Origin: a virus | Lineage: Duplodnaviria; Heunggongvirae; Uroviricota; Caudoviricetes | Length of the DNA stretch: 41,611 nucleotides | Reading direction: 5' to 3' (one strand) | IMG/VR virus record: IMGVR_UViG_2541047801_000004 | Coordinates: 1 to 41,611 of that record | Shown: piece after piece, positions 1 to 41,611 of the stretch | How positions within the stretch are numbered: the first letter of the stretch is position 1 | How the letters are laid out: the number at the start of each line of letters is the position of its first letter | The notes under the pieces: generated by a model | What the model saw: only the letters and a program-made list of their open reading frames with translations | Databases searched by the model: none | What the model was told of the DNA's origin: nothing | Position numbers and translations under genes: made by a program

Positions 1-207
1 TCAGCTATCAATGAGAAAATAAAATATAAATAAATCAATGCATTGAAACAAACCACTTAGCAGATACCACGAAAAATACCATGTCTCAATAATAGAGCTG
101 TCTACAGGCTGTTCAGACGAACAATATGGCCGCTCTACTCCTAATAGAGTCCTTAGCTCGGTCACATCACTAATTTCAACATAGATGTGAACAAAATGAG
201 GCATCAA
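1..207 (-). CDS. hypothetical small protein (68 aa), AT-rich, divergent from the ATPase gene
   Basis: Complete ORF from ATG at 207 to the stop at 1-3; no recognisable motif; may be spurious. Confidence 0.25.
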   Translation of the reverse strand: MMPHFVHIYVEISDVTELRTLLGVERPYCSSEQPVDSSIIETWYFSWYLLSGLFQCIDLFIFYFLIDS

Positions 208-223
208 CGCACCTATTCAGTTA

Positions 224-1738
224 GTGTATTTGATATCGTATGTGGCAACAAAAAATGGAGTTACAATCTTGAAAGTAAGCGAGTTATCTAGCCAAATTGG
301 CCGACTTTACGGCTTAAACAACATCAACATAATTATGGGCCGAAACGGTGCGGGAAAAAGTCGTTTCCTTCGTGATATCGAACAAACAATCAGCCAGAAC
401 AAGCAGCAATTTTATGTCCGGTATGTAAGTCCAGAGCGAGCAGGATCGTTCAAGCGTGATGGCACCGTCCTCACAAATATGAGCGACAACCCCGAATGGC
501 TGAGGCACACTCGGGCAGTTAATCAGGCAAGCAACTTCAAAGCTGCATCGGCTATGCTATTTCGCGAGGCCGAGACGCTTTACTTACGTCGACTTGCCAA
601 TACTCCGGAAATTCGAACTGATCTAACGCGAAACTTTCAGACAGACCGATTAAGTAAAATTAATCAGCTTCTCACTAACATTTCGCTCGAGATGGGTAAT
701 GTCGATTATGAGTTTCGATCACTTGTAGATGGTCAGATTATTGATCCGGCCCAAATCAGTAGCGGTGAATCGGAAGCGGTTGCATTAGCCGCGGAAATCA
801 TCTATTTCTTCGACACAATAGATCCGGAGAAATTCAACGTACTCCTCCTCGATGAGCCTGATGTACATCTGCACCCCGACCTCCAAGCTAGACTGGGCAA
901 GCTGATAATCAGTATGCTCGACGAATTTAGAACACACGCGAACAGTATTGCCATATGCTTATCCACCCATAGTTCCCCGCTCGTCTGTTCTCTTGCCGCC
1001 TCCCCATATGTATCAATCGGCACGAAGAGCTTTGCAGTGAATGAAATCTCATTGATACCGGCCAGCGATGAACTTCGAAAGATTGCACCATTCTTCGGGC
1101 ACCCCCTATCGCTTTCTCTTAGCGAAGACGCTGCATTAATTTTGGAAGGAGAGGACGACGAACGAGTCTGGCAACAAGCGGCCAGAACATCACAGGGTCG
1201 AATAAAAATCTTTCCCGTACTAGCAGGTAGCGTAGATCAACAGAGTCAACTTGAGGATTTTTGCGTAGACCTCCTTAGTACACTCTATGACAATCCAATC
1301 GCCTTTTCCCTTCGTGATGGCGATGGTGTAATCAACGAGTCGCTTGAACATCGCCTACCTCTTAAACGCTATCGCTTACGATGCTACGCTATCGAAAATG
1401 TTCTTTTGACTGATTCATGCCTTGCAGTAATGAATGTTACATGGGTGGAATTTGTAGACGCAGCCAAAAAATGGGTTGAGGATAATCAAACACACTCCGA
1501 CATAGCGTTGATTGCAAAACTAATGGAATCGAACGACCGATTGCGTCACAAGAAGATCAAGAAAATCCGCCAACTCGTCTGTGCTATTGTTGAGTGTAAA
1601 AAACCTTGGGAGGTAGTAGTTGGACAAGCAATCGGGGCATTGACCAGAGAAGACCTTGAAAACTCGAATATGTTGATCGATTTTCTTGGAGGAGAGATGG
1701 TCAGCGACGTCATCTTCAGGGACGCAATAAACCCATGA
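224..1738 (+). CDS. ABC-type ATPase fused to a Toprim/DUF4435-like nuclease domain (OLD-family / PARIS / AbiL-like), candidate anti-phage defence protein
   Basis: Walker A GRNGAGKS, ABC-signature-like SSGESE, Walker B LLLDEPDVHLHP, H-loop STHS; C-terminal acidic motifs ILEGEDDE and LRDGDG resembling the Toprim E and DxD; low GC. Start uncertain: GTG 224, or TTG 269 preceded by GGAG. Confidence 0.6.
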   Translation: MYLISYVATKNGVTILKVSELSSQIGRLYGLNNINIIMGRNGAGKSRFLRDIEQTISQNKQQFYVRYVSPERAGSFKRDGTVLTNMSDNPEWLRHTRAVNQASNFKAASAMLFREAETLYLRRLANTPEIRTDLTRNFQTDRLSKINQLLTNISLEMGNVDYEFRSLVDGQIIDPAQISSGESEAVALAAEIIYFFDTIDPEKFNVLLLDEPDVHLHPDLQARLGKLIISMLDEFRTHANSIAICLSTHSSPLVCSLAASPYVSIGTKSFAVNEISLIPASDELRKIAPFFGHPLSLSLSEDAALILEGEDDERVWQQAARTSQGRIKIFPVLAGSVDQQSQLEDFCVDLLSTLYDNPIAFSLRDGDGVINESLEHRLPLKRYRLRCYAIENVLLTDSCLAVMNVTWVEFVDAAKKWVEDNQTHSDIALIAKLMESNDRLRHKKIKKIRQLVCAIVECKKPWEVVVGQAIGALTREDLENSNMLIDFLGGEMVSDVIFRDAINP

Positions 1739-1753
1739 GAATGACCTGATACT

Positions 1754-2149
1754 ATGACCACGATTGATCCGCCCTCATGGTATCAGTATTTATTTTATAA
1801 CCCGCCTCTCAATACACCAAGAGATTGCGGTAAAGTGGAGCAGCATGATTACCAGCTTTATCTGGCGATAAATGATATTGAGCATACGAAAACGAAAGCA
1901 ATGTCATCTAAGACCAATAGTATCTGCGAGCAGTTCCATAAAACGATACTGAACGAGTTTTATCAGGTGACGTTCCGCAAAAAGTTATATGATGATCTTG
2001 AAGCATTACAATCGGTTCTTGATGAATGGCGGGTTCACTATAATAATGAGCGAACCCATCAGGGAAAAATGTGCAGTGGCCGAACGCCGATGGAAACGTT
2101 ACTTGATGGAAAGCACATCTGGGATGAGAAAAACTTAAGCCAGATGTAA
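1754..2149 (+). pseudogene. IS transposase C-terminal remnant (IS481/IS3-like integrase core tail)
   Basis: Only the C-terminal roughly 110 aa of a DDE transposase is present (CEQFHKTILNEF...YNNERTHQG...GRTPMET); the N-terminal catalytic part is absent. Confidence 0.55.
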
Positions 2150-2236
2150 TCTGACAGATACCTTTATAAATAGCCGGTAATTGTCAGATCAGGTCTGATC
2201 TAATACAACTTAACTGTGTTATGAGCAATACTGAGG

Positions 2237-3013
2237 ATGGATATGGAACCAGAGAAATTTGCTGAAACTGCAATAGGATTTACCAAAAGCCCTCTTGGTA
2301 TCATTGCACTCTTTATTGTTCTCGTTTATGGATTTGCCTCTTTCGTCGTTGGCTTTGGTAATGGCTTATCAGAGCATATAGCTCCCCTTATTTATTTCAT
2401 GGTTTTCTTTCCTGTCATTGTGTTTCTTGGCTTTCTCTGGCTTGTTGCGAAACATCATAATAAGCTTTACGGGCCGTCAGATTTCAAAGATGAAAATAAT
2501 TTTTTAAGAGCGCAAATAGCTACAGCAGCATCATTGACCGCCGCCACAGCAAAACAGCCTGAAAATAGTGCAGGGGTCACTGAAAGCCAACTGCGAAAAA
2601 TCGTCAACGTTGTATCCAATGCAAAACGGCAGAGTAAGCATGAAAAATGGCGAAATCGTATTTTATGGGTGGATGATCGACCAGAAAATAATGTTTACGA
2701 AAGACAGGCATTTGAGGCACAGGGAATAGAGTTCGCTTTAGCTCTTTCAACTGACGAAGCCTTAGAATTGTTAAAAACAAATAAGTTTGCAGCTATTATT
2801 TCGGATATGGATCGCAAAGAAGGGGCGCAAGAAGGTTATGTCTTACTAGAAAGATTACGCGCAATGGGAGACAAAACTCCTTTTATGATCTATGCGTCCT
2901 CAGATCTACCAGAGCACAAGAGAATGGCGAGAGAAAGAGGTGCAATTGGCTCCACTAATCGAGCAGAAGAACTCTTTCAAATTGTCATGGGTGCGATTAC
3001 CAATGGCTCATAA
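2237..3013 (+). CDS. membrane-anchored protein with C-terminal receiver (CheY-like REC) domain
   Basis: Two N-terminal hydrophobic helices; C-terminal domain with REC-like signature positions (WVDDRPENN, IISDMDR, MIYASSD, EHKR); low GC. Confidence 0.55.
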   Translation: MDMEPEKFAETAIGFTKSPLGIIALFIVLVYGFASFVVGFGNGLSEHIAPLIYFMVFFPVIVFLGFLWLVAKHHNKLYGPSDFKDENNFLRAQIATAASLTAATAKQPENSAGVTESQLRKIVNVVSNAKRQSKHEKWRNRILWVDDRPENNVYERQAFEAQGIEFALALSTDEALELLKTNKFAAIISDMDRKEGAQEGYVLLERLRAMGDKTPFMIYASSDLPEHKRMARERGAIGSTNRAEELFQIVMGAITNGS

Positions 3014-3230
3014 CAAAGCCATTAAATTCGCCCCCTACGGCTACGGTTGCCGGGCGCTCACAACGGCCAGTATCTCATTTGTCGATTTGATCGATCTCAT
3101 TGTAAGCACTTCCGGCTAGACTGTTTTGGAATACCGCCATTTTGTTGGTAATGGCTTTTATCTTTAGGCCATAGCCGATGTTATAGAGTTACGGCCTTAA
3201 AAATAGAAGTCATACACTCAATGAAAAACC

Positions 3231-3263
3231 AATAAAAAATGCCAGTCAGCAAACTGACTGGCA
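3231..3263 (-). terminator. rho-independent terminator ending the late/lysis transcript
   Basis: 10-bp perfect stem TGCCAGTCAG/CTGACTGGCA with loop CAAA, followed on the minus strand by TTTTTTATT. Confidence 0.6.
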
Positions 3264-3409
3264 TTAAAGTTAGTTGGAAAGGCTTAATTTACTATTTATA
3301 GCCAGTCCTACTCCCACTCAATTATTTACGGCATGCATAACCAATTGACTGGTAACAACTTTCTGTAACCTTATTTTCACCGTACCGTTTTATATACCGT
3401 CACCGGAAA

Positions 3410-3907
3410 TCAGTGCCACGATTTTTGCTTCTTCAGTGAATCGTATTGCTGCTCGCAGAATTCCCCTGCGATACGATACTTTTCAGCCTCAGCTGCTGTT
3501 GCGTTGTAAACTCGGTTGCTTTCTTCAAGCATGTCGGCGAGCACACCGATGACCTTGCTGGCTGGCGTGCCAGGGGGGAAAGATCCGGTATAGTGTTCGG
3601 CGAGCCGCCTGGTTTTGTCAAGCTCGGCGCGCATGCTGTCAGCAGCGGAATTAGCATACTCAGCATCAGCACGCGCCGCATCGATACGGGATTGTGCTTC
3701 ACGTTCAATTTGTGTTTTCTCCTGCTCACGCTGTGACCTTAACTTATCATCAGCCTGTTTCTGATCTTCCTTCGCCTGAGCATACCCGGCATCGTACTGG
3801 CGGCTGCCATGCACATTCCAGGCAACAACGCAGCTGGCCACCAGAGCAGCAAGCATCGACACGATAAGCAACTGTTTCCAGTATGCTTTCACGAATGCCT
3901 TGATCAT
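3410..3907 (-). CDS. i-spanin (Rz-like)
   Basis: N-terminal TM helix followed by a charged coiled-coil-like region; last gene of the lysis cassette; an embedded lipoprotein ORF lies in another frame. Confidence 0.7.
   Translation of the reverse strand: MIKAFVKAYWKQLLIVSMLAALVASCVVAWNVHGSRQYDAGYAQAKEDQKQADDKLRSQREQEKTQIEREAQSRIDAARADAEYANSAADSMRAELDKTRRLAEHYTGSFPPGTPASKVIGVLADMLEESNRVYNATAAEAEKYRIAGEFCEQQYDSLKKQKSWH
3433..3681 (-). CDS. o-spanin (Rz1-like lipoprotein) embedded in Rz
   Basis: Signal peptide with lipobox LLTAC, then a proline-rich mature region; entirely inside the Rz gene in a different frame. Confidence 0.55.
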   Translation of the reverse strand: MRRVLMLSMLIPLLTACAPSLTKPGGSPNTIPDLSPLARQPARSSVCSPTCLKKATEFTTQQQLRLKSIVSQGNSASSNTIH

Positions 3908-4128
3908 ATACTTACCTTCGGCTGAAATCGGCGAACGTTAATTGGCTCACCATATGGCCATGACCAATTCAGCCAGGTAAATGTTTTCAGCTCGCACATC
4001 GCATCGAAAAATTCACCAGGATCGATGTCGGAATAGCTGCAAACTATTTCCAGACCACGTTCTGTTTCTTGCAAAGCAACTGTATCTGTTTCCCAGCGGG
4101 GAATGAGCAAAGAAAATAGTTTATTCAT
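3904..4128 (-). CDS. hypothetical 74-aa protein between endolysin and Rz
   Basis: ATG at 4128 overlaps the endolysin stop (ATGA); no recognisable motif. Confidence 0.4.
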
Positions 4129-4751
4129 AAAAGCACCTTCTTGGCCGAAAGATACCGTACACGGCGATCGTCGATGCCGTTCCGGCCACCATTGATAATC
4201 AGAGTTACACGTGCAATATCGCCGGTATACTTCATGCATCCTTTGCTGGCGAAGAACCACGCCGCGCTACGAGCCGCGTATTCGTCCTGCACCAACAGTT
4301 CAGGATTCTCCAGCAGGTCCACTTTCAGGCCGTTTCCGCAATCACGATAGTTATTCAAACCGGTAATCTGGATAAGTCCGCGGCCACGGTAATTCCAGCC
4401 ATCACCAGAGGCATTGTTCCCCATGCGTTTGCTGTACACCAGATTGGCAATCGCACGCTGGCGCTCAGGTGGCAATGGTGGCTCGCCTGCACGACGACCC
4501 AATGCGTTAGCCTGTCCCTGAGTAAGACGACCGGCACGAACGAAGTTAGCCAGTCCGGTGACGCTGTAATTGAAATTCTCCTGCAACCTGGTGAAGCCAC
4601 CAGACTCATGCCCGACCTGAGCAATAAACATTGCCTGATCTTCGGGTTTTCTGATACCAAACTCTTTCATCGCAGAAGTTATATGCGAGAACCAGCGTGC
4701 GGCCAGAGCCTCGCTAATACCAGCAGCTCGCTGGAATTGTTTAATCTCCAT
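4125..4751 (-). CDS. endolysin, glycoside hydrolase family 19 (chitinase-like lysozyme)
   Basis: 208 aa from ATG 4751; GH19-like motifs ([27 protein letters not shown]); follows two membrane proteins. Confidence 0.75.
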
Positions 4752-5049
4752 GTTTAGACCTCGATGTTTTGAAAATCTGAACAACGTTACCGCGTGTTTT
4801 AATAACCGCGGCAAGCATGACAGCGTTGATAATGACCTCAGATAAATCCACAGCCATTGGCGTACGTAACCAGATTGCATAGGCGACACGAACAGGAATA
4901 CTGGCCGCAGCAACAATAAGGAAATAAGCAAGCCACCCTCCCCATCTTCGATGTTGAGAGCCGTTACGCCGGAATGTGACAACGCGAATTGCTATGCCAG
5001 TACAAATAATTGCATTGGTGATAAGCAAAACAAGCTCATTAGTTACCAT
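4741..5049 (-). CDS. holin/antiholin-like membrane protein
   Basis: 102 aa, about three predicted TM segments, immediately upstream of the endolysin, overlapping neighbours. Confidence 0.5.
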
Positions 5050-5440
5050 CGCCTTTTCTCCCAGGAATTAACTGGCGTGGATTATCAGAACGGTGATAGA
5101 GCCATATACCAATTCGCACTGCGACAATTGCTGACACGAATGCGCCAGCAGAGAAAACAATCCCTTTCTCGAAAGAGTCCTGCGTGATGGTAGGTATCAT
5201 GCTGGCTATTCCGATAAGAATTGATGTTGTTGGTTTGTAAAAGAGAAGACCACAAAGAAAGCTGAGTATCGACAAGAGTACACGACGACGAACAGGATAC
5301 TCTACAGCAGAGGTAACAAATATTACCGCACCAGCCAGAGCACCGAGAGCCACCTCTGGCGGAACGCCGTAGACGACAGAGGCCAGCGCACCCAAGCTTA
5401 ACCCTTGATTCAGTGAATCCGCCGTAACCGTGCCATTCAT
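5039..5440 (-). CDS. membrane protein, putative holin
   Basis: About 133 aa with four hydrophobic segments; ATG 5440 with GGTGG RBS (alternative GTG 5449); first gene of the lysis cassette. Confidence 0.5.
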   Translation of the reverse strand: MNGTVTADSLNQGLSLGALASVVYGVPPEVALGALAGAVIFVTSAVEYPVRRRVLLSILSFLCGLLFYKPTTSILIGIASMIPTITQDSFEKGIVFSAGAFVSAIVAVRIGIWLYHRSDNPRQLIPGRKGDGN

Positions 5441-5537
5441 GGTAACCACCGTTTATTGTGCATAAAAACCCCCTTAGAAGATGAGGTCCATCATACACAA
5501 TAAACCATTTACGGATAATAATTACCTAAACTTGGTC

Positions 5538-8173
5538 TTATTTTGATTCCAATAGTTCGAGTCGCTCTTCAATACGATCGCATCGGCGGCGCTGATATGC
5601 AGCCTCAAGCCAAGCGCACTGGTCAGGCCGTATGCCCCATGAACTACCCGCTTTTTTAACCAGCCTCTGTTCTCCGGTGTCATATTCGACGGTGACCAAC
5701 TCACCAGACGCATCGGTAATCTCTTTAGTCGCGATTACCGGCTCAAAAATATCGTCCCACTCGTCATAGCAAAGAAGGCCAAATCTGGTTCCATCAATTC
5801 CGTGCGCCAGGAATACATCTCTTACCTGCTGAGCCATGACGCCAAAATGCCATCTGGCACCATCGCCCTTCATGGATATAGCGTCGAGCCATCGATACGC
5901 CACAACAGAAATATCGCCCCAGGCATCAAGAATGCTGTCTCTATCAGAAGAAAGCATTTCACTTAAATCTGATATTGCCTCGGGATTGGTTTTCAGCGTG
6001 GCATCTGATGAAACGGTTGGGGCATTTGCAAAGTAGGCGTCTTTAATACGAAACGATGCCTGACCAAAATTATAGGTATTGTCAGCAAACGGGCGAAGAC
6101 CTGTATTATAAAACCGCCAGCGTATGGTTCCTCCCAATGCTGTCGGGTCGCTGTTGCATGCAATATCCACCGTGGTGGCAGACCTAAACACAGAAGAACT
6201 ACCGCCCAATACCAAGCTATTTGCGCTAGCTGTAGCCTGCTGGTCAAGGACCAATATTTTCTGAGAGTTTGTAGTTGCACCGGCATATGATGATGCAGTG
6301 ATGCGGTTTAATTGGTTTGTATCAGGATCTGCGTTTTGCTGAATGGTTAAGTTAGATGCCCACTGTGCCGGTCGCTGGCGCACAAATACAAAGTCACCAG
6401 AAGGATTAGTTGCAACCAAATAACTAATGCCACTATCAGATGAATAATAGTTGACTATAAAAGTCTGATTATTCGCATTCAGTATTTCAACATATGTGCT
6501 GGAAGGGATTGCCACGCCAGATATATCAGCAATGCTGACAGTCCCTGTGTAAAAATTAAATGCCTTCTGACTCATCTCCTGCATATAGCGAAGAATTTCA
6601 GTCATGTTAGTGAACAACGTACCATCTACAGGGTTAACAATCCCCTTCGCACTACGGGGATATACCCCAATGCTCGCGTGATCGATATCAAATCCGCGGT
6701 AAAGCCTGGATGCAGGTGTAAAATCGATAGCATCTTTATCAGTGGAGAAATCTTCGAAAATAACCAAACCTGAATTGTAAGGTTCAGAGCCAGTTCTTTC
6801 CTGATGAATGTAAAGTGAATAAATGGATTTTCCATCCTGAGAAACACAAACGCCTTCATTTTCTATGCGAGTGACGTTCAATCCTGCGGCTTTCATTAAA
6901 TCCATCATGGCCTGAGGATGAAGCATTGATTCAGTTCGCTTTGTACCGTCAGGGTTAAAAACTTTGCTGCCCTGATATTCGTTATATCCTGCGCTTCCTG
7001 CCCCATCAGCTATGAAGCCGCCATAGCCGCAGACAAAGTAGTTATCACCTACCGCAATACCCTGACGCTTGTTGAAATAAGGCGCATAAGGTGAGGTGCT
7101 TTTAGTTACATACCCAACATCATGTAACGGCAGCGTTATAGTTGACAGGCGATTGAAACCACTGTCGAACACTGCAAGTACAGTTCTTGTGATTTTCTGT
7201 CCTACTTCTGGCGCATTCTGCTCAACGAGCCATATACCTCTTCTGTAGCTGAACTGGTTGAATAATCCAACATCATGGTTTTGTACAAGAGGCAGATTGC
7301 TTCCGTATAATGCCCCCTCCATATTAAATTCACGCAGTATTCCGTTTGTGTGACCAACAAACATTTTTTTTGGGCCATAGTCTGACGTAACCACGATTCC
7401 TTCAGCAGCGAAGCCTGGGCCGCCAGCCTGAACATAGAAATAACCTTGATAAATACCAGATATGTTAAATACTGCGACGACATTATTCGTCTGTTTAGGC
7501 TCAAATGGATAAGTGATGTATATCAAATCTTCGCTAACGCAGAATCCTTGAGGATACATATAAGTTGCTGACGGGTTAGCAGCCATAATCGCATCATATT
7601 CAGGAAAAAGAAGCGGCATCGTAGCTACAATCTTTCTTTGGTGATTTGTAAAAATATCGTTTTTAGCGCTGTTAGGTGTAGGCGTTACACCTCCAGTAAA
7701 AAGATCATCAACATAACCTTTATTGACAGCATCGTTTCTGTCAGTGGCATTTGCTAGATTTGATATCTTATTATTTTTTGCATCATAATAGTTAGCCAGA
7801 ATGCTTGGTTTTATAAGTGCTAACCTCATCCATGAAAAACACTTTTGAATAAGCATTGTCAGTTTATCGAACGCGTCTTCATGTACCTCAGCGAAGAACT
7901 TACCCTGATTACGCAAATCAGTATCCTGCGTAACCGGGAGCTCTCGTGATATAGAAATATGATAACCGTTAGCCAACGCCTTCGACAGAATTACATTACC
8001 GCCATTATATCCTCCAGCATTGGTTACTGTGTAGTCAGTATCCAGAACCAATTCTGTTACGTTCCCGTTCAGGTCAGACACCTGAACAACCAGGTCCGGA
8101 AGGTATACGGAAATGATGTCGTAGCTCCGTTACCAGTGTATTCGTTGTGGTCAACTTCGGTTGAGACCGTCAT
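5538..8173 (-). CDS. tailspike/tail fibre protein with C-terminal intramolecular-chaperone (peptidase S74-like) domain; 5' end frameshifted (possible pseudogene or assembly error)
   Basis: ATG 8173 with GGAG RBS encodes MTVSTEVDHNEYTGNGATTSFPYTF, then hits TGA at 8069-8071; the 847-aa body (DLVVQVSDLNGNVTEL...) is in another frame open from 8129; the frames meet at 8097-8099. Confidence 0.7.
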
Positions 8174-8244
8174 GTTAAATCTCCAGATAGTCGCAGCACC
8201 CGTTGCGCCGCATATCTGGTTATTCTATTACCTGAAAAACCACA

Positions 8245-8263
8245 TATGGATAGATAATCCATA
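8245..8263. promoter_or_regulatory. 19-bp perfect dyad TATGGAT-N5-ATCCATA in the tailspike/antirepressor divergent control region
   Basis: Perfect 7-5-7 inverted repeat, 72-90 bp upstream of the tailspike ATG. Confidence 0.35.
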
Positions 8264-8276
8264 AATACGAAAAGAT

Positions 8277-8293
8277 ATTACCTTTCAGGTGAT
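8277..8293. promoter_or_regulatory. operator-like 17-bp dyad (ATTACC TTTCA GGTGAT)
   Basis: Member of the recurrent ATTACC-N5-GGTAAT family. Confidence 0.45.
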
Positions 8294-8329
8294 TTGCAAA
8301 ACGTGCTGGATAGCAAACAAATTATTTGC

Positions 8330-8349
8330 TACTGTATAAATATACAGTT
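8330..8349. promoter_or_regulatory. LexA (SOS) box TACTGTATAAATATACAGTT
   Basis: CTGT-N8-ACAG with AT-rich centre, near-perfect match to the enterobacterial SOS box; 20 bp upstream of the RBS of the 8369 gene and overlapping a TATAAAT -10-like element. Confidence 0.65.
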
Positions 8350-8368
8350 ATTGCATGGAGAAGATAAG

Positions 8369-8626
8369 ATGCAGCAGTATCACTATCCACTGGAAGACGG
8401 ATTTACCGAAAGGATTCACACGCCGGGAGGCGTCAGGTCACTGGTGGAGGGATCGCACTTGATGAAATTACTCCGGGATCTCGATAAGGATGGATTTAAT
8501 GTCGATGGCCCACTTGCCGAACTGACTGCACTGATTAACTACGTCACCAGCTCACAGATGTCTATGCGGGATCTGCAAACACATCTCGACTATTGTGCCG
8601 AACAATTACGAAAACAAACCCGGTAA
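8369..8626 (+). CDS. small antirepressor-like protein (paralogue of the Ant C-terminal domain), putatively SOS-inducible
   Basis: 85 aa; GGAG RBS; clear similarity to the C-terminus of the Ant at 9772-10458 (H-P-GV...L-E-S-LM-LL...DG...AELT...RD-QTH); LexA box immediately upstream. Confidence 0.6.
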   Translation: MQQYHYPLEDGFTERIHTPGGVRSLVEGSHLMKLLRDLDKDGFNVDGPLAELTALINYVTSSQMSMRDLQTHLDYCAEQLRKQTR

Positions 8627-8632
8627 ATTTAA

Positions 8633-8650
8633 AGGCCGCAAGAGCGGCCT
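8633..8650. terminator. hairpin AGGCCGC-AAGA-GCGGCCT between convergent genes
   Basis: 7-bp GC-rich stem; same stem sequence as the hairpin at 10483-10500; flanking T/A runs are weak. Confidence 0.4.
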
Positions 8651-9377
8651 ATCGTTTCGCTTTGTGCTCATCCCAGCACGTTTTGCACCATGCCATTAAG
8701 CCGTCCGCATTTTGATTATTAGGGTAAAAGCTGGTTCGTTTTCTGCGGACATTACAAATTGGGCACCACTTCATATGGCGTGTATTCTTTGGGCCATCGA
8801 GACACCTTGCACACCATTTAGTCAATCCATCTGGATTTTTTGACGATTTCCTGAATTTTTCATATGGAAGGTTTATTCTGCATCGCAAGCACTGCTTGCT
8901 ACCACTTGAAACTCTGTTAGCTGATTCTTCTTTTGGCGGCGATACAGAAGGTATTCTTGCTGGCTCTGATATTGCCTGAGGTGCTTTTTTAGATGACTGA
9001 GACGATATGTCATCACCAGGGAATCTTCCATGATATGCCGGACGCGTTGACACTCCAGGTGGAATCTCAGCTGTAAACGGCTTTGGCTGAATCAGTTGCC
9101 TCTCTTTTGCTAACTCCTGCTGTTTATAATATGTCTGGATTACCGCACTATCATAAGCAGGAGGTGCGGAAATATTAGGCGCATTACCTCCAGTTTTTTG
9201 AAACTGAGTAGAGGTGTGTTCTATCACCTGTGTACGATTAATCGTTATCTCCCCATCTTCGGTCTTTATCGTTTTGTTATGATTAACGACCGTACGATCA
9301 GAGATCTTAGTCTTGTTCTGGTTGATAACGTAAATAATCACCGCAACCACACCAACAACTATCCAGAAAACTTCCAT
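8649..9377 (-). CDS. membrane-anchored Cys-rich (zinc-ribbon-like) protein, possible lysogenic-conversion or exclusion function
   Basis: N-terminal TM helix; C-terminal repeated CxxC motifs (CLRC...NPDGLTKWCARC...KWCPIC...NADGLMAWCKTC); GAGGAAAA RBS; operator-like dyad directly upstream. Confidence 0.55.
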   Translation of the reverse strand: MEVFWIVVGVVAVIIYVINQNKTKISDRTVVNHNKTIKTEDGEITINRTQVIEHTSTQFQKTGGNAPNISAPPAYDSAVIQTYYKQQELAKERQLIQPKPFTAEIPPGVSTRPAYHGRFPGDDISSQSSKKAPQAISEPARIPSVSPPKEESANRVSSGSKQCLRCRINLPYEKFRKSSKNPDGLTKWCARCLDGPKNTRHMKWCPICNVRRKRTSFYPNNQNADGLMAWCKTCWDEHKAKR

Positions 9378-9396
9378 TGCTTTTCCTCACAATAAC

Positions 9397-9413
9397 ATTA
9401 CCTTAAAGGTAAT
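9397..9413. promoter_or_regulatory. operator-like 17-bp dyad (ATTACC TTAAA GGTAAT, perfect half-sites)
   Basis: Best copy of the family; lies between the divergent 9377 gene and the ant leader. Confidence 0.5.
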
Positions 9414-9489
9414 ATCTTGCTTTCAGGTGATCAAGCGTTAAACGCAATCAACCAAATACGGTTGATTTCAATGTTTCTTCGCGCTTATC

Positions 9490-9506
9490 ATTACCTTTAC
9501 GGTAAA
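9490..9506. promoter_or_regulatory. operator-like 17-bp dyad (ATTACC TTTAC GGTAAA) in the ant leader
   Basis: Family member about 90 bp downstream of the 9397 site. Confidence 0.4.
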
Positions 9507-9771
9507 TTTACATCGCACTCCTCTTGTGCCATAGTAATCGGGCACTGGCAAAATCCAGTGCCGGGATTGGCGTCCCGGATTACTACAGAGGCACATATGC
9601 CGCATAAGCGGTTTTTTTATGTGTAAAGCGCACCTATTCTATGGTGGGCTGTGTGGGGGCACCGAAAGGTGCGCCGGGTCCTTTGTAGCCGGTTACGCCA
9701 ACCCTGCACAGTTCACCACCAACCGATTGGCGTCGGTAGTGGTGATTAACCTAACTACAAAGGTGATCACT

Positions 9772-10458
9772 ATGACTGCTAACGTAACCCCATCTGTTTT
9801 TCATTTTGAATCAGAAGCAACCATTCGAGCCATTGTTATTGATGGAAATCCTTGGTTTGTTGCCAAAGACGTTATTAAAGCTCTTCAACTGACAAACCCC
9901 ACTATGTCAATAAAATCTCTTGATGATGATGAAAGGGCTAAATTTAACTTAGGCCGTCAAGGCGAAACCAATATTATCAACGAGTCAGGCCTCTACACAC
10001 TGATCCTCCGCTGCCGCGATGCGGTGACACCAGGCACTATCCCATACCGCTTTCGTAAATGGGTTACAGGTGAGGTTCTTCCTCAGATCCGCCGCACCGG
10101 AAGTTACATTAAAAACTCGCTCCCGCAAGAAGAACGCATAAAGATGGTTGCCGACCAGGTAGCCAACGCCACAGCATCAGCAGTGATGCAGGCAATGAAG
10201 ATAGAGAACAAAACCTACAGCGCCCCACTAAAGCCCGGCTACCGCAGTCTGATTCACTCGCCGTCTGGTGTTCTCGGCCTGACGGAGAACTCACTGCTGA
10301 TGAATCTGCTGAACCAGTTACAGGAAGACGGGCACGACGTATCGGGCGCGGCGGCGGAGTTGACCACCATGTTCTGCTACATCGTCGGTGTGAACAAATG
10401 CCTGCGTGATATCCAGACGCACGCGGAGTACATCAACGACAAAGCAGGGTTCTTCTGA
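9772..10458 (+). CDS. ant: antirepressor (Bro-N domain, Ant-like)
   Basis: ATG 9772 with AAAGGTGA RBS; Bro-N-like N-terminal domain (IRAIVIDGNPWFVAKDV...INESGLYTLILRCR...FRKWVTGEVLPQIRRTGSY); long structured 5' leader. Confidence 0.75.
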   Translation: MTANVTPSVFHFESEATIRAIVIDGNPWFVAKDVIKALQLTNPTMSIKSLDDDERAKFNLGRQGETNIINESGLYTLILRCRDAVTPGTIPYRFRKWVTGEVLPQIRRTGSYIKNSLPQEERIKMVADQVANATASAVMQAMKIENKTYSAPLKPGYRSLIHSPSGVLGLTENSLLMNLLNQLQEDGHDVSGAAAELTTMFCYIVGVNKCLRDIQTHAEYINDKAGFF

Positions 10459-10475
10459 CGGGCGGTGGCATTCGT

Positions 10476-10500
10476 TAAAACAAGGCCGCTTTTGCGGCCT
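10476..10500 (-). terminator. rho-independent terminator after the lipoprotein gene (end of the upstream late transcript)
   Basis: Stem AGGCCGC/GCGGCCT with 4-nt loop, followed on the minus strand by TGTTTTAA. Confidence 0.5.
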
Positions 10501-10512
10501 GTGACATGTCAC
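10501..10512. repeat. 12-bp perfect palindrome GTGACATGTCAC (copy 1 of 3)
   Basis: Exact palindrome abutting the terminator hairpin between convergent ant and lipoprotein genes. Confidence 0.8.
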
Positions 10513-10515
10513 GAC

Positions 10516-10929
10516 TTATAAAGATGACTGATATTTTACAACTCTGTTCATGGCATCTTTTTTCACCGAGCTGATATCAGTTCTTATTTTGGCTTCGTCA
10601 TTACTGTTTATCATGCTATTAACTTTTTGCACTGACATGCCGTTTCTTTCAGCCATTGCACATACAGCAGCATCGTATGAAGAACTCGCTGCGATGGATA
10701 TCACCTTGTTACACTCAAACACAGCACCTTCAGCAATATCAGATGCCGATGATGCTGGCTTGGTATAAGTCTTGACGTAGTGATCAATACAACTATCCTT
10801 CGCCGTCTTGGCAAGAGAAAAATCCATTTTAACTTTGTCGCAATATGCCTTATCAACACCGTCATAAACATCATAGGATGTCGAGCAAGCGGATATCAAA
10901 AATACCGATAACAGCAATAATTCCTTCAT
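10516..10929 (-). CDS. prophage lipoprotein (possible exclusion/moron function)
   Basis: Signal peptide with lipobox LISAC; 137 aa; sits between ejection-protein genes and the ant module. Confidence 0.6.
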   Translation of the reverse strand: MKELLLLSVFLISACSTSYDVYDGVDKAYCDKVKMDFSLAKTAKDSCIDHYVKTYTKPASSASDIAEGAVFECNKVISIAASSSYDAAVCAMAERNGMSVQKVNSMINSNDEAKIRTDISSVKKDAMNRVVKYQSSL

Positions 10930-10938
10930 TGTTGTTCC

Positions 10939-13413
10939 TTATTGCGGAGTGACATCCTGAGGTCGCCACCAGTATGTCTGGTTAAACTCTTTCTTCGAAC
11001 GTTGCTCCATTTTACGCAAATAGCCTGGTGAAAAATACTCCTGCATCTGGTTAAAGATCATATGATCGAGAGCCGCCTTCAAGTACCAGAGATTCGCACC
11101 TGGCATCAGCCCCTTCCCCAGCTTAACCAGATCACCACCAGTCTGCTCACTCTTCCCTTCCACAGCATTTAGCGGTATGCCCTGAGCTATCTTCACTACG
11201 TCATCAACCAGACCAGCTACCGGGCCAAGCATCGACGCCAGCGCGCCGCTCCCGTACCTAGTGTGGTCAGAGAAAAGAAAATCACCGTACAACCCAGCCC
11301 CGCCACCTTTTAAAAATGCATTTATCCAGAATTTAACCATGTGGTCACCGGTCATTTCCTTTGGATTTCTCCCATTAATAAGATCAGTAATCTGCATGGA
11401 AAGAGCACCAAGCATGGTTGTGCTTGCTAAAAACGTTGCTATATATGCTGCACGCCCACCAGCAGACGGCATACCCATAGCGCGTGACCAGTGACGCATA
11501 ACAACCGAGATAGGGAACGATTTAAACAGGAAAACACTTCTCGTTAATTCACCTTTCCATGTTCCACGCTGAAGACCAGACCCTACGAACATCTGCTCAC
11601 GTGCGCCCGGTGTAATAACAGCCATATCAACTTCTTCAGTTACGGCACCGAGCAGTTTACGCATTGCCTCAAATTTCACGCGTTCAGGCTCACCAAGATG
11701 TTTAACTGCTGAATCAGGGATACGCATAATGCTTTCCGGTGTCAGCATCGTATTATTACCGTTCCCCCAGTCCTCCTGTTGCGCCAGCTTCCATACGCTC
11801 CAGTCTGTGTCAGTAATCCCTTTACTTTTCAGGATACGAAAATCAGAGTCATCGAGGCTACGAAGGTCTGGTGTCCGTGACACTACTTCTCCCAGGCTTC
11901 CCATCATGGTTACGCCATAGGCGCGCTTGTGCGCATCTGACCATGCTGTAAGCCCACTGGCACGCATTACCGCCGTTGCCGCCCAACGAGACACTGACGG
12001 CCCCATATTATCCATCGCCCAGCGGTTAACGCTGCCAAGTAGAGATTCCATCGCCAGACCAGCGCGGCGCGCCCGCGCAAGTTCTGTACGGTTCGTTGGG
12101 TCCATAGCTTCAAGCTGGTTGCGGAATAACTGGTTCATTGGAAGGTTGGTAACCTTCGCAGACAGATACATGGTTCCAAGATCAGAGAACGATGACAGCA
12201 ACGCGGATCCGAGTCTGCTGGCAACCAGCCAGTTGCGGATATTGTCAGACCATCGCGCGATGTGCGGATTCGCTACAGGCTGTGTCTTTCCGGAAATAAA
12301 GTTGTACAGATTCTCTGTGTTGTTCGCCAGCCGCTCGACTTTACCGGTTTTACTCGGGTTAGCTGTTGCCGTTTCTGCCTTCACCTGATCAAGAAGAGAG
12401 CGGAAAACATGATCGGGGTTTGGGCCATATGTTTCCACCAGTGCAATATCTTTACTGATACCTTCCAGGTGACCGACCATGATTTCCCATAGAGAGCGAT
12501 CGCCATAAAGTTGCTGATATTGCAGATAGGAATCTGCATCTTTGAAATGTATCTGTCGTGATGCATTACCACGGTTAGCACGTGCGCCGGAAATTCGCAT
12601 TCCGGTATCAGTAAGCTTATTCAGCCCACCAGTAGCGATCGTGTTATAAGCCTCTCCAAGAAATGCAGACAACTCGGCATCGTTCATCAGTTGTCCATCG
12701 GCTCGGATATAATATTTGCGATCCAGCTTACCTATAACATCGCTAACCCACTTATCCTTTGATACCGCCCCAACCTTTTCCATAGAATGATGTTGAGGGA
12801 TCCCCCAGTTTTCGAGATAGCCAATGTCCCCACCAGCATCATTAAACCGGCGGCGCAGTAGATCTGTCACTTCTCTCCACGCCTTAGCACCTTTTCTTGC
12901 TTTAGCATTGCCAGTATTTTGCCCTCGCATTTCATATACCAGGTCACGCACGCCAGCTTCATCTTCAAACAGGCCAAAAAAGCGAGGATCAACTGCTTCA
13001 AATGCCTCTTGCAATTGACTCAATGCATAATCACGAGTGGCTTTTGTTCTGGACTCAACAGAGAGGAAATTCGATTTACCGTCTGCATTAAAAGCAATAG
13101 TACGGTTAAGAGCGCCAAGTTTCCCATCAGCCCCTTGATAGCTATTGATAAATTTATCCAATCTCTGACGTGCGGCTATAGTGAGGGCCACACGACGTTT
13201 CTTTAATGCCGCTTCTCGCTGTAATTCTTCAGATGCCAATTGTGCTGCACGATATAGCCGCTCTGATTCGGAAAGTTGTCTCCACGACATCGGGTCATCA
13301 CGAGCAATGGAGCGCATATTTCGATAAATGCGGTCTTCAATGTTCTGTATTTCTCGCGCCGTTAACGTGCGCTGCGCCGCCTGCTGGACCGCTTGTATAC
13401 ATTCCTGTCTCAT
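10939..13413 (-). CDS. internal virion/ejection protein (large)
   Basis: 824-aa ORF within a run of large structural ORFs following tail tubular genes; no catalytic motif recognised. Confidence 0.55.
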   Translation of the reverse strand: MRQECIQAVQQAAQRTLTAREIQNIEDRIYRNMRSIARDDPMSWRQLSESERLYRAAQLASEELQREAALKKRRVALTIAARQRLDKFINSYQGADGKLGALNRTIAFNADGKSNFLSVESRTKATRDYALSQLQEAFEAVDPRFFGLFEDEAGVRDLVYEMRGQNTGNAKARKGAKAWREVTDLLRRRFNDAGGDIGYLENWGIPQHHSMEKVGAVSKDKWVSDVIGKLDRKYYIRADGQLMNDAELSAFLGEAYNTIATGGLNKLTDTGMRISGARANRGNASRQIHFKDADSYLQYQQLYGDRSLWEIMVGHLEGISKDIALVETYGPNPDHVFRSLLDQVKAETATANPSKTGKVERLANNTENLYNFISGKTQPVANPHIARWSDNIRNWLVASRLGSALLSSFSDLGTMYLSAKVTNLPMNQLFRNQLEAMDPTNRTELARARRAGLAMESLLGSVNRWAMDNMGPSVSRWAATAVMRASGLTAWSDAHKRAYGVTMMGSLGEVVSRTPDLRSLDDSDFRILKSKGITDTDWSVWKLAQQEDWGNGNNTMLTPESIMRIPDSAVKHLGEPERVKFEAMRKLLGAVTEEVDMAVITPGAREQMFVGSGLQRGTWKGELTRSVFLFKSFPISVVMRHWSRAMGMPSAGGRAAYIATFLASTTMLGALSMQITDLINGRNPKEMTGDHMVKFWINAFLKGGGAGLYGDFLFSDHTRYGSGALASMLGPVAGLVDDVVKIAQGIPLNAVEGKSEQTGGDLVKLGKGLMPGANLWYLKAALDHMIFNQMQEYFSPGYLRKMEQRSKKEFNQTYWWRPQDVTPQ

Positions 13414-13418
13414 TTAAT

Positions 13419-15221
13419 TTAACCTCTCAAGAAACACGCCACAGCGACATCAAACAGGCTGGAATCCTGTATTGCCTGCTCACTTTCCCTGTTCGCTTCA
13501 TCCAGTACTTCACGCGCTCTGCGCGATTGTGGATTACCATCATCATCCAGCACGGTGATTATCATGTCAGGTGATTCAAGCAGCGAGTCTTCAGCTATAC
13601 GCAGATCAATATCTCCTGCCGGATCTGCCATCATTTTTTGTTCTGCCTGTTGCAATATATTACCGGGCTCAAAAGGAGCTACTTCGTCTGGCGTCCTGAC
13701 CTCTGCTGTTTTATAGAATGAAACAGCCTGAGCATTAAGTTCACTTTCTGCCTGCTTTCTCCGAGCCAGTTCTGCTCGAGCTTCAAAAAACTGACCGCCA
13801 GGCTCGTGCGGTGCCAACGCGTTACGGGAAAATTCCAGGCGTTCTTGTGCCTGCCGGATTCGTTGATCAATATCGCGAAGTCTGGCCTGTTTATCTGATC
13901 GAGCACGAGACAAAGCTTTACCGCTACCGGTTGGCTCTTCTGCAAGAATTTGTGCACGCTGTTCAGTGAGATTTTCAATAATTCGTTGGCTATTAGCGAT
14001 TTCAGACTGGTAAACCTGTCTATCTCCACGCGGCAAAAGCTGCGCGGCCTGTTCTTCAAGCAACCGATTTTCTATAGCGCGCGCCGTTACTCCATCATCT
14101 ACAGATGACAGAGCCTCATTAACTGCCTGAGACAGCAGACTCTTGCGCCCAGGAATTTCACTGAAAGATGCAGACTCAACAATGCTGGCAACGTCTACAG
14201 GTCTCCCCTGGCTAACATCAGACATAGCTTTTCTCAGAGCCTGAATGTGAGAATTGCGCGAAAGCACGTTGATCGGCACGCCGGGCGCAATATCAATTTC
14301 AGCATGATGAGCGGCATTCGCCGCCAGTGCAGCATCGATATCAACTGGTGAAAAATTTGGTGCGCTTGTAGACTCGCCGCGAGAGTTAATAAATCTGCCG
14401 ACACCACCAAACGCCACCCCAAGAACAGCATCAATAGCAATTGCCTGTCGATCCAACACATCATACTGGTTAGCCATTTCGCTATAGCCACCATCACGAA
14501 GCGTTTTTGCAGTAAGCCCACGCTGTGCCATACCGAACGCAATATTTGTACCTGCGGCATAGGCAATATCTGGCGTTGCACGTACTGCTGTTGCTGCTGC
14601 GCGTCGCACTGAACTTTCACCCGTCCGCGCAAGCTGAGCCGCCACACCTTCCGCCAGCGCACCACCAGCACGTAACCCGAGGCTCATAGGGATCAGTGTT
14701 CCGGCACCAGCAGTAATACCCTGCACTAATCCCGCTTCCTGCGCTGCCCTGAAATCAACCCCCTGTGCTGTCAGCCGTTCAAACTCAGAAAAACCCTGTA
14801 GCGAAGTTACCGCCGCTGCACCTCCGACCGGACCACCGAGCGTTGTACCGACAACAGCCTGCCCGCCCATATCGAACAACCCATAAAGAACCTGCCCGGC
14901 GGTTCCGGTTGTCGCCGCATCAGGCGTCAGCCGCTTAACCTGCTGCTCTGCTAGTTTTCTCTGCTCGGCAATGTATGAAACTGAAGTGTCATTGAGCGAG
15001 GTGTTTTCGTTAACAAACTGAGCAATCGGGGATACGATTTTATCCATCCCTGCCCATAGCAACTGATCTGGCTTTGCCACCAGCCCGGAGTACAAACCAG
15101 ACAATGCCGCTCCTACAGCATTGTCGAAAAAACCAACATCACTGTTAAAGCCCGCTGGATTTGATGCTGCTTCGTCAAGTTGCTGATTCTGGTTTACTGG
15201 ATTAAGGCCAAAGTAACTCAT
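13419..15221 (-). CDS. internal virion/ejection protein
   Basis: 600-aa ORF, Ala/Gly-rich, in the structural operon. Confidence 0.55.
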   Translation of the reverse strand: MSYFGLNPVNQNQQLDEAASNPAGFNSDVGFFDNAVGAALSGLYSGLVAKPDQLLWAGMDKIVSPIAQFVNENTSLNDTSVSYIAEQRKLAEQQVKRLTPDAATTGTAGQVLYGLFDMGGQAVVGTTLGGPVGGAAAVTSLQGFSEFERLTAQGVDFRAAQEAGLVQGITAGAGTLIPMSLGLRAGGALAEGVAAQLARTGESSVRRAAATAVRATPDIAYAAGTNIAFGMAQRGLTAKTLRDGGYSEMANQYDVLDRQAIAIDAVLGVAFGGVGRFINSRGESTSAPNFSPVDIDAALAANAAHHAEIDIAPGVPINVLSRNSHIQALRKAMSDVSQGRPVDVASIVESASFSEIPGRKSLLSQAVNEALSSVDDGVTARAIENRLLEEQAAQLLPRGDRQVYQSEIANSQRIIENLTEQRAQILAEEPTGSGKALSRARSDKQARLRDIDQRIRQAQERLEFSRNALAPHEPGGQFFEARAELARRKQAESELNAQAVSFYKTAEVRTPDEVAPFEPGNILQQAEQKMMADPAGDIDLRIAEDSLLESPDMIITVLDDDGNPQSRRAREVLDEANRESEQAIQDSSLFDVAVACFLRG

Positions 15222-17731
15222 TGCGGAATATCTCCGGAGAATCTCTGACGCTTCTGTGTCAGATCAAGAACAACAGGAGAACCATCATCCTTCAGCAGAT
15301 ATCCAGTCCCAAGTTTTACCAAGTACTGACTATCGCCGTAACTTTGCAAACCATACTGACCAAGCGGTGTTTTTATCCCTGTGCCGACAACTTGTTCATT
15401 CCAAGCCTGATTAACCTGCTTATCGAATTGCTCTGCAGACATTCCCCACGGCAAAAGAACATTCCCCATTCCGTTATAGTCATGCACGCCACCTGTAGCT
15501 ACGTTAACAGCCTGTTTCCAGATATCATTGTCAATTTCGCCTGATACCACGCCTTTTTTCGCCATCACACCAGCGTAATAGTCCTTTGCGATCTCGTATG
15601 CCATTGATGCCCCCTGAGCATCACCAGCAAATGCATCCTTCACCATGTCAGAAAACTCAAGGCGAAGATCAGCATCTTTAGGCATCGGAATACCTTTCGC
15701 ATCATCAGTACCTTTACGAGCCGCCGCGCCAGCAAGAATTGTCTGCGCAGCGGTTTCAGGAGACACGGAAACATCCGGATTAAACCAGTTTTTTTCTGCC
15801 AAAATACCACCTGGCTTATCCATCAGTATCCCGGCAACGGCAGCAGATGGAGCGTTGGCACTGATCTGCTGTAGTGCTGACATATACACCTGCCCACCAC
15901 CAGTGCTTTGCCTGATGGTATCGAGATATGCTGCCTGTTGGGAAACGGGCGCATCACGAAAGAAAACACCGATCTGATTGGCCTCGTCTTTGGAAAAGAA
16001 CGTCAGTGGAGTGCCATATGACTTGGCAAGATCACTAACCTGAGCGGCACGCAAGGCAACGCTCTGTCCAAAGTTATCCTTATTGCTCATGTCGATAGGC
16101 TTTGCCTGTCCGGCGGCAAGAGAGAACTGCACAGGATCCGATTGCCGCTGCTTTATCACCTGATTTGCAGCCGAAACAACGTTGTCATAAAGAGCTGCGC
16201 GTGCCGCATACCCCTCCCCTGTCTCACCAGTATCCTGGCGTAATTGCTCAACATATGCTGTAATGCTGCTTGTCGGCATGTTGCGGAAAGAGCCTATATA
16301 CTGTCCGGCGATCTGCGTATTCTTAAACTCGGTATATCGCAGGTTTCCTTCTCTGACTCCATAAGCTGCAATAAAATCAGCCTCACCAGGTGGGTTAGGA
16401 AATTCAACTCCACGCATATACGCAGCTGTCGCATCTCGAACCCGGCTGTCAATCATCGTTTTATATTCAGCCTGCTGCTGCCGACGCAGTTGATCCGCCT
16501 GTCGCATAAAACTTGCCTGCGCCTCAGAAGATGCCGCATCGAATGCTGCATTACCGGTATAGCGTTTGGTGTTGGTTGGAATTGTTGATAAACCAAGTGC
16601 TGCACTGACACCAGCAGTTAACTGCTGATCACTGTATGGCTGGCTACCGTTCTCATGATGAATAATGGCTGCACAAAGCGCCTTCAGGGTATCAGGATTT
16701 GATGCATCGAGAGGCTCATCAGCAGAAACGCCAAGTTGTTCGCACACTGCTTTGATATACGACATAGTGTCATTTTTATCAGTGGGCGGTGCCCAACGAT
16801 TAATTATCTCGCTGACGGTATCGATACCCTGCCGCTGATACGACATCAGGTTCCGCCCTAATGCACGAATCCCGTGTTCAGGTGTTTCGAATTTAGCAAA
16901 TCGACCATCATCACCGGTCTGGCCTACCCACGGATTAGTTTTGCTGTATTCGAGATTTCCTGGGTTATTGTTGCGTATGCCACGGGCACGATCGGAATAG
17001 CTACTATCTGCTACAGCACGGCGAGCTCCAGCAGCAGTATCACTTAACTCGCCATTACTTTGGATGAATGCGGTCGCATTGTTTGCCGACCACTGGGACA
17101 ATGCGGCATCAGCAACCTTCTCTTTAAACTCGATTTTCTTGGCCTGTATTTGCTCGTCGCTCCAGCCATGCGCAATGCCGTAATCCTCAATTTGCTGGAA
17201 AGTTTGCTTATTAGCCAATACGTATGCGGCGTTGTCGCCATACAATGCTGCGGCATTTTTACCATTGTTCAGCAGCGTCGCCTGAAACTGGCCTTCTTCG
17301 TAGGCATTTATTTGCCCTATCTCGTGCCGCCCGGCCTGCGTAGTGAACTGAATACGCTGCTGCTGCGCCTGCTGCATGAAAGCATTACGAGCCTGTTCAT
17401 CCGGCAGCGACATAGCCAGTTGTTCGATCTGAGCATCAAACTGCTGCGTATACTCCTGACCTTTTCCAATAGCATTTTTCCCTTTCAGGTTAAGCAAACC
17501 TGTTTCAGGGTTATTCAGCAGATCGCTGCTTATCTGGCTTAAGCTAAGAGAATCATCCTGAGCCATAGCAACATTCGCACGCTGTTTTGCCTGCGCAATA
17601 ATACCTGCATATTGCTCTGCAACATCGCCAAGTACATCACCGACATTTGGTGTCTGAAACGATGAGAATCCCTGCGTCGAAATCCCTCTGCTCTGAACCT
17701 GACGGCCCGATGTTGTTGGTACAACTGGCAT
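15218..17731 (-). CDS. internal virion core protein (T7 gp15/16-like position)
   Basis: 837-aa ORF; position after gp13/14-like small proteins. Confidence 0.55.
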   Translation of the reverse strand: MPVVPTTSGRQVQSRGISTQGFSSFQTPNVGDVLGDVAEQYAGIIAQAKQRANVAMAQDDSLSLSQISSDLLNNPETGLLNLKGKNAIGKGQEYTQQFDAQIEQLAMSLPDEQARNAFMQQAQQQRIQFTTQAGRHEIGQINAYEEGQFQATLLNNGKNAAALYGDNAAYVLANKQTFQQIEDYGIAHGWSDEQIQAKKIEFKEKVADAALSQWSANNATAFIQSNGELSDTAAGARRAVADSSYSDRARGIRNNNPGNLEYSKTNPWVGQTGDDGRFAKFETPEHGIRALGRNLMSYQRQGIDTVSEIINRWAPPTDKNDTMSYIKAVCEQLGVSADEPLDASNPDTLKALCAAIIHHENGSQPYSDQQLTAGVSAALGLSTIPTNTKRYTGNAAFDAASSEAQASFMRQADQLRRQQQAEYKTMIDSRVRDATAAYMRGVEFPNPPGEADFIAAYGVREGNLRYTEFKNTQIAGQYIGSFRNMPTSSITAYVEQLRQDTGETGEGYAARAALYDNVVSAANQVIKQRQSDPVQFSLAAGQAKPIDMSNKDNFGQSVALRAAQVSDLAKSYGTPLTFFSKDEANQIGVFFRDAPVSQQAAYLDTIRQSTGGGQVYMSALQQISANAPSAAVAGILMDKPGGILAEKNWFNPDVSVSPETAAQTILAGAAARKGTDDAKGIPMPKDADLRLEFSDMVKDAFAGDAQGASMAYEIAKDYYAGVMAKKGVVSGEIDNDIWKQAVNVATGGVHDYNGMGNVLLPWGMSAEQFDKQVNQAWNEQVVGTGIKTPLGQYGLQSYGDSQYLVKLGTGYLLKDDGSPVVLDLTQKRQRFSGDIPQ

Positions 17732-17743
17732 CTTATTATCCCC

Positions 17744-18283
17744 TTATCGACCGGTTGGAGTGCCAACAGCAGCAGAAATCGGCGCAGCCTTCTGAGAGAA
17801 CGGGCTCCACGTTCCGCCGCCCATCTGGTATGCACCGTATGCTTTTAGTGGTGCCGTTAATAAAGTGCTGGTCATCGATGATTTAGCAGCCGACTGAGCA
17901 GCAGCCCCCTGTGCCTGAGCATTCATTCCCTGAACCTGATACCCATATGCCTCACGCTGAGCATTATTCACTGTCGTTAACGCATCAAGAGTGCCGAACT
18001 GAGCATTATCCGCAAAAACGTCAAGAGCTGTTCCGCTACTTAATTCCGCACCGGTAGCCCCCATAGTAGCCGCCGCAGTGCCTGAGCGTTGACGCATTTC
18101 ACGACGACGCTGATCCGCTTCAATATTCCCACGATTGATTGAATCCTGTGCCTGAGCTTCAGCAATTTCAGTATTCCGATCTGCTATGGCTGACTGGTAT
18201 TTTGCCTGCTTGCTCTGGCTGTACATTGACGCTGCTGTGGATGCCACTGTGACGGCAACCAAAGCGATGGCTGGGTTACACAT
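17744..18283 (-). CDS. internal virion protein (T7 gp14-like position)
   Basis: 179 aa, Ala/Gln-rich; position in the structural module. Confidence 0.5.
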   Translation of the reverse strand: MCNPAIALVAVTVASTAASMYSQSKQAKYQSAIADRNTEIAEAQAQDSINRGNIEADQRRREMRQRSGTAAATMGATGAELSSGTALDVFADNAQFGTLDALTTVNNAQREAYGYQVQGMNAQAQGAAAQSAAKSSMTSTLLTAPLKAYGAYQMGGGTWSPFSQKAAPISAAVGTPTGR

Positions 18284-18747
18284 TATTTTCTCTCCATGTG
18301 AAATCTGTGGAAATTAAGACCAAGAGCACCATAAGGCGCGGCTTCTTCAAGCCTGAATCCAAGCCAGTGCAGCCATGCTTTGGCAACATGGTTTCGCTCG
18401 TCGACGTAGTTTTCCAGGCGCGGATAAACTGCCAGCATCTGCTGCAATACAGGGCGGCAGTGGCGAAGAAATGTCTTCTGATATTTTTCAATACGGCTGG
18501 TTCCTACCAGCCAGGGCGTACCATTGCCACCGATCATTGACGCCGGAGATACGCCAAACATGGTTACCAGTTCTCCGTTCGCAAATCCTGACCAGGCCAT
18601 AGTCGCAGTGCGAAGACCAACACGCAGCGCATCTTCGGTAGTCATCAGCGATACCGCATACAGTTCGTCAATATCAGCCTGACGAACATCCGGCAAAATC
18701 ATCTGAAGATGCTCTTCGGTAGCGGGAACAATTCGAATATCGATCAT
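18283..18747 (-). CDS. hypothetical virion-associated protein
   Basis: 154-aa ORF, start overlapping the stop of the tubular B-like gene. Confidence 0.45.
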   Translation of the reverse strand: MIDIRIVPATEEHLQMILPDVRQADIDELYAVSLMTTEDALRVGLRTATMAWSGFANGELVTMFGVSPASMIGGNGTPWLVGTSRIEKYQKTFLRHCRPVLQQMLAVYPRLENYVDERNHVAKAWLHWLGFRLEEAAPYGALGLNFHRFHMERK

Positions 18748-21218
18748 CAGAATCCCCCAACAGTAAGGCGAGGAATAACGGCAAGAACAGACAGCGGCAA
18801 CGGGTCAAGCTGACGGATTCTTACACGTCCGTTTTTGCCCCAGTTACTGTCCAGTTTCACTTCTACTTTTCCGGTAGCGTCATCAACAGGATCATCGTAG
18901 AACTCGAATTCACGCTGTGGATATTCGTACCATTTACCGCCGGGCGTAGTCGCCCAGATGCCGCGGCTGGCATTCACAACCAGAGTAACGGATGGGATCA
19001 CCTGTTTTTTGTCCAGCAGCGTTTCCTGTCCGTTAATGTTGATATCCAGTGTTTCGAATTCAGCAGTTATTGGCAGGCCGATGTGCACTACAGCCCCCGG
19101 TGATTCCAGCGTGACGGCACCTCCGGAAACTACTTTCTGTGGTTCCACGTTCGCATCAGAGAGGATGTTTACGGTCTGACCTTCAAGATGAGACAAGCCG
19201 CCAAATGCCCGGCGCGCCATCTGCCAGTTCGTGGTGGCCACATTCCTGAGGGATGGCGGGACGTTCCTGTTAGCACGAACCACTACAGCGGTGTTGCTGG
19301 TTACAGAAATAATGTCGCAACGTAATTCTTTTGACACTTCATCGCCAGTATCAGGATCAGTTCCGGTATAAGGGAACTGTAGTTGCGCACCGACATCACT
19401 ACTGGTGAAGTACGCACCACCAGAAATACTGATTGTATATTCCGCGCGGTAATCCCATTCGCCAGAACCACCAGTGATGGTCATCGTTCTGTCAGACGTA
19501 TTTCTTCCATCATAGCTAAGGCCAGAATCAACAAAGAAAGCATCTTCATCGCTGGTAAATAAACGGCTGGACAGTCGCTCGATGTATCTCACTGTTTGCC
19601 CGTTAACGGTTCGGTTAACGACGAAATACACTGCATCTTCATTTCCTTCGCTGATACTGCATGTGCTTTCATATTTTCCGGTACTGGATTGTGGTGCCCA
19701 TGCAAAAACCTGCTGATCACGCAAATAGGTCATCACCAGTAATTTACCGTCATCACGAATGCAGAAGGCGCTGGAGTAAGGGACAATAGAGAAGCACCAG
19801 TCAACAATGCTGTGCTTCTGAAAAAGATGATTGGCAAGGATGGTCAGGTCGTTCCCCTGATAGCCGTCAACATCGAATGAGTAGGCCAGATCACGGACAA
19901 CACTGCCTTTCTCCTGGACGAACAGAGCAATATTCGCCACGGCAATTGGTGGGACATTGCTAGAGCCATTTGATCCCTGAGAGCTGAATGCAAATGATGA
20001 TGGGGTTAACACTTTGTTCTGGTCGCCGGTGATGACGTACTCACCTCCAGAAGTCAGTGCCACCAGCGAACCGACATCAATCAGGTGGCGGATCTCATTA
20101 ACCTGACGCCCGGCATAGGTGTAGATAATTCTGTCGTCATCCTGCGTAGGATTGCTTTTGCCAAAATCCTTATAATCCCCGGTACGGCTGGCCCAGATAG
20201 TCTGAGGGAACGCAGTCGATGCGGCGAAGTAAAGACGTTGTTGATAATAAACAACAGTGCCAGGATAACCATTAACACTGTTCCAGGCATATTTAGCCCA
20301 TTTATAGCTGGCATTATCCTCGCCAACTACCTGCGAAGGGATATAGGAAATCACCTCGGCAGTTGCAGTAGTTCCATTTGCAGCAGTGATACGGGCAATG
20401 CCAAAACCACTGTGCAGATATTCCCACTCAATGCCAGTATCATCATCACCGGATCCGCCCCAGCCATCCCATGATGTGCCTTCTGTATGCGAAGGGCGCA
20501 AAGTACCTGTTTTGCCTGCTGTAACGGCGCGATAGTAGTTACTGTCTGCACGGCGAATATCGCCAATCGACGTACTCTTACTGGTTTCCCATACCGGCAC
20601 TGAATCCACTGCAGGCTGTTCCAGATAGAACAATTTGCCTACCTGCTCCGCGCCAAAAATAGAGGCGCTTGCCGTTAACGTAATTGTCCCGGTGCTGGCG
20701 CTGGCATAAACCGTCACTGACTCGTCAATATTGATATCTTCAAATGGCCCGTTCTTCGTTACCACATCAACCAGTTGCCAGTTGTCATGAGCATATCGGC
20801 GCAACTCTTTCGGCGGGTATGCCGGGTGAACCAGCGTAAGCACGTCGGCGCTTTGCGTGAATTTAATTCGGAACAGATCGGCTTCAGTATATGGCGTGGC
20901 AATTTCATAAATAACATTGCTGCTGTTCAGCACCAACGCACCATCTTTGATAACGCGCATGTACTGGTGTCCGAACTCCAGAGCATAGGTCTGAACCGTC
21001 GAGAACTGGAACGGAATCAGGCGGCATTTCCGATTTGGGTATTTGGCGGCACCGACAAAACGCGTACCAGGTCGATTCTCAACGCCGCCATACTGCCGCA
21101 CGATAAAGTTATCGCACTTGCGCAATGCCACCTGGTACTTCGCCATGTCGATACGACCGTACAACGACGGTCCAATCTCACCACCGGCAAAGCTGGGCTG
21201 GATCCAACTGATAGCCAT
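18747..21218 (-). CDS. tail tubular protein B-like (T7 gp12-like)
   Basis: 823 aa, directly after the tubular A-like gene with overlapping stop/start. Confidence 0.55.
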   Translation of the reverse strand: MAISWIQPSFAGGEIGPSLYGRIDMAKYQVALRKCDNFIVRQYGGVENRPGTRFVGAAKYPNRKCRLIPFQFSTVQTYALEFGHQYMRVIKDGALVLNSSNVIYEIATPYTEADLFRIKFTQSADVLTLVHPAYPPKELRRYAHDNWQLVDVVTKNGPFEDINIDESVTVYASASTGTITLTASASIFGAEQVGKLFYLEQPAVDSVPVWETSKSTSIGDIRRADSNYYRAVTAGKTGTLRPSHTEGTSWDGWGGSGDDDTGIEWEYLHSGFGIARITAANGTTATAEVISYIPSQVVGEDNASYKWAKYAWNSVNGYPGTVVYYQQRLYFAASTAFPQTIWASRTGDYKDFGKSNPTQDDDRIIYTYAGRQVNEIRHLIDVGSLVALTSGGEYVITGDQNKVLTPSSFAFSSQGSNGSSNVPPIAVANIALFVQEKGSVVRDLAYSFDVDGYQGNDLTILANHLFQKHSIVDWCFSIVPYSSAFCIRDDGKLLVMTYLRDQQVFAWAPQSSTGKYESTCSISEGNEDAVYFVVNRTVNGQTVRYIERLSSRLFTSDEDAFFVDSGLSYDGRNTSDRTMTITGGSGEWDYRAEYTISISGGAYFTSSDVGAQLQFPYTGTDPDTGDEVSKELRCDIISVTSNTAVVVRANRNVPPSLRNVATTNWQMARRAFGGLSHLEGQTVNILSDANVEPQKVVSGGAVTLESPGAVVHIGLPITAEFETLDININGQETLLDKKQVIPSVTLVVNASRGIWATTPGGKWYEYPQREFEFYDDPVDDATGKVEVKLDSNWGKNGRVRIRQLDPLPLSVLAVIPRLTVGGF

Positions 21219-21826
21219 CAGGACAACCTCGCAATGGTAAACTCGTCAACCGGTGGCTGTGGTTCCTGTGATTCATTCTGGCTATGCGAGCCAGCACTAA
21301 GAATCACGCGATTGTACATATTGAGGGCAAACGTACCGAGGTCTGCATTCCCAGTCAGCGCCATGTTAATAGCTGCCGCAAGACGCCAGGCCAACGCCTC
21401 CATAAAAATGGCATCAAACATGTTCACATCTGTAACGCGAGAGACATACTTGAGCCATGCCTGAGGCTGGTCTGTGTAGATCAACTTTCCTGTTCCGTTG
21501 GTGTCTGCACCAACTTCGTACTGAACGCGCATTGATGCTGTTGGATTGCGTACACCAGGAAGCATAATTTCAGTAATGCGCAGACAATCTGACGGGTACT
21601 GGTACGCATATTCCCAGTCAGGCGGTGGATTGCTCGTATCTGCAAGCGCCACGCGTTTGGTAGCAAAGTTCCAGTCAAAATCAGAAAGCACAGCATCACG
21701 GCAGGCCTCAAAGTGCAGCGAACATTCCCCCGCTTCCTTGCTGGCTTCCGTCAGGCTGTTAATGCTGCGGCTGTTGCCAATATTGGACAGCGCACGATTA
21801 CAGATCTCTACTACAGAGGCCATCAC
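21218..21826 (-). CDS. tail tubular protein A-like / adaptor (T7 gp11-like)
   Basis: 202 aa; N-terminal pattern resembling gp11-type proteins; gene order. Confidence 0.5.
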   Translation of the reverse strand: MMASVVEICNRALSNIGNSRSINSLTEASKEAGECSLHFEACRDAVLSDFDWNFATKRVALADTSNPPPDWEYAYQYPSDCLRITEIMLPGVRNPTASMRVQYEVGADTNGTGKLIYTDQPQAWLKYVSRVTDVNMFDAIFMEALAWRLAAAINMALTGNADLGTFALNMYNRVILSAGSHSQNESQEPQPPVDEFTIARLS

Positions 21827-22146
21827 TCACCTCCGTTACCGTACAGAGTTTCAGCCGCTGATTTTTCTACATCCCCGGAAACAGGAGCGATCGCCATATC
21901 AGTGATCTGCAGATCGGCGCTGCGATTAACGCCATCGTCAGTTTCTCTGGCAGACAGGCCTCGAATAACAGCCTTTGCAGTTATCATCACTTCCGTTCCG
22001 ACGCCCTGAGGTTGCGCCTTCAGCTTATTCAATGTGTCGTTATTAAGAGTGATGCACAGCCCCCACGGGTATTCATCGCGAGTTCTGGTTTCTCCGCTCT
22101 CATCCTGGTAGCTGTCAGTGCCGGTTTTGAGGTTTACGAGTTCCAT
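21823..22146 (-). CDS. hypothetical structural protein
   Basis: ATG 22146 with AGGAG RBS; about 107 aa. Confidence 0.5.
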   Translation of the reverse strand: MELVNLKTGTDSYQDESGETRTRDEYPWGLCITLNNDTLNKLKAQPQGVGTEVMITAKAVIRGLSARETDDGVNRSADLQITDMAIAPVSGDVEKSAAETLYGNGGE

Positions 22147-22158
22147 ATACACTCCTGC

Positions 22159-22178
22159 AATAAAGGGGCCGAAGCCCC
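22159..22178 (-). terminator. intra-operon hairpin (GGGGC-CGAA-GCCCC) followed by TTTATT, possible partial terminator
   Basis: 5-bp GC stem plus T-rich tract on the minus strand just before the RBS of the 22146 gene. Confidence 0.35.
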
Positions 22179-22196
22179 TTGTCTGATTCGCGAGGC

Positions 22197-22541
22197 TTAC
22201 ACGCCCAGTTCTTTACGCTTATCTGCGATCTTCTCGCGGAGCGTTTCGGCTTTGGCGTTATGGTGTGGCTTCTCGTTAAAGAGCAATTCGTACTCTTCAC
22301 GGAGCTTATCCAGTTCACCATCATCTGACACATCGTTGATGATTTTGGTGCTGGTTGCTGCCATTGACACCTTTCCTGCAACTTTTGCTTTTGCCTGTCT
22401 GGCTGCATCGTTAACAGGTTCCAGTGCGCTACCAGGCTCACCTTCGTATTCGATTTCTGCCCCCTCCGGCCACAGAGTGTTATGGATATGAGAGAGGCGC
22501 AGAACGCGGTATCTTGGTTTCTCACCTGACATCGATATCAC
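22197..22541 (-). CDS. hypothetical protein
   Basis: 114-aa ORF in the capsid-proximal gene block. Confidence 0.5.
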   Translation of the reverse strand: MISMSGEKPRYRVLRLSHIHNTLWPEGAEIEYEGEPGSALEPVNDAARQAKAKVAGKVSMAATSTKIINDVSDDGELDKLREEYELLFNEKPHHNAKAETLREKIADKRKELGV

Positions 22542-22542
22542 C

Positions 22543-22980
22543 TTAACCAGTTACTTTTGAGCGGATCGGATACGGCGTATTGGCATCAACATCAAGACTG
22601 ATACCAGCAGTGAATTCGCCAGCCGTTAGTGGACCAGTTGCGACGGAGTAGTTAACACGCAGATATCGCTGAACACCGGCAGGCACCTTTGCAGAAACAA
22701 CTCGTTTACCTGCTGTCAGGGCGGTCTTTGCCAGTGCGCCACTATCATAAATAGTGGTCCATGAGCTGTTATTCTCACTCGTCTGCAACTGGATGTTTAC
22801 AGTTGCATCACCGCTTGCCGCGGCGGCTGTGTTAACCAGCGCCCAAAACTCAAGCGGGTAACCAACGCCGATATCACGACGTTTTCCGTCAATTGGACCG
22901 AGATCGATTACGTCAGTAGAAGCCGCGGTATTCGTAACCGCCTGAGCTTCGGAGAACATCAACAGTTTGTCGGTGATCAT
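22543..22980 (-). CDS. putative capsid decoration/accessory protein
   Basis: 145-aa ORF immediately downstream of the major capsid gene. Confidence 0.45.
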   Translation of the reverse strand: MITDKLLMFSEAQAVTNTAASTDVIDLGPIDGKRRDIGVGYPLEFWALVNTAAAASGDATVNIQLQTSENNSSWTTIYDSGALAKTALTAGKRVVSAKVPAGVQRYLRVNYSVATGPLTAGEFTAGISLDVDANTPYPIRSKVTG

Positions 22981-23031
22981 CTTCTTTCTCCATTAGTGGG
23001 TCTGTTACGACCCACAGGTTAATAACAGGCG

Positions 23032-24024
23032 TTACACCACGCGGGCTTCTGTTTCCAGAAGCGCATCAGTTTCACGGATTGGTACACCACGGAATGAAGT
23101 CCACCACTCGCCTTCTGTCTCTTTTACGCTGATCGCCAGAGATGTTTTCTCCAGAGATTGCAGATCAAGAGCCTGGCCTACAGTGCGGTTCATGTAGAAC
23201 ACCGGGCGACCCATGCCACGATTTGGAATGCGATGCAGTGCTTTAACCATCAACTTCGCAATATTTGCGGCAGAGGAAGGTTCTGAAAGATTGCTGACAT
23301 CGATGTTTGCAATGCGAACAACATAACGCCAGTCACGCAGAGCAAGTCCGTTGTCCCATTTGTAATGGGTACGGTAGCCTTCGTACTTGCCGCCATTCGC
23401 ATCTTCCAGTGTCACCTGGCCTTTATCTTCCATCTGGATACCAGCCTTCTGCCCTTTCGGGAAGATGCCATGCACGGTGTTTTCGCCCCACACCACTAAC
23501 CAGATTGAGGTGTTATCTGTACCCGTGCCACCAGCATCAATGATGTTCTGAGCATTACCCGCAGACAGGCTGGAATAGCGGGAGGACAGTCCCATAAACT
23601 GCTGAGGGTTAACGCTGGAATCACCATAAAACAGTGTCTGCGCCATCTGCTGATTCATCGCTTCAATAAATGCGCGGTCTTCAGACAGGCGGAATTCGGC
23701 GGTATTACCGTTCAGATCAGCCAGTGACTTATCGACTTCAGCATAGGTTTCCAGCATGCCAACGGAATCGGTTACCTGCACTGTGGTTGATTTGCTTGGC
23801 TGTACGCCATAGTTCAGCAAACGCCAGGTAGCTGAAGGTAAACCAGAACGAATGGTGGTTCGGTGTCCGGTAGGAAGGTTCCCTTCGACAAAAGGCATAT
23901 CCTGAAGGATCGGGTTTGTTTGACCGAGAAGCTCGATAATCTTATCGACTTTCCCGTTTGGATCGACGCGCTTACCCCAGTCAGCCAGCGTTAGCGCAGT
24001 TAAGCCTTTAACAGCCATTGTCAT
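23032..24024 (-). CDS. major capsid protein
   Basis: 330-aa ORF after the scaffold-like gene. Confidence 0.7.
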   Translation of the reverse strand: MTMAVKGLTALTLADWGKRVDPNGKVDKIIELLGQTNPILQDMPFVEGNLPTGHRTTIRSGLPSATWRLLNYGVQPSKSTTVQVTDSVGMLETYAEVDKSLADLNGNTAEFRLSEDRAFIEAMNQQMAQTLFYGDSSVNPQQFMGLSSRYSSLSAGNAQNIIDAGGTGTDNTSIWLVVWGENTVHGIFPKGQKAGIQMEDKGQVTLEDANGGKYEGYRTHYKWDNGLALRDWRYVVRIANIDVSNLSEPSSAANIAKLMVKALHRIPNRGMGRPVFYMNRTVGQALDLQSLEKTSLAISVKETEGEWWTSFRGVPIRETDALLETEARVV

Positions 24025-24032
24025 TTCCTCTC

Positions 24033-24734
24033 TTATTTGCCATAGAGCACTTCGGCCGCACTACGCTGGCCTTCATTACCACCGGTGACCATGCCATCTT
24101 CAGACATCGCCTTTCCGATTTTCACGAACGTTTTGACCAGATCAGGGTGATTACCCAGCCCGGTGGTGTTCAGATATTCTTTGAGTTCAGGTGTCCCGAA
24201 CTGGTCAAGCGCACGCTGTGCGACGCTAAGGTTAGAAATCAACTTGTCGCCACCGATTTCTTTGTCAGCTTTTACATCCGCAGCCCACTGCTCGGTTGTT
24301 TTCTGCCAGGCTTCTGCCTGGCGCTGCTGAACACCTGCCAGAATCTTCGGATAAGCATCAACCAGCTTTTGCGCTTGCTCGTTGGTCAGGTTAAGTTCTC
24401 GCGCCACCGGCTCGAATTCCTTCAACGCTTCTGTATCCAGCTCTACGCCTTCGGCAGCCTGAAACTCGTACTTCTCAGGCGCCCCCTCTGGTTTATCGCC
24501 GCCCTTTTTTTCATCCTGCTTATCGTTTTCAGGCTTTTTGTCATCAGCAGGTTTATCGCCATCAGCAACAGGTTGTGGCTTATCGCCTTCCTGTTGTGAT
24601 GGATCACCAACTGGAGCAGGGGTATCACCTGCAGGCGCTGACGGTTCTGACGCAGCCGGAGCTGCTCCACCATCGACTGGTTGCTCATTGCAAAGACGGC
24701 GATACAGCAAACGCTCAAATAAATTCATGATCAC
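24033..24734 (-). CDS. putative scaffolding protein
   Basis: Acidic/proline-rich low-complexity N-terminal half and helical C-terminal half; between portal and capsid genes. Confidence 0.5.
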   Translation of the reverse strand: MIMNLFERLLYRRLCNEQPVDGGAAPAASEPSAPAGDTPAPVGDPSQQEGDKPQPVADGDKPADDKKPENDKQDEKKGGDKPEGAPEKYEFQAAEGVELDTEALKEFEPVARELNLTNEQAQKLVDAYPKILAGVQQRQAEAWQKTTEQWAADVKADKEIGGDKLISNLSVAQRALDQFGTPELKEYLNTTGLGNHPDLVKTFVKIGKAMSEDGMVTGGNEGQRSAAEVLYGK

Positions 24735-25027
24735 TCCTGTTCACTGGCCTCTTTGGCCATCTTCAAATACTGTTCAGGGCAATGCGCCATAACGCGCTGA
24801 AACAGTTCCAACGCCAGATTGCGTTGCCCCTCATTAAATGCCATTGCCATAGCGTCCATCGGTGAGATAGCGGAAAACACACGGCCTTTCTCCAGCACCG
24901 ACCAGACAACGCGACGCCCCTGTTCACTGCTCATGACAAAGCGAATGTCATCAATTTCACGCTGCGCCATGTCACGTTGCTTACGGGCGTTTTCTTCTTT
25001 CAGTTGATCGTCTTCGTAATCTGTCAT
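24731..25027 (-). CDS. hypothetical protein between portal and scaffold
   Basis: 98-aa ORF with overlapping start/stop to neighbours. Confidence 0.45.
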   Translation of the reverse strand: MTDYEDDQLKEENARKQRDMAQREIDDIRFVMSSEQGRRVVWSVLEKGRVFSAISPMDAMAMAFNEGQRNLALELFQRVMAHCPEQYLKMAKEASEQE

Positions 25028-26703
25028 TGTGATTGCCCACCCTGACCACTAACTGCATTCGCCATAGCTGACAAAACACTCGGATCCGAAGTTTTAGCTT
25101 CGCTTAGCGTCTTGGCACCCTGTGCCGCCGCCATCCCCATCGCCATCATTTGTTGCTGCTGTTGCTGCTGTGCCCGTTGCTGGCGAGCCTGCTCAACCTG
25201 TTCCTGCGGAACAATGACGGTTGGAGACACTCCGGACATATCAGCGAATGCATCGATCGCCTGATCAACGTTGAGTTTGTCGAGAGCTTCTGGTTTCGCT
25301 TGCGCAAGTTGACCAATGAAGTTAACCGTGGACGCCAGACTGGACAGGCCGATAGACTTCTGCGCCTGAGCCATGACGGAAATGTATTCGACCTTCAGGG
25401 GCATGCCTTCCATCGCGTCAGGCGGTGGCGGCAGCATGTTTTTACGCACCATCATCGAGAAAGCGCGGTCAATGAGAGGATTAAGACATTCGTCGTTCAG
25501 ACGCTCCAGAACCGGCCCCAACATCAGAAGTTTTTCTTCTTTCATTTCGATCACCGCTTCAACAGGCATCGAGCGGGTATTGATGTTCTGCAACATCATG
25601 AACAGATCGACAAAGTAGGCGCTGTTAATGATTTGACGAGTGTCCTGAATGTCTGCCACCAAATCTGCTGTACTGGGGTTAACCAGATAAGCAGGCCTGA
25701 AGCCATCCTGACCAGTAATCTGATCGATATACGTGATGTCGCCAGGAAGAAGGGAGGCGCGCTGATTCTTGAGGGAATTCGGAGCAACCATCGGCGGATT
25801 GGTGGCTTTATCAATCAACTGCGACTTGCGCTTCTGGAGAAGCTGCAATGCCTTAACAGGTCCAAGCGCCAGCATACCCGGGCATGATGATCCATAAACA
25901 TCTTCGCCGTTAACTTCCCAGCGCGGAGCCATAATTGGAAACTCATCGAATCCGGACTCACGCAACAACTTGTCGTTATCGCCACCAATCTCGTAATAAA
26001 CCGATTTGAATGGCTTGTTCTTGCTATCCAGCTTCGATGTATCACGGTCAATGTTCGGGTAAACCGAATGCATCACTTCAATCCACTTCTCGTAGGTGCC
26101 GCTTTCCCACATGCTTTTTACGGATTCGCTGACGTTATTTAGCCCGAACTCCTGAACAAGCTGACGAACAGTCATAGAGAACTTGCGAAAACAGGTGTCC
26201 ACACTGCCACGAGGTGAGTTAGCCAGGTAGTAACTGCCTATCGGGAATGGCATTGTGCGAATGATGTCCTCGTCATCCTCCAGCACTGCCATTGCACCAG
26301 TGCTGTATGTGCCGAGGCTTCCGTATAACTGCGGCAGCGACTGATAGAGATTCGACTTATTGAACATATCGTTCATGCGGTTCTGCACCGCCTCAAGCCA
26401 CAACTTAACAGGGCCATAATCCATCATTTCAGGATCTGGCGTAGCCAGGCGAAACCACGGACGCGCGGGGCTTGTGATGCCTGACATCATGCCGCTGGCG
26501 AGAGTGCGCGCCGCCATAGTCCCGGTCGAATCAATAATGCGTGTATTGCGTCGATCGTTACGGTTGACCTCAGAAGTCAGAAAGCGGGAACCACGCGGAT
26601 TGATGTAATCACTCAACTCGCGCCAGTGCGGCTCGAACGACTGACGCTCGCTTTCAAGTTGTGCGAACTGTTTGTTCAATCGCTCTTTAGTTGTTTCCGC
26701 CAT
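25024..26703 (-). CDS. portal (head-to-tail connector) protein, T7-like
   Basis: 559 aa; Gln-rich C-terminal tail (QQRAQQQQQQQMMAMGMAAAQ); follows terL. Confidence 0.7.
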   Translation of the reverse strand: MAETTKERLNKQFAQLESERQSFEPHWRELSDYINPRGSRFLTSEVNRNDRRNTRIIDSTGTMAARTLASGMMSGITSPARPWFRLATPDPEMMDYGPVKLWLEAVQNRMNDMFNKSNLYQSLPQLYGSLGTYSTGAMAVLEDDEDIIRTMPFPIGSYYLANSPRGSVDTCFRKFSMTVRQLVQEFGLNNVSESVKSMWESGTYEKWIEVMHSVYPNIDRDTSKLDSKNKPFKSVYYEIGGDNDKLLRESGFDEFPIMAPRWEVNGEDVYGSSCPGMLALGPVKALQLLQKRKSQLIDKATNPPMVAPNSLKNQRASLLPGDITYIDQITGQDGFRPAYLVNPSTADLVADIQDTRQIINSAYFVDLFMMLQNINTRSMPVEAVIEMKEEKLLMLGPVLERLNDECLNPLIDRAFSMMVRKNMLPPPPDAMEGMPLKVEYISVMAQAQKSIGLSSLASTVNFIGQLAQAKPEALDKLNVDQAIDAFADMSGVSPTVIVPQEQVEQARQQRAQQQQQQQMMAMGMAAAQGAKTLSEAKTSDPSVLSAMANAVSGQGGQSQ

Positions 26704-26717
26704 TTCAATGACTCCGG

Positions 26718-26924
26718 TTACTGACCAAGTAGCGTTTTACCGCTGGTATTAGCGGTTGATGTGTCGCCCTGAGAACCGGTAAGCAGCGTAGAACTACGAC
26801 CAGCAGCAGCGCGACGGCGACGTGTTTCTTCGTCGCGGGCATCAACAACGGCGGCATCCTGCTCCTGTGGTGCTGCCTGAACTTCTGGTGTTGCAGGCAC
26901 TGATGGTGAGCTACCCATGCACAT
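26718..26924 (-). CDS. small low-complexity protein upstream of portal
   Basis: ATG 26924 with GGAG RBS 8 nt upstream; 68 aa rich in Ala/Ser/Thr/Arg. Confidence 0.4.
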   Translation of the reverse strand: MCMGSSPSVPATPEVQAAPQEQDAAVVDARDEETRRRRAAAGRSSTLLTGSQGDTSTANTSGKTLLGQ

Positions 26925-27013
26925 ATCAATGACTCCGTACGCAATTAAATTATTACCAATTTAACCACATATGATTTATCTATCGTAGATAGTTGACATT
27001 TAACGCACGAATT

Positions 27014-27030
27014 ATTACCTTTCAGGTAAG
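27014..27030. promoter_or_regulatory. operator-like 17-bp dyad (ATTACC TTTCA GGTAAG) overlapping a TTGACA -35-like element at 26992-26997
   Basis: Family member upstream of the tRNA/moron unit. Confidence 0.4.
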
Positions 27031-27351
27031 CAAAGAGTTCATTCCGGTTATTAACCTGACTGGCTTGTCGTTAAATTAAACAGGTGGGGTGAGCTTTTAT
27101 TTTGAGCAGTACGGCGTATGGCACATGCGCCGATAGCGGTCTGGATACGTTTAAGGGGCACCCTCCCTTGCTCGGGCAAACGAACCAGGTAGCCGGAATG
27201 TGCAAGTCGAGCGGTTTTATTCCGCGCACGGGGATTCACCATCCCGGCGATTCGGTGTGACGCCTCGGAAGAGACGAGGGTACAACGATGAGAGCATTTA
27301 TGGAGCCGCGACAAAGTGTGGCGCCTTAACAGGCTAAGTGCTCTCAGCGTT

Positions 27352-27428
27352 GTGGCATTAGCTCAGTTGGACAGAGCAACCGCCTTCTAAGCGGTTGGTC
27401 GCAGGTTCGAATCCTGCATGCCACGCCA
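27352..27428 (+). tRNA. tRNA-Arg (anticodon TCT, reads AGA)
   Basis: 77 nt; acceptor stem GTGGCAT/ATGCCAC, D-stem GCTC/GAGC, anticodon stem ACCGC/GCGGT with loop CTTCTAA, T-arm GCAGG-TTCGAAT-CCTGC, discriminator G, encoded CCA. Confidence 0.9.
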
Positions 27429-27471
27429 GAATCACGCCTAAGGACCGTGATGCCAGAAGTTCCAGGTGCTT

Positions 27472-27513
27472 GGCGGTGATAGTTTCCCTTGAAGGACTAT
27501 CACCGCCCTTTTT
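27472..27513 (+). terminator. hairpin terminator after the tRNA
   Basis: 12-bp perfect stem GGCGGTGATAGT/ACTATCACCGCC followed by CTTTTTA. Confidence 0.55.
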
Positions 27514-27591
27514 ACAGCAGGACGCCATTGCGATGACTTCATGCTGTAAACCAGTACAGCCACGGAAGGCATAACTCATTGCTTCCAGTTC

Positions 27592-27615
27592 GCCCGGTTC
27601 GCCGGGCATTTTTTT
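27592..27615 (+). terminator. rho-independent terminator immediately upstream of the moron RBS
   Basis: Stem GCCCGG/CCGGGC with TTCG tetraloop, then ATTTTTTT; RBS AAGGTGAG and ATG at 27627 follow directly. Confidence 0.6.
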
Positions 27616-27626
27616 AAGGTGAGATC

Positions 27627-28046
27627 ATGAAGACAATTGATATGTTGGCTAAGTATCTAAATGAATGGCCATTAAAATATTCTCGTATCGTTCAGGCTGA
27701 AGACTGCATTTTTTATGGCGTTCTTGCTGGTAATGAAATGCATTACGAAGTAATTCAGAGTGAGGGACTGGCTGGGTTAACTCTTAGCGAAGACCATGGT
27801 ACTAGCGTTACGTTCCATGACTGGATAACAGCACAACGTTCTGAAATGGAAAAAGGCGATGTTTTTGATATTTCTCGCGCTGTTTACGCTAAAGCAAAAA
27901 GTGATAATGATTACATGAGCGAACACTTATACAACATGAAGTTGCAATGCCTGCATGCGGCGCTTATTCAGAATGGGCACTTCGATAAAACAAGTGCCAT
28001 CAATATTGCGGAAGCCATCAACGCTGGATTTAATGCCATTAAGTAA
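27627..28046 (+). CDS. hypothetical moron protein (139 aa), low GC
   Basis: Strong RBS; opposite strand to the late operon; own terminator downstream; no recognisable motif. Confidence 0.6.
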   Translation: MKTIDMLAKYLNEWPLKYSRIVQAEDCIFYGVLAGNEMHYEVIQSEGLAGLTLSEDHGTSVTFHDWITAQRSEMEKGDVFDISRAVYAKAKSDNDYMSEHLYNMKLQCLHAALIQNGHFDKTSAINIAEAINAGFNAIK

Positions 28047-28050
28047 CACC

Positions 28051-28062
28051 GTGACATGTCAC
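28051..28062. repeat. 12-bp perfect palindrome GTGACATGTCAC (copy 2 of 3)
   Basis: Exact palindrome 5 bp after the moron stop codon. Confidence 0.8.
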
Positions 28063-28066
28063 AAAC

Positions 28067-28093
28067 AGCCAGCCGATGAGCTGGCTTTGTTTT
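28067..28093 (+). terminator. rho-independent terminator of the moron gene
   Basis: Stem AGCCAGC/GCTGGCT with loop CGATGA, followed by TTGTTTT. Confidence 0.55.
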
Positions 28094-28136
28094 ATCCTCA
28101 TCAGAGGATATCAACGACATTATCCCCACCAGCAGA

Positions 28137-29612
28137 TTAAGCATATGGATCGTAATCTGTGATGGCCTTGCCTTGCTGGTTCTGCTGCCCGGGAATTCGC
28201 AGACGCTTCGACACAGGGAACGCAAACGTCAGCAGTAGCGCATCGCCTTTACCAGGAGAACGCCCAAGCCGCTCCTTGATATCTTCCTTCGGTTCGATAA
28301 CGATTTTACCGTCCACTCGAACTTTGTACTCTGCCGCCGACAGGTCGTCCGCTGTTTCCTGGTCATCCAGCATGCCGCCCAGCCTCAGCCATGTCTTACA
28401 TGAGTTGAACATCTCCCCGCGCTTGTTGAGCATCTGAGGGTCAGTTGACGCACCACCGAACGGAACAAGTTGCCATGTACGACCCCAGCCATCACCGATT
28501 GACTTCAGACCGGTTCCGTAACCGAAGTCGATGAACACCGCGTCAGCATTGTACTGGTCTTCAAAGTCAGCGATACGCTTCGCCATAATCAGATCGTCGG
28601 TGGTCTTGTTACCAGTCCATAGCACCTTACTGTGCAGCCCCTGCCGCAGGTATATCACCGCGTCATCAACGCCTGAGTATGCCGGGTCAACGCCGATTAT
28701 CACCGGAGCATGTGCAACCTGCGCAGCGGTGACCACCCGTTTCATTGCCTCGTCAGTAAGTCCGGTAGGGATAAACTGCAATTCAGATGCATCCGGGAAT
28801 ATGCCGCGCACACGGATTTTAACGAAGTCGCTGTCTTCCCCGTAGTCATCAACCCATTTCTGCAACTGCTGTTTGTTAGTGCCTTCCACCGTCCGGCTGT
28901 CAATCTGCGCAGTTTTCCAGCGGTGTTTGTATTTGCGGAAACATTCGCGAAAACGCCCGGTATTACGTGTAGGGTTTCCGAACGCCACCCAGATAATCTC
29001 AGTGTCTTCGTCCGTAAGCGCACCCTCAGCAACTTCCCACACCAGATCCGCAATGTTCGACGCTTCATCGAATACCACGATGATGCGTTTTCGCTCGTTG
29101 TGTAGTCCGGCGAATGCCTCAGTGTTGTGCTCAGACCAGGGGATTGCGTCAGCTCGCCACCGCTTGTCGTGCCCAGGATCATTGCTGTACATCGCGGTAG
29201 CGGTACAGGTAAACCAGTCTTTCGTGATAGCAAGGTTCGACCACTTGATAATTTCCGGCCAGGTCTTCGTTCGTAGCTGGTTGTCGGTGTTGGCGGTCAC
29301 CACGACCTTACAATCCTCGCAAGTGGACATGCCCCAGTTGATCAACATTGAGATGTATGCTGATTTACCAATACCGTGACCCGAAGCACGTGCCAGCATA
29401 AGCGGCTGATAGCGCGTCTCGGGATTCTGCAGGTGATCACGTATCTCTCGGAACGCATCGGCCTGCCACTGACGTGGGCCGGTAGCATGTGCCAGTTCAG
29501 TCCCCTCTTCCCCCCACGGGAACGCATAGAGGGCATAGCCAAGCGGATCGTGAGTGAACCCTGCAATATCCTCGATCAACTGCTCTTCAGGAGATAACGC
29601 TGCATCTGTCAC
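28137..29612 (-). CDS. terminase large subunit
   Basis: 491 aa; ATPase-like N-terminal region (GHGIGKSAYIS) and nuclease-like C-terminal region; start overlaps the terS stop. Confidence 0.8.
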   Translation of the reverse strand: MTDAALSPEEQLIEDIAGFTHDPLGYALYAFPWGEEGTELAHATGPRQWQADAFREIRDHLQNPETRYQPLMLARASGHGIGKSAYISMLINWGMSTCEDCKVVVTANTDNQLRTKTWPEIIKWSNLAITKDWFTCTATAMYSNDPGHDKRWRADAIPWSEHNTEAFAGLHNERKRIIVVFDEASNIADLVWEVAEGALTDEDTEIIWVAFGNPTRNTGRFRECFRKYKHRWKTAQIDSRTVEGTNKQQLQKWVDDYGEDSDFVKIRVRGIFPDASELQFIPTGLTDEAMKRVVTAAQVAHAPVIIGVDPAYSGVDDAVIYLRQGLHSKVLWTGNKTTDDLIMAKRIADFEDQYNADAVFIDFGYGTGLKSIGDGWGRTWQLVPFGGASTDPQMLNKRGEMFNSCKTWLRLGGMLDDQETADDLSAAEYKVRVDGKIVIEPKEDIKERLGRSPGKGDALLLTFAFPVSKRLRIPGQQNQQGKAITDYDPYA

Positions 29613-30205
29613 TGATTGCCATCCTGACGTTCTTTGAGTCGCTTCCTGGCTGCTGCTATGCGATCAGCAATTGTCACATTCACATTAACATCCAGGCGTT
29701 CTTTGAATGCGTTGACGTCGACGTGCTTACCAATCAGTTCGAGGTTCTTCACCTTGTCAGGCCATTTAATTTTTTTGAGGATTGTCTCTATCGAATCCTC
29801 GTTCATGTTCATGATGGTCGATGACAGATCAAAGCCACTAAGCGTAGTGCGCCAGATTTTCGGCCACTCGCGGATTGGCTTAAGGCTCCCATCGTCGTTG
29901 AGGATATCGATCACGTCCATCTGGTCGATCTCCACCAGGCGCATGAGAACGTAATCAGCACTGACGCGCATTCGTTTGTTGCGCTCCTCCATCAACTCGG
30001 CAATCCGTTTTTGAATGCGTTCATCGCGCATCATGACACTGGCTTTAACTGCCGCTGTATTTGGGGAGAATCCTGCGTTAATCGCTGCCTGAGTCTGGTT
30101 TTCAGGCGTTTTGATGTATGACTGGCAATAAGCCTCCTGCATTGCGGTTAGTGGCTTAAATTGCGTTGATTTGCGTTTATAGGTTTTAGGTTCAGCAGGC
30201 ATCAT
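29609..30205 (-). CDS. terminase small subunit
   Basis: ATG-ATG at 30205/30202 with GGGTGG RBS; about 198 aa; directly upstream of terL. Confidence 0.65.
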   Translation of the reverse strand: MMPAEPKTYKRKSTQFKPLTAMQEAYCQSYIKTPENQTQAAINAGFSPNTAAVKASVMMRDERIQKRIAELMEERNKRMRVSADYVLMRLVEIDQMDVIDILNDDGSLKPIREWPKIWRTTLSGFDLSSTIMNMNEDSIETILKKIKWPDKVKNLELIGKHVDVNAFKERLDVNVNVTIADRIAAARKRLKERQDGNQ

Positions 30206-30221
30206 AACCACCCTGGTAATT

Positions 30222-30238
30222 GTTACCGTTGTGGTAAT
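30222..30238. promoter_or_regulatory. operator-like 17-bp dyad (GTTACC GTTGT GGTAAT) upstream of terS
   Basis: Family member 17-33 bp upstream of the terS start. Confidence 0.4.
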
Positions 30239-30249
30239 AGTACCATGCA

Positions 30250-30275
30250 AAATAAAGCCGCCATAGTTGGCGGCA
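30250..30275 (-). terminator. rho-independent terminator separating early-right genes from the late operon
   Basis: On the minus strand, stem GCCGCC/GGCGGC with loop AACTAT, followed by TTTATTTT. Confidence 0.5.
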
Positions 30276-30315
30276 GTATTCAAAACCCATCAAATTCATC
30301 ATGCATAATCTACTC

Positions 30316-30327
30316 GTGACATGTCAC
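30316..30327. repeat. 12-bp perfect palindrome GTGACATGTCAC (copy 3 of 3)
   Basis: Exact palindrome overlapping the stop codon of the 30324-30671 gene. Confidence 0.8.
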
Positions 30328-30671
30328 ACTATTAATTTAGTTTCATGCCAGCCTTTAGTCACCCAGCATTGCGAGTCACCATTACACGGGCATGAATTAA
30401 CGGGAACTTTCTCGCCGCACTTACCGCAACGTTTTCTGCTAATCGATTTTATACGCCCGCGCACGCGTGCATCATCCTGGCGGATCAGTAACGCTATATA
30501 CTCCCCAAATTCGTAAGGCGCACGCCCGGGGCGACGCGTGGCACAGTTACGCTCCAGCATTTCCTGCTCCTGCTTATCCAGCACCAGTTCAATTTTGCGC
30601 TCACCGGCGGCGGACTGCCGAGCGCGCTGCGCGGCTTTGCGTTCTGCGGGGGATTTAGCCACGAATCGCAC
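30324..30671 (-). CDS. hypothetical Cys-rich protein (possible regulator)
   Basis: GTG start; C-terminal CGKCG...CPCNG cysteine cluster; last gene before the late operon. Confidence 0.45.
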   Translation of the reverse strand: MRFVAKSPAERKAAQRARQSAAGERKIELVLDKQEQEMLERNCATRRPGRAPYEFGEYIALLIRQDDARVRGRIKSISRKRCGKCGEKVPVNSCPCNGDSQCWVTKGWHETKLIV

Positions 30672-30777
30672 TCCACGCCAGATTGATTAATGACTCCCAG
30701 GTAATATAAACCCGGATACCAGCAGCCAGGCCGAAACCAATCACCATGGCATAAAGCAGAGCGTTGCACTTGTTCAT
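30655..30777 (-). CDS. small hydrophobic peptide (40 aa)
   Basis: ATG 30777 overlaps the upstream stop (TGATG) with GGAGGTGA RBS; sequence MNKCNALLYAMVIGFGLAAGIRVYITWESLINLAWSAIRG; below the ORF-track size cutoff. Confidence 0.4.
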   Translation of the reverse strand: MNKCNALLYAMVIGFGLAAGIRVYITWESLINLAWSAIRG

Positions 30778-31424
30778 CACTTCACCTCCTGCGGCGGTTC
30801 TGGTAGAGGCATCCAGTGGGTTACACCGTCAATTGGTTCATCGTCGTCGTACTCCAATGCGGCTATATAGAACCCGTCACGACGAGAATAAGAAATCCCG
30901 GACGTTACAATGCCATCCGAAACAACAATAATGTCACCCGTTTCTTCCGGCATTCGCTCACTACAGCTTATCCAACCATCCGGAATTACCGGAGAGTTGG
31001 TTGACGTTTCCGAGATTTTCCGAAAATTATTGGTTGACGAATCCTTGTTTTCCCGAAAGCTTCCTGACTGAAGCATAGCTTCGCGGCAATCGTTCCATCC
31101 TTCAGCATAATCACTATACGCAAGAGGCCAACCTCTTATGTATTCACGCGGCAACTTATCAGGCACTACCAGCGCTGGCGGCGCTGCGTAAAGTGGTTTG
31201 GGTGATATTTCCGCGCGTTTTGCGTATGCTTCAACTGTGTCAGGATTAAACAGGATTATGTTTTCGCCGCATTCCCACGCTATCGGTTCCGCTTCCAGCG
31301 ATGCCAGCGCAATTCGTGCCAGTTCTTCCGCTTCTTCTGCTGGCAGTACAACGTTGCTACCAGGTCCGTATGTTTCGCGCCACTGCTTGATTGTCAGCAG
31401 TCGCTCTTTGGTAATAGTGGTCAT
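30777..31424 (-). CDS. phage protein with C-terminal DUF551-like domain
   Basis: 215 aa; C-terminal motif WISCSERMPEE...VTHWMPLPEPP. Confidence 0.55.
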   Translation of the reverse strand: MTTITKERLLTIKQWRETYGPGSNVVLPAEEAEELARIALASLEAEPIAWECGENIILFNPDTVEAYAKRAEISPKPLYAAPPALVVPDKLPREYIRGWPLAYSDYAEGWNDCREAMLQSGSFRENKDSSTNNFRKISETSTNSPVIPDGWISCSERMPEETGDIIVVSDGIVTSGISYSRRDGFYIAALEYDDDEPIDGVTHWMPLPEPPQEVK

Positions 31425-31936
31425 GCCGCGTTTCCTTCTTTCTTATTAACAATTACACCGTCATATATTTCATTAAGGTGCCCTCTCAACTCCATTCGCC
31501 TTAATGCAGATAACATGTAATCGCATTCAACCTGCTTATTTCCAGTAAATGGCTTATCGTCAGGATTACCCCAACAGCAATTACCCTTGGGCCACCCATG
31601 TACTTTCCGTACTCTTCCGTTAACAACGTGAAGTAATCCCCAGCCAGGTGGTAAATCCTCAATTGAAATAATTCCCGGCTCACTAATAAAGAATCGCCAG
31701 TCGCCCATTCCAAGAGACGGATTTTTACGAAAACGCTTTTTTCTATCTGCTAACAAGTCAGCACGAGAACACTTCGCCTCTATCAGGCATGATGCTGAAT
31801 TTCTGAATCCCATAGCATCTGGCTGTTCTCCGGTACTGGTTACAGCTATAAAGCGGTCATGAAAACAAACCTTGAACCCGTTGCGCTTAAGGAACTTGTA
31901 CGCAATCTGACAGAGTTCGCGGTGTGTTAACGCCAT
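31421..31936 (-). CDS. hypothetical protein, possible PD-(D/E)xK nuclease fold
   Basis: ATG 31936 one nt after the upstream stop; CLIEAKCSRADL resembles an E-x-K motif; weak. Confidence 0.4.
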   Translation of the reverse strand: MALTHRELCQIAYKFLKRNGFKVCFHDRFIAVTSTGEQPDAMGFRNSASCLIEAKCSRADLLADRKKRFRKNPSLGMGDWRFFISEPGIISIEDLPPGWGLLHVVNGRVRKVHGWPKGNCCWGNPDDKPFTGNKQVECDYMLSALRRMELRGHLNEIYDGVIVNKKEGNAA

Positions 31937-31937
31937 A

Positions 31938-32474
31938 TCACTCTCCTTTGATGCGAATGCCATCGACGCGTGGCACATTAACTTCCACGATGCGCACAGT
32001 TGGTTTGTACATCTCAATCGCAGTCAGCCAGTCAGCTCCTGTCATGCGCTTTTCCGCATCGCCATTAGTCCACTGAACCGGTACACCAATAGCCTTCATC
32101 GCAATTTCTATTTCCCCGGCAATGGCGCTTTTTCCGCAACCAGTAAAACCAGATACAACGACAAGAACTTCACCTTTGGCTGGTTTTATTTCCCGCGCTT
32201 CCAGCTCCTTAACGCGTTCCTCCAGTTCGTAGACTCTGCATTGCTCTTTATCATCAATCAGATATAACCCAAGACATTCGCTTTCTACCCAACCGCCGAA
32301 ATCATGATCGTAACGCTCACATGAAAACTCACTGTCACCGTCCTTTGTTGGAATGGTGTAACTGTCTAATGGGCCACCGTACGTCGGTACATTTCCCAAT
32401 TCCGGATGCTCAATCCACATGAAAAATGCACGTCCGGTTATAGGGCAAATATCTGGTCGCCATTGGTTACTCAC
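31938..32474 (-). CDS. hypothetical protein with Walker A-like motif
   Basis: 178 aa; SGFTGCGKS matches GxxxxGKS. Confidence 0.45.
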   Translation of the reverse strand: MSNQWRPDICPITGRAFFMWIEHPELGNVPTYGGPLDSYTIPTKDGDSEFSCERYDHDFGGWVESECLGLYLIDDKEQCRVYELEERVKELEAREIKPAKGEVLVVVSGFTGCGKSAIAGEIEIAMKAIGVPVQWTNGDAEKRMTGADWLTAIEMYKPTVRIVEVNVPRVDGIRIKGE

Positions 32475-33010
32475 TGATTGCCTCCTTTGCGAAGCTGGGC
32501 GGCGAACTCGTCACATATGTGCGTCAAAGAGCAAAGTTTGATTGATGGATGTTCGCGCATCATCTCTACCCCCTGCGCCCGTACTTCAGCCAGAAAAGCA
32601 TCGGTGGCTGGGGTGTCTGATTGCAGAGACTTTGCGCGATAGTCATTCCACCCTCTTGCATACATGGGATTAACTTGCACTCCATCTTTTACGCAATATG
32701 CCTGACCTCCACGGTTGATAACCTTGATTTCGTCCATAGCGCCATACTTCAGCCCCGCATTCTCCGCCGCCAACGCCGAAAACTTCTCGTGTGCCAACTT
32801 AACAGCCGCATCAGCCTGCTTAATTGACTCAATCGCTTTCTGCTGGTCTTCGGCCAGCGCATTAGCACGCACCAGTTGCACTTCCAGTTGCGTTGCCAAA
32901 TCGCTGATCAGCTTTGCCACACTGCGCATATCAACGGCACCACATTCTGCTTTCAGTTCCGAAGCCATCTCATGCCCGGCGGCAACTAACCCTTTGATAT
33001 TACTTTCCAT
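32471..33010 (-). CDS. hypothetical protein
   Basis: 179-aa ORF in the nin-like region. Confidence 0.5.
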   Translation of the reverse strand: MESNIKGLVAAGHEMASELKAECGAVDMRSVAKLISDLATQLEVQLVRANALAEDQQKAIESIKQADAAVKLAHEKFSALAAENAGLKYGAMDEIKVINRGGQAYCVKDGVQVNPMYARGWNDYRAKSLQSDTPATDAFLAEVRAQGVEMMREHPSIKLCSLTHICDEFAAQLRKGGNQ

Positions 33011-33071
33011 CTTTACCCTCGCTTATCCACATAACTTATTGATTACATTGATAACTAAAAAGATCGTCGAT

Positions 33072-33419
33072 TCAGAACTCTTCGATGTTCCAGCCGCCAC
33101 CTGCTTTCTTTGGTTTAACCGTTACCCCGATGATTCGGAACGGATACTGATCTGCGGCTACTTTGGTTTTCACCCTGGCGTCGTCGGTCCAGAATCCCCC
33201 TTTCACTTCGTGCAGTTCCATCTCTCCGGTGGCGAGCATCACTGCGAAATCTGGCGTATAGAACGTGTTGTCAGCTAACCGCAGCTTGATACCCTCGAAT
33301 CGATACCAGGCGATTTCCCCTGCACGTTTACGCTGCTCAAGGTGCTGGCAATACGCAGATTCTGTTTTGTTCATCTGGCCTGTTTTGAGTCGACCAAGAG
33401 CCTGTATCTGTTTTCTCAT
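33072..33419 (-). CDS. DUF1064-like phage protein
   Basis: 115 aa; pattern GEI...E...L...YTPDF.V...E.KG typical of this family (from memory). Confidence 0.45.
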   Translation of the reverse strand: MRKQIQALGRLKTGQMNKTESAYCQHLEQRKRAGEIAWYRFEGIKLRLADNTFYTPDFAVMLATGEMELHEVKGGFWTDDARVKTKVAADQYPFRIIGVTVKPKKAGGGWNIEEF

Positions 33420-33421
33420 GA

Positions 33422-33438
33422 TTTACCCATAAGGTAAT
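33422..33438. promoter_or_regulatory. operator-like 17-bp dyad (TTTACC CATAA GGTAAT)
   Basis: Family member between P and the DUF1064-like gene. Confidence 0.4.
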
Positions 33439-33483
33439 TAAAAACCACATAAGACACAAAATCAATAGAGTTAAGAATATTTT

Positions 33484-33500
33484 GTTACCTATAAGGTAAT
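33484..33500. promoter_or_regulatory. operator-like 17-bp dyad (GTTACC TATAA GGTAAT)
   Basis: Family member 45 bp from the previous site. Confidence 0.4.
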
Positions 33501-33536
33501 TATTGAGGCGTAAAAAAATGCGCTATCGCGCTGGTA

Positions 33537-34337
33537 TTACTTGATAAATCCTGCCGACTTTCCTCGCCTGTATTCCTCCATCAGCCACTGCGCCGGTGTT
33601 ATTCCCCCCAGGGTGGCGGCGTTAGGCATGCACCCGAAACTTCGCCCTGGTGGATGGTAAACGTCTCTCCCTGTGTCCGGAGGCGTACTCATGGGTTCTG
33701 GCTTTGCCTGTATGCTGATCACCGGATCCGGTATCTGCTGTCCGGAAGCCACCTTTTTCGCCCAATCATCGAGCAGCCTGCGCGCGTGTTTCTCAACCTC
33801 AATCTCGCTAAGCTGGCGCTGATACATTGCACGGCGGGTATCACATACGACCCAGTACATAACCGGATGTCGCCACGGGAATCTTTCGGGACCACCAGGA
33901 TATAAACTTTTTTCCTTGCTGTACCGGTGAAACTCCGCCATCACATCGTCAATGGTGACGCCAAGAACCATCTTACTGTCTTTACACCACTTGATGAATT
34001 GCCCTGGCGACGGCCAGAACGGAGATTCACTGGCGCGGGCGTGGCGCATACCAGCAGAAACCTGTTCACGGGTTCGGATCCCCCCTTCGGCAAACGCAGC
34101 AATCCACTGCTGTTTTGCAGCGACTTCCTGCTCTGGCGTCTTCAGGTTGGTTACCACTGCCGCCGGAAACAGTTGTTTCAGCTGTTTGAAAAGGGCATCA
34201 ACAAGCCTCTCTGCTGACATGTTCACCACATTGTCATTGTTGACGTACTGATGCTCATAACCTGACATGCGAGAAAGGGCTTCTCCGTCACGGTTTTGTA
34301 TTGCGGTAAAAACGTTGTTCACAAGAAATCCTCCCAT
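33537..34337 (-). CDS. replication protein P-like (DnaB helicase loader)
   Basis: Clear similarity to lambda P as recalled (QWIAAFAEGGIRTREQVSAGMRHARASESPFWPSPGQFIKWC; FPWRHPVMYWVV); start may be 34337 or 34268. Confidence 0.75.
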   Translation of the reverse strand: MGGFLVNNVFTAIQNRDGEALSRMSGYEHQYVNNDNVVNMSAERLVDALFKQLKQLFPAAVVTNLKTPEQEVAAKQQWIAAFAEGGIRTREQVSAGMRHARASESPFWPSPGQFIKWCKDSKMVLGVTIDDVMAEFHRYSKEKSLYPGGPERFPWRHPVMYWVVCDTRRAMYQRQLSEIEVEKHARRLLDDWAKKVASGQQIPDPVISIQAKPEPMSTPPDTGRDVYHPPGRSFGCMPNAATLGGITPAQWLMEEYRRGKSAGFIK

Positions 34338-35116
34338 GCTTCAGGGCTGTTCCAGTGCGGAACGTTGTTATCAGGTAATGTTGATTGCTTCTGTCTGCTA
34401 ATCTGCAGCCGCCTTGCCAGCTTTTGCTCCCACTGTGCCTGATGGTATGCCTTACCCTCAGCCATCCAGTAAATTCTGAACTCTGCAAGTTCCTGTGCCG
34501 TTGGCAGACTGTCCAGGTAGATCCCCTGCAATGAGCTTTTCCGAAGAAAGTCATCTGATGGCTGCCATTGTTCATGCATGACAAATTTGCCTAATTGCCC
34601 TGGCCCACCAGGAGGAACAAAGTTATTCATCACGGCGTTGTTTGCGCCGGGGTCATGAGGCACAGAATCCCCGGTTTTTGTCCTGCTCTCCCTCTCTTGG
34701 TTAAATGACTGGTTATATGACTGGTTCTGGATCCCGTTTTTGGGATCATTCAACATCCCGTTTTTGGGATCATTCAACATCCCGTTTTTGGGTATATTCC
34801 CGTTTTCGGGTTCATTACACCCTTCTAGGTTGCCTTTAATGTTCCCTTTTTTGGTTATATTAAGAGAGAAAACCCGCACTCTTTTCGTCGCTCCCTTTCT
34901 CTCTCCGGTATCTGAAATAAGCCCCATTTTCATGAGCGATATAAGCCCGGCCTGTACGGTTTTTTTATTCAGGCAAGTGTCTTTAACGAGGCGTTCTATG
35001 CTTGGGTAGCAGAGGTTATATTCATCGGCTCTGTCAGCCATCGAGAGCAGTATGAGCTTTAATGACGAGCTACCTGGATCTGTCTCCCAGGCCCAATCTG
35101 TTGCATGTCTGCTCAT
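34319..35116 (-). CDS. replication initiator O-like protein
   Basis: N-terminal HTH-like DNA-binding region; internal repeats NGMLNDPKNGMLNDPKNG coded by the iteron DNA; upstream of P. Confidence 0.65.
   Translation of the reverse strand: MSRHATDWAWETDPGSSSLKLILLSMADRADEYNLCYPSIERLVKDTCLNKKTVQAGLISLMKMGLISDTGERKGATKRVRVFSLNITKKGNIKGNLEGCNEPENGNIPKNGMLNDPKNGMLNDPKNGIQNQSYNQSFNQERESRTKTGDSVPHDPGANNAVMNNFVPPGGPGQLGKFVMHEQWQPSDDFLRKSSLQGIYLDSLPTAQELAEFRIYWMAEGKAYHQAQWEQKLARRLQISRQKQSTLPDNNVPHWNSPEAWEDFL
34731..34820. repeat. replication-origin iterons (about four copies of a 24-bp unit) inside the O gene
   Basis: ATCCCGTTTTTGGGATCATTCAAC is repeated twice exactly and then as degenerate copies; each unit carries an internal dyad (ATCCC...GGGAT); an AT-rich stretch lies nearby. 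Confidence 0.65.
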
Positions 35117-35131
35117 GATTAATCTCCGCTA

Positions 35132-35332
35132 TCAGCTTGAATGTTGTGGGGAGGAATTAATCATGATCTGCTTAATCTCTGCCCTGATGCGACGGTTTGA
35201 TTCCATGGTGCACTCAACACAGTGTCCGTTGTAAACCCAGCGTTCACTGTCATGTCCGTGCTTACATGGTTTTCCGGTGTAGTAGCGTTTAAGTCCGCGC
35301 TTTGCGGCATCAATACGTGTAATGATTTCCAT
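35132..35332 (-). CDS. small zinc-ribbon protein in the cII position
   Basis: ATG 35332; 66 aa with CKHGH...CVEC; lies between cro-like and O. Confidence 0.45.
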   Translation of the reverse strand: MEIITRIDAAKRGLKRYYTGKPCKHGHDSERWVYNGHCVECTMESNRRIRAEIKQIMINSSPQHSS

Positions 35333-35411
35333 GGTAAGCCCTGTTATTAGTATTGGGATTACGGTTATTTTGTGCTGACACAAAAAAAAGATCAACCAGA
35401 TTTGGTTTTTT

Positions 35412-35428
35412 ATTACCTTTTAGGTGCG
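35412..35428. promoter_or_regulatory. operator-like 17-bp dyad (ATTACC TTTTA GGTGCG), weak right half
   Basis: Family member between the cro-like and zinc-ribbon genes. Confidence 0.3.
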
Positions 35429-35482
35429 AATAGATATGAAAAGACCGCCGGATGGCGGTCTACAGAGGGTTGTGGCTGGATA

Positions 35483-35713
35483 TCATGAGTAGAAGAAGTA
35501 TGCCAGTTCTGCTTTTGAGCGCAGCCATTGTCTTGTTTTACAGGCTTTAAAAAGCCCATTCATCAATACCTTACCTGGCATTTTGCGCTTACCTGTTAAG
35601 TGAGTCTGGATATAGTGACTCGTCGTTCCGGCTTCCTGTGCGAAGGCTTCACGCTCATCCGGAGTAAGTGCAAGCCAGTGCTTTTTGAAATCGAAATGTC
35701 CGTTATCGCTCAT
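35483..35713 (-). CDS. Cro/CII-like HTH regulator
   Basis: 76 aa; HTH-like segment LTPDEREAFAQEAGTTSHYIQTHLTG; divergent from the repressor across the operator cluster. Confidence 0.55.
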   Translation of the reverse strand: MSDNGHFDFKKHWLALTPDEREAFAQEAGTTSHYIQTHLTGKRKMPGKVLMNGLFKACKTRQWLRSKAELAYFFYS

Positions 35714-35748
35714 AGCTATTGCCTGATATTTATTTCAGATAATAAATA

Positions 35749-35765
35749 TTCACCCATAAGGTAAC
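35749..35765. promoter_or_regulatory. operator-like 17-bp dyad (TTCACC CATAA GGTAAC), immunity region site A
   Basis: One of three sites between the divergent cro-like and repressor genes. Confidence 0.45.
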
Positions 35766-35779
35766 AAAAATCAAGGATA

Positions 35780-35796
35780 GTTACCTATGGGGTGCA
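35780..35796. promoter_or_regulatory. operator-like 17-bp dyad (GTTACC TATGG GGTGCA), immunity region site B
   Basis: Directly abuts site C. Confidence 0.4.
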
Positions 35797-35813
35797 TTTA
35801 CCTGTTGGGTAAT
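35797..35813. promoter_or_regulatory. operator-like 17-bp dyad (TTTACC TGTTG GGTAAT), immunity region site C
   Basis: Closest of the three to the repressor start. Confidence 0.45.
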
Positions 35814-35867
35814 ATTGCTTTAAATTGAATCATCTACTGATTCATATATGAGGCGATTTTCCAGAAA

Positions 35868-36452
35868 ATGAAAAGTATCCAGGACGTCCGCAGGCAAAAT
35901 CTCAACGACTTGATCGACCGTGAATTCAATGGTGTTCAGACGCGGATGGCAGAAAAACTTGGAACTCAGGCAAATCTGGTAAACCGCTGGGCTCTTGGCA
36001 AGAAGGTTATCGGCGACCAGGTTGCGCGAAAAATTGAAGCTGCCGCCAATAAACCCCGTAACTGGCTTGATATCGATCGCTCGCTTTCTCAGGAAGGTTT
36101 TCAGCCTGTCGGCCCAAGCGACATTGGTCAGCTGGCAGCTCACAACCTGGAACGCTGGATGAGTGAAAGCCGCGACCTTTCAACTCAGGGAAAACTTCAC
36201 CGCGCATCCGGCGTCGCCCAGGTGACAATAAGCCGCCTGTTAAACAATGAGGTCAGCGTTTCCATTTCCACCCTGGAGAATGTTGCATCTGCATTCGGGC
36301 GTCACGGATATGAACTACTGATTCATCCACATGACCCTGCAACTATCAACTATGACCGCTCGCGCTACGCATTGTTACCTGAAACAGAGAAGGCAAAGAT
36401 CGAAAGTTACATTGAATTTGTCATCAACCAGAACGAAAAAAACAAACAATAA
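35868..36452 (+). CDS. prophage repressor, dual HTH (XRE-like), no peptidase S24 autocleavage domain
   Basis: 194 aa; two HTH-like segments (GVQTRMAEKLGTQANLVNRWALG and ASGVAQVTISRLLNNEVSVSISTL); divergent from cro-like gene; weak RBS; no Ala-Gly/Ser-Lys LexA-like cleavage module. Confidence 0.6.
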   Translation: MKSIQDVRRQNLNDLIDREFNGVQTRMAEKLGTQANLVNRWALGKKVIGDQVARKIEAAANKPRNWLDIDRSLSQEGFQPVGPSDIGQLAAHNLERWMSESRDLSTQGKLHRASGVAQVTISRLLNNEVSVSISTLENVASAFGRHGYELLIHPHDPATINYDRSRYALLPETEKAKIESYIEFVINQNEKNKQ

Positions 36453-36474
36453 AATCATATTTTTCAGTAAGTAA

Positions 36475-36496
36475 GCCGCCTTATGGCGGCTTTTTT
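36475..36496 (+). terminator. rho-independent terminator of the repressor gene
   Basis: Stem GCCGCC/GGCGGC with loop TTAT, followed by TTTTTT. Confidence 0.6.
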
Positions 36497-36508
36497 ATTG
36501 CCTGTTCG

Positions 36509-36525
36509 ATTACCTAACGGGTAAT
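36509..36525. promoter_or_regulatory. operator-like 17-bp dyad (ATTACC TAACG GGTAAT)
   Basis: Upstream flank of the PL-like promoter. Confidence 0.45.
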
Positions 36526-36543
36526 TTTTTTAACTCATATCTA

Positions 36544-36570
36544 TTGACATCAAACCAGATACGCATAATT
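36544..36570 (+). promoter_or_regulatory. PL-like early-left promoter (-35 TTGACA, -10 ATAATT) bracketed by operator dyads
   Basis: TTGACA at 36544-36549 and ATAATT at 36565-36570 (15-bp spacer, suboptimal); operator sites at 36509 and 36571. Confidence 0.4.
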
Positions 36571-36587
36571 ATTACCTCAACGGTAAC
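36571..36587. promoter_or_regulatory. operator-like 17-bp dyad (ATTACC TCAAC GGTAAC)
   Basis: Overlaps the predicted transcription start of the PL-like promoter. Confidence 0.45.
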
Positions 36588-36605
36588 AGACCGAGGTAAC
36601 AAGTT

Positions 36606-36761
36606 ATGCAGTGGAAAATCATCAACGGTTGGTACTGCGTTACTGCATGCGGATTCATGAGCTGGAAGTTCCGCACCTTACAGGAAGGCATTAAGTGGGC
36701 TTTCGTCAGCAAAGAAGCTCTCGATGTAGCCAACGATAACGAGATATGGGAGGGCTGATAA
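36606..36761 (+). CDS. small ORF (51 aa), first gene of the early-left operon
   Basis: GAGGT RBS; stop overlaps the next start; below the ORF-track size cutoff. Confidence 0.3.
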
Positions 36762-37060
36762 TGAACGTTAATCAGCAGAAAAATCTTCAAAAAATCATGC
36801 TGGCATTCGACAAGGACTACCGCCTGTCAGAACAGCTATATGACCGACAAGTTGAACTGATTGAGAGCATCCGACTTCATCAACTGTCCTCAACTTTCGA
36901 CGTTGTAACAGGCAAAGGCGTTCGTCAAGAAGTACTGGAGGCTGCTAAAGACAGCCCTGAGTTCGAAGAACTGATGGATGCCTATCGGCGAGAGGCAATG
37001 GCAATTATCGCCCGCTGGGATCTGGCGGATCAGCTTGATGGACAGAGGGACGCGGCATGA
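36761..37060 (+). CDS. hypothetical protein
   Basis: ATG 36761 (MNVNQQKN...); 99 aa; upstream of the exonuclease with ATGA overlap. Confidence 0.45.
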   Translation: MNVNQQKNLQKIMLAFDKDYRLSEQLYDRQVELIESIRLHQLSSTFDVVTGKGVRQEVLEAAKDSPEFEELMDAYRREAMAIIARWDLADQLDGQRDAA

Positions 37061-37878
37061 AACCGGGAATTTATTTCGACATCAGCAACGAAGACTACCA
37101 CGCCGGTGACGGCGTGAGTAAGTCGCAACTGGACATGGTTGCCAAGAATCCGGCGCTTCTTAAATGGGTTCAGGCAGCACCAGAAGACGAAGAGAAAAAG
37201 TCTGCACTGGATATGGGAACCGCATTGCACTGTCTGCTTCTGGAGCCTGGAGAGTTCGACAAACGCTTCATTGTTTCACCGAAATTCGATCGTCGGACGA
37301 AACAAGGTAAAGCTGACGAAGAGGCATTTCTTCGTGATGTGGCGGATATGGTGATTACGGTACTTGATGCCGAGCAGTGGCGGAAACTGGAGCTGATGCG
37401 TGATAGCGCAATGGCTCATCCGGCGGCACGCTGGATGTTGGAAGCACCTGGTTACTGCGAAGCATCAATGTACTGGAACGATGAAGAGACGGGTGAGTTG
37501 TGCCGAATTCGTCCAGACAAATGGCTGAACGAGCACAACGTGATCGTCGACGTGAAAAAGGTTGCAGATATGGACCGTTTTGCACGCCACATCGAGGAAT
37601 TCCGCTACCACGTGCAGGACGCAATGTACCGCGAAGGCGCAATGAGGGTTACTGGTCAGCCGCATGGTTTTTTCTTTCTTGCCGTGAGCGAAAGCATTGA
37701 TTGTGGTCGGTATCCGGTACGCGTGTTCGAGCTGGATGCGCAGGATGTCGATGCCGGGCGCGCTCTGTTCCGCCGGGATCTGAATACCTATCACGAATGC
37801 CGCATCAATGATGAATGGGGCGGTGTGGAAATCATTAAACGCCCTGAGTGGGCACGCAAACAGGATATGTACATATGA
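37057..37878 (+). CDS. PD-(D/E)xK recombination exonuclease (RecE/YqaJ-like)
   Basis: IVDVKK (D-x-K) and YHVQDAMY (QxxxY) motifs; immediately upstream of RecT with overlapping stop/start. Confidence 0.65.
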   Translation: MKPGIYFDISNEDYHAGDGVSKSQLDMVAKNPALLKWVQAAPEDEEKKSALDMGTALHCLLLEPGEFDKRFIVSPKFDRRTKQGKADEEAFLRDVADMVITVLDAEQWRKLELMRDSAMAHPAARWMLEAPGYCEASMYWNDEETGELCRIRPDKWLNEHNVIVDVKKVADMDRFARHIEEFRYHVQDAMYREGAMRVTGQPHGFFFLAVSESIDCGRYPVRVFELDAQDVDAGRALFRRDLNTYHECRINDEWGGVEIIKRPEWARKQDMYI

Positions 37879-38816
37879 GCAACGACATCGCAAACATCAA
37901 CACACCAGTAGACACAGCAATCGCTGGAACTGCTGCAACTATTTTCAGCCCAGACGGCTTGAACCAACTGATGAAATTCGCCGAGGTAATGGCGCAAAGC
38001 CGCGTAACGGTACCGGCGCACCTCGCCGGGAAACCAGCTGATTGCATGGCCGTGGCAATGCAGGCTGCGCAGTGGGGAATGAACCCGTTTGCCGTGGCTC
38101 AGAAAACCCATGTTGTGAACGGCACGCTAGGTTATGAAGCCCAATTAGTAAACGCAGTTATCTCAACAATGTCGCCAACAAAAGATCGCATCAACTACGA
38201 GTGGTTCGGGCCGTGGGAACGCGTGATCGGTAAGTTTGTTGAGAAAACATCCAAAAACGGCAATCCGTATATCGCACCAGGCTGGACTCTAAAAGACGAA
38301 GAAGGTTGCGGTGTTCGCGTATGGGCAACCATGAAGGGCGAGGATCAACCTCGAGTGCTTGAGTTAATGCTGTCTCAAGCACAGGTAAGAAACTCCACAC
38401 TTTGGGCCAGTGATCCGAAACAACAACTCGCATACCTTGCAACAAAACGCTGGTCTCGCTTGCACTGTCCTGACGTAATCATGGGCGTCTACACACCAGA
38501 CGAATTACAGGAAACGGCACCGCGCGTTGAGCGAGACATTACTCCGCAAACGACCACTGCTGCGGGAATGAACAGTCTGATCAACGCTAAACAAGTGAAA
38601 AAGCCTGATGAGCAAACGCGTAAAGCGGATAGCCGTGATCCAGAAGAAATGCTAATGGCCTTTACCAGCGCAGCGATGAATTACAGCACTGTCTCCGAAC
38701 TGGATAAAGCTTACAAATACATTGCACAAAAACTTTCAGATGATGACGAACTGCTGGCAAAAGCCACCGACGTTTACAGCGTTCGTCGGGAAGAATTAAA
38801 CGAAACATCTATGTAA
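37875..38816 (+). CDS. recT: RecT-family single-strand annealing recombinase
   Basis: ATG 37875 (MSNDIANINTP...); RecT-like core as recalled; paired with the exonuclease. Confidence 0.7.
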   Translation: MSNDIANINTPVDTAIAGTAATIFSPDGLNQLMKFAEVMAQSRVTVPAHLAGKPADCMAVAMQAAQWGMNPFAVAQKTHVVNGTLGYEAQLVNAVISTMSPTKDRINYEWFGPWERVIGKFVEKTSKNGNPYIAPGWTLKDEEGCGVRVWATMKGEDQPRVLELMLSQAQVRNSTLWASDPKQQLAYLATKRWSRLHCPDVIMGVYTPDELQETAPRVERDITPQTTTAAGMNSLINAKQVKKPDEQTRKADSRDPEEMLMAFTSAAMNYSTVSELDKAYKYIAQKLSDDDELLAKATDVYSVRREELNETSM

Positions 38817-38865
38817 CCACCACCGCGGCGCCACGCGCGCCGCACTGCAACCAAGAGAGGTATTT

Positions 38866-39114
38866 ATGAAAGGTGCATTAGGTAAGAAGGAACTCCTGGC
38901 GGTGGTGCCACTGTCATGGAGCACTATCGACCGTATGGAGCGCGCAGGGGAATTTCCTAAACGCTGGTATATCACCGATAAACGCTGCGCATGGAACCGT
39001 GATGAAGTTGAGCGTTGGCTTGATGAACGTCAGGCAGCAAGTCCAGCAGAGTTCCAGGGTAAAAAGCCTCCTGTTCAGCAACGTGTATATCGTCCTGTGA
39101 GCAACGCTGCATGA
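38866..39114 (+). CDS. AlpA-family excisionase/regulator
   Basis: 82 aa; motif LLAVVPLSWSTIDRMERAGEFPK...WNRDEVERWL typical of AlpA-type HTH proteins. Confidence 0.65.
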   Translation: MKGALGKKELLAVVPLSWSTIDRMERAGEFPKRWYITDKRCAWNRDEVERWLDERQAASPAEFQGKKPPVQQRVYRPVSNAA

Positions 39115-39223
39115 GTGTGCTGCTAAGGCACTGGAGCAAATGGTCAGGATGGTACTTATTCCTGGCCTCTGTTTCAGCATGGCTTTATCTGCTGGCATTA
39201 ATTTTCAGAGAGGGTTGGATTAA

Positions 39224-39523
39224 GTGAGAAAGTTAAGCCGACTTGAAAAATATCACATGAATAAGGTTTCAATGCGCAGTCCGTCAAAGATTGTCGCCGT
39301 TACTCCTGCGGCGATAGAGATCGAAAAACGCGCGATTGAAAGAGAGAAAAAAGGGCAGTTCCTCATTGCCGCTCACCTTTGGCTTCAGTGTATGGATGTT
39401 GCTTCTGGTGATGTTGAGCGTGCAAGGATCGCGGTTCGCAGGGACCAATGTATCACAAAAGGTAACGGCCTTCGCCGTGGCGACTATAGCGGCATAGGAT
39501 GTTGTGGTGTGGTTTATGACTAA
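39224..39523 (+). CDS. hypothetical protein
   Basis: GTG 39224 with GAGGG RBS, or ATG 39257; stop overlaps the methyltransferase start. Confidence 0.35.
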   Translation: MRKLSRLEKYHMNKVSMRSPSKIVAVTPAAIEIEKRAIEREKKGQFLIAAHLWLQCMDVASGDVERARIAVRRDQCITKGNGLRRGDYSGIGCCGVVYD

Positions 39524-40166
39524 GAAATACACACTAATCTATGCAGATCCACCCTGGGTATACCGGGACAAAGCCGCAGATGGTAATCGCGGTGCCGGTT
39601 TTAAATATCCGGTTATGAGTGTGCTGGATATCTGCCGCCTTCCTGTGTGGGATTTGGCCGATGAAAACTGTCTGTTGGCCATGTGGTGGGTGCCAACACA
39701 ACCACTCGAAGCACTAAAAGTTGTTGAAGCCTGGGGATTTCGTCTGATGACGATGAAGGGCTTCACGTGGATAAAATGTGGTAGTCGACAACCAGATAAA
39801 CTGGTTATGGGTATGGGACACATGACTCGCGCCAATAGTGAAGATTGCCTGTTTGCAGTAAAGGGAAAACTACCTCCACGCATTAATGCAGGGATCGTTC
39901 AGTCATTTACCGCACCGCGGCTTGAGCATTCAAGAAAACCAGATGTCGTTCGTGAAAAACTTGTGCAATTGTTAGGCGATGTTTCTCGCATTGAACTGTT
40001 CGCCCGCCAGTCGTCTCATGGCTTCGATGTTTGGGGTAATCAGTGCGAAGACCCGGCAGTGCAACTACACCCTGGATACGTGTTGGATATTGCCAGATTA
40101 ACAAATGCATTCAGCAATGCTCCGCTGTCACCAACAGACAACCAGGGACGGGAGCGTGCAGCATGA
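39516..40166 (+). CDS. MT-A70-family DNA N6-adenine methyltransferase (orphan)
   Basis: IYADPPW motif near the N-terminus; about 216 aa; no adjacent restriction gene. Confidence 0.7.
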   Translation: MTKKYTLIYADPPWVYRDKAADGNRGAGFKYPVMSVLDICRLPVWDLADENCLLAMWWVPTQPLEALKVVEAWGFRLMTMKGFTWIKCGSRQPDKLVMGMGHMTRANSEDCLFAVKGKLPPRINAGIVQSFTAPRLEHSRKPDVVREKLVQLLGDVSRIELFARQSSHGFDVWGNQCEDPAVQLHPGYVLDIARLTNAFSNAPLSPTDNQGRERAA

Positions 40167-40357
40167 ACAGGGCATCACCAGCAGATTTAAGGAAATGCCT
40201 TGAAACTGCATACATGCTTGCACACAGCGGGATCAGGTTTGTTCCAATTCCCGCTGTCACTGATGCTGAATTTGCAACACTGTCAGCAATATTCACAGGT
40301 AAAATTGAATCACTGGCAGCAGAAGCCGAGATGGAAGAAAATCAGCAGAATAATTAA
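40163..40357 (+). CDS. hypothetical small protein (64 aa)
   Basis: ATG 40163 overlaps the methyltransferase stop; convergent with the integrase. Confidence 0.4.
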   Translation: MNRASPADLRKCLETAYMLAHSGIRFVPIPAVTDAEFATLSAIFTGKIESLAAEAEMEENQQNN

Positions 40358-40360
40358 ACG

Positions 40361-41611
40361 TTATTCCCCCGCCATCCACTTCTCAAACTTCGACGGGGAG
40401 AACGGAATCAGATCCGTATGCTCCCCGTTAATCCAGGAATCAATCATATCGGCCCACTGCTGCAACATGTAGGCGCGCTGTCTGGCGTATTCCGCTTTGT
40501 TATATACGGCGCGCACACCTTTCTGCTCATGTGCCAGAGCCTTTTCAATCCAGTCTGAAGGATAACCAGCCTCATGCAACAACGTACTGGCTGTACGGCG
40601 CATATCATGTACAGTGAAGTCCTGAATATGCTCACCATCTTCATTTATTATTTTCACCGTTCTGTCGATCAGAGAGTTCAGCGCGGCATTAGATAATGGC
40701 TTCCGGAAATTGTAACGACCAGGAACCAGATATTCACTTCCACCAGCGCACATCTGCAACCCGACCAATATATCCTGTGCCTGTTTAGGCAGGTAAATAA
40801 CGTGCGCCCGGCTTCCCTTCATGCGGTCTGAAGGAATTGTCCATGTCCATTTTTTAAAATCTATTTCGTCCCACGTTGCATTGGTGAATTCGCCTTTACG
40901 AACCATAGTGATAAGCACCAGCTTTAAAGCCATTTTCATAGTGCCCATAGCACCAATGGCATCCAGCGTGCGGAAGAACAGGCCAATTTCTTCTGGTGTC
41001 AGTGTTCGCTCTCGTGGTTTAAATATGGCGATAGCCGAAGGTTTAATGTCAGCCGCAGGATTAAACAAACCATGACCACGGTCATTGGCGTGACGGTATA
41101 CGCTGCTGATGATCTCCCTGGCCTGTACTGCTGTTGCCCGACCACCGCGTTCGACAATCCGGTCACACAAATCACGAACCATCGATGTGGTAATTTCAGC
41201 CATCATTTTGTTGCCAAGAACCGGAAGTATGTCACGGTCGATCACCGCCTGCTTCATTGCGCGGGTACTGTCAGCCAGGATGACGTGTTTCATATAACTG
41301 TCGGTATGTACCGCAAACGTCTCGGCACCACGAATCTTTTTGATACCGTCACGTTTAGCTGCAGCCGGCGACTGGCCTGCTTTAAGCAGCTTCTTTGCAG
41401 CAATCAGTTCTTCTCGCGCTTCTGCCAGGCTGATACCGTCACGCCCATACTGCCCGATTACCAGTGTTTCGCGGCGACCGTTGATACGGTAGTCATAGCG
41501 AAACGAGACCGTACCTGACGTAAGCACAGCTACATACAGCCCGTCACGATCGGAAACTTTGTACAGTTTGTCCTGTGGCTTGAGGTTCTTTAATTTTGTA
41601 TCGGTAAGCAC
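40361..41611 (-). CDS. int: tyrosine site-specific integrase (P4-like), start at the window edge
   Basis: 416 aa; N-terminal DUF4102-like arm-binding region (KLKNLKPQDKLYKVSDRDGLYVAV); C-terminal catalytic region with R...H..R...Y context (VHDMRRTASTLL...ALAHEQKGVRAVYNKAEY); GTG start at 41611. Confidence 0.85.
   Translation of the reverse strand: MLTDTKLKNLKPQDKLYKVSDRDGLYVAVLTSGTVSFRYDYRINGRRETLVIGQYGRDGISLAEAREELIAAKKLLKAGQSPAAAKRDGIKKIRGAETFAVHTDSYMKHVILADSTRAMKQAVIDRDILPVLGNKMMAEITTSMVRDLCDRIVERGGRATAVQAREIISSVYRHANDRGHGLFNPAADIKPSAIAIFKPRERTLTPEEIGLFFRTLDAIGAMGTMKMALKLVLITMVRKGEFTNATWDEIDFKKWTWTIPSDRMKGSRAHVIYLPKQAQDILVGLQMCAGGSEYLVPGRYNFRKPLSNAALNSLIDRTVKIINEDGEHIQDFTVHDMRRTASTLLHEAGYPSDWIEKALAHEQKGVRAVYNKAEYARQRAYMLQQWADMIDSWINGEHTDLIPFSPSKFEKWMAGE

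Follow-up and report, generated by a model that had tools for sequence, protein, structure and literature searches.

The closest described relative of the locus studied here is the Rep/Ant immunity system of Salmonella phage SPC32H, reportedly characterized by Kim and Ryu (2013, J Virol) and by Kim et al. (2016, PNAS); the abstract of the former is said to state that Rep stays uncleaved when the SOS response is on and that the sister phage SPC32N became constitutively lytic through a single point mutation in its LexA box. PMC9986798 divides SPC32H Rep, in this order, into a DNA-binding domain (DBD), a dimerization domain (MDD) and a domain that both tetramerizes and binds Ant (CAD), the last of these resembling the p53 tetramerization fold. 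As described in PMC9638917, this repressor binds DNA as a tetramer and weakly as a dimer, and an Ant tetramer splits it into two dimers. It has also been proposed that the pair of N-terminal domains found on one palindrome comes from different dimers. Ant, according to PMC7380047, is under the control of LexA, is produced after LexA self-cleavage and inactivates the repressor by protein-protein contact.

Two other systems are comparable. The repressors of the Gifsy prophages and the CI/Tum pair of phage 186 follow the same logic, a noncleavable repressor inactivated by a LexA-repressed antirepressor (PMC7380047), but in the literature they differ in oligomeric state and in the fold of the antirepressor. 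A structural relationship links SPC32H Rep to Rco of the Bacillus plasmid pLS20, since both combine an N-terminal HTH with a C-terminal tetramer domain, and the fold of the latter, a beta-strand plus a helix (the p53-like TetDloop), is common to the two proteins according to PMC9986798; sequence searches with Rep did not detect this relationship. The additional HTH-like dimerization domain between the termini belongs to Rep and distinguishes it from Rco.

The window, by which we mean the whole stretch of 41,611 nucleotides that was analyzed (IMG/VR record IMGVR_UViG_2541047801_000004), comes from a phiV10/epsilon15-like podophage of the genus Uetakevirus. Positions 35400 to 36700 are 98.6% identical to phiV10 and 97 to 98% identical to a dozen further E. 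coli Uetakeviruses; for the DNA of the switch, identity to phiV10 and vB_EcoP_ZX5 is 97.5 to 98.6%. The gene rep, whose start codon is the first ATG past an in-frame stop in the ORF list, codes for a protein 100% identical to p40 of phiV10, ORF21 of vB_EcoP_ZX5, the repressor of phiv142-3, and others, leaving no difference at all at the protein level from p40 or ORF21. The phiV10 GenBank record lists p40 as a putative repressor of transcription and mentions its "two helix-turn-helix motifs," and overexpression of ORF21 in vB_EcoP_ZX5 abolished free phage and lowered the lysin and holin transcripts by more than 99.9% (PMC9782041). A phmmer search of the PDB found homology to SPC32H Rep over the full length (5D50_A, residues 1 to 190 against 2 to 197, E = 4e-42) and a second alignment to 5D4Z covering residues 89 to 190, and tblastn against SPC32H Rep gave 41.8% identity at 98% coverage. 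The same two structures, 5D50 and 5D4Z, headed the Foldseek results obtained with the model of Rep, followed by the XRE regulators SinR, DdrO, ClgR, and HigA. A database search retrieved 86 clusters of homologs of about 194 aa, and those with a named source were all from Enterobacterales. The repressor, its annotation, the structures of its family and the antirepressor mechanism are therefore already known, and the ORF very probably encodes the Rep-type lysogeny repressor of the Uetakevirus podophages (epsilon15, phiV10, and SPC32H-like), controlled by an antirepressor and devoid of self-cleavage. The features discussed below are collected in Table 1.

Table 1. Features of the lysogeny switch, the antirepressor genes and the dispersed Rep-type dyads, in window coordinates unless residues are given
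Feature	Position	Strand	Remarks
Rep-type dyad, 1 mismatch	8278..8292		Where ant and the tailspike gene diverge, some 40 bp upstream of the LexA box; conserved in SPC32H
LexA (SOS) box TACTGTATAAATATACAGTT	8330..8349		20 nt upstream of the ant ATG; near-perfect; position conserved in SPC32H
ant, small antirepressor, 85 aa	8369..8626	+	5D50_E (SPC32H Ant), E = 1.4e-46; PHROG 450
Two perfect Rep dyads 93 bp apart	9398-9412, 9491-9505		Upstream of the second antirepressor module
isrK-like RNA	9542-9618	+	Rfam gathering match, 76.8 bits
Bro-N antirepressor with Ant-like C-terminal domain	9619..10458	+	Pfam Bro-N, E = 7.9e-20; PHROG 130 "anti-repressor Ant"
C4 antisense-like RNA	9637-9723	+	Rfam gathering match, 79.5 bits
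Perfect Rep dyad	27015..27029		Just 3' of a TTGACA hexamer, upstream of tRNA-Arg (27352-27428)
Two adjacent Rep-type dyads (30205, 30223), one perfect	30205..30237		At the 5' end of the listed small-terminase ORF
Pair of perfect Rep dyads (33423, 33485) at a distance of 62 bp	33423..33499		After replication gene P and before the DUF1064 gene that follows it
Cro-like divergent regulator, 76 aa	35483..35713	-	Equivalent of phiV10 p41; PHROG 35 "transcriptional repressor," E = 4.9e-12
PR-like promoter TTGTTA-17-TATTAT, for cro and replication genes	35739..35767	-	Prediction only
Operator dyad O1 TCACCCATAAGGTAA	35750..35764		1 mismatch; within the spacer of the leftward PR-like promoter
Operator dyad O2 TTACCTATGGGGTGC	35781..35795		2 mismatches; center 31 bp from O1
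Operator dyad O3 TTACCTGTTGGGTAA	35798..35812		Perfect; center 17 bp from O2; overlaps the -35 of the candidate rep promoter
PRM-like candidate promoter of rep, TTTACC-18-TAAATT	35797..35826	+	Prediction only
rep, lysogeny repressor, 194 aa	35868..36452	+	100% identical to phiV10 p40
Rep N-terminal HTH DNA-binding domain	Residues 1-73		Role by homology
Rep HTH-like middle dimerization domain	Residues ~85-151		Role by homology
Rep C-terminal tetramerization and Ant-binding domain	Residues ~148-190		Role by homology
Intrinsic terminator 3' of rep	36473..36492	+	Sequence scan; also annotated in phiV10
OL/PL: perfect dyads 36510-36524 and 36572-36586, 62 bp apart	36510..36586	+	
Promoter-like TTGACA-17-AATTAT between the OL dyads	36544-36572	+	Would drive the early recombination genes

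Between rep and the cro-like gene, whose 76-aa product matched no Pfam family, there is an intergenic region of 154 bp with three dyads of the form TTACC-N5-GGTAA. The positions of O1 to O3 are kept in all five Uetakeviruses that were aligned (the window phage, Enterobacter phages Tyrion and BUCT554, Klebsiella phage BUCT711, and Salmonella phage SPC32H), and the window has nine copies of the perfect version of the dyad where 0.02 would be expected, a count that none of 100 shuffled sequences reached. A divergent repressor/cro arrangement with three operator dyads, as an earlier note on this DNA had described it, is thus borne out by the ORFs, the dyad scan and the positional conservation among the five phages; the switch is real and lies far beyond chance. 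Matches to the LexA box near rep and cro were limited to two with one mismatch each, at 35528 and 36372; direct control of rep or cro by LexA can be rejected because both matches are inside coding sequence and not near a promoter.

The layout is similar to that of lambda in several respects: a repressor divergent from cro, three operators, one of them over the repressor promoter, and a second set at the leftward promoter. In contrast to lambda, however, Rep of the window has no S24 domain, each dyad spans 15 bp and the centers are 31 and 17 bp apart, the repressor would be tetrameric and bind according to a "trans" model (by analogy with its homolog), and no predicted promoter fits a leaderless transcript.

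The predicted PR-like promoter obtained a PWM score of 12.0, above the 99th percentile of the background, and was found by the consensus scan too. The candidate rep promoter scored 10.2, between the 90th and the 99th percentile. This candidate, in the form TTTACC-N17/18-T(A/T)AAT(T), is the best rightward candidate in all five phages, at a single position of the alignment, and is the only conserved rightward promoter-like element. Its -35 sits in the left half of O3, an overlap that would give autoregulation if this is, as seems likely, the promoter from which rep is transcribed. The consensus predicts a transcription start near 35833 and hence a leader of about 35 nt.

The distant GAGG reported earlier is indeed present (35850-35853), 14 nt before the ATG, and is the sole SD-like element; the Shine-Dalgarno sequence of rep is weak or absent, and the best duplex with the anti-SD upstream of the gene (-5.6 kcal) is badly placed. 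Relatives of rep do not have a usable SD either (-2.1 to -3.3 kcal in three of four), and the GAGG is missing in Tyrion, BUCT711, and SPC32H; therefore, the lack of an SD is a conserved property of this gene. These features are what one would expect if, as had been suggested, the rep mRNA were leaderless like that of lambda cI from PRM, starting within one or two bases of the ATG at 35868 and initiating on 70S ribosomes without an SD, and in SPC32H a TACAAT ends 5 nt before the rep ATG. In the window, however, the sequence from -13 to -7 is GATTTTC, unusable as a -10, and the matching -35 is missing. Of the candidates from the PWM scan, none in the window starts at the ATG and no such candidate is shared by the five phages, whereas the conserved rightward element places the predicted start near 35833 in every one of them. 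A weak SD is also not diagnostic in this phage because the cro-like gene has no good SD itself (-2.5 kcal), yet its leader is predicted at about 19 nt. A leaderless rep transcript thus appears unlikely: the best rightward promoter candidate predicts a leader, and no -10 in the window is correctly spaced from the ATG. Such a transcript would bear on expression alone and is compatible with the Rep/Ant mechanism. The consensus scan, together with the PWM scan of the five orthologous intergenic regions, found no conserved promoter ending at the ATG.

At the sequence level, the two XRE-like HTH segments that had been noticed in the 194-aa protein are both recovered by Pfam. HTH_3 (PF01381) matched two stretches (E = 1.2e-9, 38.5 bits against a gathering cutoff of 23), the best of them at residues 106 to 147, where a LacI-type HTH was matched too, and residues 21 to 61 also match the Cro-like YdaS family. 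The second segment, going by the solved homolog, corresponds to the dimerization domain and not to a second DNA reader, and the earlier description did not include the third, C-terminal module, which in the homolog is the Ant-binding target of induction. The AlphaFold2 model of Rep (29 homologs as input, mean pLDDT of 78.5, pTM of 0.41) is all-helical, with bundles at 4 to 59 and 85 to 151 and a long C-terminal helix at 172 to 193; the short beta-strands of the tetramerization domain are absent from this monomer model. The C-terminal part aligns with the solved helical domain 5D4Z. No alignment between the N-terminal and C-terminal parts of Rep was obtained with BLASTP; a recent duplication is therefore not the source of the two HTH-like segments.

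It is very improbable that both HTH-like segments touch DNA, be it as a pseudo-dimer on the two half-sites or with the second segment reading some other sequence. The DNA-binding family HTH_3 is matched more strongly by the second segment than by the first, and the half-sites of the dyad are one helical turn apart, but the two segments have no detectable similarity to each other, whereas the half-sites are symmetric and identical, a pattern consistent with one domain acting in two copies. In the solved homolog, the N-terminal domains read DNA and the middle domain dimerizes (PMC9986798, PMC9638917). Conservation argues in the same direction: the half-sites are alike in the window phage and SPC32H, and the N-terminal HTH is better conserved between their repressors (53% identity) than the middle domain (32%), with 49% for CAD.

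The absence of an autocleavage module, also claimed before, held up. The domain search and structure prediction directed at a cryptic S24-like domain, which would have a beta-rich fold and a Ser/Lys dyad, found nothing in Rep: Pfam gave no match to Peptidase_S24 up to E = 1, the model is helical throughout, and the 194 residues contain neither an Ala-Gly nor a Cys-Gly dipeptide, nor indeed any cysteine. A cryptic S24 domain is rejected on these three results. The last alternative, that the protein is some other XRE-family regulator, such as an antitoxin or a moron regulator, and not the immunity repressor, is effectively refuted, since the name "plasmid maintenance system antidote protein VapI" that the identical gene bears in the record of phage BP9 and the weak resemblance of the N-terminal part to YdaS in Pfam stand against the block of the lytic cycle by overexpression of the identical ORF21 of vB_EcoP_ZX5, the homology along the whole length to the characterized repressor SPC32H Rep, and the canonical immunity position of the gene, divergent from cro, upstream of the replication genes and with its own dyads alongside.

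The suggestion that induction depends on antirepressors is supported, by homology to a characterized family for which this dependence had been established before, because the window contains a small ant gene behind a LexA box. The product is identical to SPC32H Ant (5D50_E) at 74 of 85 residues (87%), and Rep is far less conserved than Ant between the two phages. A GGAG precedes the ant start, and the core of the LexA box, CTGTATAAATATACAG at 8332-8347, is a perfect CTGT-N8-ACAG. Upstream of ant, the DNA runs collinear with the corresponding part of SPC32H, including both the LexA box and the Rep-type dyad. The presence of this dyad (8278-8292) counts against the mechanism, as ant would have to be expressed while Rep is still bound. 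Taken feature by feature, the systems of the window phage and SPC32H are alike in the three-module Rep, the position of the gene, the layout of three dyads, the half-sites, and an Ant of 85 or 86 aa behind a conserved LexA box. They differ in the central 5 bp of the dyad, A/T-rich in SPC32H and mixed in the window. The window phage also has isrK/C4 RNA elements and a Bro-N antirepressor whose tail resembles Ant.

These elements, of which the homology, the domain content, the dyads, the LexA box, and the ant gene are present in the window itself, would work together as follows. The N-terminal XRE-type HTH of Rep would read the TTACC-N5-GGTAA dyads. In the prophage, Rep tetramers would sit on the three dyads between rep and cro, keeping lytic transcription off, and they may also occupy the dyad pairs at the promoter of the leftward operon and at several further promoters; which of the dyads are bound jointly, like the position of the rep promoter, is our inference. 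Lacking a LexA-like protease domain, Rep would remain uncleaved. After DNA damage, the host LexA would leave the SOS box before ant and Ant would be made, dock on the C-terminal domains of Rep and break the tetramer up into dimers with poor affinity for DNA, derepressing the lytic genes. What is said here of noncleavage, of tetramers and of how Ant acts comes from work on homologs (Rep identity of 42%). The practical value of the comparison is the correct annotation of such prophages, in which induction should run from SOS through LexA to Ant and not through cleavage of the repressor, and this bears on predicting the response of the phiV10-like prophages carried by pathogenic E. coli to antibiotics that damage DNA.

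Downstream of ant, the window carries a second antirepressor of the Bro-N type, whose residues 198 to 274 match 5D50_E (E = 1.4e-13). Its true start is likely M52 at 9772, the part upstream corresponding to the orf45-like leader ORF. By analogy with the isrK-orf45-anrP arrangement of Gifsy-1 (PMC4825925), the isrK-like and C4-like RNAs would be control elements of this antirepressor, and a terminator-like hairpin is found at 9599-9612. The antirepressor module is closest to that of phage TL-2011b, not to phiV10 or ZX5, and no counterpart of the Bro-N and isrK/C4 module is annotated at that position in the SPC32H record. Overexpression of the Bro-N antirepressor of vB_EcoP_ZX5 lowered lysogeny (PMC9782041). 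In the window phage, the second antirepressor probably reinforces or diversifies the switch, a role that we infer.

The dyads are not restricted to the switch. Thirteen Rep-type dyads, with at most one or two mismatches, were found at seven loci of the window, and SPC32H has 10 perfect dyads, its half-sites at the equivalent places being the same. The spacing of 62 bp between paired dyads, both at OL and after the replication genes, is common to the window phage and SPC32H, and these pairs suggest that one tetramer may bridge two dyads by means of a small DNA loop. Dyads also adjoin the promoters of both antirepressors; hence, Rep would hold down its own inactivators. It is possible, and we put it forward tentatively, that the Rep regulon is, throughout the genus, larger and more wired than described so far and that the switch is self-reinforcing, and also, as a separate matter, that rep is translated without an SD or a leader. 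If this were true, a first burst of Ant released by LexA would unlock the RNA-gated, Ant-like Bro-N antirepressor, giving a self-reinforcing commitment switch. The many conserved dyads, with pairing at 62 bp, and the RNA-gated second antirepressor flanked by dyads are testable extensions of the known system. Finally, the cargo genes at the left end of the window showed generic ATPase similarities only in a PADLOC search.

The dyad TTACC-N5-GGTAA, the predicted operator of the lysogeny repressor Rep, has nine perfect copies in the window, against 0.02 expected, and the dyads are distributed across seven loci. Two pairs, 33423/33485 and 36510/36572, are spaced by exactly 62 bp, and the related Salmonella phage SPC32H has the same dyad sites and the same 62-bp pairs. 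This spread, together with the regularly spaced pairs, suggests DNA looping by a tetrameric repressor and a Rep regulon that extends beyond the immunity region. The divergent intergenic region between the tailspike gene and ant, which codes for the small antirepressor, houses both a LexA box and a Rep-type dyad with one mismatch, the latter also kept upstream of the ant LexA box in SPC32H. This dyad may serve either of the two genes, or both. Upstream of a tRNA-Arg gene, found at the equivalent position in SPC32H, there are a TTGACA hexamer and a perfect dyad (27015).

Positions of the features discussed (nt of the window)
Feature	Position	Remark
OLD/ABC-type ATPase, 504 aa	within 224-3013	first gene of the window
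131-aa ORF, then 258-aa ORF	within 224-3013	follow the ATPase; receiver-like domain in the 258-aa ORF
Rep-type dyad, 1 mismatch	within 8278-8349	ca. 40 bp upstream of the ant LexA box
Match to isrK Hfq-binding RNA	9542-9618	Rfam, gathering level
Match to C4 antisense RNA	9637-9723	Rfam, gathering level
Bro-N ORF	9619-10458	Ant-like C-terminal end
tRNA-Arg	27352-27428	anticodon TCT
9-bp block AAAAATCAA	35766-35774	O1-O2 interval
Exonuclease gene	37057..37878	
RecT-like gene	37848..38816	GTG start
15-bp dyads (starts)	8278, 9398, 9491, 27015, 30205, 30223, 33423, 33485, 36510, 36572	

Between O1 and O2, two of the three operator dyads separating rep from the cro-like gene, the block AAAAATCAA is identical in all five phages compared, while the DNA flanking it is divergent. 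Read from the minus strand, it gives TTGATT, which could serve the predicted leftward promoter as an alternative -35 element.

We found that Ant (8369-8626) shares 87% identity with its SPC32H counterpart, but Rep (35868-36452) only 42%, rising to 49% in the CAD, its putative C-terminal tetramerization and Ant-binding domain. The operator half-sites of the two phages are equal. Taken together, these comparisons make antirepressor cross-talk between Uetakeviruses of E. coli and Salmonella possible, and perhaps even cross-immunity.

In a second antirepressor module, matches to isrK and C4 are located ahead of a Bro-N ORF and within its 5' part. This ORF ends in 80 aa with similarity to the small Ant (E 1.4e-13 against 5D50_E). 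The layout is similar to those of isrK-orf45-anrP in Gifsy-1 and the P1 immI antirepressor module; the nearest DNA match is in phage TL-2011b, and many Stx phages carry parts of the module.

At the left end, where phiV10 and SPC32H code for O-antigen modification, the window has genes that may be defence cargo. The ATPase gave only generic PADLOC matches (AriA, PtuA, and GajA-like; the best was PDC-M01A, 1.1e-17), and no defined defence system was recognized by this tool in the region. As for recombination, the exonuclease and RecT-like genes are two distinct, overlapping ORFs, also distinct in SPC32H and BUCT554, whereas a single RecET fusion is annotated in the phiV10 record.
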